64,000 nt of DNA from a virus (lineage: Duplodnaviria; Caudoviricetes), in the IMG/VR virus record IMGVR_UViG_3300032292_000618, positions 1 through 64,000 of that record; one strand, written 5' to 3'. Positions 1 to 64,000 of the stretch are shown here, piece by piece. Under the pieces are notes generated by a model that worked only from the letters and a program-made list of their open reading frames with translations, was not told where the DNA came from and did no database searches. The position numbers were made by a program, and so were the translations under genes. How positions within the stretch are numbered: the first letter of the stretch is position 1; each line of letters starts with the position of its first letter.

Positions 1-2
1 CC

Positions 3-65
3 TGTGGAAAACTATAGTCAAACCTGTGGAAAACCTGTGGAAAAGTATAGTTAACTTGTGGAAAA
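3..65 (-). repeat. Cluster of four direct repeats TGTGGAAAA (TTTTCCACA on the minus strand), DnaA-box-like
   Basis: Exact 9-mer at 3-11, 25-33, 36-44 and 57-65. TTTTCCACA is the DnaA-box variant typical of cyanobacterial oriC. The cluster may continue upstream of the window. Confidence 0.7.
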
Positions 66-114
66 CTCAGTATAAGACAGTGATGAGATGTGTGGGTTTC
101 AGTGAATACAGGGG

Positions 115-143
115 TTGACAAAGTGCAGTGTTTGTGTTATAGT
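115..143 (+). promoter_or_regulatory. sigma70-type early promoter
   Basis: TTGACA (115-120), 17 bp spacer, TATAGT (138-143), with extended -10 TG at 135-136. Confidence 0.8.
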
Positions 144-423
144 GAATTCGCAGTTGTTTTGTTATATTATGTGGGGTGGGGGCGGGTAATGCGAAAAATC
201 CAAACTACCCTAACCTACAGAGGTGACAATTTGAGAGAACGATATAAAGATGATTAAAAAAATTCTGAGTACAAAAAAATCCCCCATAAGGTTAATCTAT
301 GAGGGTCTGTATGGAACTACAATTGGTCCCAGCGATGAGGTGAGTTATATTGTGAGTTGCCTCAGAGAAACATTAAATATAGTTGGGTCCCATTATAGAA
401 AAAAAAATTCTCCCAGGAAAAAA

Positions 424-600
424 ATGAAATATAGGTTAATTGCAAGAGATAGGATATTTTGTGAGGGTACATTAGCAGAATGCAAGGAAGCACTCACAGG
501 AGTTTCCAATATGATTAGTGCAGGATTCTCTACCTCATTTCAGGTAGAAGAGTTTGTGATAGTTAGTATTGGTTGCCAAGGATGCAATTGTGAGGTATGA
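424..600 (+). CDS. Hypothetical protein (58 aa, MKYRLIARDRIF...)
   Basis: 3' part of track ORF 250..600. The 5' part runs through A-tract/low-complexity non-coding-like sequence, so the ATG at 424 is preferred. Confidence 0.5.
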   Translation: MKYRLIARDRIFCEGTLAECKEALTGVSNMISAGFSTSFQVEEFVIVSIGCQGCNCEV

Positions 601-601
601 T
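573..601 (+). promoter_or_regulatory. sigma70-type early promoter
   Basis: TTGCCA-N17-TATGAT directly upstream of the ORF at 625. Confidence 0.55.
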
Positions 602-624
602 AGTACATTGAGGGAGATTGCAGA

Positions 625-777
625 ATGAATAGGTATGCAGTGACTTTGTATAGTATTGTGAATGGATTAACTGTCTGGATTTCCTTTCCTGTTAATAGTC
701 CAATGAGTTCAAAGCAACTCAGATCATATTATGAATGTCAGAGTGTCAGCATTAGTAAAGTTGAGGTATTTGGATGA
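625..777 (+). CDS. Small hypothetical protein (50 aa, MNRYAVTLYSIV...), not in the ORF track
   Basis: GGGAG SD-like site upstream, ATG at 625, TGA at 775-777 abutting the next ATG. Confidence 0.6.
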   Translation: MNRYAVTLYSIVNGLTVWISFPVNSPMSSKQLRSYYECQSVSISKVEVFG

Positions 778-990
778 ATGAAAAAGAATAAGAATACCAT
801 GTGGAGGCTTGTGGCAAAGTCTCTAGGGGAAAAGAGTGGTAATACAGACAAAGAAGCAGATCAGGTTGCAGTGCTTCGTATGGTGATGTTTCTGTCAATT
901 TTTATAACTAATGCATTTATTGTATACAATGCACTTAGGACGCATCACTTTCCAAATTACGAAATTCAATGTAAGAGGCACCACACATGA
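778..990 (+). CDS. Small membrane protein, cyanophage-type hypothetical
   Basis: WRLVAKSLGEKSG..D.EAD.VA motif followed by one hydrophobic helix. Confidence 0.7.
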   Translation: MKKNKNTMWRLVAKSLGEKSGNTDKEADQVAVLRMVMFLSIFITNAFIVYNALRTHHFPNYEIQCKRHHT

Positions 991-1388
991 TTACTAATTC
1001 ATTACTTGCAACGGACAAAGAAAAGATCAAACTCAATTGGTTTGAGTATTGGATTGGTCATTGTTGGATGACAGGATGGCAAAGTATCAGAGGAGCATAT
1101 AGAATATGGGCAGACCTTATGACAGACAATTATAAGGACTATACCCTCCTTCATAACGATGACCCATTCACAGAGTGTTATGAATGGTTCTGGGTGTCAC
1201 TTAATGAAGATGATACCTATCCCAGATCCTTTCTAGAACATCTGATGCAGCTGGTAGATGATGTGAAAACTGGTAAGGAAAAATTGATACCCTTTGATAA
1301 TCTTGATGATCTTATGAAGGATCTTGAAGAGGATCAGTTAAATCCTGATACAATGTATTTGAGTAACAGTGAGGCGGATTTCTCTTAA
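987..1388 (+). CDS. Hypothetical protein (Trp-rich N-terminus)
   Basis: 133 aa ORF with ATGA overlap to the upstream gene. Confidence 0.7.
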   Translation: MITNSLLATDKEKIKLNWFEYWIGHCWMTGWQSIRGAYRIWADLMTDNYKDYTLLHNDDPFTECYEWFWVSLNEDDTYPRSFLEHLMQLVDDVKTGKEKLIPFDNLDDLMKDLEEDQLNPDTMYLSNSEADFS

Positions 1389-1429
1389 AATATTGGACCT
1401 ACCCCGAATTTCTCTCATAATAAGGACCA

Positions 1430-1458
1430 TTGACACCAAATAAATAGTGCAGTATCAT
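1430..1458 (+). promoter_or_regulatory. Nested early (sigma70) and late (gp55) promoter
   Basis: TTGACA (1430-1435)-N17-TATCAT (1453-1458), with AATAAATA (1439-1446) inside the spacer. Confidence 0.65.
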
Positions 1459-1497
1459 TTGAGTTGATACGTACGTACATCACAACTTGAAATTTTT

Positions 1498-2253
1498 ATG
1501 TCAAAAGGATTTACAGTAAAGGCAAAACAACAAGAACAAGAAACACCCCTTTTTAACATTCAAGAATGTCTAGAAAGGATTAAGGGTAAAACAATTGTAT
1601 TCTGTTTACCTGGAAGAGGTGTATCATATATTTTCCTGAAGAACTTCGTTCAACTGTGCTTTGATCTAGTACAGGCAGGAGCAAGTATTCAAATCTCTCA
1701 GGACTACTCTAGCATGGTTAACTTTGCTAGATGTAAGGTACTAGGTGCAAATGTGCTTGCAGGACCAGATCAGGTGCCCTGGCAAGGCAACCTCAATTAT
1801 GATTATCAACTATGGATTGATAGTGATATTGTATTCAATACAGATGCTTTCTGGGCACTGGTTCAAATGGATAAGGACATTGCATGTGGTTGGTATGCCA
1901 CAGAGGATGGTAGAACTACATCAGTTGCGCATTGGGCAGATGAAGCTAACTTCAAGAGCAATGGTGGAGTCATGAATCATGAAATGGTTGATACCATTGG
2001 TAATAGAAAGAAACCATTCACTGTAGACTATACTGGTTTTGGTTGGGTACTCCTTAAGAAAGGGGTCTTTGAGCACCCTGAAATGAAGTATCCATGGTTT
2101 GCACCACAGATGCAAGTCTTTGAGTCTGGAGAGGTCCAGGACATGTGTGGAGAGGATGTTTCATTCTGTCTTGATGCTACTCGTAAGTGTGGTTTTGAGA
2201 TTTGGTGCCATCCACAGATTAGAGTTGGACACGAGAAAACCAGAGTCATTTGA
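1498..2253 (+). CDS. GT-A fold (GT2-like) glycosyltransferase
   Basis: DxD motif (WIDSD), G-F-G-W-V-L-L and GEDVSFC motifs, C-terminal VGH. Confidence 0.75.
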   Translation: MSKGFTVKAKQQEQETPLFNIQECLERIKGKTIVFCLPGRGVSYIFLKNFVQLCFDLVQAGASIQISQDYSSMVNFARCKVLGANVLAGPDQVPWQGNLNYDYQLWIDSDIVFNTDAFWALVQMDKDIACGWYATEDGRTTSVAHWADEANFKSNGGVMNHEMVDTIGNRKKPFTVDYTGFGWVLLKKGVFEHPEMKYPWFAPQMQVFESGEVQDMCGEDVSFCLDATRKCGFEIWCHPQIRVGHEKTRVI

Positions 2254-2256
2254 TCT

Positions 2257-2412
2257 ATGGACAAGTATCGCATTCTTTGTAATGAAAGAGTGATTTATAA
2301 CAATCTTTCAGAAGAAGACATGTTTGAGGTGATGGATGAACTGTCTCAACAATATTATGAGACAGGGGTTCCCAAACCAGATGATCTTGTGGTAGAATGT
2401 CTAAGACCTTAA
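2257..2412 (+). CDS. Small hypothetical protein (51 aa, MDKYRILCNERVIYNNLSEE...), not in the ORF track
   Basis: Open frame filling the gap, tightly packed after the glycosyltransferase. Confidence 0.7.
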   Translation: MDKYRILCNERVIYNNLSEEDMFEVMDELSQQYYETGVPKPDDLVVECLRP

Positions 2413-2424
2413 GGAGATAAGATT

Positions 2425-2568
2425 ATGGCAAAGCGTTCCTCACTGACCAATAAACTCATTATTGAAGGTAAACCAAAGAAGACTCGTCAAGGAATGTCCC
2501 AACATACTAAACTGTCTTCTACCTCTAGTAATGGTGCAAAGAAAAAATACAGAGGACAAGGCAAATAA
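2425..2568 (+). CDS. Small basic protein (47 aa, ending KKKYRGQGK), not in the ORF track
   Basis: AAGGAG SD at 2411-2416, Lys/Arg-rich, followed by a terminator. Confidence 0.75.
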   Translation: MAKRSSLTNKLIIEGKPKKTRQGMSQHTKLSSTSSNGAKKKYRGQGK

Positions 2569-2575
2569 TATAGAT

Positions 2576-2602
2576 AAAGCAGGGGTTATTCCCTGCTTTT
2601 TT
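2576..2602 (+). terminator. Rho-independent terminator
   Basis: AAAGCAGGG-loop-CCCTGCTTT followed by a T run. Confidence 0.75.
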
Positions 2603-2662
2603 ATTGATTATAGGGATGGCAACCCCTTAAAAAGTTCTAATTCACTAGAATTAGGAGCAACT

Positions 2663-2908
2663 ATGTCAAATTTACCTACTGATAGGGACCAAAATTACAT
2701 GTATCAGATGTGGGGGACTACAAAATTAGTCACTGATTACACTAAACCCACAAATACAAGGACAATTCAAGAAATTATGCATGATGATATTGCTAAAACT
2801 AAGCATTTTTTAAAAGAACAGGCAGATATTCATGAAAAAATCAGAAATGATGAAGATTATGATGATTGGGAGTATGGAACTGAGCCTGTGTATGGAAAAC
2901 CACAATAA
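2663..2908 (+). CDS. Hypothetical protein (81 aa, MSNLPTDRD...)
   Basis: AGGAG SD just upstream of ATG 2663. The longer track start (2462) overlaps the small basic gene and the terminator. Confidence 0.7.
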   Translation: MSNLPTDRDQNYMYQMWGTTKLVTDYTKPTNTRTIQEIMHDDIAKTKHFLKEQADIHEKIRNDEDYDDWEYGTEPVYGKPQ

Positions 2909-2933
2909 ATAAAAATAAATATTAAATAAACAA

Positions 2934-3338
2934 GTGCCTTTAGAATCTATTTCCAGAGGATTTAAAGATATTAGTCTGTCTTTCAACAGGCATCCTGTTA
3001 CTAATGATGTTACATCATTGAAAAATGAGGATGCCATTAAAAAATCCGTTATTAACTTAGTCAGAACTAAGGTTGGAGAAAGATTTTTTAATTCTCTGTT
3101 AGGTTCTAATGTAGAAAATTACTTCTTTGAACTGGCTGATAGTGGGATAGTAACACCATTAGAGGATGAGATAAAGAATGTTATAAGAAACTTTGAACCA
3201 AGAGTTTCATTAAGAAGAGTTGATGTTCAATTATATTTGGATCAAAATGAATTGAATGTTGTAATAGTCTATGACATCATTGGTTTAAGTTTACCAACTC
3301 AGAATATTAGCTTCATATTACAACCTACAAGATACTAA
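2934..3338 (+). CDS. gp25: Baseplate wedge subunit gp25
   Basis: GERFFN..LGS and NFEPRV motifs, position before gp6, AATAAATA late boxes upstream. Confidence 0.92.
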   Translation: MPLESISRGFKDISLSFNRHPVTNDVTSLKNEDAIKKSVINLVRTKVGERFFNSLLGSNVENYFFELADSGIVTPLEDEIKNVIRNFEPRVSLRRVDVQLYLDQNELNVVIVYDIIGLSLPTQNISFILQPTRY

Positions 3339-5218
3339 TGACATTCACTCAATTTACAAACCTGGACTTTGATCAGGTAAGAACATCAATTAAAGATTAC
3401 TTAAGGGCAAATTCTACATTTACTGACTTTGACTTTGAAGGATCTAATTTCTCAGTATTGATTGATGTTCTTGCCTACAATACTTATTTGACTGCCTATA
3501 ACACAAATATGGTGGTCAATGAGTCATTCCTTGACAGTGCCACTATTAGAGAGAATGTTGTATCATTAGTTAGAAATATTGGGTATGTTCCACTTTCAAG
3601 AAGATCAGCAAGAGCAAAAATATCATTCAGTGTTACTGGATTAAATGTAAATTACAAAACAATAACCCTAAAGAAAGGAATTGTTTGTACTGGTAACTTA
3701 GATAACACAAGTTATATCTTTTCAATCCCAGAAGATATTACTGTAGGAATTTCAAACAATGAGGCTGTATTCTCACAAATTGAAATTTATGAAGGGACTT
3801 TACTTTCAAAGACATTTATTGTAGATAATTCTCAACCAAACCAAAAATATATTCTTCCAAACCCTTACATAGATACCTCTACAATTAGGGTATCAGTAAA
3901 AGAAACAGCACAGTCTACCACAACAGAAGAATATAATGCAGTAGATAATATTATTGGTATAAATAAAAATTCTCAAATCTTCTTAGTTCAAGAAATATCA
4001 GATGAAAAATATGAATTATTTTTTGGCGATGGGATTTTTGGTAAGCAATTAAGTAATAATAATCAAATTTCAGCAACATACATCACCACAAATGGCAAAT
4101 CTGGTAATGGAGCATCTAGTTTTGATTTTTCTGGAGTAATTTTAACTGATACTGGAGTAGATGTCAGTCCAAATGTTGGGGTTTTAATCACTGATGAGGT
4201 GGCATCTAATGGTGATGACATCCAATCAATAGAATCTATCAAATACTATGCTCCTAGACTGTATTCTACCCAATACAGAGCAGTAACTGCATCTGATTAT
4301 GAGGCACTATTACCATCAATTTATCCAAATATAGAATCAGTTACTGCATATGGTGGCGAAGAGAATAATCCACCAGATTATGGTAAAGTTTTTGTGGCAG
4401 CAAAACCAAAAAATGCAGAATACTTATCACAAAGTACTAAAGAAAGTATAATCCAATCCCTAAAAAAATATACAGTTGCTGGAATTGAAGTTAATTTTGT
4501 AGATGTTAATGTAGTCTATGTGGAATTAGACTCTGTTGTTTATTATAATTCTAATTTTGTGGGATCAGTTAGTGATTTAAGTGCAAAAGTAACTAGTTCT
4601 TTACAGAAGTATTCACAATCTACTGATTTAAATAAATTTGGAGGAAGGTTTAAGTACAGTAAGTGTCTTAGAGTTATAGATGCTACTAGTAATTCTATAA
4701 CATCCAACATCACCAAAATTAAAATTAGAAGAGATGTTGGAGTAATTATAGATAAACCTACTCAATATAAAATATGTTTTGAAAATTCATTTGCAGTTTT
4801 GACAGCACAAAGTAATATAAGGAGCACAGGATTTAGAGTAAATGGAATAGACTCTATTGTTTACATTGGAGATGCAGTTAAAAATTCATCAGAAGGTACT
4901 CTTTTCTTATTTTCATTAGAGGGTGATGAAATGATTACTAGATTACAAAATGTAGGTAGAATTAATTATACTACTGGAGAAATTAATATAGATAATATAA
5001 ATGTATCTTCCACTGTTTTGCCAAATAACATTATAGAAATTGAGGCAACTCCATTATCTAATGATATTATTGCAAAGAAATCTGTATATTTGAAACTTGA
5101 TATTGGAAAAAGCAAAATAAACTTAGTTAAAGATTTAATATCTTCTGGAGAAAATGCCTCTGGAAGCGCGTTTACACCAGAACAAAGTTTTTCAACAAGA
5201 AACATAATAAGAGTATAA
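3338..5218 (+). CDS. gp6: Baseplate wedge subunit gp6
   Basis: LDFDQ, FTDFDFEGS, ESFLDSA..R, FGDG..G and RAVTASDY motifs. Confidence 0.93.
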   Translation: MTFTQFTNLDFDQVRTSIKDYLRANSTFTDFDFEGSNFSVLIDVLAYNTYLTAYNTNMVVNESFLDSATIRENVVSLVRNIGYVPLSRRSARAKISFSVTGLNVNYKTITLKKGIVCTGNLDNTSYIFSIPEDITVGISNNEAVFSQIEIYEGTLLSKTFIVDNSQPNQKYILPNPYIDTSTIRVSVKETAQSTTTEEYNAVDNIIGINKNSQIFLVQEISDEKYELFFGDGIFGKQLSNNNQISATYITTNGKSGNGASSFDFSGVILTDTGVDVSPNVGVLITDEVASNGDDIQSIESIKYYAPRLYSTQYRAVTASDYEALLPSIYPNIESVTAYGGEENNPPDYGKVFVAAKPKNAEYLSQSTKESIIQSLKKYTVAGIEVNFVDVNVVYVELDSVVYYNSNFVGSVSDLSAKVTSSLQKYSQSTDLNKFGGRFKYSKCLRVIDATSNSITSNITKIKIRRDVGVIIDKPTQYKICFENSFAVLTAQSNIRSTGFRVNGIDSIVYIGDAVKNSSEGTLFLFSLEGDEMITRLQNVGRINYTTGEINIDNINVSSTVLPNNIIEIEATPLSNDIIAKKSVYLKLDIGKSKINLVKDLISSGENASGSAFTPEQSFSTRNIIRV

Positions 5219-5219
5219 G

Positions 5220-8200
5220 ATGAATAACGAAAAGAAAGTAATTAAAATTTCAGATGTTGTCAAAAATCAACTTCCTGAATTTATTTTAGAAGAAAATCCA
5301 AACTTTTCGGAATTCTTAAACCAATATTATGTTTCACAAGAGTATACTGGTGGACCAGTAGACCTATCTGAAAATTTAAGCGACTATAAAAATGTAGAAT
5401 CGTTTGATAAAATTAATCTAATAAAAAGTACTACATTAACTTCTGATGCAAGTTTTATTGATTCTGAAATTTATGTAGAATCCACTAATGGATGGCCTAA
5501 TTCTTATGGTCTATTTAAAATTAATAATGAAATCATAACATATACTGGTATAACAACTAATTCATTCTTAGGATGTATTAGGGGGTTTAGTGGCATAGAA
5601 TCCCTTTCTAGTGAAGATAATCCAGAAGTACTTGTATTCTCAAAGACTGAATCTGATTTTCATTCTGAGGGAGACTCAGTAATTAATCTCAGCAATTTAT
5701 TTTTAGTAGAATTCTTTAATAAAATTAAATATCAGTTTACTCCAGGATTTGAAGAAGTAGAACTGGATTCTAAAATTAATCCCCAAAATTTCATTTCAAA
5801 GGCAAAATCATTTTATCAAAGTAAAGGAACAGACGAAGCATATCAGATTTTATTTAAAGTTCTTTATGATGAAGATGTAAAAATTATAAAGCCAAGAGAG
5901 TTTTGCTTTACTTCATCTGATGATAAGTGGGTAGTAACAGAAACTTTTGTATGCGATTTAATCAGTGGTGATCCACTGAAAATAAAGGGACAAACCTTAT
6001 ATCAAGATAGTGATCCATATAATTCAAATGTATTAGAAGCTAATGGATCAATATATGAAGTAGAGTCATTTAAATTAGATAACAAAATATTATATAAGAT
6101 AAAAATATTTGCTGGGTATTCTAATAATATAAGTCCTAAAGGGTCTATTTCTGGCGTTTTTGTATCTACTCCAAAAACATATTCAGTAGAAAATGTAGAT
6201 GTTGAATCAACCACTATATTTGTAGATTCTACAGTAGGATTTCCACAAAGTGGAATATTAAATATCAATGGAACAGAATACACATATTCTGATAAAACTA
6301 ATAATCAATTCACACAAGTAACTGGAATAACTTCCACAACTGTTATTGGAAGAAAATCAGAAATCTATGGATCTAATTTTGTATATTCATATGAAGATGG
6401 AAATACTTCATCCATAGTCAAACTAAAAGTAAACAATGTTTTATCTGGCATAAGATCATCTGAAACATTGTATGCATTAGATAATGATCCAATTAGGATC
6501 GAAAATATAGGAAATACAGTAGATACCACCTTTACAAAATCTTTATATTATAATCATCCATTAACAATTCCATCTGGAATATCTACAACACAAATAACTG
6601 ATACAACAAGAAATTATTTTAAAGAAGGATTTTCTGTAGTAAATGGTTTGGCATTATGCAAATATAATCACAATTTAAAATTAGGTGATACTGTAAATCT
6701 TTTTGCACAGTCTACTGAAGGATATGACTTAATATTATCAGGTCTTTCAGTAAATACTAGTCTGTCTAAAGAATTTAGTGTTCAGCAAATATCAAATCCT
6801 AGTGTTTTAGGGAAAAAGGTTTTATTTAGAAGAAATTTAAAGAAAACAAAAGCAACTCCATTTACCAAACTTTATAATAATATTCAAAATAAATTTACTT
6901 CTAATATTCAAGATTGTTATGTAGATGATAATTATTATTATGTAACATCTAATGGTCTTCCTGATTATGAAATAAACCCATATATTAGAGAGTTTTCCTT
7001 TACTGTTAATGTATCTACATTAGTAGGAACACACAATTTTTATGATGGAGAGGCAGTAAAGGTAGTTTCATATACCACGTCTACTAATTACAATAATAAA
7101 GTTGGAATTGCAACTGGGGTAACTTATTATGTTACTAGATTAAGTTCTAATACTTTAGGATTGACTGAAAATAGAGATAATGTTGGAAATACATCAATAA
7201 ATTTCTTTGAATATGACAATGAAGGTAATTTATTTGGAACTATAGATGAAATAGTTCTTATAAGTTCTCCTTTGTATGGAAATAACTTTACATCTTCAAA
7301 GTTATTTAAAAAAATTCCAAAGAATCTAGAATTTTCTAAAACTAAAGTTGAAACTTCTGCAGGTCCAATTGGAATTTTTGTTAATGGAGTAGAAATTCAA
7401 AATTATAAATCATATGATAAAATTTATTATGGTCAAATTGAGACAGTAGATGTTTTAAATGGTGGCACTAACTATAGTCTGATTAATCCCCCATCTTTCC
7501 AAATTTTTAGTGGAACTGAAGAAGATCAGGATACTTTTTTAATTCCTCAAATGAAGGGAGTTTTAAAAGAGTTAATAGTAGTAAATTCTGGATATGATTA
7601 TGAAGACACTCCAATAGTTACTATAACTGGCGGAAATAATGATGAATTATCTGCTCAAGTTAAAATGAAGAGCATAGATAAGCAGATTCAATTCAATGCA
7701 ACAACTAGAGATACAGTAGTAAATACCGTAACTAATGATCTAAGATTTGGAAGAAATCATGGATTCATAACTGGTGAGCCTATTGTATATGAAACTTTTA
7801 ATACTATTCCAATAGGAATTGGATCTATAGTTTCTGATGGAACTTTATTAAATAACTCAGTCTATTATGCTGTAAATATTGGAGCAGGAACTTCAATTAA
7901 ATTAGCATTAAACCAAGAAGATGCTATTGCAGAAAGGAATTTAATCAATATAAGAACTACTGGTGGAGGAATTCAAAGATTTAAATCTTTGAATAAAATC
8001 CAAGTAATAGACAAAGTAAATGTTTTAGGGCAGAATATTAACTTTGAATATAAAAAATTATCTTTTGGTCCAGAAGATGTCAATGTATACGATAATATTT
8101 TTACTAGCATAGATCATCAATTTAATACTAGAGATAAAGTAGTAATTACAGTAGAAGGAACTTACTTAGATGGAGCAACACCAAATCAAATTTATTATAT

Positions 8201-11200
8201 TTTAAAACTAGATAATGATAGATTCCAACTGACTACTGATCCAGAAGGAAAAAATATATTAAACATTATCAGCACAGATTTCGCTACAACTTATTTTGTA
8301 CAATATCCTCCAATTACTGCTAATGTTTTTGGAAAAATTAAAAAAACTGCATCTGCAGTCATTGGATATGGTGCTACAATCATTCCTGTAGTTGAAGGGT
8401 CTGTTACCTCAGTTAGAGTTCAAAGAGGTCTTGCTAAACCTGCTAAACAGTTCTTAGGGTCAAATAATGTAATAAATTATCATAATCGTCCTACAGTTAC
8501 TGTTTTAGAAGGAAAAGATGCATCTTTTGCTACAGTAATAGAAGATGGAAAAATTATTGATGTTATAGTTAAAAATGCTGGAGAAAATTATTTTAATAAT
8601 TTTGAACTTAAAGTTATTGGAAATGGATATGGAGCACTGTTACAACCAGTATTGAGTAATGGAGAAATCTATAATGGACAAGTAAGTTATGGACAAATTA
8701 TAGATGTTATCATAGCAAATCCTGGAGTTGGATATGCTAGTACAAATACAACTATTCAAGTAGTTTCTAAGGGAGAGAACTTAAAGGTCTCTGCTAATTT
8801 AACTTCTTGGACAATAAATGAAGTTACTAAATTAGGAATTTCAAATTTAAATAATGGAACTATTTTTGGCAAAAAATATTCTTTATTTGGAAATATTTTT
8901 GGAACTTTCTTTTTAGATCAAAACCTTAGATCATCCTTTAATATACCAAGCACTCCAGTAAAGCATTCTCCAATAGTTGGATGGGCTTATGATGGGTGTC
9001 CAATTTATGGTCCATACTCATTTGCCAATTCAGATGGAACTGGTGGTGTAGTTAGGATGAAGAGTGGATATTCTAGATCAAAGATTAGTCCACCTTCTAA
9101 TTTAGATTGTATAGAAGATTATATTTTTACAAATTCTGGATCCTTAGATAGAAATAATGGAAGATTTTGCATCACTCCAGAATATCCAGAGGGAATCTAT
9201 GCGTACTTCTGTACATTAGATGATAATAATGTACCTGCGTTTCCATACATTGTAGGAAATAATTATGAATATACTCCACAACAAGAAAATTTTGATTTAA
9301 AATTTAATCAAAATTTAGATTTTAACAAGTTAAACATTGTAAAATATACAAAACCATACAGAATAGAAGACAAAAATAATTATTATGAGTATTTTAAATT
9401 TGAATCCAATTCTCTAGGAAGTGATGCTGTAATTACATCATCATCATCTGGCAAAGTAGATGCTATAAAGATTATTGATTCTGGACTTAATTATGAGATT
9501 GGAGACAAAATATTATTTGATGTTGATAATCTTGGTGGGGTAGGTGCTTATGGAGAAGTTGTAGAGGTTGAAGGTGTAGGTATAACTACCATACAGTATA
9601 CAACAAATACTTTTTCAGATGTTAAACTATTAAGTATAAACACTGGTATATTAGGTATAACTACAATACCTCATAATTTTGCAGACCAAAGTTTTATTAC
9701 AATTACTGGAATTTCAACAACAGATTATTCTGAAATTGAAGGTACTAGAAAAATTAGAATTAATGTAGAGTATCCAATTACTTCTATCGCAAGCACACTT
9801 TCGGATTCAACTACTACTGGTATTATTACTGGACTATCAGTTAAAGAACCTTTATTCTCATATAATATAGATGATCAATTTAAAATTCAAAGTGAAACTT
9901 TTAAAGTAATAGGATTAGATCTTACCAATAACTTATTAAATGTTTTAAGAGAACCATCATCACCTGGGTATGGAATTGGATCAACAGTTATTCCTTTACA
10001 AAATAGATTTACATTTGAATATAAAGGATTAGATAATCCATTAACTCAATTAGATGAAACTTACTATTTTAATCCAGTTCAATCAGTATCTATTGGGTTA
10101 GGAACTTCTGTAGGATTTGGAAATACTTTAGCAATATATCCATTGGGTGTAGGAATATCTATAACAAAATACGTTCAGTATGGGGGATTATATTTACCAA
10201 ATAATAAGTTTAAAACTGGCGATAGAGTAATATATGAATCAAATGCATCAAGTATAGTAACTAATTTAGGAAATCTTGATTCTATATCAGATCTTTTTGT
10301 AATTAAATTGTCTTCAGATATTGTTGGATTAGTCAACGAAAAGAATAAAATTAATGATGCAGCATCTATACTACAGTACACATCAGTTGGAACTGGAATA
10401 TTACACAAATTAACTACTGTAAGAAATGTTACTACTTGCACAACAATTCAAAATAAAGTAAAAGTATCCACTGGAGAAACTCATGGGTTATCAGTTAATG
10501 ATAACATAAAAGTTAGTGTTATTTCTGGAATAGTTACTAATTATACAGTAGGATATTCAACTATAACTAAAAGAGTATTAATTAATTCTCAAGGAAGTGA
10601 TCTAATTAATGTATATGCTAATGATACTGTGTCCTTTGACACTTCATCATTAAGCTTAAGTGGAAAAGAATTTGGAATTTATACAAATGATTCATTTAAT
10701 AATGAATATTTTGGAAATGAAGAGAATGGGTTAGAAGTCATTAAAACTGCTTCAGAACTTAGATTAAACATTAGTGAATTTACCCCAAGAACTCTTTATT
10801 ATAATTTAAAAAATATTACATCTGATGATGAAATTTATCCAGACATATCTCTAAAGGATTATAACAAGATAATAGTAAACAATAGCTTATTCAATGTTGA
10901 TGCCTCTATAAGCACTACTACTGATTATACATTTGAATTTGATGTTGCAATTCAACCAGAAAGACAAAAATATACAAATATATTATCAACATTAAAGTAT
11001 AATGTAAAATCACCAAATGTAAAAGGTCCAATAGGCAAAGCAAAAGTATTGTTTAATGGATCTAATTATAAAAAACTTCCATTAATTAAACAGATAACAA
11101 CAAAAGAAGGAACTGGTGCTAATTTATTTGCATTTAGCAATAGTATAGGAAAACTTAAGAACGCTAAAGTTACAAATACTCAATCAATTTTCCCAACAGA

Positions 11201-13574
11201 TACTACATTAAGACCAGTTTCAAATGTATTTTCTACTATAAAACTAACAAATAACTATGAAGTCATTGATTGTATTATACAATCTCCTGGATCAAAGTAT
11301 TTAACTTCTCCAACTTTAAAATTATACAATAGAACAGAAGACTTAATTAAAGAAGAATTTACTGCAACTGCTATATTAAAAAATACTTCAATAAATGAAA
11401 TTAAAATACTAAATTCAGGATCTAATCTAAAGTCTACTGACGATGAAATTTTAGTATTAGATAATAGTAATGGGATTAGAATACTATCAGCTTCTGTTGC
11501 TGGAATAGACCCATACCAAGTAACATTAACATTAGAAACTCCTTTAATTGGATTTACTACTGAATCTTCATTGCCAATAAAAGTTGGTGATGAAATATTC
11601 GTTGAAAATATAGAAAGTACCTCTGGTGTAGGATTTAACAGCAAAGATTTTAAATATGTTCCATTTAAAGTAACATTTGTAGATCAAGCATTTAATTCTC
11701 AAGATGCTGCTTTGGTTAGATATGAAGTAAATGAATTCCCTGGAATCTTTAATGAAGATCTTACATTTAATGCAATTGTTATAAATTATTCAGATATTGC
11801 CAAAATTACTCCTGTTTTAGGTGAAAGTCAATTTTATAATTCAGAATTTTTAACTGATGAAGTTCAAATTATTGATAATCCAGATAATGATAAAATTACT
11901 AGGGTGTTGAAACTTCATAAGTCTACTGGACTATCTGTTGGCGATTCTGTTTCTGGGTTATCTTCAAAATCAAAAGGAACTATATCAGATATAGGTGATT
12001 TCCCTGCAGTATTTTCAATAGATTCTAGTGTCCCAGAAACAATAGGGTGGAAAGATTTTAGAGGTAATTTATCCAGCATTTTACAAAAATTACCAGATAA
12101 TGATTACTATCAAAAGTTTTCATATTCACTTAAGAGTAAAATTCCATACACTGATTGGAATTCTATAGTTTCAGATATATCTCATGTTACTGGATATAAA
12201 AAATTTGCAGATTTGAGTATTGAGTCTAATCAAATAGTAGGAATTGGAAGTACTAATAATGATTTAAAAGTTAAATCCGATTTTACATCTTCTGTTAATG
12301 TTGTATTAACATCATATTCTCAAGTAAATACCATTTCAAACTTTGATTTAGTTGTTGAAGAAGATATTGACGAAAGTGAAGGTGCATATTCTGAATTCAT
12401 TAAATTTAAAACTAGAAAATTATCAGATTATATTTTATCAACTCAAAATAGAGTTCTTTCTATTGATGATATTTCCTCATTATTTGATACTGATAATGCT
12501 CCATTTGTTGTAGTCCCTCTAGATGACGTAGATACTACTGAAAATATTGTATTAAAGTATTTCTTCTTTATTGGAGCTACTTCATCATTCTTTGGAGAAT
12601 TTGTAAAACCTGAAGTATTAGATTTATTTGTAACTAGAAATAATGATACTATAAATTTATCATCTTATGGATATTATTATGATTTCTTCACTTCAAGTGG
12701 AGCAGCTGCTCTTCCTTTAGGAGACATTCAAGGAGCAATCAGTCCTACTAATGGAGATGAAATAACTATTAACTTTATTCCAAGGAATATATTTAATAGT
12801 TATGCTATTAGAGCAGTTAAAGAAACTGCAAATGTTTCTGTTGGGATTGCCACAACTTCTTTTGGATATATTAGAAATGTAGAATCTACTGGAATATATA
12901 CATCTACTCCATCACCAGCTACTAGTACTTTCTATAGTATTCCTCTATCAGATTGTGTTGCTGGGTCTGTATTTTTGGGAATATCTTCAGCTCCAAAAAG
13001 AGTTGAAAATGCATTTGAGATAAGTTTTGTCAAAAATCAAAACAACATCATAGATTATAATATTTTTGCAGAACAAAAATATAAGGAACTTGGAGTATTT
13101 GGTATAACCACTAGTGCTGGAAATATACAATTTACATTTACACCTCCAACTGGAATTGGAGTGACTTTATTTACTAATTTTAACTTTATAACCAATACTT
13201 ATGATGTTCCAAATGAAAAAATTAAAGAATTGAGTAGAGTTAGAAGTAACCAAGTAATATATACTGGATCAAGTGCTGTATCAATCTCTACAGTAAGTTC
13301 TGCATATGCAGCAACAAAATATATAATCGAAGCTACTAAAACTGTAGGATTAAGTACTCAAAAATCTTTAGTTCAAATAAATTCTCTTCACTTCCAAGAT
13401 TATTCTAATAACACAGTTTATGGAATAATTGGAGACTTCCCACAAGATGAATTAGACTTTGAAACCATATTAAATCCTCTAACTAGTGAGTACGTATTAA
13501 CATTTAATCCCACTGTTTCAGCTACCTATAGATTTAGATATCTTGAAAAGAGCGTTCTAAATCCAAACACTTAA
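5220..13574 (+). CDS. gp7: Giant baseplate wedge initiator (gp7-like), N-terminal part, with YHYH-type domain
   Basis: QLPEF and FY.SKGT motifs, HSPIVGWAYDG.PIYGPY / LD.NNGRFC.TPEYP.G.YAYF, DNDYYQKFSYS; located between gp6 and gp8. Confidence 0.8.
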   Translation: MNNEKKVIKISDVVKNQLPEFILEENPNFSEFLNQYYVSQEYTGGPVDLSENLSDYKNVESFDKINLIKSTTLTSDASFIDSEIYVESTNGWPNSYGLFKINNEIITYTGITTNSFLGCIRGFSGIESLSSEDNPEVLVFSKTESDFHSEGDSVINLSNLFLVEFFNKIKYQFTPGFEEVELDSKINPQNFISKAKSFYQSKGTDEAYQILFKVLYDEDVKIIKPREFCFTSSDDKWVVTETFVCDLISGDPLKIKGQTLYQDSDPYNSNVLEANGSIYEVESFKLDNKILYKIKIFAGYSNNISPKGSISGVFVSTPKTYSVENVDVESTTIFVDSTVGFPQSGILNINGTEYTYSDKTNNQFTQVTGITSTTVIGRKSEIYGSNFVYSYEDGNTSSIVKLKVNNVLSGIRSSETLYALDNDPIRIENIGNTVDTTFTKSLYYNHPLTIPSGISTTQITDTTRNYFKEGFSVVNGLALCKYNHNLKLGDTVNLFAQSTEGYDLILSGLSVNTSLSKEFSVQQISNPSVLGKKVLFRRNLKKTKATPFTKLYNNIQNKFTSNIQDCYVDDNYYYVTSNGLPDYEINPYIREFSFTVNVSTLVGTHNFYDGEAVKVVSYTTSTNYNNKVGIATGVTYYVTRLSSNTLGLTENRDNVGNTSINFFEYDNEGNLFGTIDEIVLISSPLYGNNFTSSKLFKKIPKNLEFSKTKVETSAGPIGIFVNGVEIQNYKSYDKIYYGQIETVDVLNGGTNYSLINPPSFQIFSGTEEDQDTFLIPQMKGVLKELIVVNSGYDYEDTPIVTITGGNNDELSAQVKMKSIDKQIQFNATTRDTVVNTVTNDLRFGRNHGFITGEPIVYETFNTIPIGIGSIVSDGTLLNNSVYYAVNIGAGTSIKLALNQEDAIAERNLINIRTTGGGIQRFKSLNKIQVIDKVNVLGQNINFEYKKLSFGPEDVNVYDNIFTSIDHQFNTRDKVVITVEGTYLDGATPNQIYYILKLDNDRFQLTTDPEGKNILNIISTDFATTYFVQYPPITANVFGKIKKTASAVIGYGATIIPVVEGSVTSVRVQRGLAKPAKQFLGSNNVINYHNRPTVTVLEGKDASFATVIEDGKIIDVIVKNAGENYFNNFELKVIGNGYGALLQPVLSNGEIYNGQVSYGQIIDVIIANPGVGYASTNTTIQVVSKGENLKVSANLTSWTINEVTKLGISNLNNGTIFGKKYSLFGNIFGTFFLDQNLRSSFNIPSTPVKHSPIVGWAYDGCPIYGPYSFANSDGTGGVVRMKSGYSRSKISPPSNLDCIEDYIFTNSGSLDRNNGRFCITPEYPEGIYAYFCTLDDNNVPAFPYIVGNNYEYTPQQENFDLKFNQNLDFNKLNIVKYTKPYRIEDKNNYYEYFKFESNSLGSDAVITSSSSGKVDAIKIIDSGLNYEIGDKILFDVDNLGGVGAYGEVVEVEGVGITTIQYTTNTFSDVKLLSINTGILGITTIPHNFADQSFITITGISTTDYSEIEGTRKIRINVEYPITSIASTLSDSTTTGIITGLSVKEPLFSYNIDDQFKIQSETFKVIGLDLTNNLLNVLREPSSPGYGIGSTVIPLQNRFTFEYKGLDNPLTQLDETYYFNPVQSVSIGLGTSVGFGNTLAIYPLGVGISITKYVQYGGLYLPNNKFKTGDRVIYESNASSIVTNLGNLDSISDLFVIKLSSDIVGLVNEKNKINDAASILQYTSVGTGILHKLTTVRNVTTCTTIQNKVKVSTGETHGLSVNDNIKVSVISGIVTNYTVGYSTITKRVLINSQGSDLINVYANDTVSFDTSSLSLSGKEFGIYTNDSFNNEYFGNEENGLEVIKTASELRLNISEFTPRTLYYNLKNITSDDEIYPDISLKDYNKIIVNNSLFNVDASISTTTDYTFEFDVAIQPERQKYTNILSTLKYNVKSPNVKGPIGKAKVLFNGSNYKKLPLIKQITTKEGTGANLFAFSNSIGKLKNAKVTNTQSIFPTDTTLRPVSNVFSTIKLTNNYEVIDCIIQSPGSKYLTSPTLKLYNRTEDLIKEEFTATAILKNTSINEIKILNSGSNLKSTDDEILVLDNSNGIRILSASVAGIDPYQVTLTLETPLIGFTTESSLPIKVGDEIFVENIESTSGVGFNSKDFKYVPFKVTFVDQAFNSQDAALVRYEVNEFPGIFNEDLTFNAIVINYSDIAKITPVLGESQFYNSEFLTDEVQIIDNPDNDKITRVLKLHKSTGLSVGDSVSGLSSKSKGTISDIGDFPAVFSIDSSVPETIGWKDFRGNLSSILQKLPDNDYYQKFSYSLKSKIPYTDWNSIVSDISHVTGYKKFADLSIESNQIVGIGSTNNDLKVKSDFTSSVNVVLTSYSQVNTISNFDLVVEEDIDESEGAYSEFIKFKTRKLSDYILSTQNRVLSIDDISSLFDTDNAPFVVVPLDDVDTTENIVLKYFFFIGATSSFFGEFVKPEVLDLFVTRNNDTINLSSYGYYYDFFTSSGAAALPLGDIQGAISPTNGDEITINFIPRNIFNSYAIRAVKETANVSVGIATTSFGYIRNVESTGIYTSTPSPATSTFYSIPLSDCVAGSVFLGISSAPKRVENAFEISFVKNQNNIIDYNIFAEQKYKELGVFGITTSAGNIQFTFTPPTGIGVTLFTNFNFITNTYDVPNEKIKELSRVRSNQVIYTGSSAVSISTVSSAYAATKYIIEATKTVGLSTQKSLVQINSLHFQDYSNNTVYGIIGDFPQDELDFETILNPLTSEYVLTFNPTVSATYRFRYLEKSVLNPNT

Positions 13575-13580
13575 TTATCT

Positions 13581-13588
13581 AATAAATA
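13581..13588 (+). promoter_or_regulatory. T4-type late promoter
   Basis: AATAAATA 10 nt before ATG 13598. Confidence 0.6.
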
Positions 13589-13597
13589 TTTCTAAAA

Positions 13598-16500
13598 ATG
13601 CCAGCTAACGACATTGGTGCCATTTATACTCCTTCAATCTATGGAAGAACTTCATTTCCATTGAGACATGAAGGAGATCCCATATTTTATAAAACATTTG
13701 ATGGATCAGACTCTCGTGTAGTAGGTATAACTTCAGACAAAATAAAAATAATAAATCATTTCTTCAAGACTGGGGAAAAATTAGTATATAATTGTGGATC
13801 TGGCACCTCTATTGGAATAAGTACTTTAAGTCCAGGTTGGTCTAGTGGAATAGGTACGTTCTTACCAACAGTAGTTTATCCAATAGTTTTAGACAAAGAT
13901 AACATTAGAGTTGCATTAGCTTCAAGTTTAGCTTTAGATGGAGAATATGTAAATATTAATACTTTAGGAATTGGAACTGTTCATAGTTTATTAGCTGAAA
14001 AACAAACTTCTAAAACTTTAATATCTATAGACAATGTAATTCAATCTCCAATTTCAGTTGGATCTACAGTAGCAATATCAACTTATACTAACACATCTTT
14101 AAGAATAGATAAATTAAAAAATGTTAAATTAGGATCATTTTTAAAAATAAAATCAGAAATAGTAAAAATTTCTGCTATTGATTATCAACTACAAACTGGA
14201 ACATATCCCGGATATAATGTATCCATTTCTAGGGGTACTGGTGTGATGGGAACTCCACAAATTAACTTTAATGATTCTATAAAAAATGACTATCTAAGCG
14301 TGTTATCTGGAAATTATAATATAGTCAGGGACATTATTTATTTTGCAGATGCTCCATTAGAAGGAAAAAGAATTAATATAGTTGTTCCTGTCTCAAGTAT
14401 AGATTTTGAAACTGATTCATTCTCATACTTTAGTGATGAAATTATTACAGGATCACAATGTGTATTTTATTCCGAAAATCCACCAGTAGAACTTACAAAT
14501 GGAGGAATATATTATTTAATTAGATCTTCCAATAATACATTCCAATTTGCAGAGAGTTTATTTGATTCATTTAATGGTGCTTTTGTAGAATTTTCTACTA
14601 ATACTGGAAATGAATTTATAGTGCAAGATTTCCAACTTTTCTTAGTCCTTCCAAGAGAAAATAGTAGTTTTCATGGAAGAGTATTTTTAAGATCAAATTA
14701 TGATGGAAATTATGTATTTGATGATGTATCAGAACAATTTACAGGAATAACAAGTTCATTTGAATTAAAAGTTTCTGGAATAAGTACTGTTGGAATCACA
14801 AGCGATAATGGAATAGTTTTGGTCAACAATGTATTCCAATATCCAGAATCTAGTGAAGCATTTGATTATAGAGAGGTTGGTATTGGCAGCACTCCAACTC
14901 AAACTTTTATAGATTTTAAAGGATCAGCAGCATCTAAAACTTATGATGTTAATGTAAAAGGTCTTCCAAGAGGGGGAATTATAGTTGGATATGGAATATC
15001 AAGTGGATTGAATTACTCCCCATTAAGACCTGCATCAGGAGTAGCTGTAGTGTCCTCTGCTGGAACTATAACATCAGTAATTATTGGAAGTCCTGGATCT
15101 GGATATAGATCTGGAATTACAACATATTATGTTGAGTTTGAAGATGGGGAGGGTTATGGTAGTGGAGCTTTAGCAATTGCAACTCCAAATTCAGATGGTT
15201 TAATCTCTAGTGTTGGTGTTTTAACTGGAGGGTCTGGGTACAGATATAATGGACTTTCAACATCTTTAACTACCACAATTAATGCATTAGATCCAAACGG
15301 AACTCCAATAGGAGTTGGAACAACATCAATATTTGGATCATTTAGAGGATCTCCGGTTAATTTATTAAACCCAGGATTTGTTAAAATTGAAAATGAAGTA
15401 ATTCAATATACTGGAATTAATAATTCAACTAGTCAATTAACAGGAACTGTAAGAGGTCAATTTGATACTGTAGGAACGCTTCACAACTCAGGAGTAACTG
15501 TAGAAAAATTTGAATTCTTCTATACTGCTAAATTTGATGCACCTTCTCCGTATGAAAATATACCATTATCTGGATCTTCTACTGGAATAGGAGCTTCAGT
15601 TTCTTTTGACATTGATCCTGAAGGAAGAATAAAAGATTTAATATTTACTAATCGTGGATATAATTATAAAACTGAAGATGTACTATTTCCATCTGGGACT
15701 ATTGGAGTTGGAACACAAACCCAAGACGATAAGTTAAAAATTACTATAAATGAGGTAGCAAAGGATGATTTTGCTGCTTGGAATATTGGACAGTTGTACA
15801 AATTAAATGATCTTACTGATAAAGTAAATGGTAAACGAAAAGTATTTGTTTTAACTGAAACAATAGATGGAGAAATTAGGAGAACTAGTTTGGAATCAGA
15901 TCCTGGATCTGATATAGATTTATCATACAACCTTTTAGTTTTTATTAATGATATTTTACAAATACCTGATAAATCATATACATTTCCAGGAGGGTCTCAA
16001 CTTGTATTCACTGAAGCACCAGCTAAAGGAAGCACAGTAAAAGTTTATTTTTATTTTGGATATTTTGGAGATGCAAATTTATTCCAAAGTCAAACTGACG
16101 TTAAGGAGGGTGATAAATTAAGAATACAAAGAGATATTTTTGAGGCTCCTCCATTTGAACAGTTAGATAGAACCGCAAAGAGAGTAGTAAGCTCAGACAC
16201 ACTAAGAACTGAAGTATATTCAAATATTGGATTGTCTGAAGAATCTTCTCAATTTAGATCTATTTCTTGGACTCCTCAGGTAGCGGATAAGATTATTAAT
16301 GGAGAAATAGTTAGTAAATCTAGATCAGAATGGAGATCTGGGATAACTAGTATATCAAAATTATTCATAAACACTACAGTTGGAATAGTTACAGTAGCTA
16401 TTAGTACATCTCCAGGATCATTCAGTGGAATAAGTACAAATATAATTGGAATTAATACCAATGCAGGAATTGGTAGTTTGGTTCAAGTTGGAGATTATGT

Positions 16501-16666
16501 AGAGGGGTCTTACATTGGGGTTGGAGTAACTATTGTATCAATAGGATCTAGCATTATTAATATAGGATCTCCAGGAATTTCTACTAATTATCTTGGGGAT
16601 ACATCATATTCAAGTTCACCAGCAGGAATCAACACTATTCCTTTAACTTTTTATAGGATCAGCTAA
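13598..16666 (+). CDS. Baseplate-associated structural protein (gp7-like C-terminal part)
   Basis: LISIDNVIQSP, FDDVSEQF.G and LLVFINDILQ.P..SY repeats typical of cyanophage baseplate proteins; precedes gp8. Confidence 0.7.
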   Translation: MPANDIGAIYTPSIYGRTSFPLRHEGDPIFYKTFDGSDSRVVGITSDKIKIINHFFKTGEKLVYNCGSGTSIGISTLSPGWSSGIGTFLPTVVYPIVLDKDNIRVALASSLALDGEYVNINTLGIGTVHSLLAEKQTSKTLISIDNVIQSPISVGSTVAISTYTNTSLRIDKLKNVKLGSFLKIKSEIVKISAIDYQLQTGTYPGYNVSISRGTGVMGTPQINFNDSIKNDYLSVLSGNYNIVRDIIYFADAPLEGKRINIVVPVSSIDFETDSFSYFSDEIITGSQCVFYSENPPVELTNGGIYYLIRSSNNTFQFAESLFDSFNGAFVEFSTNTGNEFIVQDFQLFLVLPRENSSFHGRVFLRSNYDGNYVFDDVSEQFTGITSSFELKVSGISTVGITSDNGIVLVNNVFQYPESSEAFDYREVGIGSTPTQTFIDFKGSAASKTYDVNVKGLPRGGIIVGYGISSGLNYSPLRPASGVAVVSSAGTITSVIIGSPGSGYRSGITTYYVEFEDGEGYGSGALAIATPNSDGLISSVGVLTGGSGYRYNGLSTSLTTTINALDPNGTPIGVGTTSIFGSFRGSPVNLLNPGFVKIENEVIQYTGINNSTSQLTGTVRGQFDTVGTLHNSGVTVEKFEFFYTAKFDAPSPYENIPLSGSSTGIGASVSFDIDPEGRIKDLIFTNRGYNYKTEDVLFPSGTIGVGTQTQDDKLKITINEVAKDDFAAWNIGQLYKLNDLTDKVNGKRKVFVLTETIDGEIRRTSLESDPGSDIDLSYNLLVFINDILQIPDKSYTFPGGSQLVFTEAPAKGSTVKVYFYFGYFGDANLFQSQTDVKEGDKLRIQRDIFEAPPFEQLDRTAKRVVSSDTLRTEVYSNIGLSEESSQFRSISWTPQVADKIINGEIVSKSRSEWRSGITSISKLFINTTVGIVTVAISTSPGSFSGISTNIIGINTNAGIGSLVQVGDYVEGSYIGVGVTIVSIGSSIINIGSPGISTNYLGDTSYSSSPAGINTIPLTFYRIS

Positions 16667-16672
16667 TAAATA
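16665..16672 (+). promoter_or_regulatory. Late promoter for gp8
   Basis: AATAAATA. Confidence 0.6.
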
Positions 16673-16692
16673 ACAATAAAGTATAATATCAA

Positions 16693-18234
16693 ATGTCAGC
16701 AATTATAACTGATAACTTAAGATTACTAAACTGCTCCAATTTTATAAATGATGTAAAAACTGGCAGTTATTACATATTCTTAGGTCTTCCAAATGCATCT
16801 GCATTAGATTCTAATTGGGATAATGTTCCTCCAGATCCTATTGATAGTGGTCTATATTTAAATTCTTATAAAGATACTATACTTGGTGTTAAAAAGATTA
16901 CTGCTTCTGATATAATTAGAGTAATCCCCAAAAATCAATGGATAGGTGGAAGAAAATATGATATGTATAGGCACGACTATAGTGTTTATAACATATCTCC
17001 AGTGACTTCAGCTACTAGACTATATGATTCTTTATACTATGTTATTAATAGTGAGTTTAGAGTCTATATTTGTATTAGTAATGGTTCTGCCCCATCTAAT
17101 GAAAACAAAGGAGTAATCTCTACTGAAGAACCTATTCATACAGACGTATCACCAAGAAAAGAGAGTGATGGGTATGTTTGGAAATATTTGTACACATTAA
17201 ATCCCGCAGATGTTTTAAAATTTGATTCTACAGATTACATTAGTGTTCCAAATGACTGGACAACTACTACCAATGCAGAAATATCTAGAATTAGAAATAA
17301 TTCATTCAATGGAAGAATTGAAACTATTTTAATTGAAAAACAAGCACAGTACAATTTTTTTGGAACTTTAACTGGAGTTCCAATTAAAGGAGATGGATTT
17401 GGTGGAGAAGCTAGCGTAACTTTTGATGAAGAGTCAAAACCTATTTCAGTTGAAGTTACTAATGGTGGATTTGAATATACTTATGCAACATTAGATTTAG
17501 ATTCAATAATTCCACCATTAAGTGGAGAAAAAGCAATTTTTAATGTCATAATTCCTCCAACTGGTGGACATGGTAGAGATATTTACAATGAATTGGGTTC
17601 AAATAGAGTTTTAATTTATAGTAGAATTGAGAATGATTCAACTAATCCAGATTTTATAGTAGGAAATCAATTTTCAAGAGTTGGTATAATTAAAAATGTT
17701 AAAACTTTTGGATCTAATTCTACTTTTACTGACAGCACTGGATCTGGAGTATATGCTGCAAAGCTGAATGCATCTACTATTACTGAATCTTTAGATTCTA
17801 AAATGACTCAAGCATCAACAAGTGCTCAAGGAAATTTAGTTAGTTTTGATTCAACAACAAAAGTTCTAAGATATATTCAACCTAGAACTAATTACATGGA
17901 TACTTATGTTACGGGAAACGTAGTTACAATAGATTATAATTATTCTAAGAGTGTAAGTGGCATTCAATCTGCTACAACATATGATCAAAATGAATTTGAT
18001 AACTCAACTCCAATTCAAATAGGAAGTAATTTATACACAATAGATACTACATTTACTGGAAGTTCCGTAACTGTTGGATCAGTTACATATTATCTTGGAC
18101 AAAGTTTTGGATCAGGTCTATCTGGCCCAGACATAAATATAAAGAGTGGTGAGATTATCTATGTTGACAATAGATCTTCAGTAACTAGAGCATCACAGCA
18201 AAGAGAAGACATTAAAATTGTTTTAGAATTCTAA
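16693..18234 (+). CDS. gp8: Baseplate wedge subunit gp8
   Basis: MSAIITD..R, YDMYRHDY, VYICI.N, DGYVWKYLY, C-terminal EDIKIVLEF. Confidence 0.9.
   Translation: MSAIITDNLRLLNCSNFINDVKTGSYYIFLGLPNASALDSNWDNVPPDPIDSGLYLNSYKDTILGVKKITASDIIRVIPKNQWIGGRKYDMYRHDYSVYNISPVTSATRLYDSLYYVINSEFRVYICISNGSAPSNENKGVISTEEPIHTDVSPRKESDGYVWKYLYTLNPADVLKFDSTDYISVPNDWTTTTNAEISRIRNNSFNGRIETILIEKQAQYNFFGTLTGVPIKGDGFGGEASVTFDEESKPISVEVTNGGFEYTYATLDLDSIIPPLSGEKAIFNVIIPPTGGHGRDIYNELGSNRVLIYSRIENDSTNPDFIVGNQFSRVGIIKNVKTFGSNSTFTDSTGSGVYAAKLNASTITESLDSKMTQASTSAQGNLVSFDSTTKVLRYIQPRTNYMDTYVTGNVVTIDYNYSKSVSGIQSATTYDQNEFDNSTPIQIGSNLYTIDTTFTGSSVTVGSVTYYLGQSFGSGLSGPDINIKSGEIIYVDNRSSVTRASQQREDIKIVLEF
18132..18139 (+). promoter_or_regulatory. 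Late promoter inside the gp8 3' end, serving the VrlC-like gene
   Basis: CATAAATA about 100 nt before ATG 18239. Confidence 0.45.
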
Positions 18235-18238
18235 GAAA

Positions 18239-21200
18239 ATGCCCCAAAGTACAAATTTAAATAGAAGTCCATATTATGATGACTTCAATGCATCTAAGAA
18301 CTATTATAAAGTTCTTTTTAAGCCAGGTGTTACAGTACAGACAAGGGAATTAACAACTTTACAATCAATTTTACAAAATCAAATTGAAAGATTTGGAAGT
18401 AAATTTTTTAGTAACGGTGGAGTTGTAGTTCCTGGAGCAGTTTCTTATGATTCTGCATACAATGCAATAGAATTAAATAATACATTTAAAGGTCTTGATG
18501 TAGAAGAATATTTTAATCAATTAGTTGGAAAAACAATAAGAGGATCTATTACAGGAATAACTGCTAAAGTAGTTAAGGTTCTGTCTAGATCAGAGTCTGA
18601 TAAAGAAAATACTACATTATATGTAAAATATCAAACTTCTTCTCCTGATAATTTTGAAACTGACTTATTTGAAAATGGAGAAGAGCTTACAACAACAGAA
18701 GACATTATATTAGGGGCTGGATTTATTTTTGCTGGAGAATCTGTTGCAAGTATAGCAAATCCTATTGGGAGAAATGCAACCTCAGTTGGTTCTGCTGCAT
18801 CAATAGAAGAAGGAGTATTCTTTATCAGAGGATACTTCGTAAATGTAGAAAAAGAAACTATTATATTAGATCAATACACGAATACCCCTACTTATAGAGT
18901 AGGTCTAAGTATTTCAGAAATTATAAATGACTCTAATGATGATTCATCATTAAATGATAATGCTCAAGGATTTTCTAATTTTGCAGCTCCTGGAGCAGAT
19001 AGATTCTCTATTAAATTATCATTATCAAAAAAATCAGTAGATGATTATAATGATGATGATTTTGTAGAACTTTTCAGAGTAGAGAATGGAATAGTAAGAA
19101 AAATTAAAGCAGATACTAAAGAGACCTTCATAACTGATGTTTTAGCTAGAAGAACATTTGATGAGTCTGGAAACTATTCAATCACTGGATATTTTGTCAG
19201 CGCTTTAGAATCTTTAAATAATGGATATGGAAATAACGGAATTTATTCTGATGGGCAAAAAACATCTAGTGGATCAGTTCCATCAGATGATTTAGCAGTA
19301 TTAAGAATTTCTCCAGGAAAATCATATGTTAAAGGGTATGAAGTAGATACTGTAGAAACTATTGTTGATTATCCAAAACCAAGAACTACAAAAGCAGTAG
19401 AGTCCTCATCTACTACGTTTTTTGCTGGAGATGTTTTAAGAGTCAATAATGTAATAAATTCTCCTAAGATAGGATTAACTACAACTGGAATAATATCATT
19501 ATATGATTCTAGATTAGAAAATCAAGTGTCTACTGGCACCACGATTGGATTTGCTAGAGTTTATGATTTTGAATCAAACAATACTTCTTATGAAAATCCA
19601 TCAAGTCAATTTAATTTAAGACTTTTTGACATTCAAACATATACTAATATAGTATCAACAACTGGAATTACATCTGCAGTTTTAGTTGGAACCTATGTAC
19701 AAGGATCAAATACTAGCGCATCAGGATTTGTAAAATCAGTTTCTAGTAATCAATTATCTTTATATCAAGTATCTGGTAAGTTTTCTAAAAATGAAACTCT
19801 AATATTTGATGGGATATCAAGCAGCAATTCAATTGGAACTGTAACTGATTATTCTATTAATGATGTTAAATCAATTTCAGATTCAAATGGGTTTGTATGT
19901 GATACTGTATTAACAGAAACTACTTCATTAGTTGGACCTTTTGATGTTTCTGTTTATTCTCCAACTGGAATAGCAACTATCACAAAAAACAATGGAGATA
20001 CTTTTGCAGGAATTTTGAAACTTGGAGATATTATTTCATATGATACTTCAGGATCAGTAAACTCTATCTTTACTAAGATAGTTTCTATTGCTGCCACAAA
20101 AAACAAAATTACAGTTACTGGGGTTTCCACAGTAACCAATGTTTGTAGTGGAAATATTGGAGTGGGAACTTACTCACTACAAACTTTAAATTTAAAGAGA
20201 CCTCAAATATTTAATCCTGAAGAATCTTCTTTATATTCCCAATTAAATAATTCTAATATTTCAAATGTAAACTTTTTAAATTCCAGTGTTTATGTAAAGA
20301 GAGAATATAGTGGTCTTACTAAGTCTGGAACAACTTTAACTTTACCATCTCTTTCTGGAACTGATTATGTTTATTCTGGATTTGACGAAGAAAGATATAT
20401 TGTAGTAAATGCAAATAGCACTCTTGAAAATTTAACAAATTCAACTTTTACCATAACTAATGGTGGCAAAAATGCTGAATTTACTAATTTGAGTGCTGTT
20501 GCTGGTCCATGTAGAGTAATAACTACTCAGATTAAATCTAATGTTACTGCAAAACAGAAGAAGTTAAATAGATGCTCTACAATAACAATAGATAGAACAA
20601 AATATTCCACTCCAAAAAATGTTGGATTGGGATATACCAGCATCTATGGAGTAAGAGTAGAAGACACTCAAATTAGTTTAAATGTTCCAGATGTAATTCA
20701 AATACAAGCAGTATATGAATCATCTAATACTTCAGCACCAACTGTACCTTGGATAGCTTTAACTGGAATTGAAAGTCCAAGCAGCACAACCACTGATTTG
20801 ATAGTAGGTGAACTACTTGTAGGAGAAACCAGTGGAGCAGTAGCAGTATATGCAGAGCAAAGAGGATCAACTCAAATTTATTTAATTTATAAAACTCAAC
20901 AAACATTTCAAGTATCTGAAACAGTAAGATTTAAAGAAAGTGGAGTTAGTGCAGTTGTTGGAGTGGTTGAATATGGAGACAAAAATATACTAGATGAATT
21001 TACTTTAGATAATGGACAAAGGAAGCAATATTATGATTATTCTAGAATAGTAAGAAAACTATCTTCAAAAGAACCTTTTGGAAGATTAAAAGTTTATTTT
21101 GATTACTTTAGTTTTGAACCTAGTGATTCTGGAGATTTAATTTCAGTCAATAGTTATCCAAACTTCATTTATGGAAAGTCTATTCCAACATATGATGGTA

Positions 21201-24200
21201 TAAGAAATACTGATACTATAGACATCAGACCTAGAGTTGGTAGTTATATTATTGAAACTAAGTTAAGTCCTTTTGATTTTACATCAAGATCATTTAATTC
21301 CAGTGGCAATAATTCTTCTCAAATACTGGCATCAGGAGAAAGTATTATCTTTGATTATGATTTCTACTTACCAAGAACTGACAAATTAATTTTAGATAGA
21401 GAAGGTAACTTTAATATTGTTTTTGGGGATCCAAGTGAGACTCCAATTGCACCATCAGTTTCATCAGAAACTTTAGAAGTAGCTACTATAATTAGTTCTC
21501 CTTATGTTTATGATATAAATTCTGGAAATGAAATTATAGTAGTTCTTAAGGACAATAAGAGATATACAATGTCCGATTTGAGAGACATTGAAAATAGAGT
21601 TACAGGATTAGAATTCTATACTACATTGTCCTTATTAGAAACATCTACTCAAAATTTATTAATTGAGGATGAAAATGGTCTTAATAGATTTAAATCTGGA
21701 TTTTTTGTAGATAGCTTTAGAGATTATTCAGCATCAAATACTCAAGATCCTTCTTACAGTGCAGATATTTCAGATGGAACTTTAAGTCCACAAAAAGAAG
21801 GCAATAGAATAGATCTATCACTATTAACATCTGACAGTGAGTATTCCATAGAAACTATTAATATAAATGATACTCCATCAAATAATATTAAAAGAACTGG
21901 AACTATATTATCACTAAATTATAGTGAAGTAAAATATTTTGAGCAACCTTTTGCAAGTAGAGTAGTTAGTGTAAACCCATATAACATTACTACTTGGATT
22001 GGAAATCTTAAATTAAACCCAGCATATGATCATTGGCAAGTTTATATAAATGAAGATAGATGGATTCCAAATTATAATAGACGTGGGCAGGTTGAAGTAG
22101 CTGCAGTTCTTTATACTAGAATTCCATATATGAGGGCAAGGAACATTAAGTTCACTGCTACTAGATTAAAACCAACAACTAGATTTAATTTTGTATTTGG
22201 GGGATTAAATTTCTCAGAAGGATCTACTTCAGTATTTCCAAAACTGATAGAAATAACTAGTGTTTCTGGATCTTTCCAAGTTGGTGAAACAATTTATATT
22301 ACAAATGGAATTGATACTTGTGTTTGTAGATTATGTGCACCAAATCACAAACAAGGTCCAATAGATAATCCTTCCACAAAGTATGTAGTTAATCCATATT
22401 CTCCAACTGTAGGAATTTCTACTCTATATGGACCCCAATCTTCATTCTTAAACATAGATATAGAAACCTTAGCTCAACCTTTCCCATCTCAGTATTGGGG
22501 AAATGTTAAGAAAGGTTCTAGAGTATATGGATTAACCAGTAAAGCATCAGCTATAATATTAGATAACAGATTAATTACTGATGACAATGGTACTGTTCAG
22601 GGTTCAATTTGGATTCCTCCAAATGCACTGACCAGTGGATCAGTTACAGCTAAGTTAGAAACTTCTCAACCATTATTAGGTATTCCAGGAGAAACTTCAA
22701 GTTCAGCAGAAACTTCTTATTTTACTGCTGGAACTTTAATTACAACTGTTAGAAACATTTTTTATGATCCACTTGCTCAAACTTTTGTAGTTGATGATGA
22801 AAATGGAATCATACCTACTTCAGTAGATGTATTCTTTGCACAAAAAGATTCCTCAGTTCCAGTAACTTTACAAATAAGAGAAACTGTAAATGGATATCCA
22901 GGAGGATCAAATAGTATAGTAGGAGGACTGGGAGGATTAGAAAAAGTATTACTACCAAACCAAGTTAATACTAGTACTAATGGATTAACCTCAACTACAT
23001 TTACTTTTGATACTTTGGTAAGACTTGAAGGTGGTAAAGAATATGCAATAGTATTGCTATCAGATTCTGATGCTTATACAGTATGGCATTCTAGAATAGG
23101 AGAAGTTGAAATTAGCACTGCAAATCAAAATCAACTTGGTAAAATTATTATCAATAAACAACCATCTCTTGGAACTTTATTCAAGTCTCAAAATGGTGCC
23201 ACATGGGTTCCAAGTCCAGAAGATGATCTTAAATTTACATTAAAGAGAGCAGAGTTCATTTCAAATTCTGCAACTGCAAGATTCTATAATGCAAAAATAT
23301 CAACAAGATCTCAAGAAAGAAATCTTCAAAATAATCCTATAGTTGCAATTTCAACTTTAGGAGAATCTCCTGTAAATAATGGAAGATACATGTTAGTGTT
23401 TCACCCAAATCATGGTTTACATGCAGTGGGGAGTAAAGTTGAAATTATAGGAGTACAAAGTGATATTCTTCCCGAAAAATTAACAGTTGGTTATGGAATT
23501 ACTGATACTGGAGCAATTGGTATAGGAAATACATTAATATTTGGTACATATAATGGTTCTTTAGTTAATGCAACGAATCCAGGATACATAAAAATTGACG
23601 ATGAGATTATTAGATATGAGGCAGTTACATCTAATCAATTGCTTAATATTACTAGATCTCAGTTTGGTACTATAAGTTTACCTCATGACATAAATTCATT
23701 AGTATATAAGTATGAATTTAATAATGTTCCATTAACTAAGATTAATACTACTCATACTGTAGTTTCTTCGCCAAAACCAACATTAGATAGTTATTATGTT
23801 CAAGTTTCTGCAGGAAGCACATTTACTGATATAAAATCTGGAGGAGGTTCTGATGTATATGCTTCAAAGAATCAACAGTTTAACACTCTTTCAATCAATG
23901 AAGTTTTTACAACTTCATTTAATAAGACTTCTGTTTCTGGAAGAATTAGAACTATTTCATCTTCTAGTGTTGATGGACAAGAGGTGTCTTATGTTGATCA
24001 AGGATTTGAAGATATTGATGTGAATGAAACTACTGTGTTCCCAACAGTTAGAATGGTTGCATCAAAGGAAAATGAAACTGATTTTATCAATCCTACTGAA
24101 TTCCCTGGATCAAAATCATTTACTTTAGAATTAACTTTAAACACTCAAGATACTAAAATATCCCCATTAATTGATTTAGAGCAAACTTATGTCTCTACTG

Positions 24201-24673
24201 AAATCAATAGAATCAATCAACCAGTAGGAATTAGCTCATACTCAACAGATTCTAGAGTAAATTCTAATTTGAATGATCCACATTCATTTGTCCATATATC
24301 AACTAGAATAGATCTTCAGGAAAGTGCAAATTCATTAAAAGTTCTTTGTGCTGCAATAAGAGATTCTGATTCAGACTTCAGAGTTTTATATAAAATCTTT
24401 AGGAATGATGTTGCAGATGAAGATCAAGTATGGCAACTATTCCCAGGATACTTAAACCTAGATGTAAATGGAAGAGTCGTAGATGAAGATGATAATGATG
24501 GAAGACCTGACTCAAATGTTCCATCAAGTAGATTGGGAGAATATAGAGATTATTCATTCACTGCAGATAATCTTCCAACATTTACTGGATTCCAAATTAA
24601 AATTGTTGGAAGCAGCATATCACAAGCAACCTTCCCAACAATTAAAGATCTGAGAGCAATTGCATTGAAATGA
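18239..24673 (+). CDS. VrlC-like (DUF4815-type) large virion structural protein
   Basis: PYYDDF..K.YYKVLFKPG..VQ.RELT.LQ, APGADR, ARRTFDESG.Y, RFKSGFFVD.F, DPLAQTF, C-terminal DLRAIAL. Confidence 0.85.
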   Translation: MPQSTNLNRSPYYDDFNASKNYYKVLFKPGVTVQTRELTTLQSILQNQIERFGSKFFSNGGVVVPGAVSYDSAYNAIELNNTFKGLDVEEYFNQLVGKTIRGSITGITAKVVKVLSRSESDKENTTLYVKYQTSSPDNFETDLFENGEELTTTEDIILGAGFIFAGESVASIANPIGRNATSVGSAASIEEGVFFIRGYFVNVEKETIILDQYTNTPTYRVGLSISEIINDSNDDSSLNDNAQGFSNFAAPGADRFSIKLSLSKKSVDDYNDDDFVELFRVENGIVRKIKADTKETFITDVLARRTFDESGNYSITGYFVSALESLNNGYGNNGIYSDGQKTSSGSVPSDDLAVLRISPGKSYVKGYEVDTVETIVDYPKPRTTKAVESSSTTFFAGDVLRVNNVINSPKIGLTTTGIISLYDSRLENQVSTGTTIGFARVYDFESNNTSYENPSSQFNLRLFDIQTYTNIVSTTGITSAVLVGTYVQGSNTSASGFVKSVSSNQLSLYQVSGKFSKNETLIFDGISSSNSIGTVTDYSINDVKSISDSNGFVCDTVLTETTSLVGPFDVSVYSPTGIATITKNNGDTFAGILKLGDIISYDTSGSVNSIFTKIVSIAATKNKITVTGVSTVTNVCSGNIGVGTYSLQTLNLKRPQIFNPEESSLYSQLNNSNISNVNFLNSSVYVKREYSGLTKSGTTLTLPSLSGTDYVYSGFDEERYIVVNANSTLENLTNSTFTITNGGKNAEFTNLSAVAGPCRVITTQIKSNVTAKQKKLNRCSTITIDRTKYSTPKNVGLGYTSIYGVRVEDTQISLNVPDVIQIQAVYESSNTSAPTVPWIALTGIESPSSTTTDLIVGELLVGETSGAVAVYAEQRGSTQIYLIYKTQQTFQVSETVRFKESGVSAVVGVVEYGDKNILDEFTLDNGQRKQYYDYSRIVRKLSSKEPFGRLKVYFDYFSFEPSDSGDLISVNSYPNFIYGKSIPTYDGIRNTDTIDIRPRVGSYIIETKLSPFDFTSRSFNSSGNNSSQILASGESIIFDYDFYLPRTDKLILDREGNFNIVFGDPSETPIAPSVSSETLEVATIISSPYVYDINSGNEIIVVLKDNKRYTMSDLRDIENRVTGLEFYTTLSLLETSTQNLLIEDENGLNRFKSGFFVDSFRDYSASNTQDPSYSADISDGTLSPQKEGNRIDLSLLTSDSEYSIETININDTPSNNIKRTGTILSLNYSEVKYFEQPFASRVVSVNPYNITTWIGNLKLNPAYDHWQVYINEDRWIPNYNRRGQVEVAAVLYTRIPYMRARNIKFTATRLKPTTRFNFVFGGLNFSEGSTSVFPKLIEITSVSGSFQVGETIYITNGIDTCVCRLCAPNHKQGPIDNPSTKYVVNPYSPTVGISTLYGPQSSFLNIDIETLAQPFPSQYWGNVKKGSRVYGLTSKASAIILDNRLITDDNGTVQGSIWIPPNALTSGSVTAKLETSQPLLGIPGETSSSAETSYFTAGTLITTVRNIFYDPLAQTFVVDDENGIIPTSVDVFFAQKDSSVPVTLQIRETVNGYPGGSNSIVGGLGGLEKVLLPNQVNTSTNGLTSTTFTFDTLVRLEGGKEYAIVLLSDSDAYTVWHSRIGEVEISTANQNQLGKIIINKQPSLGTLFKSQNGATWVPSPEDDLKFTLKRAEFISNSATARFYNAKISTRSQERNLQNNPIVAISTLGESPVNNGRYMLVFHPNHGLHAVGSKVEIIGVQSDILPEKLTVGYGITDTGAIGIGNTLIFGTYNGSLVNATNPGYIKIDDEIIRYEAVTSNQLLNITRSQFGTISLPHDINSLVYKYEFNNVPLTKINTTHTVVSSPKPTLDSYYVQVSAGSTFTDIKSGGGSDVYASKNQQFNTLSINEVFTTSFNKTSVSGRIRTISSSSVDGQEVSYVDQGFEDIDVNETTVFPTVRMVASKENETDFINPTEFPGSKSFTLELTLNTQDTKISPLIDLEQTYVSTEINRINQPVGISSYSTDSRVNSNLNDPHSFVHISTRIDLQESANSLKVLCAAIRDSDSDFRVLYKIFRNDVADEDQVWQLFPGYLNLDVNGRVVDEDDNDGRPDSNVPSSRLGEYRDYSFTADNLPTFTGFQIKIVGSSISQATFPTIKDLRAIALK

Positions 24674-24909
24674 TACATAACAACACAAAATATGCAAAAG
24701 TTGAAGGACACCCAAATTTGTTAAGGGATCTTTCAACTAATGCAATTATTAATACAGATTCTATTTCATCTGATCATTATACTATGTTAAAGAATAGAAA
24801 GATTTCAGAAAAAGTTAGAGTAGATAATCTTGAAACTGAATTATTTAAATTAAAATCTTCTATTAATGAAATAAAATGTTTATTAAAGGATTTAATTAAT
24901 GGATCATGA
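24670..24909 (+). CDS. Conserved small protein with C-terminal coiled coil
   Basis: KVEGHPNL.RD..TNAIIN motif, usual position after VrlC. Confidence 0.8.
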   Translation: MIHNNTKYAKVEGHPNLLRDLSTNAIINTDSISSDHYTMLKNRKISEKVRVDNLETELFKLKSSINEIKCLLKDLINGS

Positions 24910-25090
24910 AGAATTAAAACTTGAAAGTATTAATAAATTATTTGAGTTTGAAAAAATTTCAAGAGAACTTGATACTTGTACTAATATAGATTTAATGAAA
25001 AATATTTGTAAATGTTATGTCAAACTATATTTGAAACAGCAAGAATCTTTAGTTTCAATTGCTAATGCTTTCCCAGATCTAAATAGTTAG
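24899..25090 (+). CDS. Small helical hypothetical protein
   Basis: 63 aa ORF overlapping the upstream gene; FEFEKISR...LYLKQQE. Confidence 0.7.
   Translation: MDHEELKLESINKLFEFEKISRELDTCTNIDLMKNICKCYVKLYLKQQESLVSIANAFPDLNS
25079..25085 (+). promoter_or_regulatory. Late promoter for gp13
   Basis: CTAAATA. Confidence 0.55.
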
Positions 25091-25105
25091 AAAAGTATTG
25101 GAATA

Positions 25106-25936
25106 ATGGCAAAACCAGCATCAAGACAACAATTGATTGATTATTGCCTGAGGCAACTTGGTGCCCCTGTTCTTGAAATAAATGTTGCTGAAGAACAATT
25201 AGATGATAGAGTAGATGAAGCTCTTCAATATTTCCAAGAGAGACATTTTGATGGAGTTCAAAGAATGTTTCTTAAATACAAACTGACAGAAAACGATATA
25301 CAAAGAGGAAGATCAAAAGGTGGAAATTTTAATACAGGAATAGTAACTACTACTGTTACTACTGGAATAGGATCTTTTGGTTGGGAAGAGAATAGTAATT
25401 ATATTCCAGTTCCAGATTCTGTAATTGGTATAGAAAAAGTATTTAAAATAGATAATAGAACAATTGCATCTAATCTTTTTAATGTAAATTATCAATTATT
25501 TTTAAATGACATATATTGGTTTAGTTCAACTGAAATGTTGAACTATTATGTAACTAAAAGATATCTTGAAGATATTGATTGGATTGTTAATCCACAAAGA
25601 CAGTTGAGATTTAATAAAAGACAGAATAGACTTTATATTGATATGAGTTGGGATGCTGTTAAAGAAGACCAATATCTCCTCATAGAATGCTATAGAATTT
25701 TAGATCCATCAGAATCTACTAATGTATGGAATGATTCTTTTCTAAAAAAATATTTGACTTCATTGATTAAAAAGCAATGGGGACAGAATTTAATTAAGTT
25801 CCAAGGAGTAAAACTTCCAGGAGGAGTAGAACTTAATGGAAGACAAATATATGATGATGCAGTAAAAGAATTGCAAGATATTAAGGACAGAATGATGTTA
25901 GAGTATGAAGAGCCACCTATGGATCTAATAGGATAA
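25106..25936 (+). CDS. gp13: Neck protein gp13
   Basis: YCLRQLGAPVLEINV, QWG.NL.KF.G..LPGGV.LNG. Confidence 0.93.
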   Translation: MAKPASRQQLIDYCLRQLGAPVLEINVAEEQLDDRVDEALQYFQERHFDGVQRMFLKYKLTENDIQRGRSKGGNFNTGIVTTTVTTGIGSFGWEENSNYIPVPDSVIGIEKVFKIDNRTIASNLFNVNYQLFLNDIYWFSSTEMLNYYVTKRYLEDIDWIVNPQRQLRFNKRQNRLYIDMSWDAVKEDQYLLIECYRILDPSESTNVWNDSFLKKYLTSLIKKQWGQNLIKFQGVKLPGGVELNGRQIYDDAVKELQDIKDRMMLEYEEPPMDLIG

Positions 25937-25937
25937 T

Positions 25938-27314
25938 ATGTTAAATCCATTTTTCATTCAAGGCACAAATACAGAACAAGGTTTATTACAAGATCTTGTA
26001 AATGAACAATTAAAAATGTATGGCATAGAAGTTTATTATATGCCAAGACAAATCTTTTCTCAGGGAAAGGTTATTAGAGATGTTTTATTTTCAAAATTCA
26101 AAAATGCTTTTCCTATAGAAGCATATTTAATGAGTTATGAAGGTTTTGATTCTAATAGTATTTTAATGTCTAAATTTGGAGTTAAAATTACTGATGAAAT
26201 GAGTCTTATAGTATCAAAGGAAAGATTTGATACTTATGTTGGCGAATTAATGAAGTCAATAGTCAATGTAAAAAATCCATTAAGACCTAATGAAGGGGAT
26301 TTAATTTACATCCCCCTCTCTGATAGTTTAATGGAAATTAAGTATGTAGAGAATAGAAAACCATTCTATCAACTTCAAAAAAATTATGTGTATGAATTAA
26401 AGTGTGAACTATATGAATTTGAAGATGATGAAGTATCTACTGGAATTGAAAGTGTAGACCAGATGCTGAAACCCATTGGGTATGGAGCAGAATTAACCCT
26501 TGCAGGATTGGGAATTACTGCAACTGCATACACTGGATTAGTTAATGGAGCAGTTCAAAAGATAGATGTAATTAGTGGGGGATATAGATATGCATCATCT
26601 CCAACATTTGTGATTGAAGAACCATATTCTGGTATTAGAGCTTCTGCTGTTGGAATAATGTCAGAATCTAGAGGACTGACTGGAGGAAAAAGTTTAAAGA
26701 AAGTTTATATTCAAAATGCAGGTCTTGGTTATTCAGCATCAAATCCACCAGCATTATCTTTATTTGGTGGGGGTGGATATGGAGCTAGTGCAAGGGTTAG
26801 CATATCTACAACTGGAAGTATTGGTATAGTTACAGTAACTTATCCAGGAACTGGATATGTGCAACCACCATCAGTTACTTTTTCTTCTCCAGTATCTGGT
26901 GGAACAACTGCTATTGCAGAAGCATTTTTAAATTCTTCTGGTGGCATTTCAACTATTAGAATAGTAAATGCTGGGGTTGGATACACTACTAGACCAACCA
27001 TAACTATATCTGCAGGATCTACTATTTCTTCTGGAAACTTTATATTTGGAGAACAAGTTTCTGGATCTATTTCTGGGGCTATAGGTTTTGTTAAAGATTG
27101 GAATTCTGATACTAAGATATTAAAAGTATCTGGTATGGCAACAGATTTTGCTATTGGCGATGTAGTTGTTGGTGCAGCATCAAGTGCAAGATATTTCTTA
27201 AGGTTATACCAAACATATGAATTGCAATCTGCATATGACAATAGAGATGTTATAGAATCAGAAGCAGATTCTATAATAGACTTTAGTGAAGTAAACCCAT
27301 TTGGGGAAGTTTAA
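25938..27314 (+). CDS. gp14: Neck protein gp14 with inserted G.GY-repeat region
   Basis: VYYMPR, SKFG, RPNEGDLIY.P, PFYQL, DFSE.NPFGE. Confidence 0.9.
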   Translation: MLNPFFIQGTNTEQGLLQDLVNEQLKMYGIEVYYMPRQIFSQGKVIRDVLFSKFKNAFPIEAYLMSYEGFDSNSILMSKFGVKITDEMSLIVSKERFDTYVGELMKSIVNVKNPLRPNEGDLIYIPLSDSLMEIKYVENRKPFYQLQKNYVYELKCELYEFEDDEVSTGIESVDQMLKPIGYGAELTLAGLGITATAYTGLVNGAVQKIDVISGGYRYASSPTFVIEEPYSGIRASAVGIMSESRGLTGGKSLKKVYIQNAGLGYSASNPPALSLFGGGGYGASARVSISTTGSIGIVTVTYPGTGYVQPPSVTFSSPVSGGTTAIAEAFLNSSGGISTIRIVNAGVGYTTRPTITISAGSTISSGNFIFGEQVSGSISGAIGFVKDWNSDTKILKVSGMATDFAIGDVVVGAASSARYFLRLYQTYELQSAYDNRDVIESEADSIIDFSEVNPFGEV

Positions 27315-27321
27315 CTAAATA
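27315..27321 (+). promoter_or_regulatory. Late promoter for the collagen/subtilase pair
   Basis: CTAAATA. Confidence 0.55.
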
Positions 27322-27340
27322 AAAATAAACTGTCAACATA

Positions 27341-28039
27341 ATGTCTAGGCAAACAATATCTACTGGGTTTACACCTAATGATGGAACTGGAGACAGTTTA
27401 TTCCAAGGTGCTACCAAAATTAATAGCAATTTTAGTGAAATTTATACTACCTTTGGGGATGGAACAACTTTAAATGCTGCTGCAGGAGCTCAAGGTCCTC
27501 AAGGTCCTATTGGGTTAAGAGGACCCCAGGGAACTTCTGGAACATTAGGTCCACAAGGTGTTCAAGGATCTAGTATTGTTGGTCCACAGGGGTCTCAGGG
27601 GATTAGTGGGGCAATAGGTCCACAAGGACCTTCTGGAGGTGGAGGTGGTGGAAGTAGTTTGCAATCAAGGACTACTGCTTCAGCTACTACCCCAACATTA
27701 AATGCAAATTCTTCTTCTAATGTAATAATATCTGGATTTAAATCATATTTGTTGTTAAAAATTCAAACTTCTGTTGCTGCATGGGTTACACTTTATACTG
27801 ACACAACATCAAGAGATTTAGATTCTACTAGAACTGAGGGAACAGATCCATTACCAGGATCTGGAGTTGTTGCTGAAATAATAACTACAGGGGCATCTAC
27901 TCAATTAATAAGTCCAGGAGCTTTAGGATTTAATAATGATGTTTCTGTATCTGGAAACATTTATGCAAAAATTTATAATAAGAGTGGTTCTCAGCAAGCA
28001 ATAACAGTTACTTTAACTCTACTTCAATTAGAGAACTAA
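27341..28039 (+). CDS. Short collagen-like fibre with gp9/gp10-type N-terminal anchor motif
   Basis: N-terminal G..PNDGTGD.L..G..KIN.NF.EIY, Gly-X-Y (GPQ) repeats, poly-Gly linker, beta-rich C-domain. Confidence 0.8.
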   Translation: MSRQTISTGFTPNDGTGDSLFQGATKINSNFSEIYTTFGDGTTLNAAAGAQGPQGPIGLRGPQGTSGTLGPQGVQGSSIVGPQGSQGISGAIGPQGPSGGGGGGSSLQSRTTASATTPTLNANSSSNVIISGFKSYLLLKIQTSVAAWVTLYTDTTSRDLDSTRTEGTDPLPGSGVVAEIITTGASTQLISPGALGFNNDVSVSGNIYAKIYNKSGSQQAITVTLTLLQLEN

Positions 28040-28040
28040 A

Positions 28041-30008
28041 ATGAAAGAATACATTGTATCTCTAGCATCTCATGAAGAGTTGGAGCAATTTTATGATGAT
28101 ATGGAAACTCCAGGAGGGACAGAATTTGTTCCAGAGAGAGAAGTTGAATGTTCATTAAGAAGACCAATTAGTAGAAATACTCATTATAATCTTACTGAAA
28201 CTGAAGTAAAAAAATTAAAAGAAGATGACAGAGTTCTTGACATATGCCCAGCATCTATATTAACAGATATCGTTAGAAAACCTGTATATACTCAAACATC
28301 AACTGAGTGGAATAAAAGTGCTGGCTCAGGAACTAACCAAAAAAACTGGTCTCTTTTAAGATGTGTAGAGGGGGATCAAAGAAGTAATTGGGGAAGTAAT
28401 GGAACTACCCAAGTATCAGGAACAATTAATTTAACTAGTTCTGGAAGGAACGTAGATTTTATTTTAGTTGATGGACACATAGATCCAAATCATCCAGAGT
28501 TTGCTAAAAACCCAGATGGAACTGGTGGAACTAGAGTTAACCAGTTTAATTGGTATTCATTAACTTCTTTAGTTACTGGAGGTGCAAATGGTACTTATGT
28601 GTATACTCCATACACTAATGTTGCAAATCAAGCACTAACTGCTGATAATAATCATGGGATGCATGTTGCAGGATCTGTAGCTGGAAATACTCAAGGGTGG
28701 GCAAGAGATGTAAACATTTATAATATAAATCCTTATGTTTCAAGTTTAAATTCTTTAGCATCAGGGACCACTTATATCTTTGATTATATTAGAGCCTTCC
28801 ATAACACTAAATCAATAAATCCAGCATTAGGCATAAAAAACCCTACAATTTGCAATAATAGTTGGGCAGCATTTTATCAAGTACCTAGATCATCCATAAC
28901 AAATATCAATTGGAGAGGAACTAGTTATACTTCATCATTTACTGATGGATTATTTAATTCAGTTGGACTTAGATATTATGATGCAACTAATGTGTACATT
29001 CCAGCTTTGATAACTGCTTTAATTGTAGATGTAGAAGATACCATAGCAGATGGAGTCATATTTGTTGGAGCTTGTGGAAATGACTCAACAAAAATAGATA
29101 TTCCTGGAGGAGCAGACTATAATAATACTATAACTTGGTCTGGATTTATTATGAATTATAGTAGAGGAAATTATGTAACATCTTCAGGAAATTCTATATG
29201 CGTTGGTGCAGTAAGTGCACTAGTTAATGAATCTAAGGCAACATTTAGTAATTGTGGTCCAAGAGTTAATGTTTATGCTCCTGGAGATAATATCATTTCC
29301 TGTCTTCATAATGGAGTAGTTTATGGTGGATCTATTACTACAGTAAATGATCCTAGAGATTCTGCATATAAACTGGGAAAATATGATGGAACTAGCATGG
29401 CATCTCCACAAGTATGTGGAGTGCTTGCATCTGTACTAGAGCAATATCCAAGAATGAAGCAATCTGATGCAGTTGATTATATAGAATATTATGCAAAATC
29501 AAATCAAATCACTGAAACAGGGAGAAATACATTTACTTGGGATGTGACCAATGATGGAACTAGTAACTATGTGTTTTCTGGATATAGTTCTGGCAATGAT
29601 ATTTCCATAACTGCTCAAGAAGGATCAATCCTTGTCTTTAATGTAAATGCTCCAGGGCATCCTTTTTGGATTAAAACAGCACAAGTTACTGGAACTTCAA
29701 GTGCAGTTACTACTGGAACCATAACGGGAAATGGAAGTGAATCCGATACAGTAACATGGAATACATATGGAGTAAAACCCGGAACTTATTATTATATCTG
29801 CCAGTTCCATTCCACTATGTCTGGAACAATTACTATCACTGCAGCATATACTGACGACACTTCACTTCAAGGATCAGATAATAAGTTTGTATTTTTTCAA
29901 AAAGACAGAAATGATTCTGGAGTTCTTCAACCAAGACCAACTTTTAAAAGTAGAAGTGTCTCTGGACAAGTTTGGCCAAGACAGCAAACTTTATATTATA
30001 AAAAATAA
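28041..30008 (+). CDS. S8 subtilisin-like serine protease with inserted cupredoxin-like domain
   Basis: Asp (LVDG), His (HGMHVAG), oxyanion Asn (ACGND), Ser (GTSMASPQV); GHPF...YYYICQFHSTM copper-ligand motif. Confidence 0.85.
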   Translation: MKEYIVSLASHEELEQFYDDMETPGGTEFVPEREVECSLRRPISRNTHYNLTETEVKKLKEDDRVLDICPASILTDIVRKPVYTQTSTEWNKSAGSGTNQKNWSLLRCVEGDQRSNWGSNGTTQVSGTINLTSSGRNVDFILVDGHIDPNHPEFAKNPDGTGGTRVNQFNWYSLTSLVTGGANGTYVYTPYTNVANQALTADNNHGMHVAGSVAGNTQGWARDVNIYNINPYVSSLNSLASGTTYIFDYIRAFHNTKSINPALGIKNPTICNNSWAAFYQVPRSSITNINWRGTSYTSSFTDGLFNSVGLRYYDATNVYIPALITALIVDVEDTIADGVIFVGACGNDSTKIDIPGGADYNNTITWSGFIMNYSRGNYVTSSGNSICVGAVSALVNESKATFSNCGPRVNVYAPGDNIISCLHNGVVYGGSITTVNDPRDSAYKLGKYDGTSMASPQVCGVLASVLEQYPRMKQSDAVDYIEYYAKSNQITETGRNTFTWDVTNDGTSNYVFSGYSSGNDISITAQEGSILVFNVNAPGHPFWIKTAQVTGTSSAVTTGTITGNGSESDTVTWNTYGVKPGTYYYICQFHSTMSGTITITAAYTDDTSLQGSDNKFVFFQKDRNDSGVLQPRPTFKSRSVSGQVWPRQQTLYYKK

Positions 30009-30041
30009 ATTATTAAATACACATAGTTAGGAATTTTTAAA

Positions 30042-30896
30042 ATGCTTGGTAATTATTTTTATCATAACTCAATCAGCAAAACAGTTGTTGCATTTGGCAC
30101 TCTCTTTAATAATATTCAAGTGAGGCATAATGATGACGCTGGCAATCCTGTTTCTGCAATGAAAGTTCCATTAGCATATGGACCAATTCAAAAGTTTCTA
30201 GCTAGATTGGAGCAAAATCCTTCTGGAGATAGAAAAATAGCTACTACATTACCAAGAATGTCATTTGAAATGGTTTCTATAGATTATGATCCTACTAGAA
30301 AGTCTGCTGCAATACAATCATTTAGAACTTCATTATCCACAGAAGGATCTCAAATGAGAAAGGTTTTTATGCCAGTTCCATATAATATTGGATTTGAGCT
30401 AAACATTATTGCAAAAATTCAAGACGATGTTTTGCAAATAATAGAGCAAATACTGCCATATTTTCAACCATCTTTTAATGTGACAGTTAATATGATTCCT
30501 GAAATTAATGAGAAAAGAGATATTCCTGTAGTATTGAATAGAATTGGATTTAGAGATGATTATGAAAATGATTATACAACTAGAAGGATTATAAATTATA
30601 CATTAAACTTTACTGCAAAAACATATCTATTCAATGAAATTCCTAGTGATGATCAAGGACTTATTAAAAAAGTTCAAGTTGATTATGCTACTGATGCAAT
30701 TAAAAATGCCAAGAGAGAAGTTAGATATGTTGCTACTCCAAAGGCATTAGAAGATTATAATGATGATGGAATTATAGATTCTGTTGATGATGAACTAATT
30801 CCATTTGGCGATGATTTTGGATTCAATGAAACTAAAGAAGAATTTCAAGACTTTAAGACATTTAGCACTTCCCAAGGAACTGATGTGGAGCCTTAA
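30042..30896 (+). CDS. gp15: Tail sheath stabiliser / tail terminator gp15
   Basis: YFY......VVAFGTLFN, VPLAYGP, LPRMSFE, QIIEQILPYFQP. Confidence 0.92.
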   Translation: MLGNYFYHNSISKTVVAFGTLFNNIQVRHNDDAGNPVSAMKVPLAYGPIQKFLARLEQNPSGDRKIATTLPRMSFEMVSIDYDPTRKSAAIQSFRTSLSTEGSQMRKVFMPVPYNIGFELNIIAKIQDDVLQIIEQILPYFQPSFNVTVNMIPEINEKRDIPVVLNRIGFRDDYENDYTTRRIINYTLNFTAKTYLFNEIPSDDQGLIKKVQVDYATDAIKNAKREVRYVATPKALEDYNDDGIIDSVDDELIPFGDDFGFNETKEEFQDFKTFSTSQGTDVEP

Positions 30897-30899
30897 TTT

Positions 30900-31310
30900 A
30901 TGACTGAAAATTTTAGTGAAATAGAAGAATCATTGAATATAGAAACAAAAATTGTTTCTGTGGAACCATGTGATGTAAAAAAACAAGAAATTCCAGATGA
31001 TCCCCAAAAGGATTATGAATATACTAGAGCAAATCTTTATAGTTTAATAAGTAAAGGTCAAGAAGCAATTGATGGCATACTAGAGCTTGCTCAACAATCA
31101 AATCATCCAAGAGCATATGAAGTTGCTGGCCAACTTATTAAATCAGTTGGGGATGTTAATGATAAATTGATGGACCTTCAAAAGAAGATGAAAGATCTAG
31201 ATTCTCCCCAAAAAGGACCCACTACAGTCAATAATTCTTTATTTGTTGGATCTACAGCAGAGTTATCTAAACTTATAAAGCAAGGACTTCTAAATACTAA
31301 AGAGGAATAA
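30900..31310 (+). CDS. gp16: Terminase small subunit gp16
   Basis: DYEY.R.NL, HPRAYEV, NNSLFVGSTAEL. Confidence 0.92.
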   Translation: MTENFSEIEESLNIETKIVSVEPCDVKKQEIPDDPQKDYEYTRANLYSLISKGQEAIDGILELAQQSNHPRAYEVAGQLIKSVGDVNDKLMDLQKKMKDLDSPQKGPTTVNNSLFVGSTAELSKLIKQGLLNTKEE

Positions 31311-31318
31311 TACTTAAT

Positions 31319-32458
31319 ATGAAAGATCCAAAAGGTCCTACAAAACCATATAGATCCCCAGAGGAAATTTCTAAAAAGCATAAAGTGCCCTTAGATAAAA
31401 TTATTAAGCAAGTGCGCATAGGGACTAAAATTGAAGGCGAGCATACCACTAGTAAGAGTGGAGCAAGAATAACAGCATTACAGCATGTAGATGAATTGCC
31501 AGATTATTATACAAGACTTAAAAAAGTAGAAAAACAGAAACCCATGAAAGAAGAAACTACTCCAGAAGAGCAATACGAAAAAGATACAAAATATTGTCTT
31601 CTTTGTAGAAAAAATGAGAAGAGAGAAGAATGTTCATGGGGTCCTTCTATGTGGGACAAATATAGTATTGCAAAACTCCATCCAGCAAATGAATCAAAGA
31701 TTCATGAGGATCATAAAGAAATTGCTTCTGGAAAGAAGAAAGATGACGAAGGATATATGGCAAGAGTTGAGTTTGATCAAATTGAAAGATCAATTGATAT
31801 TCTAAGAAAATTAGTTAAGAGGGGAGATCAACAACTTCCTGCTTGGGTTCAATCCAAGATTACTAGAGCAGCAGACTTTATTGATACTGCAGCAGAATAT
31901 ATGTCTAGTGATGAAGATGTTTCTGAAGGATGGAAACCTCTTCCAAAAGAAAAAATGTTTAATAAAATTAGAGAAAAAGATAGAATTAGAAGTTCTTCAG
32001 AATCAAAACCATCTGATACTAGAATAACAAAAAAAGAACCTATCAGCAATGTTTCTGGAAAAGATAGAATATCTAGAGAAGTGAAGTTGCAAAAACAATC
32101 TAATATGATGAATCTTGCGTTAAAAAATCCAGATGGGTATAGATCAAAAGGTTCTTCTCCTTTACCAAGAACAAAAACAGAACAAAAAAACTTCAATCAA
32201 TTTATGATTGAAGTTGCAGCATGGCAAAAAAAGGAAGGTAAGAATAGAGAAGGTGGATTAAATGAGAAAGGAAGAAAATCCTATGAAAATGAAAATCCAG
32301 GATCAGATCTTAAGGCACCTTCAAAGAAAGTTGGTAATCCTCGTAGAGCATCATTCTGTGCTCGTATGTCAGGGATGAAGAGAAAGTTAACTAGTGCAAA
32401 GACTGCTAGAGATCCAGATAGCAGAATCAATAAGTCCCTTAGAGCTTGGAACTGCTGA
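31319..32458 (+). CDS. Charged modular late protein, probable internal head (poly)protein
   Basis: CTAAATA late box at 31290-31296; modules separated by E-ending motifs; internal KNFNQFMIE. Confidence 0.65.
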   Translation: MKDPKGPTKPYRSPEEISKKHKVPLDKIIKQVRIGTKIEGEHTTSKSGARITALQHVDELPDYYTRLKKVEKQKPMKEETTPEEQYEKDTKYCLLCRKNEKREECSWGPSMWDKYSIAKLHPANESKIHEDHKEIASGKKKDDEGYMARVEFDQIERSIDILRKLVKRGDQQLPAWVQSKITRAADFIDTAAEYMSSDEDVSEGWKPLPKEKMFNKIREKDRIRSSSESKPSDTRITKKEPISNVSGKDRISREVKLQKQSNMMNLALKNPDGYRSKGSSPLPRTKTEQKNFNQFMIEVAAWQKKEGKNREGGLNEKGRKSYENENPGSDLKAPSKKVGNPRRASFCARMSGMKRKLTSAKTARDPDSRINKSLRAWNC

Positions 32459-32460
32459 TC

Positions 32461-32775
32461 ATGAAAAGTTACAAACAGTTTATTTCAGAAAGCATTACTA
32501 TTCAAGGTGACTTTAATGGAACTTTGAACATTGGATCTCAACCAACTCAACAAAAAGTTGGAGAAGAATTTGCTGTAGATTTTGTTTGGCAAGGTAGCAT
32601 CTACAGAGTGGAAATGGTAACTAATGATAGAATCCCATCAAAGAATGAATTAACAGAGCATCTCCAGAATGAATATCCTGGTGCAATCATTCATCACATT
32701 TATCCTGCAACTCCTAAATCATCAAACATTACAAAGGTAAATAGGTATCATCCAGCAAAATTAGAGTGGATTTAA
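32461..32775 (+). CDS. Probable internal head protein
   Basis: Starts MKSYKQFISE, matching the T4 capsid-targeting sequence (MKTYQEFIAE). Confidence 0.7.
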   Translation: MKSYKQFISESITIQGDFNGTLNIGSQPTQQKVGEEFAVDFVWQGSIYRVEMVTNDRIPSKNELTEHLQNEYPGAIIHHIYPATPKSSNITKVNRYHPAKLEWI

Positions 32776-32778
32776 TTT

Positions 32779-34521
32779 ATGGCTATTTGGAATAAAATTG
32801 ATCAAGATTATTTAAATCAGGAAAGATCTCTATTTGAAGTTTATAATGTAGCAACTAAAGATGGTAATCAGGTTTCTTTTGAGAACCCATTTCCAGTATC
32901 TCTTGGAAGTTCAAGTATTACAATTAATGGAAGCATTACAATTCCAACAACTGTAAGTGTTGCAAGTTCTGCTGCAAATCCAGTTCATACTCATATTACT
33001 CAAATTGGTTCAAGTGGTCTTTTAGAAGACGAAGGTATTCCATATATGCCTATTGGTATTGGAACTGCACAAAATCTAAATCTTTCATATCTTCCAGTTG
33101 GCATTTCCACATTACTGAATACTGTATCAATCTCAAATACAAGTTTTTATGTCTTAAATCCTGTTACAACAGTCGCAGTATCAGGTATTGGTTCTACTGT
33201 TACAGTTCAAGGGACAGTAGGAATTGGAACAACGGGGCAAGTATCAATCAACCTCAACAATTCACCAGTCAGCACCACAAATCCATTTCCTGTTACTGGA
33301 ACTGTTGATATTGAATTACCACCAATAGCAACTGATGCATTTGGAAGATTAAGAACTTCAACTCCACTTACACTTTTTGATAGTTCCCACAGATACAGAG
33401 ACAATAATCTTTGGAGTAGTTTAGTTGTAGGAACTGGTTCAACAGTTGGATTTGTAACAGCACAAGGTTTAGTCAATATTAGTATAGGAACTACTGCTGG
33501 ATGTTCTGTGATTAGGGAAACCACAAAAGTATTCTCTTATCAACCAGGAAAATCATTACAGGTATTGAATACATTTGTAATGAACCCAGCAAAAGCAAAT
33601 CTTCGTCAAAGAGTAGGATACTTTGGTGCAGATAATGGAATGTATCTGGAACTTGATGGAAGCACTTTATATTTTGCGGAAAGAAGTTTATCTACTGGAA
33701 CAACAACACAAATTTCGCAACATAACTGGAATATTGATACGATGCTTGGTGCAGGACATCTCAATCCATCTGGTGTTACATTAGATATTTCCAAAGCACA
33801 AATTTTGTGGATGGATATTGAATGGTTAGGACTTGGAACAGTAAGAATGGGTTTTGTAATTGATGGAAAATTTATTCACTGCCATTCATTCCACCACGCA
33901 AACTTAATTACATCAACTTATATTACAACAGCATCATTACCTTTGAGATATGAGATTGCAAATACTGGAATTACAACAAGTTCAAGCACACTGAAACAAG
34001 TTTGTTCTAGTGTAATTTCAGAGGGTGGTTATGAACTTCGTGGAATACAGCAGGCAGTAGGAACACCAGTCCAAACACCAGTTGATTTAACAACAGCAGG
34101 AACTTATTATACAGTTGTATCAATTCGTCTTAAAGCAACACCAAATAGATTAGATGCAATTGTAATTATGACTGCACTTTCTATTCTAGGCATTACAAAT
34201 AATGCAACTTATAACTGGCAAGTAAGAGCATCTGGAGCATCTAGTGGTGCAACTTGGACTGATGCTGGTGTTGATAGTGCTGTTGAATATAAGATTGGTG
34301 AGGGAACTTATACTGGCGGAAGAATACTAGCATCTGGATATGCATATGGTTCTAATCAAGGTTCAACATCCATAGATATTCTTAAAGAGGCATTATTTAA
34401 GTTTCAGTTGGAAAGGGATGCATTAACAGGAACACCTTATGAACTTTCTATTGTATGTGCTTCTAGTGCTAATGGTGCAGATATTCATGCATCAATGGAC
34501 TGGGAAGAGATTAGTAGGTAA
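32779..34521 (+). CDS. Virion structural protein (Ser/Thr/Gly-rich stalk plus lectin-like beta domain)
   Basis: DAFGRLR.S.P.TLFD, YQPGKS, DIEWLG.G.VR.GF motifs; NPFPV repeats; GTAAATA late box upstream. Confidence 0.65.
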   Translation: MAIWNKIDQDYLNQERSLFEVYNVATKDGNQVSFENPFPVSLGSSSITINGSITIPTTVSVASSAANPVHTHITQIGSSGLLEDEGIPYMPIGIGTAQNLNLSYLPVGISTLLNTVSISNTSFYVLNPVTTVAVSGIGSTVTVQGTVGIGTTGQVSINLNNSPVSTTNPFPVTGTVDIELPPIATDAFGRLRTSTPLTLFDSSHRYRDNNLWSSLVVGTGSTVGFVTAQGLVNISIGTTAGCSVIRETTKVFSYQPGKSLQVLNTFVMNPAKANLRQRVGYFGADNGMYLELDGSTLYFAERSLSTGTTTQISQHNWNIDTMLGAGHLNPSGVTLDISKAQILWMDIEWLGLGTVRMGFVIDGKFIHCHSFHHANLITSTYITTASLPLRYEIANTGITTSSSTLKQVCSSVISEGGYELRGIQQAVGTPVQTPVDLTTAGTYYTVVSIRLKATPNRLDAIVIMTALSILGITNNATYNWQVRASGASSGATWTDAGVDSAVEYKIGEGTYTGGRILASGYAYGSNQGSTSIDILKEALFKFQLERDALTGTPYELSIVCASSANGADIHASMDWEEISR

Positions 34522-34523
34522 TT

Positions 34524-36173
34524 ATGGCTGATAATATTTACTTAGGTAATCCCCTTTTAAAAAAGGCAAATACCTCAATTGATTTTTCACAAGAACAAAT
34601 TATTGAATTTGTTAAGTGTAAGAATGACCCTGTTTACTTTGCAAAAAATTATGTTCAAATTGTTACACTAGATCATGGACTACAACTTTTTAAACCTTAC
34701 GATTTTCAAGAGAAGTTAATTAAAAACTTCCATGATCACAGATTCAATATTTGTAAGATGCCTCGTCAAACAGGTAAATCTACAACTGTTGTTTCTTATC
34801 TTTTACATTATGCAATTTTTAATGATAATGTAAATATTGCAATTCTGGCTAACAAAGCATCAACTGCAAGAGATTTGCTCAATAGATTGCAAACTGCATA
34901 TGAAAATTTACCTAAATGGTTACAACAGGGAATTTTAGCATGGAATAAAGGTTCTATGGAATTGGAAAATGGATCAAAGATATTGGCTGCTTCTACATCT
35001 GCATCTGCTGTTCGTGGTGGATCCTATAATATCATATTTCTTGATGAGTTCGCATTTATTCCAAACCATATTGCAGACCAATTCTTTGCCTCTGTTTATC
35101 CTACTATCTCGTCTGGTACAAAAACTAAAGTAATTATGGTTTCAACCCCTCATGGGATGAATCATTTTTATAGATATTGGCATGATGCTGAAAGAGGCAA
35201 AAACCAATATGTAGCAACAGAAGTTCATTGGTCAGAAGTTCCAGGAAGAGATACTGAATGGAAAAAGCAAACTATTGCAAACACCAGTGAACAACAATTT
35301 AAAGTAGAATTTGAATGTGAATTTTTAGGATCAGTAGATACTTTAATTGCGCCAAGTAAATTAAAAAGTCTAGTATATGATGATCCAATAAAAAGAAGTA
35401 AAGGATTAGATGTTTATCAAGAATATAAAGATGGACACGATTATTTAATTACTGTCGATGTTGCCAGAGGAGTTGGTGGTGACTATTCTGCTTTTGTAGT
35501 ATATGACATAACTGAGTTTCCACATATTATAGTAGCAAAATATAGGAATAATGAAATTAAACCTATGATTTTCCCAAACATTATTCATGAGGTTGCAAAG
35601 GCATATAATAGTGCATTTATTTTATGTGAGGTGAATGATGTTGGTGATCAAGTAGCAGCAATCATTCAATATGATTTAGAGTACCAAAATCTTCTTATGT
35701 GTTCCATGAGAGGTAGAGCTGGTCAAATTGTTGGGCAAGGTTTTTCTGGAAAGAAAACTCAACTTGGACTTAAGATGTCTAAGACAGTTAAGAAAGTTGG
35801 ATGTCTTAATTTGAAGACAATGATTGAGGAAGACAAACTTATATTCAATGATTATGAAATTATTAGTGAGCTGACAACTTTTATACAAAAACATAACTCA
35901 TTTGAAGCAGAAGAAGGTTGTAATGATGACCTCGCTATGTGTTTGGTAATCTATGCTTGGTTAGTTGCTCAAGATTATTTTAAAGAACTCACTGAGCAGG
36001 ATGTAAGAAAAAGACTATATGAAGAACAAAAGAATCAAATAGAACAAGATATGTCTCCATTTGGGTTTATTGTTGATGGAACAGAAAGAAGTGCAGTAGA
36101 AATAGACTCTGAAGGAGATGTTTGGCACACTGATGAGTATGGAGATATGTCATATATGTGGGACTACAGGTAA
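34524..36173 (+). CDS. gp17: Terminase large subunit gp17
   Basis: PRQTGKST Walker A, FLDEFAF Walker B, STP.G.NHFY, DDLAM nuclease motif. Confidence 0.96.
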   Translation: MADNIYLGNPLLKKANTSIDFSQEQIIEFVKCKNDPVYFAKNYVQIVTLDHGLQLFKPYDFQEKLIKNFHDHRFNICKMPRQTGKSTTVVSYLLHYAIFNDNVNIAILANKASTARDLLNRLQTAYENLPKWLQQGILAWNKGSMELENGSKILAASTSASAVRGGSYNIIFLDEFAFIPNHIADQFFASVYPTISSGTKTKVIMVSTPHGMNHFYRYWHDAERGKNQYVATEVHWSEVPGRDTEWKKQTIANTSEQQFKVEFECEFLGSVDTLIAPSKLKSLVYDDPIKRSKGLDVYQEYKDGHDYLITVDVARGVGGDYSAFVVYDITEFPHIIVAKYRNNEIKPMIFPNIIHEVAKAYNSAFILCEVNDVGDQVAAIIQYDLEYQNLLMCSMRGRAGQIVGQGFSGKKTQLGLKMSKTVKKVGCLNLKTMIEEDKLIFNDYEIISELTTFIQKHNSFEAEEGCNDDLAMCLVIYAWLVAQDYFKELTEQDVRKRLYEEQKNQIEQDMSPFGFIVDGTERSAVEIDSEGDVWHTDEYGDMSYMWDYR

Positions 36174-36184
36174 ACTTAGAAATT

Positions 36185-36192
36185 TATAAATA
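36185..36192 (+). promoter_or_regulatory. Late promoter for gp18
   Basis: TATAAATA (T4 late consensus). Confidence 0.75.
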
Positions 36193-36228
36193 CTTTTAGA
36201 GCAAAACTGAAGCATTAGAGGAGTCAAA

Positions 36229-38382
36229 ATGGCTTTAAGCTTATCATCTCCAGGGATTAGCGTAAGGGAAGTAGATTTAACTAGAGGTGGTATTCAAAAT
36301 ACCTCTTCAATATCTGCAGGAATTGCAGCACCTTTCGCGAAAGGACCTGTTAATCAGATTATTACTATTAGAAATGAAGATGAATTAAAAAGAGTTTTTG
36401 GAACTCCATCTATCAACAATTATCATTATGAGTATTGGTATTCAGCATCAAACTTCCTGTCATATGGAGGAAGTTTACAAGTAGTAAGATGTAATGGAAC
36501 TGATCTCAAAAATGCTAATGCTGGTGTTGGAGTAGGTTCAACAGCACTCAAAATTGAAAATTATGATGTTTATAAAGAAACTTATGAAAATTCAACAGCA
36601 TTCTATTGGGCAGCAAGAGAACCTGGATATTGGGCAGAAGAGTTAAAAGTTTGTGTTATTGACTATCTTGCAGACCAAACTCTTTCTGGAATCAATACTA
36701 CTGGAGTTAGTGTTGGATATGGAGTTACTCAAACATTAACTGGAACTATTGCTGGAGTTGGAACAACTTCAGTAGCATCTGGATTCTTAAAGGGAATCAT
36801 TACTGGGGTAGGTTCTTCAGAACTTTATGTTAGAGTAGTTTCTAAAGTTGTTGGTGGTGTAGAGACTACTCAAAACTATACAGAAAATAGTTCTTATTCA
36901 TTCACAGCAGCATCTTTAAATGTAGTTAATAATGCTGGGACCACAGCATCAACAGCAACTCCTTCTAGGGTCAATGATTGGTACAATAGTCAAAATATCC
37001 TAGACATTGCAAAAGGTGATTCAGCAACTATTCCATGGAAGAGTATTGCTCCAAAACCAACCACTAATGCTTATGTGACAGAAAGAGGTGGTTCTAATGA
37101 TGCAATGCATATTGTTGTTATTGATAGCAAAAAGTCAGGAAACATTTCAGGAACATCTCAAACTATTCTTGAGAAGTTTGTAAACCTATCAAAAGCTACA
37201 GATGCTACAATTTCTCCATCAACTAAAATTTATTATAGAGATTATATTGGATTAAATTCCAGATACATTTTTGCAGGTAAATCTCTTGGAAATGCTACAG
37301 ATTCTTACTGGGGCATAGATCCAGTTGCAGTTAAATTCTCATCAGCATTTACTGTACAATCAGAAACTGCAGGATATTGGGGAGTAGAATCAGAAAATAC
37401 TACATTTAACTCAATTGGCAATGCTTCATTTACTTTAAGTAATGGTAAAGATTATAATGGAGCAGAAGGAGGGTTCTTAGTATCACTATCAGATCTTACT
37501 ACAGCATATGATAGATTTGCTAATGATGCTGAAGTAGATATTACTTATTTACTTCAAGGTGGAGCTTCTTTAAGTAAGGAAGAAGAGCAAGCTAAAGCTA
37601 ACAAACTGATTAGTATTGCAGAGACTAGAAAAGATTGTATTGCATTTATTTCTCCATCAAGAGGCACTGTTGTAAATGTTGTCCCACAATCTACTCAACT
37701 TGATAATGTTCTTTCATTCTTCAGTCCACTATCATCCTCATCATATGCAGTATTTGACAGTGGATATCAATATGTTTATGACAGATTTAATCAACAGTTT
37801 GTCTACATCCCATGTTCATCTGACATTGCAGGACTGTGTGTTAGAACTGATCTAAATCAATTCCCCTGGTATTCTCCAGCAGGAAAAACTAGAGGTTCTC
37901 TGAAATTTACAATTAAATTAGCATACAACCCAGGTCAATCCGATAGAGATGAGCTATATGCTCAAAGAATTAATCCTATCATTTCTTCTCCAGGATCTGG
38001 AATTATCCTATTTGGAGATAAAACTGCACTATCTTATCAATCCGCATTTGATAGAATCAATGTTAGAAAACTCTTTATTGCTATTGAACAAGCAGTAGAA
38101 TCTGCTGCAGATGATCAATTATTTGAATTTAATGATGCAACCACAAGAGCAAACTTCATTAACATTGTTGAACCATACTTAAGAGATGTACAAGTTAAGA
38201 GAGGAATTAGTGATTACTTGTTAATTTGTGATGAATCAAATAACACTCCAGATGTAATTGATAGAAATGAATTTATTGCTGATATTTATGTGAAACCTGC
38301 AAGATCAATTAACTTTATTGGTCTTACATTTGTTGCCACCAGAACTGGGGTTTCATTTGAGACAGTTGTAGGTACAGTTTAA
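36229..38382 (+). CDS. gp18: Tail sheath protein gp18
   Basis: SPGI.VREVDLT, PWYSPAG..RG, FDRINVR.LF, IYVKPARSINFI. Confidence 0.96.
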   Translation: MALSLSSPGISVREVDLTRGGIQNTSSISAGIAAPFAKGPVNQIITIRNEDELKRVFGTPSINNYHYEYWYSASNFLSYGGSLQVVRCNGTDLKNANAGVGVGSTALKIENYDVYKETYENSTAFYWAAREPGYWAEELKVCVIDYLADQTLSGINTTGVSVGYGVTQTLTGTIAGVGTTSVASGFLKGIITGVGSSELYVRVVSKVVGGVETTQNYTENSSYSFTAASLNVVNNAGTTASTATPSRVNDWYNSQNILDIAKGDSATIPWKSIAPKPTTNAYVTERGGSNDAMHIVVIDSKKSGNISGTSQTILEKFVNLSKATDATISPSTKIYYRDYIGLNSRYIFAGKSLGNATDSYWGIDPVAVKFSSAFTVQSETAGYWGVESENTTFNSIGNASFTLSNGKDYNGAEGGFLVSLSDLTTAYDRFANDAEVDITYLLQGGASLSKEEEQAKANKLISIAETRKDCIAFISPSRGTVVNVVPQSTQLDNVLSFFSPLSSSSYAVFDSGYQYVYDRFNQQFVYIPCSSDIAGLCVRTDLNQFPWYSPAGKTRGSLKFTIKLAYNPGQSDRDELYAQRINPIISSPGSGIILFGDKTALSYQSAFDRINVRKLFIAIEQAVESAADDQLFEFNDATTRANFINIVEPYLRDVQVKRGISDYLLICDESNNTPDVIDRNEFIADIYVKPARSINFIGLTFVATRTGVSFETVVGTV

Positions 38383-38402
38383 TTTAAATCGGAGAAACTA
38401 AC

Positions 38403-39053
38403 ATGGCTAGATTTCAAGACAGAACTATTGATGCCTTTAAAACAAAATTAAAGGGAGGTGGTGCACGCAGTAACTTATTTGAAGTTACTTTTGACAGTAA
38501 TAATTCTGGAGCAAGTGGTGGTGTTCCAAGTGGAAGATTTTTCCAGGAAATTGGAATTTCATTTGATCAGGGAGATCTAATGTTGATTAAGGCAGCTAGT
38601 ATGCCTGCATCAACTATTGCTGAAATTCCAGTTCCTTTTAGAGGTAGAACTCTTAAGATTGCTGGAGACAGAACCTTTGATGTTTGGACAATCACAGTCA
38701 TTAATGACACTGATTTCAGATGGAGAAGCTTTTTTGAAAGATGGATGAATTTCATCACTAAAGTATCTGATGGGTCTGGAACTATCTCTCCTTCTGATTA
38801 CATGACAGACATGAGTGTGTCACAACTCTCAAGAGGTCCTGTAGGTTCATTGGGAACCAGAGGAGACCAAAATGCCACTGAAATTCAAGTTTTAAGAAAG
38901 TACACTGTTCATGGTGTATTTCCAACCAGTGTTTCTGCTATTGATTTATCATATAACAATGAAAATGAAATTGAAGAATTTACTGTAGATCTTCAAGTTC
39001 AATGGTGGGAAGCTAATGATGCTGCAGGATTAGCTAACTCCAGCATAGTCTAA
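38403..39053 (+). CDS. gp19: Tail tube protein gp19
   Basis: GGGAR.NLFEV, FRGR.LKIAGDRTF..WT.TV.ND, IEEF.V. Confidence 0.95.
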   Translation: MARFQDRTIDAFKTKLKGGGARSNLFEVTFDSNNSGASGGVPSGRFFQEIGISFDQGDLMLIKAASMPASTIAEIPVPFRGRTLKIAGDRTFDVWTITVINDTDFRWRSFFERWMNFITKVSDGSGTISPSDYMTDMSVSQLSRGPVGSLGTRGDQNATEIQVLRKYTVHGVFPTSVSAIDLSYNNENEIEEFTVDLQVQWWEANDAAGLANSSIV

Positions 39054-39079
39054 ATACTATTACAGTTTAAAATTATACA

Positions 39080-40732
39080 ATGGCAAGACTTTTTGGGTTT
39101 TCACTTGAAGACGATAATAAATTACCAAAAGAAGCGATCTCCCCTGTCCCAGATAATAATGAGGATGGGGTTGATTATTATTTAACTAGTGGTTTTTATG
39201 GTCAATATGTAGATATTGAAGGTGTTTATAGAAATGAATATGATTTAATCAAAAGATATAGGGAGATGGCTCTTCATCCAGAGTGTGATAGTGCTATTGA
39301 AAATGTAGTTAATGAGGCTATTGTAAGTGATCTTAATGATTCTCCAGTTGAAATTGAATTAAGTAATTTAAATGCTAGTGATGGTTTAAAGAAAATCATT
39401 AGACAAGAATTTAAATACATTAAAGATCTTATGGATTTTGATAAAAAATCTCATGAGATCTTTAAGAATTGGTACGTAGATGGAAGAATTTTATATCATA
39501 AAGTTATAGACTTGAAAAAACCAGAAGAAGGTATTCAAGACATTAGATTTATGGATGCCTTGAAAACTAAATTTATCAGAAAGGAAAAGAAAAGATCTGA
39601 TAATTATGCTGGAGTTTATAACAACAGACAAGAAGCTTCTGATTTCAATGAACCAGAAATAGAAGAATATTTTCTGTATTTTCCTCTAGGACACATCCAA
39701 AAAACTGCTGCAGCAAACAAAGGAATTCCCATTTCAAAAGATGCAGTTACCTTTGTAACATCTGGTCTTGTAGATAGAAATAGGCAACTTACTCTTTCTT
39801 ATCTACATAAAGCAATTAAAGCACTCAATCAATTAAGGATGATTGAAGATGCGCTTGTTATCTACAGACTTTCTAGAGCACCAGAAAGAAGAATCTTTTA
39901 CATTGATGTAGGCAACCTTCCTAAGGTAAAGGCAGAGCAATACCTTAGAGATGTGATGAATCGCTATAGAAATAAACTAGTGTATGATGCAAGCACTGGT
40001 GAAATGAGGGACGATAAGAAGTTCATGAGTATGATGGAAGACTTCTGGTTGCCTCGTAGAGAAGGTGGCAGAGGCACTGAAATCACTACTCTTCCAGGTG
40101 GTCAAAATCTTGGAGAGTTAACTGATGTTCAGTATTTCCAAAAGAAACTATTCAGAGCATTGAATGTTCCTGAGTCGAGAACTGCATCAGATGGAGGATT
40201 TAATCTAGGAAGATCATCTGAAATTCTTAGAGATGAACTGATGTTTGGTAAGTTTGTAGGAAGACTAAGAAAGAGATTTAGCAATGTTTTCCATGACATG
40301 CTAAAAACTCAGTTAATCTTAAAAAATATTGTAACCCCAGAAGATTGGGACAAAATGAGTGATCATATTCAATATGATTATCTCTATGATGGTCATTTTT
40401 CCGAGTTAAAAGATACTGAGTTGATGAATGAGAGACTCAATCTTATGGTTGCTATTGAACCTTATATTGGAACTTACTATTCAAGAGATTATGTAAGAAG
40501 AAAAATTCTAAGGCAGACTGATCAAGAAATCTTTGATGAAGATAATTTAATTAAAAAGGAAATTAAAGATGGATTGTATATAGATCCAAAATTAATGCCA
40601 CCAGTAGGTCCAGATGGTATGCCTTTAGATCCAATGGCAGCAGGAAATGAACCTATGGGAGTGGCACCAAAAGAACCAGATACTCTATCCACTGATAATA
40701 AAATTACAAATATCAAGGGAGCTGAGATATAA
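39080..40732 (+). CDS. gp20: Portal protein gp20
   Basis: IYRLSRAPERRIFYIDVGNLP, EDFWLPRREGGRGTEITTLPGG; CTAAATA at 39050. Confidence 0.97.
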   Translation: MARLFGFSLEDDNKLPKEAISPVPDNNEDGVDYYLTSGFYGQYVDIEGVYRNEYDLIKRYREMALHPECDSAIENVVNEAIVSDLNDSPVEIELSNLNASDGLKKIIRQEFKYIKDLMDFDKKSHEIFKNWYVDGRILYHKVIDLKKPEEGIQDIRFMDALKTKFIRKEKKRSDNYAGVYNNRQEASDFNEPEIEEYFLYFPLGHIQKTAAANKGIPISKDAVTFVTSGLVDRNRQLTLSYLHKAIKALNQLRMIEDALVIYRLSRAPERRIFYIDVGNLPKVKAEQYLRDVMNRYRNKLVYDASTGEMRDDKKFMSMMEDFWLPRREGGRGTEITTLPGGQNLGELTDVQYFQKKLFRALNVPESRTASDGGFNLGRSSEILRDELMFGKFVGRLRKRFSNVFHDMLKTQLILKNIVTPEDWDKMSDHIQYDYLYDGHFSELKDTELMNERLNLMVAIEPYIGTYYSRDYVRRKILRQTDQEIFDEDNLIKKEIKDGLYIDPKLMPPVGPDGMPLDPMAAGNEPMGVAPKEPDTLSTDNKITNIKGAEI

Positions 40733-40755
40733 ATAATTCAAAATACTATTTTTTT

Positions 40756-40923
40756 ATGGAATCTACTGCTGAATTAATGGACATGATACTTACTGATGGA
40801 TCTCCTGAGGAAGTTTCAGATAAGATTAAAGAAATTCTCTACACTAAGTCATCTGAAATAATTGATGGATTAAAACCCGTAGTATCTAAAAATATGTTTT
40901 CCTCTATGCTTGATGAGGAGTAA
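40756..40923 (+). CDS. Small acidic prohead core protein (gp67-like position), not in the ORF track
   Basis: 55 aa ORF MESTAELMDMIL...LDEE after TATAAATA at 40728-40735. Confidence 0.7.
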   Translation: MESTAELMDMILTDGSPEEVSDKIKEILYTKSSEIIDGLKPVVSKNMFSSMLDEE

Positions 40924-40960
40924 TACAATTAATAAATAATTAATATAAGTCCACATAAGT

Positions 40961-41491
40961 ATGTCATACAAAATAGTACAGACACTAGCACCAATTACAA
41001 GTGCTGGTGCAGCATCTACACAAAGTGCTGCAATCACTCTTCAAAGTGGTTTTATTAGAATAGTTCCAGTTGGTGCTACTGTTGCTGTTTCTATTGGCAC
41101 TAATCCAACTGCAACAACTAGTGATTTTCCAATTTCTCAATATCAACCTGAAGTGTTGAAAGAAAGAGTTGCCAGACAAAAAATTTCAGGTATTACTACT
41201 GGAACAACAACTATTATTAGTTTTGGTGAAAATTCTGGAAATCCATTTATTGTTGGGGATCATGTATCTGTGAGTGGGTCTCAACCTGTAGGATTGAATA
41301 CTGATCACAATCAAATCATATCTAAAACTGATTCATCAATTACTATAGCATTTAATAGTAGTGCAGTTGGTGGAGCAGTTACTGTTACAAATGCAATTGT
41401 GGCAAGAAGTGTAAAAATTGCTGCATATGGATTGGGAGCAGTAGCAACAGGTGTTTACATTTCAGAAGTACAAACCACATCACAAGGATGA
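40961..41491 (+). CDS. Late structural protein between portal and prohead protease
   Basis: AATAAATA at 40931; S/T/G/A-rich beta protein. Confidence 0.7.
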   Translation: MSYKIVQTLAPITSAGAASTQSAAITLQSGFIRIVPVGATVAVSIGTNPTATTSDFPISQYQPEVLKERVARQKISGITTGTTTIISFGENSGNPFIVGDHVSVSGSQPVGLNTDHNQIISKTDSSITIAFNSSAVGGAVTVTNAIVARSVKIAAYGLGAVATGVYISEVQTTSQG

Positions 41492-42144
41492 CCATGAAAC
41501 TAATCACGGAAGAAATTGAATCAGTAGAAATTATTACTGAGGAAAAGAATGGTAAACAAACCCTGTACATTCAGGGACCATTTCTACAAGCAGAAGTAAC
41601 TAATAGAAATGGCAGATGCTATCCAATGGAAGTACTTGCTAGAGAAGTAACCAAATATAATGAAACTTTTATCAAGCAAGGTAGAGCACTTGGAGAACTT
41701 GGACATCCAGATGGTCCAACAGTAAATCTGGATAGAGTATCTCATATGATCACTAGCCTCAAGTCTGAGGGAAATAATTTTGTTGGTAAAGCAAAAATCC
41801 TTGATACCCCAATGGGCAACATTGCAAAATCACTTCTTGGGGAAGGAGTAAAGCTTGGAGTTTCTTCTAGAGGAATTGGTTCTTTAGTTGAAAGAAATGG
41901 AATTAAATATATTGGCGATGATTTTATGCTTGCAACTGCAGCAGATATAGTTGCAGATCCTTCAGCACCAGATGCATTTGTTGAAGGTATTATGGAAGGT
42001 AAAGAATGGGTTTGGGATGGTGGAATTTTGAAAGAAATGAATGCTCAACAAACAAAGCAAAAGATCGAAAGATTAGTAAAACAGAGAAAGTTAAATGAGC
42101 AAACAAAGCTCAAAGCATTTTCTGATTATCTCTTAAATCTTTAA
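41488..42144 (+). CDS. gp21: Prohead protease gp21 (start may be 41494, MKLITE)
   Basis: NRNGR.YP, ALGELGHP, GVSSRG.GS, DIVADPSAPDAFV. Confidence 0.95.
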   Translation: MTMKLITEEIESVEIITEEKNGKQTLYIQGPFLQAEVTNRNGRCYPMEVLAREVTKYNETFIKQGRALGELGHPDGPTVNLDRVSHMITSLKSEGNNFVGKAKILDTPMGNIAKSLLGEGVKLGVSSRGIGSLVERNGIKYIGDDFMLATAADIVADPSAPDAFVEGIMEGKEWVWDGGILKEMNAQQTKQKIERLVKQRKLNEQTKLKAFSDYLLNL

Positions 42145-42199
42145 ATTATAAATAAATATAGAATAAATCAAAAAAGAGATTTTTATTCGGAGCATACAA

Positions 42200-43357
42200 A
42201 TGAGTGTCGGTAACGATTTACAAGAAATGGAAGTATCTACTAAAAAATCTGTCACTGCTGTAAATAGGAGTGCCAAGTCTGCAGAAGGTATGCATAAAGC
42301 AACCATTCCAGGCGAAGGTCTTGTTGCTGGAGTGGAAGATTTAGGAGGTCCAACTCCCCAGAATTCAAGACCTGATGATGAGTCAAACAAGTATAAGACT
42401 CCTTCTGGAAAACTAAAGGCTGTTAGAGATGTTCAGCATAAAGGAGCTAAGTCTCCTGACCCAATGCAACATGCTAACAAAGCAGCAATGTCTTATGAAG
42501 AAACTGAATCTGAAGAAGAAGATTTAGTTTTAGAATCAGAAGAGTCTGAGGAAGATGAAGTTGTAGATGGTGAAGCAGAAGGTGAAGAAGTTGTAGAAGA
42601 AGACACTCTTTCACTGAAAGAAAAGTTAGATCAGATTGCAAACGAAAATATTGATTACTCTGATGATATCAATGCTCTTATGGAAGGTGAAAATCTTTCA
42701 GAAGAGTTTATGAAGAAGGCAGCAACAATTTTTGAAGCTGCTGTTAAATCAAAACTTATTTCTGCTATGGAAGCACTACAAGATCAATATCAAAAAGATC
42801 TTGTAGAAGAAGTTACAGAAATAAGATCAGAACTAACAAGTAGAGTTGATGCTTATCTTGAGTATGTATCTGAAGAGTGGATTGAAGAAAACGCTCTTCA
42901 GATTGAATCAGGGATTAAGGGAGAAATCTCAGAATCCTTCATGAGCAAACTCTTTGAACTTTTTGAAGAACATTATGTAGAAATCCCTGAAGATAAATAT
43001 AATGTGCTAGAAGGCATGGTCGAAAGACTAGATGAAATGGAGTCAAAACTCAACGAACAGATCGAAAGAAATGTTCAATTAAATCAAAGACTAAGTGAGG
43101 CTGTAAGTGATACCATTTTTAATAATGTAACTGAAGGGTTAGCTTTAACTCAGAAGGAAAAACTTGCAGGTCTTGCAGAAGGTGTTGAGTTTGAAGGTGA
43201 GACAGACTATCGTGAGAAACTGGAAACTCTAAAGGAGTCATACTTCCCAAGAGCAACAGGTTCTACAAGAGAAGAAGTGCTGATTCAAGAAAATGTTGAG
43301 GAGTATACTCCTCAAATGAACGCTTATCTGAGAGCACTTAACAAATTCTCAAAGTGA
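42200..43357 (+). CDS. gp22: Prohead scaffolding protein gp22
   Basis: Acidic coiled coil, KAATIFEAAV, VD.YLEYV.EEW, KL.TLKESYF; TATAAATA at 42147. Confidence 0.92.
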   Translation: MSVGNDLQEMEVSTKKSVTAVNRSAKSAEGMHKATIPGEGLVAGVEDLGGPTPQNSRPDDESNKYKTPSGKLKAVRDVQHKGAKSPDPMQHANKAAMSYEETESEEEDLVLESEESEEDEVVDGEAEGEEVVEEDTLSLKEKLDQIANENIDYSDDINALMEGENLSEEFMKKAATIFEAAVKSKLISAMEALQDQYQKDLVEEVTEIRSELTSRVDAYLEYVSEEWIEENALQIESGIKGEISESFMSKLFELFEEHYVEIPEDKYNVLEGMVERLDEMESKLNEQIERNVQLNQRLSEAVSDTIFNNVTEGLALTQKEKLAGLAEGVEFEGETDYREKLETLKESYFPRATGSTREEVLIQENVEEYTPQMNAYLRALNKFSK

Positions 43358-43426
43358 ACTTTAGGTTATACTAAATATTTGTAGTTAAACAAACACTTTA
43401 CCAAGACTTAACAAGGAGAAAAGCAA

Positions 43427-44872
43427 ATGTTCCTTTCAGAACAATTGCAGAGAAAGTGGGAACCTCTACTTGAGGCTGAAGGTCTTAACAAGATTTCAGA
43501 TCCTTATAAGAGAGCTGTTACCGCTCAACTGCTAGAAAACCAAGAAAGATTTTTAAGAGAAGAGAGAGCCTTCATTTCTGAAGCTGCTCCTAACATCAAC
43601 ACCCTATCAGGTGCAACTCCTGGTGCAGGTTCAGGCAATGCAGGTTTCTCAGGAAACGCAACTGCTGGTGGTCCTGTTGCTGGTTTTGATCCTGTTCTGA
43701 TCTCACTGATCAGACGTTCAATGCCTAATTTGGTTGCATATGATCTTGCTGGCGTTCAGCCAATGAATGGTCCAACTGGACTAATCTTTGCAATGAGAAG
43801 CAGATATGTTAACCAGAATGGTCAGGAAGCACTCTTCAATGAGCCTGATACTGCATACTCTGCTCAGAACAGTGGTGCAAACCTAACTCAAGGTGACTAC
43901 ACTGGTGGTTCAGATGGTGGTGCATCTGTAGGTTTTGGTACTACTGGTTTTGCACTTGGTGGATCTGCTGCTGGATCAAACCCTGCAGACCTTAACAGTG
44001 CTGGTGCTCTTGGAGTCAACTATAAGACTGGTCAAGGCATGGGCACTGCTTCTGCTGAGGCACTTGGTGATGCTGATGGAAATCAGTTCAACCAGATGGC
44101 ATTCAGTATTGAGAAGCTTGCAGTTACTGCAAAGTCAAGAGCACTCAAAGCTGAGTACACCCTTGAGCTTGCACAAGACCTCAAGGCAATTCATGGTCTT
44201 GATGCTGAAGCTGAGTTAGCAAACATTCTCTCAACTGAAATCCTTGCTGAGATCAACAGAGAGATCATCAGAACCATCTATAAGGTTGCTGAAACTGGTG
44301 CACAGACCAATGTTGCTACTTCAGGTATCTTTGACCTGGATGTAGACTCCAATGGTAGATGGTCAGTTGAGAAGTTCAAGGGTCTTCTGTTCCAACTTGA
44401 GAGAGATGCTAATGCTATCGCTCAAAGAACAAGAAGAGGGAAGGGTAATGTAATCCTCTGCTCTGCTGATGTTGCTTCTGCACTCACCATGGCAGGTTTA
44501 CTTGATTACACCCCTGCACTCAATGCTAACCTGAATGTTGATGATACTGGCAATACTTTTGCTGGTGTTCTCAATGGTAAGTTCAAGGTTTATATTGACC
44601 CATATTCTGCAAACCTTGCTGCTGAGCAGTATTATGTTGTAGGTTACAAGGGAACCAATCCTTATGATGCTGGTTTGTTCTACTGCCCTTATGTACCTCT
44701 CCAGATGGTACGTGCTGTTGGTCAGGACACCTTCCAGCCTAAGATTGGCTTCAAGACCAGATATGGTATGGTTGCAAACCCATTTGCAGAAGGTACCGAT
44801 CAAGGTCTTGGCAGAATCCAACAGAATACCAACAGATACTACAGAAGAGTACAAGTCAAGAACCTCATGTGA
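43427..44872 (+). CDS. gp23: Major capsid protein gp23
   Basis: LISLIRRSMPNL, GVQPMNGPTGLIFAMR, YCPYVPL, FQPKIGFKTRYG; AAGGAG SD, CTAAATA at 43371. Confidence 0.98.
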   Translation: MFLSEQLQRKWEPLLEAEGLNKISDPYKRAVTAQLLENQERFLREERAFISEAAPNINTLSGATPGAGSGNAGFSGNATAGGPVAGFDPVLISLIRRSMPNLVAYDLAGVQPMNGPTGLIFAMRSRYVNQNGQEALFNEPDTAYSAQNSGANLTQGDYTGGSDGGASVGFGTTGFALGGSAAGSNPADLNSAGALGVNYKTGQGMGTASAEALGDADGNQFNQMAFSIEKLAVTAKSRALKAEYTLELAQDLKAIHGLDAEAELANILSTEILAEINREIIRTIYKVAETGAQTNVATSGIFDLDVDSNGRWSVEKFKGLLFQLERDANAIAQRTRRGKGNVILCSADVASALTMAGLLDYTPALNANLNVDDTGNTFAGVLNGKFKVYIDPYSANLAAEQYYVVGYKGTNPYDAGLFYCPYVPLQMVRAVGQDTFQPKIGFKTRYGMVANPFAEGTDQGLGRIQQNTNRYYRRVQVKNLM

Positions 44873-44890
44873 GTTTCTTTTCAACTCTTC

Positions 44891-44920
44891 AGGGACCTCC
44901 TTTTTGGGGGTCCTTTTTTT
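44891..44920 (+). terminator. Rho-independent terminator after gp23
   Basis: AGGGACCTCC-loop-GGGGGTCCTT followed by a T run. Confidence 0.85.
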
Positions 44921-44941
44921 ATGGGATAAATAGTTCAAAAA

Positions 44942-45505
44942 ATGGCAACAAGTCCTTGGCAAACTCAAGTAACAAATAGAAATTTTCTATCCCCACTTGG
45001 GTTTAAATTTACTTTAGCAAAAGCACCTAAAGTAGATTTTTTTTCAAACTCTGCAAACATTCCTTCAATAACTTTAGGAACTGCTATCCAAACTCGCTAT
45101 GGAAAGAACATAGATATTCCTGGCGATAAAATGAATTTTGAAGATTTTAGTTTGAGATTTTTGGTAGATGAAGACTTAGAAAATTATATGGAAATCCAGA
45201 ACTGGATGAGGGGACTGGGGTTCCCATATAGCTTAGAACAATACAGTGATCTTCAAACTGAAGATACTGGATACAATTCTCCAGCAATAGAAGGAAGATT
45301 TTACGAAGAGTCTGATGGAACTCTTCAAATTTTAAACAGTAATTTTGTTCCAAATGCTCAGGTAATTTATACTGGATTATTTCCATATTACCTATCAACT
45401 CTTCAGTTTGATGCTACACAAACTGATATCCAATACTTTACAGCAGAAGTAACATTTAAGTATACTTATTATAGAATAGTTAGCCCAACAGGAACTCCTT
45501 TATGA
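44942..45505 (+). CDS. gp3: Tail completion / tube terminator gp3
   Basis: NFLSP.GFKF, PGDK..FE, FLVDEDLENY. Confidence 0.88.
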   Translation: MATSPWQTQVTNRNFLSPLGFKFTLAKAPKVDFFSNSANIPSITLGTAIQTRYGKNIDIPGDKMNFEDFSLRFLVDEDLENYMEIQNWMRGLGFPYSLEQYSDLQTEDTGYNSPAIEGRFYEESDGTLQILNSNFVPNAQVIYTGLFPYYLSTLQFDATQTDIQYFTAEVTFKYTYYRIVSPTGTPL

Positions 45506-45933
45506 TTTCTCTTGATGAAATTCAAATGATGTGGAAAGAAGACTCTGAAATTAATATAGATGATTTACACAATGAGTCTTTAAAAGTTCCACTACTACAT
45601 TCAAAATATTATGAAATTTACAACAATGTATCACTTTTAAGAAAACAGGCACTAATTACATTCAAAACAAAAAAATTAGCAAGATCTAATTATTATAATG
45701 GGAAGGCAGATCCAGAAGTCTATAAAGATGATCCATTTCCATATAAAATTAGAGATAAAGAAACACTAACAAGATATCTTGAGGCCGATGAGGAATTAAA
45801 TAAAGTCTTACTTAAGATTGATTACTATGATACAATATTAAAGTATCTTGAAGAAATTATAAAAATGATTTCCAATAGATCTTATCAAATAAAAAATTCA
45901 ATTGATTTTTTAAGATTCCAAGCAGGAATGTAA
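45502..45933 (+). CDS. uvsY: Recombination mediator UvsY
   Basis: W.EDS.I, P.LHSKY, YY.GKA, R.YQIKN.I. Confidence 0.88.
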   Translation: MISLDEIQMMWKEDSEINIDDLHNESLKVPLLHSKYYEIYNNVSLLRKQALITFKTKKLARSNYYNGKADPEVYKDDPFPYKIRDKETLTRYLEADEELNKVLLKIDYYDTILKYLEEIIKMISNRSYQIKNSIDFLRFQAGM

Positions 45934-45934
45934 T

Positions 45935-47398
45935 ATGTCTGATTTAGTTATTAGCAAAAAAAATGAAATTTATTTCAAGATTGATTGTGATGCTCATATT
46001 AAATATGAACTAAGCGATCAATTTACATTTGATGTCCCTGGTGCTAAGTTCATGCCTCAATTTAGAAGCAAGCACTGGGATGGAAAAATTCGTCTATTTA
46101 ATATACAGACTGGAGAAATTTATATTGGGTTATTGGATAAATTAATAACCTTTTGTGAGAATCACAATTATAAATTTGAATTTGTAGAAAATAAGTATTA
46201 TGGTCTTCCTGGAGAAATGGACAATTCCATTTCAATGGAAGGTATTAAAGACTATATGGTAAGTATATGTTCACATGCTCCTAGAGATTATCAAGTACAA
46301 GGAGTATATGATGCTTTGAAGTATCAGAGAAAACTCATTTTATCTCCAACAGCTTCTGGTAAATCATTGATGATTTATTCAGTAGTTAGATACTTTGTAG
46401 AAAAAGGAAAAAACATTTTATTAGTAGTTCCTACTACATCTCTAGTAGAGCAGATGTACAAGGACTTTGAAGACTATGGTTGGAACTCTTCTGAATATTG
46501 TCACAAAGTTTATGGTGGCAGTGATAGATTTTCAGAAAAGCAAGTTACCATTTCAACTTGGCAGTCTATTTACAAACTAGATAAAAAGTTTTTTGATAGG
46601 TTTGATGTTGTTATTGGAGATGAGGCTCATCAATTTAAATCTAAATCCTTAATTAACATTATGTCTAATCTGCATAATGCCAAATATAGATTTGGATTTA
46701 CTGGAACTCTTGATGGATCTCAAACCCATAAATTAGTTCTTGAAGGATTATTTGGACCTACTTATAAATTGATCAAAACAGATGAGTTAATAAAGCAAGG
46801 ATTTTTATCCAAATTAAAAATTAAAGTTCTTCTTCTAAAGCATGAACCCCAAAAGTTTAATGTTTATGAGGAAGAAGTTCAATATTTAATTGGAAATTCT
46901 AGGAGAAATAATTTTATAAAGAATTTAGTTCTAGATCTTAAGGGAAATACCTTAGTATTGTTCAGTAGGGTTTCCACTCATGGAGAGCCTCTTTATGAGA
47001 TAATAAATAAAGATGGTAATAAAAATAGAAAGATATTCTTTATTCATGGTGGAGTTGATACTGAAGAAAGAGAATTAGTTAGAAAAATTACAGAAGAAGA
47101 AAGTAATGCGATTATTATTGCTTCTTATGGAACCTTTAGTACTGGAATTAATATAAAAAATTTGCACAATGTGGTATTTGCATCACCTAGTAAATCTAGA
47201 ATAAGAAATCTTCAAAGTATAGGCAGAGTTCTTAGAAAAGGAAAAGAGAAATTATCAGCAACATTATATGATATTGCAGATGATATGACTCATAATAGCA
47301 CAAGAAACTACACTCTCAATCACTTAGTTGAAAGAATTAAAATATACAATGAAGAAAATTTTGATTACGAAATAATTACAATAAATTTTAAAAAATAA
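45935..47398 (+). CDS. uvsW: SF2 helicase UvsW
   Basis: SPTASGKS, DEAH, TGT, QSIGR.LR. Confidence 0.95.
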   Translation: MSDLVISKKNEIYFKIDCDAHIKYELSDQFTFDVPGAKFMPQFRSKHWDGKIRLFNIQTGEIYIGLLDKLITFCENHNYKFEFVENKYYGLPGEMDNSISMEGIKDYMVSICSHAPRDYQVQGVYDALKYQRKLILSPTASGKSLMIYSVVRYFVEKGKNILLVVPTTSLVEQMYKDFEDYGWNSSEYCHKVYGGSDRFSEKQVTISTWQSIYKLDKKFFDRFDVVIGDEAHQFKSKSLINIMSNLHNAKYRFGFTGTLDGSQTHKLVLEGLFGPTYKLIKTDELIKQGFLSKLKIKVLLLKHEPQKFNVYEEEVQYLIGNSRRNNFIKNLVLDLKGNTLVLFSRVSTHGEPLYEIINKDGNKNRKIFFIHGGVDTEERELVRKITEEESNAIIIASYGTFSTGINIKNLHNVVFASPSKSRIRNLQSIGRVLRKGKEKLSATLYDIADDMTHNSTRNYTLNHLVERIKIYNEENFDYEIITINFKK

Positions 47399-47775
47399 TG
47401 GAACAGGAATTTTACGCTTCAATTAAGTTGGTATCTGGAGAAGAGATCTTTACTTTTCTTTCTGTGTTGGATGAAGATGAAAGAACTCTATTACTTCTAG
47501 ACAGTCCTATTATAATATCACATATAACCACTAAATCTGGTGCAATTGCTGGATATAAGGTTGAACCTTGGATGACTATCCCTGATGACAGTATGTATAT
47601 TATTGATATGGATAAAGTCATTACTATGACTGAAATTACTAATAAAGAAATTATTAAAATATATCATAAATTCAATAGAAGCAGTTCTAAAGTAAATATA
47701 GATAGAACTATGGGATTAATATCCAAAGTTGATGAGGCAAGAAGATCTTTAGAAAAAGCTTATAGAGAAAGTTAG
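47398..47775 (+). CDS. Conserved hypothetical protein, Sm-like fold candidate
   Basis: IKLVSGEEI N-terminal motif; position between uvsW and gp55. Confidence 0.7.
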   Translation: MEQEFYASIKLVSGEEIFTFLSVLDEDERTLLLLDSPIIISHITTKSGAIAGYKVEPWMTIPDDSMYIIDMDKVITMTEITNKEIIKIYHKFNRSSSKVNIDRTMGLISKVDEARRSLEKAYRES

Positions 47776-47805
47776 ATATTATTTTTCTTGAAACCTAACA
47801 GAGTG

Positions 47806-47834
47806 ATTCTACTTAAAATACAAATTCTTGTCAA
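47806..47834 (-). promoter_or_regulatory. Antisense sigma70 promoter
   Basis: Minus strand TTGACA (47834-47829)-N17-TAGAAT (47811-47806). Confidence 0.65.
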
Positions 47835-47838
47835 CTAC

Positions 47839-47867
47839 TTGTCATTTTTGTGTTCTTATGCTACTAT
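47839..47867 (+). promoter_or_regulatory. sigma70 promoter for gp55
   Basis: TTGTCA-N17-TACTAT with extended -10 TG. Confidence 0.7.
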
Positions 47868-47890
47868 TTGAACACCTATAAAAATATTTT

Positions 47891-48379
47891 ATGTTAGGAA
47901 TAATGCCTAAAGGAAAGAAAAGGTCAGAACATTACGTAAACAACAAAGAATTCCATCAAGCTCTTACTGAGTATAAAAGAAAAGTAATTCACGCCAAAAA
48001 AAATGATCTTCCTAAACCAAGGATTACAAATTATCTTGGAGAATGCTTTTTAAAAATTGCAACACATTTATCATATAAACCAAACTTTGTAAACTATATG
48101 TTCAAAGATGATATGATATGTGATGGAATAGAAAATTGTATTCAATACATTGATAACTTTGATGTTGAAAGAACAAATCCTTTTGCATATTTTACTCAAA
48201 TAGTTTACTATGCATTTCTAAGAAGAATTGCAAAAGAGAAAAAGCAACTTGAAATTAAAACCAAAATTATCGAAAGATCTGGATTTGATGAAGTATTCTT
48301 TGCAGATACTTCAGAATTAGGTTATGATTCTGCTAATATGAATAATATTAAAGATAATATTAATTATAGATTTTCATAA
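47891..48379 (+). CDS. gp55: Late-transcription sigma factor gp55
   Basis: HYVNNKEF, PNF.NY.F..DMI.DG.ENC, NPFAYFTQI. Confidence 0.95.
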   Translation: MLGIMPKGKKRSEHYVNNKEFHQALTEYKRKVIHAKKNDLPKPRITNYLGECFLKIATHLSYKPNFVNYMFKDDMICDGIENCIQYIDNFDVERTNPFAYFTQIVYYAFLRRIAKEKKQLEIKTKIIERSGFDEVFFADTSELGYDSANMNNIKDNINYRFS

Positions 48380-48402
48380 TAATACTAAGTGAATTTTTTA
48401 AA

Positions 48403-49431
48403 ATGCTAATAGCTATTATAACTGACACCCATTTTAATTTTAAAAAGGGAAATACGATATTTCATGATTACTTTGAGAAATTTTATAGCAAAGTATTTTT
48501 TCCAACACTAAAAAAATACAAAATTGATACTGTCATACACCTTGGTGATATTTTTGACAATCGTAAATCTACAGATTATTGGAGTATTGATTGGACAAAG
48601 AGAGTTATTTTAGAACCACTTAAAAAATATAAAGTTCATTTGGTTCTTGGTAATCATGACATCTTTTATAAGAATACAAATAAACTCAACAGTCCAGAAC
48701 TTTTAATTGGAAATTATAAGAACATTAACATATACACTAAACCATCTAATGTACATTTTGATGGACAGGAAGTGCTGTTTGTTCCCTGGATAACCTCAGA
48801 TGGGGAGTCTGAGACCCTCAGAGCAATACAAAACACTTCTGCTAGGGTTGCTATGGGACACCTTGAATTGTCAGGGTTTTATGCCCATAAAGGGCATGTT
48901 CAAGAAAATGGAAGAGACAAATCTATATTTGAAAAGTTTGATAGAGTATTTTCAGGACACTATCATACTAGAAGTGATGATGGAAAAATATATTATCTTG
49001 GCAATCCATATCAATTATATTGGAATGATTATTCTGATACTAGAGGATTTTCTATATTTGACACAGAAACACTTGAGATTATTAAAATAGATAATCCATA
49101 TCAAATGTTTAAAATTATCAATTATGTTGATGATATGTTTATTAATCTTGAAGATTATGAAAACTGCATGGTTAAGTTGATAGTAAATGAAAAGAAAGAT
49201 AAAGTTAAGTATGAAAAATTCTTAGACTTTTTATTGGAAGCAAATATTCAAGAACTTAAAATCATAGAAAATATTCAAATCAATCATGAATTTGATGCAT
49301 GTGAACATGTAGAGAATGAAGATACTCTATCTCTTCTGAAAAAATATGTTGATGAATCTGAAATTAAGTTAAATAAAAATAGAATAAAAACCTTGATACA
49401 ATCAATATATCAAGAATCATTTCAGATTTAA
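48403..49431 (+). CDS. gp47: Recombination endonuclease subunit gp47 (Mre11/SbcD-like)
   Basis: DTH, GD.FD, GNHD, GHLE and SGHYH metallophosphoesterase motifs. Confidence 0.93.
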   Translation: MLIAIITDTHFNFKKGNTIFHDYFEKFYSKVFFPTLKKYKIDTVIHLGDIFDNRKSTDYWSIDWTKRVILEPLKKYKVHLVLGNHDIFYKNTNKLNSPELLIGNYKNINIYTKPSNVHFDGQEVLFVPWITSDGESETLRAIQNTSARVAMGHLELSGFYAHKGHVQENGRDKSIFEKFDRVFSGHYHTRSDDGKIYYLGNPYQLYWNDYSDTRGFSIFDTETLEIIKIDNPYQMFKIINYVDDMFINLEDYENCMVKLIVNEKKDKVKYEKFLDFLLEANIQELKIIENIQINHEFDACEHVENEDTLSLLKKYVDESEIKLNKNRIKTLIQSIYQESFQI

Positions 49432-49432
49432 C

Positions 49433-49714
49433 ATGTATATATTAACAGTTTCAGATGAAGATCAAAACGGAGCATTTGCAGTAGAAAATAGAAACGGAGA
49501 AAAAGTTTTGTTTCTATTTGAGGAAGAAGATGATGCTGTTAGATATAAAATGATGTTAGAAGAATTAGATTATCCAGATATGGATATCATTGAAGTAAAT
49601 ACTGAAGTAGCTGTAGCAGCATGTGACCAATTAGATTATAGTTATGCTATAATCACCTCAGACGATATTGTTATTCCTCCTGATTATGATAAAGTTTCAA
49701 AAACTAAGATATAA
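49433..49714 (+). CDS. Conserved acidic hypothetical protein
   Basis: LFEEEDDA.RY motif; located between gp47 and gp46. Confidence 0.75.
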   Translation: MYILTVSDEDQNGAFAVENRNGEKVLFLFEEEDDAVRYKMMLEELDYPDMDIIEVNTEVAVAACDQLDYSYAIITSDDIVIPPDYDKVSKTKI

Positions 49715-51407
49715 AAATTTTCTTTCTTCTGGTAATTATTGGACAGAAATTAATCTATCAGAGAGTAATGCAACTTTAGTAGTTGGATATAATGGGGCTG
49801 GAAAGAGCACTATGTTAGATGCTCTTACATTCTCCTTGTTTAATAAACCTTTTAGGAAAATTAATAAAAATCAATTAGTCAACACTTGCAACGAAAAAGA
49901 TTGTAAGGTTGAAATTGAATTTACTGTTAGTGGAAAAAACTGGAAAATTATTAGAGGAATTAAACCAGCTATTTTTGAAATCTATAGAAATAATGTTTTA
50001 TTGGATCAGGCATCATCTTCAAATGATCAACAAAAGTGGATAGAACAGTCGCTATTAAAATTAAATTATAAATCCTTCACTCAGATTATAGTCTTAGGAT
50101 CTTCTAATTTTGTTCCATTCATGCAACTGTCTTCTCAACATAGAAGAGAAGTTGTGGAAGATTTACTTGACATTAAAGTATTTTCTTCTATGAATGATGT
50201 TGCAAAAGTAAAGATAAAAGAATTGCGAGATGAAGTTAGAGACTTTTCATATAAAAAAGAAAACCTTCAAGATAAAATTGATTCTCAATCTAACTTTATT
50301 TTAGAGTTGCAAAAAAGAACAGAACAAGATATAGAAAATAAATCTAATAGAGTATTAGAATTTGAAAATGAAATAATTAAGTTGGATACAAATATAGAAT
50401 CACTTCAGAAAAAAATTGAAGTGTTGAATAATGATCTTATTCTTCTTACTTATTCTGAAGATGACTTAACTAATCTTGAAAATTCTAATGCTGCTATTAA
50501 TCAAAAAATATCTTCTTTAATTGATGAGCATAAATTTTTTAAAAAGAATAGGGTTTGCCCTACATGCACTCAAAATATTGAAGAAGAATTTCGGTTAAAT
50601 AAAATTGAAACCATTGAGAGCAATGCAAAGGAAATTCAAGAAGATCAAAAACATCTTTTAAATTCTATTAAGTCGGAAAAGAAAAAACAAAATGAGTTCA
50701 TTCAAATTACTAAAGAGGTATCAAAATTAATCAATGACATTAATTTTAACAACGTTGAAATTTCTGGATTTAGAAAACAGATCAAAATTATTGAATCTGA
50801 AATTCAAACACTTACCTCCCAAAATCAAGACACAAATATTGAACATGAAAAATTAAAATCACTTAAAGAATCTTTAGAAGATTTACTTCAAGATATTTCT
50901 ACTAAAAAAGAAGAGCTTCAAAATTACGAATTTATCAATCTACTTCTTAAAGATGATGGGGCAAAATCTAAAATTATCAAAAAATACTTACCAATCATTA
51001 ATACTAATTTAAATAAGTATTTGGAAATTTTAGATTTCCCTGTTCATTTTGTTTTAGATGAAGAGTTCAATGAAAAGGCTTTAAACCCAAGTTATCAAGA
51101 TTTTTCTTATTCGTCTTTTTCCGAAGGAGAAAAAATGAGAATAGATCTTGCACTTTTGTTTACTTGGAGAGAAGTTGCCAAAATTAAAAATTCAATCAAC
51201 ACAAATTTATTAATTTTAGATGAGATATTTGATAGCTCACTGGATGAAGCTGGAACAGATTACTTTACTAAAATTATTAAATTTGTAATTAAAAATTCAA
51301 ATACATTTGTTATTTCTCATAAAGTAGATGATTTACTTGAAAAATTTGACAAGACAATTAGATTTGAAAAGAAAAAAGGATTCAGTATGATGGTTGACTC
51401 TAATTGA
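49686..51407 (+). CDS. gp46: Recombination ATPase gp46 (Rad50/SbcC-like)
   Basis: G.NGAGKST, CPTC zinc hook, FSEGEK signature, LILDE; start MIKFQKL preferred. Confidence 0.95.
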   Translation: MIKFQKLRYKNFLSSGNYWTEINLSESNATLVVGYNGAGKSTMLDALTFSLFNKPFRKINKNQLVNTCNEKDCKVEIEFTVSGKNWKIIRGIKPAIFEIYRNNVLLDQASSSNDQQKWIEQSLLKLNYKSFTQIIVLGSSNFVPFMQLSSQHRREVVEDLLDIKVFSSMNDVAKVKIKELRDEVRDFSYKKENLQDKIDSQSNFILELQKRTEQDIENKSNRVLEFENEIIKLDTNIESLQKKIEVLNNDLILLTYSEDDLTNLENSNAAINQKISSLIDEHKFFKKNRVCPTCTQNIEEEFRLNKIETIESNAKEIQEDQKHLLNSIKSEKKKQNEFIQITKEVSKLINDINFNNVEISGFRKQIKIIESEIQTLTSQNQDTNIEHEKLKSLKESLEDLLQDISTKKEELQNYEFINLLLKDDGAKSKIIKKYLPIINTNLNKYLEILDFPVHFVLDEEFNEKALNPSYQDFSYSSFSEGEKMRIDLALLFTWREVAKIKNSINTNLLILDEIFDSSLDEAGTDYFTKIIKFVIKNSNTFVISHKVDDLLEKFDKTIRFEKKKGFSMMVDSN

Positions 51408-51422
51408 TATAGGTGGTATTAT
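51394..51422 (+). promoter_or_regulatory. sigma70 promoter
   Basis: TTGACT-N17-TATTAT with extended -10 TG. Confidence 0.65.
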
Positions 51423-51449
51423 GATTACTGACAAATTATAAAATTTACT

Positions 51450-51986
51450 ATGTTTGGTCCTGATGATGAACAAAATTATGTAAGCATGACAAACAAAGGA
51501 TATAGAATGACTGCAGATGGATTTTGGTTTAAACCATCTAATAATCCAATTACCACAACCTCAGACAATCCTGAATTGGGTTGTTATAAACACACATATC
51601 CTGATGGATCTGTAAAATATACTCTTACAGAAATGCCAGATGACCCTCATACTTTTAATTTGAATATGACTGAAAATACTAATAAAAATGGATTTTGGAA
51701 ATATAATGAAGATAAAACTCTAAAAGATATTGAGCAGTATCTTGCCAGCACTTACAAGGCACATTATACTTCTGAACAGTCCAAGACTCAAACTCTTGAT
51801 CTGATTGAAAGTATTGGCGATGCTGAACCTTTTACAAGGTCTAATGCTATTAAATATCTTTCTAGATTTGGTAAAAAGAATGGAAAGTCAAGGCTTGATA
51901 TTTTGAAAGCAATCCATTACTGCATTCTTCTATATAACTTTGCTGGACTACACAATGAAACTAAGAGCACCTATGAAACTTTCTGA
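51450..51986 (+). CDS. DUF3310-like conserved phage protein with N-terminal extension
   Basis: Y..STY..HY, NAIKYL.R.GKK.G....DILKAIHY. Confidence 0.7.
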   Translation: MFGPDDEQNYVSMTNKGYRMTADGFWFKPSNNPITTTSDNPELGCYKHTYPDGSVKYTLTEMPDDPHTFNLNMTENTNKNGFWKYNEDKTLKDIEQYLASTYKAHYTSEQSKTQTLDLIESIGDAEPFTRSNAIKYLSRFGKKNGKSRLDILKAIHYCILLYNFAGLHNETKSTYETF

Positions 51987-52638
51987 AAATACTATTAATA
52001 TCCTGAAGAATTTTTCTTCTATTAATCAGTCTATTGTTTTTAAAGAAGGGTCTAAATTGAAGACTATTTCAGTAATGACTAATATCTTTGCTGAAGCAGA
52101 AGTGGAAGAAAGTTTTCCAAAAGATTTTGCAATCTATGATCTTAATCAATTTCTAAATGGACTAAATCTTCACCAAGATCCTGAACTGGATTTTGATAAT
52201 GAAAACTATCTTATTATTCGTGAAGGGAAGAGGAAGGTAAAATATTTTTATGCAGACCCTGAAGTGATTGTATCACCTCCAAATAGAGAGATGAAACTTC
52301 CATCTGAAGATGTCTGTTTTGAACTGGAGCATTCACAACTAGATAAACTTAAGAAAGCAGCATCAGTATATGATCTTGATGATCTTTCTGTTGTTGGAGA
52401 GTCTGGTGTAATTAGACTTGTTGTTAGAGATAAAAAGAATGATACATCTAATGAGTTTTCAATTGTTGTTGGTGAAACTTTAAATACATTTGTGTTTAAT
52501 TTTAAAGTAGAAAACATTAAAATTATTCCTGGTTGCTATAGTGTAATTATTTCAGAAAAGAATGTTGCCAAATTCACTAACGAAAAATACAATCTAACAT
52601 ACTTTATTGCTCTTGAACCAGATTCAACCTTTGAATGA
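51973..52638 (+). CDS. gp45: Sliding clamp gp45
   Basis: MKLS..T..ILKNFS.IN, FAIYDLN.FL, Y.IALE. Confidence 0.93.
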   Translation: MKLSENTINILKNFSSINQSIVFKEGSKLKTISVMTNIFAEAEVEESFPKDFAIYDLNQFLNGLNLHQDPELDFDNENYLIIREGKRKVKYFYADPEVIVSPPNREMKLPSEDVCFELEHSQLDKLKKAASVYDLDDLSVVGESGVIRLVVRDKKNDTSNEFSIVVGETLNTFVFNFKVENIKIIPGCYSVIISEKNVAKFTNEKYNLTYFIALEPDSTFE

Positions 52639-52781
52639 AATTTAGAGTAAGATACCAACTTCCAAAAGATTCTAGATATCTAGAACTTATTGTTGAAGCA
52701 AATAATCAGTGCCATGCAGTTAAAGTATCTCAGGCACAAATACCTTCAGCAAGAATAGTTGGAGGACCCCAACCAGTTTAA
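52635..52781 (+). CDS. Small hypothetical protein (48 aa, MKFRVRYQLP...), not in the ORF track
   Basis: ATGA overlap with the gp45 stop; fills the gap before gp44. Confidence 0.65.
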   Translation: MKFRVRYQLPKDSRYLELIVEANNQCHAVKVSQAQIPSARIVGGPQPV

Positions 52782-52797
52782 TCCTGATTTTTAAATT

Positions 52798-53745
52798 ATG
52801 AGTCGTGACCAATTTCTTTGGGTTGAAAAATATAGACCCAAAACAATTAAAGATTGTATTTTGCCAGATGCCATCAAACAAACATTTCAAAAGTTTGTAG
52901 ATGCTGGAGAAGTTCCAAATCTTCTCCTATCTGGTCCTGCTGGATGTGGTAAGACTACAGTGGCAAAGGCATTGTGTAATGAATTAGGAGTAGATTTTTA
53001 CATCATTAATGGATCAGATGAAGGAAGATTTCTAGATACAGTTAGAAATCAGGCAAAGAATTTTGCATCAACAGTCTCCCTTCAGGGAAATGGAAAACCA
53101 AAAGTTATTATCATTGATGAAGCTGATAATACTACTACTGATGTGCAACTACTTCTTAGAGCTAATATAGAAACTTTTTATAATAATTGTAGATTTATTT
53201 TTACATGTAATTATAAAAATAAGATCATTGATCCTCTCCATTCTAGATGTGCAGTTGTTGATTTTGCTATTAAGACTAAAGAAAAAGTTTCTCTAGCAGA
53301 ATCATTTTTCATTCGTCTGCAGACTATTTTGGATAAAGAATCTGTAAAATATGATCCAAAAGTTATTGCACAACTGATCAATAAGCACTTCCCAGATTGG
53401 AGAAGAGTTTTAAATGAATGTCAAAGATATTCAGTTGGTGGATCTATTGATTCTGCAATCCTTGCATCCTTTAGTAATGTAAAACTAAATGATCTAGTCA
53501 AACATTTGAAGGAAAAGAACTTTGGTGAAGTTCGTAAATGGGTTGTAGAAAATTTGGATAATGATGCAGGCATTGTTCTTCGTAATGTTTATGATGCCTT
53601 GTATGATAAATTAGATGGTTCTGGAATTGCTGCTGCAGTTCTTATTATTGCTAAGTACCAGTACCAAAGCGCATTTGTGGCAGACCAAGAAATAAATATT
53701 CTTGCTGCCCTTACAGAAATTATGGTGGAGTGTAATTTTAAATGA
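52798..53745 (+). CDS. gp44: Clamp loader large subunit gp44
   Basis: WVEKYRP, GPAGCGKTT, IIDEAD, SRC. Confidence 0.95.
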   Translation: MSRDQFLWVEKYRPKTIKDCILPDAIKQTFQKFVDAGEVPNLLLSGPAGCGKTTVAKALCNELGVDFYIINGSDEGRFLDTVRNQAKNFASTVSLQGNGKPKVIIIDEADNTTTDVQLLLRANIETFYNNCRFIFTCNYKNKIIDPLHSRCAVVDFAIKTKEKVSLAESFFIRLQTILDKESVKYDPKVIAQLINKHFPDWRRVLNECQRYSVGGSIDSAILASFSNVKLNDLVKHLKEKNFGEVRKWVVENLDNDAGIVLRNVYDALYDKLDGSGIAAAVLIIAKYQYQSAFVADQEINILAALTEIMVECNFK

Positions 53746-54029
53746 ATGTAAAACTTGTTAGATTTTCTTTTGGTCAAGAAGTAATTGCAGAACTTATTGA
53801 AGAGTTCGATACTTATATTATTATTAAGGATGCTCTTGCAGCAGTTCCTACAGGGCAAGGACAACTTGGATTTGTTCCTTGGGCACCAATTATCAGTAAG
53901 ACAGATAATCAATTAACTATTGGCAAATCATTTGTTGTTTATATTGCAACACCAGATGATGATGTCATCAAGTATCATAAAAGTGTTTTTGGTAGAGTCA
54001 TTACTACAGAAAAATCTTTGATTCTATGA
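53742..54029 (+). CDS. Hypothetical protein, Sm-like fold candidate
   Basis: VKLVRFSFGQEVIAE...GFVPWAP. Confidence 0.7.
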   Translation: MNVKLVRFSFGQEVIAELIEEFDTYIIIKDALAAVPTGQGQLGFVPWAPIISKTDNQLTIGKSFVVYIATPDDDVIKYHKSVFGRVITTEKSLIL

Positions 54030-54235
54030 ACCCTTATAAAATTTCATATAAACATCTAAAAGAACCTGTAGTGAAAACTACTCCAGAAAATGTCAGAGAA
54101 GCAAATGAATGTTTATTTCGTGCTAAAATGACCCTTCCTGCTGCTGCAAACCATTGTGGTATGACGCAGAAGGAAATGAAACTCACATTTTGGGAATATT
54201 TAAAATATCATAAACCTGATTATGAAGGAACTTAA
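54026..54235 (+). CDS. Conserved small hypothetical protein (HTH-like)
   Basis: TTPENV.EAN..LF...M.LP.AA..CGM. Confidence 0.7.
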   Translation: MNPYKISYKHLKEPVVKTTPENVREANECLFRAKMTLPAAANHCGMTQKEMKLTFWEYLKYHKPDYEGT

Positions 54236-55052
54236 GACACCATTACGCTACCCTGGAGGAAAATCCAGAGCAGTGCAAAAACTAGCACAATACTTTCCTA
54301 ATCTTAGAGATTGTTATGGAGAGTTTCGTGAACCATTTCTTGGCGGTGGAAGTGTTGCAATTTACATCACCAAGATGTTTCCTTTGTTAGATATTTGGGT
54401 AAATGACCTTTATGAACCATTGGTAAACTTCTGGCAGCAACTCCAGATGTTTGGATATGATCTACAGAGCGAATTAGTTGATTGTAAACTTGCTTACAAT
54501 ACTCCAGAATTAGCAAGAGAATTATTTACAAAGTCAAAGGAGCATATCAATGATGAGTCTGAAACTAACTTTAATCGTGCTGTCGCTTTCTATATTGTTA
54601 ACAAATGTTCTTTTAGTGGTCTTACCGAAAGTTCATCTTTTTCTGCACAAGCAAGTAGTTCCAATTTCTCCTTGAGGGGAATCTACAAATTGCGAGAATA
54701 CTCAGAGTTGATTGCAAATTGGCGTATTACTAATTACTCCTATGATTACCTCATGGATGGAGACACAGGTGCTTTTATGTATCTTGACCCTCCTTATGAT
54801 ATTAAGGATAATCTCTATGGGAACAGAGGATCAATGCACAAAGGATTTGATCACGATAAGTTTGCTGCTGATTGTGATTCTAATAATATGGATATGATGG
54901 TCAGTTATAATTCAACTCAGTTGATCAAAGAAAGATTTAATACATGGAAAGCAATTGAATTTGCTCATACTTATACTATGAGATCAGTTGGAGAATACAT
55001 GAAAGACCAACATGAACGAAAAGAATTAGTTCTTATTAATTATGAAGTATGA
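54222..55052 (+). CDS. dam: DNA adenine methyltransferase (Dam family)
   Basis: LRYPGGKS, EPF.GGGSV, DPPY. Confidence 0.9.
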   Translation: MKELKTPLRYPGGKSRAVQKLAQYFPNLRDCYGEFREPFLGGGSVAIYITKMFPLLDIWVNDLYEPLVNFWQQLQMFGYDLQSELVDCKLAYNTPELARELFTKSKEHINDESETNFNRAVAFYIVNKCSFSGLTESSSFSAQASSSNFSLRGIYKLREYSELIANWRITNYSYDYLMDGDTGAFMYLDPPYDIKDNLYGNRGSMHKGFDHDKFAADCDSNNMDMMVSYNSTQLIKERFNTWKAIEFAHTYTMRSVGEYMKDQHERKELVLINYEV

Positions 55053-55428
55053 ATTGAAAGATTGGTTGAATTCAATTAATCAAACTAAAAAACATATTAT
55101 GGATGAAGATCCTTCTTCTACTAAAGAGTACTCTCCATATATTATTAACAAGTGTTTATCTGGTCACATTGATTGTCTGATGTATGTTAATGAACTCAAT
55201 AAGAATCATTCATTAGACAAAAAGTTACAATATGATTTTCTTATAAATATTCTCAGGATCAAAAAGAGATATTCTCCTTGGATTCGTAAGGATAAACTTA
55301 AAGATATTGATTTAGTTAAATCTTACTATGGGTATAGTAAAGATAAAGCAGAACAAGCTTTGAAAATTCTGACTAAAGACCAACTTAATTTTATAACACA
55401 GAAACTTGAAATTGGAGGAACAAAATGA
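55042..55428 (+). CDS. gp62: Clamp loader small subunit gp62
   Basis: L.SIN.TK, PYIINKCLS, QYDFL, YYGYS..KA. Confidence 0.88.
   Translation: MKYELKDWLNSINQTKKHIMDEDPSSTKEYSPYIINKCLSGHIDCLMYVNELNKNHSLDKKLQYDFLINILRIKKRYSPWIRKDKLKDIDLVKSYYGYSKDKAEQALKILTKDQLNFITQKLEIGGTK
55242..55249 (+). promoter_or_regulatory. Late promoter inside gp62, upstream of regA
   Basis: Perfect TATAAATA. Confidence 0.5.
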
Positions 55429-55865
55429 GTGTTGTTCAAGAACCTGAAGTGAATTGGACTCCAGACCAAATGGTGGAAGTAGTCCTAAATGAACCCGATG
55501 ACTTTTTGAAGGTTCGTGAGACACTTACTCGTATTGGAGTAGCATCTAGAAAGGAAAAAAAGATTTATCAATCTTGCCATATTCTACATAAGCAAGGTAG
55601 ATATTATCTGGTGCATTTCAAAGAGTTGTTTGCTCTTGATGGCAAACATGCAAATCTTACTGTCAATGATGTTCAGAGACGTAATAGGATTGCACAACTT
55701 CTTGCTGATTGGGGATTAATTACTATTGTAGATGTAAATAAAATTTCTGATATTGCCCCACTTAACCAGATTAAAGTCCTTTCATATAAGGAAAAAAATG
55801 AATGGACTCTTGAGACCAAATATAATATTGGGTCAAAAAAGAAAAAGGTAGAGGTAACAGAATAA
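55425..55865 (+). CDS. regA: Translational repressor RegA
   Basis: DDFLKVRETLTRIG, QSCHILHKQG.YY.VHFKELF. Confidence 0.95.
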   Translation: MSVVQEPEVNWTPDQMVEVVLNEPDDFLKVRETLTRIGVASRKEKKIYQSCHILHKQGRYYLVHFKELFALDGKHANLTVNDVQRRNRIAQLLADWGLITIVDVNKISDIAPLNQIKVLSYKEKNEWTLETKYNIGSKKKKVEVTE

Positions 55866-55871
55866 TTTTGT

Positions 55872-55895
55872 AGGGGGTTCAACACCCCCTTTTTT
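55872..55895 (+). terminator. Rho-independent terminator after regA
   Basis: AGGGGG-loop-CCCCCT followed by a T run. Confidence 0.7.
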
Positions 55896-55919
55896 ATTGA
55901 ATGTGTTATAATTAGTATT

Positions 55920-55973
55920 GGATGCCTTAGGGGTCCACAAAACACAAACTCGCTTTTTAAGGAGATTACTATA
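55920..55973 (+). promoter_or_regulatory. Structured hsp20 5' UTR, ROSE-like RNA thermometer
   Basis: Extended -10 TGtTATAAT (55904-55912), 5' hairpin, and UCGCU pairing with the AAGGAG SD. Confidence 0.55.
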
Positions 55974-56408
55974 ATGACAAGTCTTGCTAGATACACTGCG
56001 TCTGATCTTCCTACACTAATGGATAAGATTACACGCAATAGTATTGGACTGGATGAATACTTTGATCGCTTATTTAATCTACATGAAACTTCTTCAAATT
56101 ATCCACCGTATAATCTGATTCAAGTTAGTGCTGTAGAATCTAGACTTGAATTAGCACTTGCAGGATTTAAGAAATCTGAAATTACAGTTTACACTGAGTA
56201 TGGTAAACTATTTGTAGAAGGTGATAGAGAAGATAAAGGATCTTCAGATTCTTATATTCATAGAGGAGTTGGACAAAGATCCTTTAAGAGGGCATGGTCA
56301 CTTTCTGATGATACAGAAGTTAGAGAAGTAATTTTTGAAGATGGACTACTTACCATTACACTAGGAAAAGTTGTTCCTGAACATCATGCTCGTAAAAATT
56401 ATCTATAA
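55974..56408 (+). CDS. hsp20: Small heat-shock protein Hsp20 (IbpA-like)
   Basis: NYPPYN, ELALAGF, YIHRG...RSF.R, F.DGLL.I. Confidence 0.93.
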   Translation: MTSLARYTASDLPTLMDKITRNSIGLDEYFDRLFNLHETSSNYPPYNLIQVSAVESRLELALAGFKKSEITVYTEYGKLFVEGDREDKGSSDSYIHRGVGQRSFKRAWSLSDDTEVREVIFEDGLLTITLGKVVPEHHARKNYL

Positions 56409-56411
56409 ATA

Positions 56412-56472
56412 TTATTGAATATCGTCGCCGCTGGGGGAAGGATGACTAAGACCATCCTGTTCCCCCCTTTTT
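56412..56472 (+). ncRNA. Candidate late small RNA / structured element ending in a terminator hairpin
   Basis: TATAAATA at 56404-56411, GC-rich leader ATCGTCGCCGC, hairpin 56433-56466, T run. Confidence 0.4.
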
Positions 56473-56495
56473 ATAAATACCTATAAAAAGGATTA

Positions 56496-57215
56496 ATGAA
56501 GAATTATAAGACTTTCCTTGAAGAATCAATATCATTTAGAGTTCATGATAAATTAAATCCTGCTTTCTGGAATGGGGAAAAAATAAAACCAGAGGTAAGA
56601 TCTCATTTGTTAAAAGTTGCTCAGGCTTGGGCAGATTTTGTTGATATAAAGAAGTCAAAGGTTAAAGACATTCTTCTTCTTGGTGGAAATGCTGGATATA
56701 ATTATACTAAGTACTCTGATTTAGATCTTCATATAGTTGCTGATACAAAATCTTGCCCAGATGTAATGTCTGATTACTATCAGGCCAAGAAGCAACTTTG
56801 GTCTTTGACTCATAATGTAAAAGTGTATGGACATGATGTAGAACCATATGTTGAAGAGCCTGGGAAGGATAGAAGAAAAAGTCAAGGAGTCTTTTCTTTA
56901 AAGTCAAATAAATGGTTAATTAAACCTGAAAAGTTTTCTGGAGAACTGGACAAGGACTTGCTAAATCAGAAGGTCAATGATATGATTGGTAAGATCAATA
57001 GGTCTATCCAGTCATCAAACAATGAGGAGGTTTTAGAAAAACTTCTGAAAAAAATTAGAGATATGAGAAACTCTGGGTTGGATAAAGCAGGAGAATATGC
57101 CTTTGAAAATCTTGTTTTTAAAGAACTTAGAAATAAGGGGTATATAGATAAACTTGCAACCTATATTTTAAAACTGCAAGATAAATCACTTACATTGGAG
57201 AACTATGTCAGTTAA
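56496..57215 (+). CDS. Pol-beta superfamily nucleotidyltransferase with capsid-targeting-like N-terminus
   Basis: LLGGNAGYNYTKYSDLDLH (GG..DxD), third acid in VEPYVE; starts MKNYKTFLEE; TATAAATA at 56472-56479. Confidence 0.75.
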   Translation: MKNYKTFLEESISFRVHDKLNPAFWNGEKIKPEVRSHLLKVAQAWADFVDIKKSKVKDILLLGGNAGYNYTKYSDLDLHIVADTKSCPDVMSDYYQAKKQLWSLTHNVKVYGHDVEPYVEEPGKDRRKSQGVFSLKSNKWLIKPEKFSGELDKDLLNQKVNDMIGKINRSIQSSNNEEVLEKLLKKIRDMRNSGLDKAGEYAFENLVFKELRNKGYIDKLATYILKLQDKSLTLENYVS

Positions 57216-57510
57216 ACTTTTGATTCTTAAATCATACGAAGATGTTATTGCTGATGTCAAAGAAATGATGTCTGGCGATAAAGTAATTGGTTATTTGCTC
57301 AATAATCCATTTATTACTAAACTAGAGCAAGGTCTAGAAGGTGAATCTGCAAAGGTAAGTTTTTACCCATATGCAGCATTGTCAAAGCAAAAGGAAATTC
57401 CTATTCCTTGTGATTGGGTAGTTTCTATTGTGGAACCTTTGGACGAAGTTAAACAATCTTATTTGGAACAATTTAATGCAGAACCTCAAGATTTTACTCC
57501 TGAAGAATGA
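57205..57510 (+). CDS. Conserved hypothetical protein, Sm-like fold candidate
   Basis: VKLLILKSYEDVIAD...WVVSIVEP. Confidence 0.75.
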   Translation: MSVKLLILKSYEDVIADVKEMMSGDKVIGYLLNNPFITKLEQGLEGESAKVSFYPYAALSKQKEIPIPCDWVVSIVEPLDEVKQSYLEQFNAEPQDFTPEE

Positions 57511-57742
57511 TACTATTTTAGTTACTGAAATTCATGAGGTTGGAGGGGCAGATCTAGGAGAACCTGATTGCAAACTGGTAAATCCTGTTGAGATGGTCAA
57601 AGAACCTTTTGGAGAATATACTGTAAAAAGATGGCCAGACTTTACAGACCAAAAAGAAATTAAGATTCATTCAGATTCTATACTTACTATTGTTGACCCT
57701 AAATCAGATCAAATTGAAAAATACTTGAAGGCTATTAAATGA
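57476..57742 (+). CDS. Conserved hypothetical protein, Sm-like fold candidate
   Basis: LKILLLKND..GEPDCKL.NP...SD.ILTIVDP; ATG 57476 preferred. Confidence 0.75.
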   Translation: MQNLKILLLKNDTILVTEIHEVGGADLGEPDCKLVNPVEMVKEPFGEYTVKRWPDFTDQKEIKIHSDSILTIVDPKSDQIEKYLKAIK

Positions 57743-60234
57743 AGTTTTACACAAATGTTGTCCTGGTGGGAAATGAAATTCTCTCCAGGGGGTTTTATAA
57801 TGGAGAACATTTTAAAAACAGAGAAACTTTCTATCCCACAATTTATGTAAGCACTAATAAAAAAACAAAATTTAAAACATTAGATGGCAATTTTGTAGGT
57901 GAAGTTAAACCAGGCACAATTCGTGAAACTAGAGAATTTATAGACAAGTATAAAAATGTTGATAACTTTCAACTATACGGAAATACTAGATACATCAATC
58001 AATACATCTCAGATAACTATACAGAAGATGCTATTAAATTTGATATTAGTAAAATCCAACTGATAACCATTGACATTGAGGTTGCATCAGAAAATGGATT
58101 CCCTGATGTTAAAAGTTGTCAAGAAGAACTCTTGACAATTTCCATTCAAGATTATAATACTAAAAATATTATTACTTGGGGAGTTAAACCTTTTGTCAAT
58201 ACTAAACCAAATGTAACTTATATCCTTTGTAAGGATGAGTATGATTTGTTGGATAGATTTCTTTTTTATTGGGACTCAAATCATCCAGATGTTATCACTG
58301 GATGGAATTGTGATCTTTATGATATTCCATATCTATCTGGAAGAATTAATAAAATGTTTGGGGAGAAAGCAGTAAAAAAACTTTCTCCTTGGGGAATAGT
58401 AACAGAAACTGAGGTTGTTATTGCAGGTAGAACTCAAACACGAGTTGAGATTGCTGGCATTACAATTTTGGATTATATGGAACTGTATAAGAAATTTACT
58501 TATACTAATCAGGAATCATATAGACTTGATCATATTGCTAATGTTGAACTAGGACAGAAAAAACTAGATCACTCAGAGTATGATACTTTTAAAGAGTTCT
58601 ATACAAAAAACTGGCAAAAATTTGTAGAATATAACATTGTTGACGTAGAACTAGTAGATAGACTTGAGGATAAGATGCGTCTTATTGAACTTGCTATCAC
58701 TATGGCATATGATGCTAAAAGTAATTACAATGATGTATTCTATCAAGTTAGAATGTGGGATGCCATCATTTACAATTATCTAAGATCTAAAAATGTAGTA
58801 ATCCCTTTCAAAAAAGAATCTAAGAAAGATCAAAGATATGAAGGAGCCTATGTAAAGGATCCAATTATAGGAAAGCATGAGTGGGTGGTTTCATTTGACC
58901 TCAACTCTCTATATCCTCATTTGATTATGCAATATAACATTTCACCAGAAACTTTAGTTGAAGATAGATTCCCTTCAATTTCAGTAGACAAACTTCTTAA
59001 AAAGGAAGTTACCATTCCAGAGAATTATCCATATGCAGTATGTGCTAATGGGGCACAATATAAGAAAGACATTAGAGGATTTCTTCCAGAGTTGATGGAA
59101 AAGATGTACACTGATCGTGTAATCTATAAAAAGAAAATGATTGAAGCAAAACAACAGTATGAAAAAACTCCTACTGTTGAATTGATGAAAGAAATTTCTA
59201 GATGTAACAATATTCAGATGGCAAAGAAAATTTCTTTGAACTCTGCTTATGGTGCTGTTGGTAATGAGTATTTTAGATATTTTCGTATTGAAAATGCTGA
59301 AGCAGTAACTCTTTCTGGACAAGTCTCAATTCGTTGGATTGAGAGTAAGATGAATTTATATCTTAATAAGATTCTTAAAACTAAGGGTGTTGATTATGTT
59401 ATTGCTTCTGATACTGATTCCATCTATCTTAATATGGGTCCTTTGGTTGAAAGTGTATACCAGGGAAGAGAGAAAACTACTGAGGGCATTGTCTCGTTCC
59501 TTGATAAGATCTGTAAGTTGGAATTTGAAAAGTATATTGAAAGTTCTTACCAAGAATTGGCTAAGTATGTAAATGCTTATGACCAAAAGATGCAGATGAA
59601 GAGGGAGAATATTGCAGAAAGAGGAATTTGGACTGCAAAGAAAAGATACATTCTTAATGTTTGGGATAGTGAAGGTGTTCGTTATTCAGAACCTAAACTT
59701 AAAATCATGGGTCTTGAGGCAATTAAATCTTCAACTCCTGCTCCTTGCAGGACAATGATTAAAGAAGCATTCCAGATCATTATGAATAAAACTGAAGATG
59801 ATATGATTGAGTTCATCGATAAGAGTAGAACTAAATTTTACAATCTTCCCCCAGAAGACATTTCTTTCCCTAGGACTGCTAATAATATCAGTAAGTATAG
59901 ATCAGTAAATTCAATCTATGAAAAGGGAACACCTATTCACATTAGAGGGGTATTGCTGTATAATTACTATATTAAAAAAAATAATTTAGATAATAAATAT
60001 CCTGTTATTAATAATGGAGAGAAAATTAAATTCTGTTATTTAAAAGCAGCAAATCCAATACATGAAAATGTATTGTCCTTCATTCAACAATTCCCTAAAG
60101 AGTTAAATCTTAATAAGTATGTTGATTATGAACTTCAATTTGATAAAAGTTTTCTAGATCCACTGAAGACAATCCTTCAATGTATTGGATGGAAAACTGA
60201 AAAAACCAACACATTAGAATCTTTTTTTATATAA
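57739..60234 (+). CDS. gp43: Family B DNA polymerase gp43
   Basis: DIE exonuclease motif, SFDLNSLYPH, K..LNSAYG, DTDS, KKRY. Confidence 0.97.
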   Translation: MKFYTNVVLVGNEILSRGFYNGEHFKNRETFYPTIYVSTNKKTKFKTLDGNFVGEVKPGTIRETREFIDKYKNVDNFQLYGNTRYINQYISDNYTEDAIKFDISKIQLITIDIEVASENGFPDVKSCQEELLTISIQDYNTKNIITWGVKPFVNTKPNVTYILCKDEYDLLDRFLFYWDSNHPDVITGWNCDLYDIPYLSGRINKMFGEKAVKKLSPWGIVTETEVVIAGRTQTRVEIAGITILDYMELYKKFTYTNQESYRLDHIANVELGQKKLDHSEYDTFKEFYTKNWQKFVEYNIVDVELVDRLEDKMRLIELAITMAYDAKSNYNDVFYQVRMWDAIIYNYLRSKNVVIPFKKESKKDQRYEGAYVKDPIIGKHEWVVSFDLNSLYPHLIMQYNISPETLVEDRFPSISVDKLLKKEVTIPENYPYAVCANGAQYKKDIRGFLPELMEKMYTDRVIYKKKMIEAKQQYEKTPTVELMKEISRCNNIQMAKKISLNSAYGAVGNEYFRYFRIENAEAVTLSGQVSIRWIESKMNLYLNKILKTKGVDYVIASDTDSIYLNMGPLVESVYQGREKTTEGIVSFLDKICKLEFEKYIESSYQELAKYVNAYDQKMQMKRENIAERGIWTAKKRYILNVWDSEGVRYSEPKLKIMGLEAIKSSTPAPCRTMIKEAFQIIMNKTEDDMIEFIDKSRTKFYNLPPEDISFPRTANNISKYRSVNSIYEKGTPIHIRGVLLYNYYIKKNNLDNKYPVINNGEKIKFCYLKAANPIHENVLSFIQQFPKELNLNKYVDYELQFDKSFLDPLKTILQCIGWKTEKTNTLESFFI

Positions 60235-60237
60235 ACT

Positions 60238-61239
60238 ATGGACTTCCTTAAAGATATTGTAAAAGAAATTGGTGGAGAATACACCCAACTTGCTGCAGAT
60301 ATTGATGAAACTGAAACTTTTGTGGATACAGGTTCGTACATTTTTAATGCTCTTGTATCTGGGAGTATCTTTGGTGGTGTATCTGGTAACAAAATCACTG
60401 CAATCGCAGGTGAAAGTTCTACTGGTAAAACTTTCTTCTCTCTTGCCGTCGTTAAAAATTTTCTTGACAATAACCCTACTGGATATTGTCTGTATTTTGA
60501 TACTGAAGCAGCAATCACCAAATCCCTTTTGGAAAGTAGGGGAGTTGACACAACTCGCCTGGTGGTTGTCAATGTAGTTACAGTTGAAGAGTTTCGTGGA
60601 AAGGCACTCAAGGCACTTGATCTTTATATGAAGAAACCAGAAGGAGAACGCAATCCTTGTATGTTTGTGCTAGACTCTCTGGGAATGCTTTCTACCAGCA
60701 AGGAGATTAATGATGCCCTGAATGACAAAGAAGTTAGGGATATGACTAAATCTCAACTGATTAAAGGTGCATTCCGTATGCTTACCCTTAAGTTGGGTCA
60801 GGCAAAAATTCCTATGATTGTTACCAACCATACATATGATGTTATTGGTGCTTATGTTCCTACTAAAGAGATGGGAGGTGGTAGTGGTCTTAAGTATGCT
60901 GCTTCTACAATCATCTACCTCAGCAAAAAGAAAGAGAAGGATGGAACTGATGTTATTGGAAACATTATCAAAGCAAAGACTCACAAATCACGTTTAAGTA
61001 AAGAGAACCAGGATGTTGAGATTCGTCTTTATTATGATGAAAGAGGTCTTGATCGTTACTATGGTCTTCTGGAACTTGGTGAACTTGGTGGACTCTGGAA
61101 GAATGTAGCAGGTAGATATGAAATTGATGGCAAAAAAATCTATGCCAAAGAGATTCTTAAAACCCCAGAAAAATATTTTACTAATGAAGTAATGCAAGCA
61201 TTGGATGAAGTAGCAAACAAGGAATTTTCATATGGATGA
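60238..61239 (+). CDS. uvsX: RecA-like recombinase UvsX
   Basis: [24 protein letters not shown]. Confidence 0.93.
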
Positions 61240-61789
61240 TCTAACTGATTTTATTCATGTTTATGAAGGAGCACTAGATGCTCAAGTATGTGATTTCTTA
61301 ATTGACTTTTTTGATCAAATGACTGATCTTCAGGAAAGAGTTGAGAATGGTGGAAAGCCTAATTTCACTCAAGTAAATTTAACTGCAAATTGTAAAATCT
61401 CTGATCAAGTATCTTCTATACATAATCATCTAATCAAATCTACTGTAGAATACAAAGATAAGTATTATCAATTTGCAGATTCTAGAGTATTCCCACCTTC
61501 ACATGCATTTGAACAATTCAGGATTAAGAAGTATAATCCTGGAGGAGATGATCTGTTTGATACTCATGTAGATGTTATGGACTATGCATCTGCTAGAAGA
61601 TACCTATCATTTTTTTGGTATCTAAATGATGTTGAAGTTGGAGGACAAACAGTATTTAAGGATAAATCTATAACTCCAACTAAAGGATCTCTATTGGTCT
61701 TCCCTCCTCTATGGATGTTCCCTCATAGGGGAGATCCTCCAATTAGTGGACCTAAGTATTTGCTGCACACTTATTTACATTATAAATGA
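61232..61789 (+). CDS. 2OG-Fe(II) oxygenase (prolyl-4-hydroxylase-like)
   Basis: HVD, WYLNDV..GG.T.F, FPP...FPH.G, KY. Confidence 0.88.
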
Positions 61790-63168
61790 TGGAAAAGGTA
61801 GAAACTACTATTTTGAGAAATCTTCTTTTTAATAATGACTTTTGTAGGAAAGTTTTACCTTTTATTAAGACTGAATATTTTGAAAATATTCATGAGAGAA
61901 TAGTATTTGAAGAGATTTGTAATTTTATTGTTTCTTATGATGATCTTGCAACTAAAGAAGTTCTTTTAATTGAAACAGAAAAAAGAACAGATATTACTGA
62001 AGATACTTATAAAACTATTTGCGAGTATATTCATAACTTAGATAATTCTCCAGCAGATAAAAATTGGTTGGTAGACATTACAGAAAGATGGTGTAGAGAC
62101 AGAGCAATTTATCTTGCTCTAATGGAAAGTATTAAAATTGCTGATGGTCAAAATGAAAAAAAATCTAGAGATTCTATTCCATCAATTCTACAAGATGCTC
62201 TAGCAGTTAGTTTTGACAATCATATTGGACACGATTACTTAAATGATTATGAAGAAAGGTATGAATCATATCACAGGAAAGAGGAAAAGATCCCCTTTGA
62301 CTTGGATTATTTTAACAAAATTACAAAAGGTGGTATACCTAATAAGACTCTCAATATCGCTTTGGCTGGCACAGGTGTCGGGAAAAGTTTATTCATGTGC
62401 CATATGGCTAGCTCCGTCCTCTTGCAAGGGCGCAATGTTCTCTACATTACACTTGAAATGGCAGAAGAAAGGATTGCTGAAAGAATTGATGCAAATCTTT
62501 TGAATGTTAATATCAAAGATATTGAAGAACTTCCTAGAAAAGTTTTTGAAACTAAAGTAAATAGCATTAGTAAAAAGACTCAAGGGACCTTAATTATTAA
62601 GGAATACCCTACTGCTTCTGCTCATACAGGACATTTCAAGGCACTCTTAAATGAACTTTCTCTTAAGAAATCATTTAGACCTGATATTATTTTCATTGAC
62701 TACCTTAATATTTGTGCTTCCTCTAGGCATAAAGCAAATAGCTCTGTCAATTCTTATTCATATATCAAATCAATTGCTGAAGAACTTAGAGGTTTGGCAG
62801 TGGAATTCAATGTTCCCATTGTCTCTGCTACCCAGACTACCCGCAGTGGTTATGGGAACTCTGATGTTGAACTTACTGATACTAGTGAGTCCTTTGGTCT
62901 CCCTGCTACTGCTGATCTTATGTTTGCCCTTATTAGCACTGAAGAGTTGGAACAACTTGGGCAGATTATGGTGAAACAATTAAAAAATAGATATAATGAC
63001 CCTACCATCAATAAAAGATTCGTTGTTGGTATTGATAGGGCAAAGATGAGACTCTATGATTGTGAACAGAAAGCTCAAGATAATATTCTTGACTCTGGAC
63101 AAGAAGAAGAGTATAATAATATGGAAGAATCTAAAAAAGACAAATTTTCAGGATTTAAATTCTCATGA
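61786..63168 (+). CDS. gp41: Replicative helicase gp41 (DnaB-like)
   Basis: AGTGVGKS, ITLEMAEE, IDYLNI, SATQTTR, KQLKNRY. Confidence 0.96.
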   Translation: MMEKVETTILRNLLFNNDFCRKVLPFIKTEYFENIHERIVFEEICNFIVSYDDLATKEVLLIETEKRTDITEDTYKTICEYIHNLDNSPADKNWLVDITERWCRDRAIYLALMESIKIADGQNEKKSRDSIPSILQDALAVSFDNHIGHDYLNDYEERYESYHRKEEKIPFDLDYFNKITKGGIPNKTLNIALAGTGVGKSLFMCHMASSVLLQGRNVLYITLEMAEERIAERIDANLLNVNIKDIEELPRKVFETKVNSISKKTQGTLIIKEYPTASAHTGHFKALLNELSLKKSFRPDIIFIDYLNICASSRHKANSSVNSYSYIKSIAEELRGLAVEFNVPIVSATQTTRSGYGNSDVELTDTSESFGLPATADLMFALISTEELEQLGQIMVKQLKNRYNDPTINKRFVVGIDRAKMRLYDCEQKAQDNILDSGQEEEYNNMEESKKDKFSGFKFS

Positions 63169-63575
63169 CAAATAAAGTTAATTTTAATAAGTATCAAGAG
63201 TTTGTAGATGTTGTAACTTCAGATGCATCTAGAGACTTTGTTGCTTTCTCAGATCGTATTGTTGAACTGGATCGCAAAGGTGCTAATATCGAAAGACTTC
63301 TCACTGCTGGTGTTGGTATTAATGCTGAGGGTGGTGAGTTCCTTGAGATTGTTAAGAAGATGATCTTCCAAGGTAAACCCTGGAATGAAGATAACAAAGA
63401 TCACCTCATCACTGAACTTGGGGATATGATGTGGTATGTTATGCAAGCATGTATTGCACTGGAAACTCCTATTGATCAAGTGATTGCAAGGAATGTAGAG
63501 AAACTTGAAAAGCGTTATCCTGGTGGTGCTTTTGATGTATTCTATTCTGAAAATCGTTCTGAAGACGATAGATAA
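63165..63575 (+). CDS. mazG: MazG-like NTP pyrophosphohydrolase
   Basis: G..AEGGEF.E.VKK, ELGD.MWY, N..KL..RYP. Confidence 0.9.
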   Translation: MTNKVNFNKYQEFVDVVTSDASRDFVAFSDRIVELDRKGANIERLLTAGVGINAEGGEFLEIVKKMIFQGKPWNEDNKDHLITELGDMMWYVMQACIALETPIDQVIARNVEKLEKRYPGGAFDVFYSENRSEDDR

Positions 63576-63593
63576 TATTAAACTGAGGAATCA

Positions 63594-64000
63594 ATGGCAA
63601 CAGAAACAGATCAATTTGAAGCAGCTTCTATTGTTGTTTTTTATCATGCTATAGAAAAAGGTGCTGATCTAACTCCTAACCAAGATTTAAATCTTTATAA
63701 TGATTTGAAAAGTGAGTTTCCAAATATGGACTCAGAATGGTATCTTGGTTTGTTAAAGCAAGCTAAAGCATTACTTAAATATCTTGGACATTCAGAAGGA
63801 ACTAAAGATACTTCTTGGAATTATGCAAGGTATGGTGGTTCTACTAAAACTCTGCCTGCAACAAAAACAACAGATATCTATGATTATATCTGGTCTAGTT
63901 TTAACAGACAACAGCAGCAATTATTTACTAGTAAGAAAGATAGTTGGAATACTACTGATGTTTACATGGTAAAAACATCAGAAAATCAATCTATAAAAAG
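63594..64000 (+). CDS. Hypothetical protein, truncated by the window end; possible PD-(D/E)XK-like nuclease
   Basis: GAGGA SD, ATG 63594, frame open to 64000 (MATETDQFEAAS...KKDSWNTTDVYMV); not in the ORF track. Confidence 0.6.
   Translation, partial: MATETDQFEAASIVVFYHAIEKGADLTPNQDLNLYNDLKSEFPNMDSEWYLGLLKQAKALLKYLGHSEGTKDTSWNYARYGGSTKTLPATKTTDIYDYIWSSFNRQQQQLFTSKKDSWNTTDVYMVKTSENQSIK

Follow-up and report, generated by a model that had tools for sequence, protein, structure and literature searches.

The locus described here raises the question of whether a T4-like phage senses or uses the replication initiator of its host, DnaA, or disarms it. Cyanomyoviruses kill a large share of the ocean's Prochlorococcus and Synechococcus, and to our knowledge neither their replication origins nor a coupling of their replication to the host cell cycle have been mapped. 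The literature searched for DnaA boxes or a mapped origin in cyanophages or cyanomyoviruses contained no description of either. The window, which is the whole stretch of 64,000 nucleotides that was analysed, is the start of a linear contig of 142,782 bp that is about 67% complete. The T4-like label given to this DNA in an earlier note agrees with the gp25-like and gp6-like baseplate wedge genes on the plus strand at 2934-5218, which also fix the synteny of the box locus, and the similar records belong to the Kyanoviridae.

The 9-mer TGTGGAAAA, which reads TTTTCCACA on the minus strand, is found as exact copies at 3-11, 25-33, 36-44 and 57-65, all on the plus strand, with start-to-start spacings of 22, 11 and 21 bp. 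Exact matching thus reproduces the four identical and co-oriented 9-mers starting at 3, 25, 36 and 57 that the earlier note had reported. These four are all the exact copies in the 64-kb window, and the contig has a fifth, lone copy at 118134, so that four of the five copies lie within 66 bp and the enrichment over the rest of the genome that the note had proposed to test is present. Base composition predicts about two exact boxes (approximately 1.4 + 0.55) in the entire contig, and four in 66 bp is therefore far beyond chance. Window 1-66 consists of two copies of a 33-bp unit, at 1-33 and 34-66, and every copy holds two boxes and one TATAGT; the four boxes are thus not four independent events, and the independent evidence comes from their conservation in relatives. 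Box 1 (3-11) is flanked by CC and C, boxes 2 (25-33) and 3 (36-44) are the two halves of a CC-linked doublet with an 11-bp period, and box 4 (57-65) closes the predicted forward DnaA-box array. The boxes are located 184, 162, 151 and 130 bp from the anchor at 187, the beginning of a conserved leader, as in the related loci L054, L272 and L273, in which the first forward box has the same distance to the anchor as box 1. The 9-mer of the phylum consensus, its clustering above background and the oriC-like spacing and flanks are those of a DnaA-box cluster, as far as sequence can indicate.

Since the window begins at the contig end, the array is cut on its left side. The missing left part of the module is represented by the closest relative, L241, whose nucleotide identity over window 1-900 is 92%; its alignment starts at base 1, and its array opens with the same cc-TGTGGAAAA-ctatagtcaaacc-TGTGGAAAA. 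Because this alignment reaches base 1, the window sequence can be taken as real phage DNA, and box 1 as the box that opens the forward array. The complete forward array is probably present in the window, while about 260-450 bp with 3-4 further boxes would lie off the left contig end by comparison with the relatives. The parts that appear to be missing from the window, judged from the same relatives, are a reverse box, a backward promoter, an inverted box pair and an AT-rich block. Host DNA or a chimeric contig end was considered and rejected, because the start of the window, base 1 included, aligns with independent viral contigs, and the locus is syntenic in complete isolates. An exact 35-mer scan of metagenome contigs for upstream sequence of the same phage returned nothing, and a 31-mer from the array led to one further relative with 87% identity. 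The other contig end (G000:C1:142483-142782), which is outside the window, stops in a collagen-like repeat made of CAAGGN units coding for Gly-X-Y; as both ends of the contig are thus repetitive, repeats are the probable cause of the assembly breaks.

When viral contigs were scanned for the doublet, over 115 loci were retrieved; about 40 belong to relatives of the window phage, which have 5-8 exact boxes at the locus, on both strands. From left to right, their module opens with the end of the upstream gene and an AT-rich stretch in which AATAAATGT is repeated. An inverted box pair and a conserved leftward promoter follow, then a single reverse box. After about 70 bp come three to five forward boxes and, about 50 bp further on, the rightward promoter TTGACA-N17-TATAGT, the conserved leader (window 187-238) and the first ORF (window 250-600). 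The forward boxes follow the layout box-N12/13-box-N2-box, sometimes then N13-box. The closest relatives, L241 (1936-1964), L018 and L300, have two reverse boxes 20 bp apart in the 3' end of the upstream 76-aa ORF, where they are read as ...EKFSTVYDSFPQ..., so that predicted binding sites are embedded in coding sequence.

The leader at 187-238 was used as a box-independent anchor for fetching relatives, and the loci retrieved by this motif alone form an unbiased sample of 49 loci with at least 450 bp upstream. Exact boxes number 5-8 in 45 of them, one in a single locus and none in three. Conservation in related cyanomyoviruses, which the earlier note had considered critical for its proposal, therefore holds in 45/49 loci chosen independently of the boxes. 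In the three box-free loci the array is replaced by an inserted gene that resembles GIY-YIG homing endonucleases, an assignment based on reading of the translation only. In L244, L254, L285 and L298, a small GIY-YIG-like gene takes the place of the forward array and box remnants TGTGGAAATTGTGGATTT are left. Boxes number 9.23 per kb in the 700 bp that precede the leader, compared with 0.017 per kb elsewhere in the same loci. Among 39 unique relatives there are 164 exact boxes and 11 boxes with one mismatch, while the N12/13 spacer occurs in 13 versions with about 65% identity; boxes that stay exact while spacers drift indicate selection on all nine letters of the box and not on the region as a whole. 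Spacings between neighbouring boxes of the same strand in relatives fall at 11-12, 19-22 and 32-33 bp, with one exception at 9, which upholds the helical phasing described by the earlier note from the window boxes.

The boxes are concentrated at one main syntenic locus in each larger record, which holds 8/8 exact boxes of the 47-kb contig of L241, 6/8 of contig G254 (37% complete, and containing L248), 4/6 of ACG-2014d, 3/7 of Sf-FR1, 2/4 of P-TIM68 and 2/3 of S-SM2. The number of exact boxes varies among phages that have the promoter and AT-rich cassette described below: seven at the locus in DSL-LC03, four in ACG-2014d together with two near-matches, three in Sf-FR1, two in P-TIM68, two in S-SM2 with one near-match, one in S-PRM1 with one near-match, and none in S-SCSM2R and Sf-FS3, all of which are cultured phages. 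In P-TIM68, S-SM2 and ACG-2014d the box locus is found among small early-type genes, and the baseplate wedge genes follow it at a distance of about 2-3 kb, and in Sf-FR1 the array is found in a similar block of small genes. A BLAST search of bases 1-250 against the phage collection missed the isolate arrays at the default threshold, because the matches are short, and found them at E <= 10. The layout of the boxes also differs by lineage and includes tandem arrays and palindromic pairs every 32 bp, to the left or to the right of the cassette. S-SCSM2R, Sf-FS3 and the three contigs with the GIY-YIG insert keep the cassette without boxes, which shows that the boxes are dispensable.

The sequence TTTTCCACA is the cyanobacterial DnaA box, and DnaA domain IV binds a doublet with a 2-nt linker in vitro (PMC4674748). 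The identification made in the earlier note is thus supported by a published consensus and also by clusters linked to dnaA and dnaN. The layout box-N12/13-box-NN-box was found in 107 bacterial genome stretches, many of them cyanobacterial, and in 4/5 cyanobacterial loci tested the layout with the N2 linker is located either in the dnaA-dnaN interval or a short distance upstream of dnaN. Of 251 sampled cyanobacterial genomes, 150 contain the doublet, and none contains its reversed control. Its linker in cyanobacteria is mostly CC or CT, as at window 25-44, and the window doublet TGTGGAAAACCTGTGGAAAA is the commonest form among these genomes. Flanks of the type AACC[box]CT are common to phage boxes and chromosomal clusters, the AA being due in part to the doublet structure itself.

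A DnaA encoded by the phage was considered as the reader of these boxes and rejected, since no gene with DnaA domain IV was found in the contig or in four complete cyanomyovirus isolate genomes, which leaves host DnaA as the likely reader; three picocyanobacteria-sized genomes have one dnaA each. Arrays of the same kind are found in unrelated phages. The microvirus mar31 (MZ089777.1, L305), which comes from marmot faeces and has eight annotated genes, carries 12 exact TGTGGAAAA boxes; in the main intergenic region (1917-2074), 11 of them form a perfect tandem array of 11-bp units, CCTGTGGAAAA. The array is also matched by Clostridium phage CDMH1, Lactococcus phage PMBT69 and other microviruses. 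The occurrence of the same array in unrelated phages points to a universal host reader, and DnaA would be much the simplest reader common to all bacteria. From these sequence matches we infer DnaA binding at the array, and host DnaA very probably is the protein that binds the phage boxes. The alternative that another protein, encoded by the phage or by the host, reads the boxes and that their identity with DnaA boxes is coincidental could draw on the many small ORFs without assigned function that flank the locus. It appears very improbable, because the match with host oriC sites is exact over 9 bases and includes flanks, 2-nt linker and phasing as well, and because unrelated phages that have no proteins in common with this one, the eight-gene microvirus among them, carry the same arrays.

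The phage array was compared with host origin regions, the host genomes being judged picocyanobacterial from size, gene order and composition only. In two small cyanobacterial genomes (1.75 and 2.27 Mb, with dnaN at base about 170), the gap between thrC and dnaN has 1-3 near-consensus boxes, and a trio run, TTCCACA-AGAC-CTACTACTACT, is clearly recognizable in the host-type gap. Perfect boxes are more numerous in the phage array than in the origin regions of these picocyanobacteria-sized genomes. Copying of the array from a host origin is not supported, because the thrC-dnaN gaps of these two genomes have few near-consensus boxes and no similarity to the phage flanks. The picocyanobacteria-sized genomes have 16-25 exact boxes each, no commoner than the reversed control, so that a full phage array equals a third to half of the perfect sites of the host chromosome. 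The other small box clusters of the host adjoin unrelated genes. Two minor clusters were observed away from dnaN in small cyanobacterial genomes: L235 (G071:C1:1359826-1360244) has the phage-like layout TTTTCCATA-N13-TTTTCCACA-N2-TTTTCCACA in an ORF-poor stretch of 2.4 kb, and in L237 and L238 two boxes 44 bp apart form a conserved pair, with an EVE-domain gene on one side and a DUF1818 gene on the other.

The basal unwinding system of bacterial origins contains DnaA-trios, repeats of 3'-GAT-5' within about 16 bp of a box (PMC8287927). A consensus DnaA-trio run (YTA x3) within 30 nt of a box was found at 0/344 phage boxes and at 0/4 boxes of the window. A relaxed published rule gives matches above background in the phages, which come from T-rich spacers and neighbouring boxes, and this rule was rejected as evidence because it does not discriminate in a T-rich array. 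A classical origin melted by DnaA is unlikely, because consensus trios are absent and some relatives that bear the cassette lack boxes. The earlier note had proposed that the phage either recruits host DnaA to start replication or titrates it; a site for host DnaA is the part of this proposal that is supported, and either use may apply, provided that recruitment is not taken to mean a classical DnaA-melted origin.

Predicted promoters flank the array. A predicted early promoter of the sigma-70 type, TTGACA-N17-TATAGT with a TG extension, is located at 115-143 on the plus strand and matches 11/12 consensus positions. It has the same position in 32/33 unique relatives, occurs as a single copy in the contig and probably drives the rightward genes. 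The forward array is 50-110 bp upstream of its -35 box and lies between two divergent promoters. The other one, the backward promoter, matches the consensus TTGAC[AT]-N17-TAnnnT in 33/33 unique relatives. On its transcribed side, about 100-250 bp beyond its -35 box, 32/33 relatives have their AT-richest 40 bp (75-88% AT); this stretch adjoins the inverted box pair, at 250-350 bp to the left. The genome has 66% AT, so that this AT-rich block is only moderately above it, and none is present within the window. No convincing gene was found on the strand of the backward transcript of the cassette in relatives. The cassette is more constant than the boxes across relatives, and the boxes are within about 150 bp of it in ACG-2014d, Sf-FR1, P-TIM68 and DSL-LC03.

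The layout of the cassette appears to be that of an R-loop origin of the T4 oriF/oriG type, where the evidence for the backward promoter and the AT-rich block comes from relatives and the corresponding DNA would lie outside the window. The reading preferred here, with a probability of roughly 0.38, is that the array is an optional docking platform for host DnaA, which would tune a candidate R-loop origin and the early promoters. The four boxes of the window would be the forward arm of a docking array of 5-8 sites, which would be placed in the one large gene-free control region of the clade, between divergent sigma-70 early promoters. The phased sites, 11 and 21-22 bp apart and on one face of the helix, would let DnaA assemble as a short oligomer, and this oligomer could tune the neighbouring cassette, in which the backward promoter reads into the AT-rich block. 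DnaA would thus act as an accessory activator or timer and not as the melting protein, comparable to the stimulation by DnaA of transcriptional activation at ori-lambda. Firing of the phage origin and early transcription might then follow the status of the host initiator, and DnaA would inevitably be soaked up as a side effect. A link of the array to replication is speculative, as is the direction in which it would act, and the co-location of boxes and cassette could simply reflect the scarcity of long non-coding stretches. It is doubtful, though within reach of the same data, that DnaA occupancy reports the cell-cycle or day-night state of the host and gates an R-loop origin made of the backward promoter and the AT-rich block.

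The main rival to the docking platform is that the array sequesters host DnaA, as datA or the box clusters of Bacillus subtilis do, and takes up more of it as phage genomes multiply, with the effect that re-initiation of the host chromosome is blocked and nucleotides are spared for the phage. Perfect, phased boxes of predicted high affinity without DnaA-trios fit this use better than an origin, a full array of 7-8 boxes is large against the 16-25 exact boxes of a picocyanobacteria-sized genome, and an optional array with a free layout is expected if only the number of sites matters. Such an array could, however, sit anywhere, yet the boxes always adjoin the promoter and AT-rich cassette. A single incoming genome moreover adds few sites and many copies exist only once replication is under way, and no site for a cofactor that promotes hydrolysis was identified; sequestration as the purpose of the array is considered unlikely. 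DnaA is also a known transcription factor in bacteria, and the array might be purely an operator through which host DnaA acts on the divergent early promoters, such as that of the rightward operon starting at 250, with no role in replication. The position of the forward array upstream of the rightward -35 box and between divergent promoters agrees with this, palindromic box pairs abut the -35 box in one lineage (L248), and of 11 strong plus-strand promoters in the contig only the one at 115-143 has boxes nearby. The distance between boxes and promoter is not conserved between lineages, however: it varies from about 10 bp to over 100 bp, and the boxes may be to the left or to the right of the cassette; eight perfect sites exceed the usual need of an operator, and the backward promoter has no evident gene to express. 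An exclusively transcriptional role is likewise considered unlikely.

Scarcely credible is the view that the boxes are a functionless tandem repeat, an assembly artefact or captured host DNA. The 33-bp unit is indeed present twice at a contig end and the copy number of the boxes varies between relatives, but the alignment with independent contigs from base 1 and the synteny in complete isolate genomes are not those of an artefact, the boxes are exact while the spacers diverge, and the flanks have no similarity to the host oriC regions examined. The docking platform for host DnaA beside a candidate R-loop origin remains the preferred reading, and it can be compared with several known systems. 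The array is similar to cyanobacterial oriC clusters in the identical 9-mer, the 2-nt CC or CT linker, the layout box-N12/13-box-N2-box, the flanks and the presence of both orientations, and differs from them in having neither linkage to dnaA and dnaN nor a consensus DnaA-trio run.

In T4, the R-loop origins oriF (uvsY) and oriG are formed by a promoter and a downstream unwinding element; they use MotA-dependent middle promoters and no host initiator, and the review that describes them does not mention DnaA (PMC3016281). The locus resembles these origins in that the phage is T4-like and the promoter of its relatives reads into an AT-rich stretch without evident gene. It differs in its promoters, which by their consensus (TTGACA-N17-TAnnnT) are of the sigma-70 type rather than MotA-dependent, and in the DnaA boxes that flank the promoter. 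The datA locus of Escherichia coli and the DnaA-box clusters of B. subtilis are chromosomal sinks for DnaA. Like them, the phage array is a cluster of boxes, of predicted high affinity, away from oriC and without an unwinding element; unlike them, it is carried by a lytic phage and adjoins promoters, whereas the chromosomal clusters regulate initiation in their own cell. In phage lambda, DnaA stimulates transcriptional activation at pR and ori-lambda, and origins of the P1, F and pSC101 type carry accessory DnaA boxes. By analogy with these systems, the array may represent boxes for host DnaA on a foreign replicon with its own replication proteins, DnaA being a helper. Lambda and these plasmids have a dedicated initiator, O or Rep, and iterons, in contrast to the present phage, in which none is evident and the replisome is of the T4 type.

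If a gated R-loop origin were true, the T4 superfamily would have its first origin dependent on the host initiator, and the origin of cyanomyoviruses, so far unmapped, would be located. For a comparison, phages with arrays (DSL-LC03, ACG-2014d and Sf-FR1) and without them (Sf-FS3 and S-SCSM2R) already exist in culture. The presence of the same 11-bp arrays in unrelated phages, a microvirus among them, suggests that the phenomenon may be widespread.

In relatives, the predicted backward transcript has near its start the conserved sequence GC[CT]AAGA[TC]NACAAC, for example in L012, L022, P-TIM68, ACG-2014d and Sf-FR1, and an inverted repeat, TTGTGAT ... ATCACAA, spans the backward -10 region in several lineages. 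This motif and the inverted repeat could be a 5' element of the RNA or a further protein site.

The conserved 5' leader TAATGCGAAAA ... CCCTAACCTACAGAGGTGACAA (187-238, plus strand) is shared by isolates from several genera and by 57 viral contigs. Even distant cyanomyovirus lineages (P-TIM68, S-SM2, Bellamy, SynMITS9220M01 and ACG-2014d) retain its core CCTAACCTACA, and the leader is found once in the contig. An Rfam search of window 1-3000 gave no significant family, and RNAalifold gave no consensus fold for the leader. At the end of the leader there is a Shine-Dalgarno-like GAGGTGA (220-226), 23 nt before the listed ATG at 250, and a TTG at 231 opens a frame of 9 codons that overlaps this ATG. 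The first rightward ORF (250-600, plus strand, 116 aa) has relatives with 68-94% identity and no PHROG match. It contains twice an A-run/T-run motif, AAAAAAATTCT ... AAAAAAAT, at 255-305 and 398-427, and the first copy is followed by a hairpin that is scored as a minus-strand terminator (305-281). The same motif precedes internal ATGs in relatives, which makes both the model of this ORF and the role of the motif uncertain. Small ORFs without assigned function flank the box locus, and the only repeats seen there are the boxes themselves. Further downstream, an ORF of 2784 aa (5220-13574) directly follows the gp6-like baseplate wedge gene.
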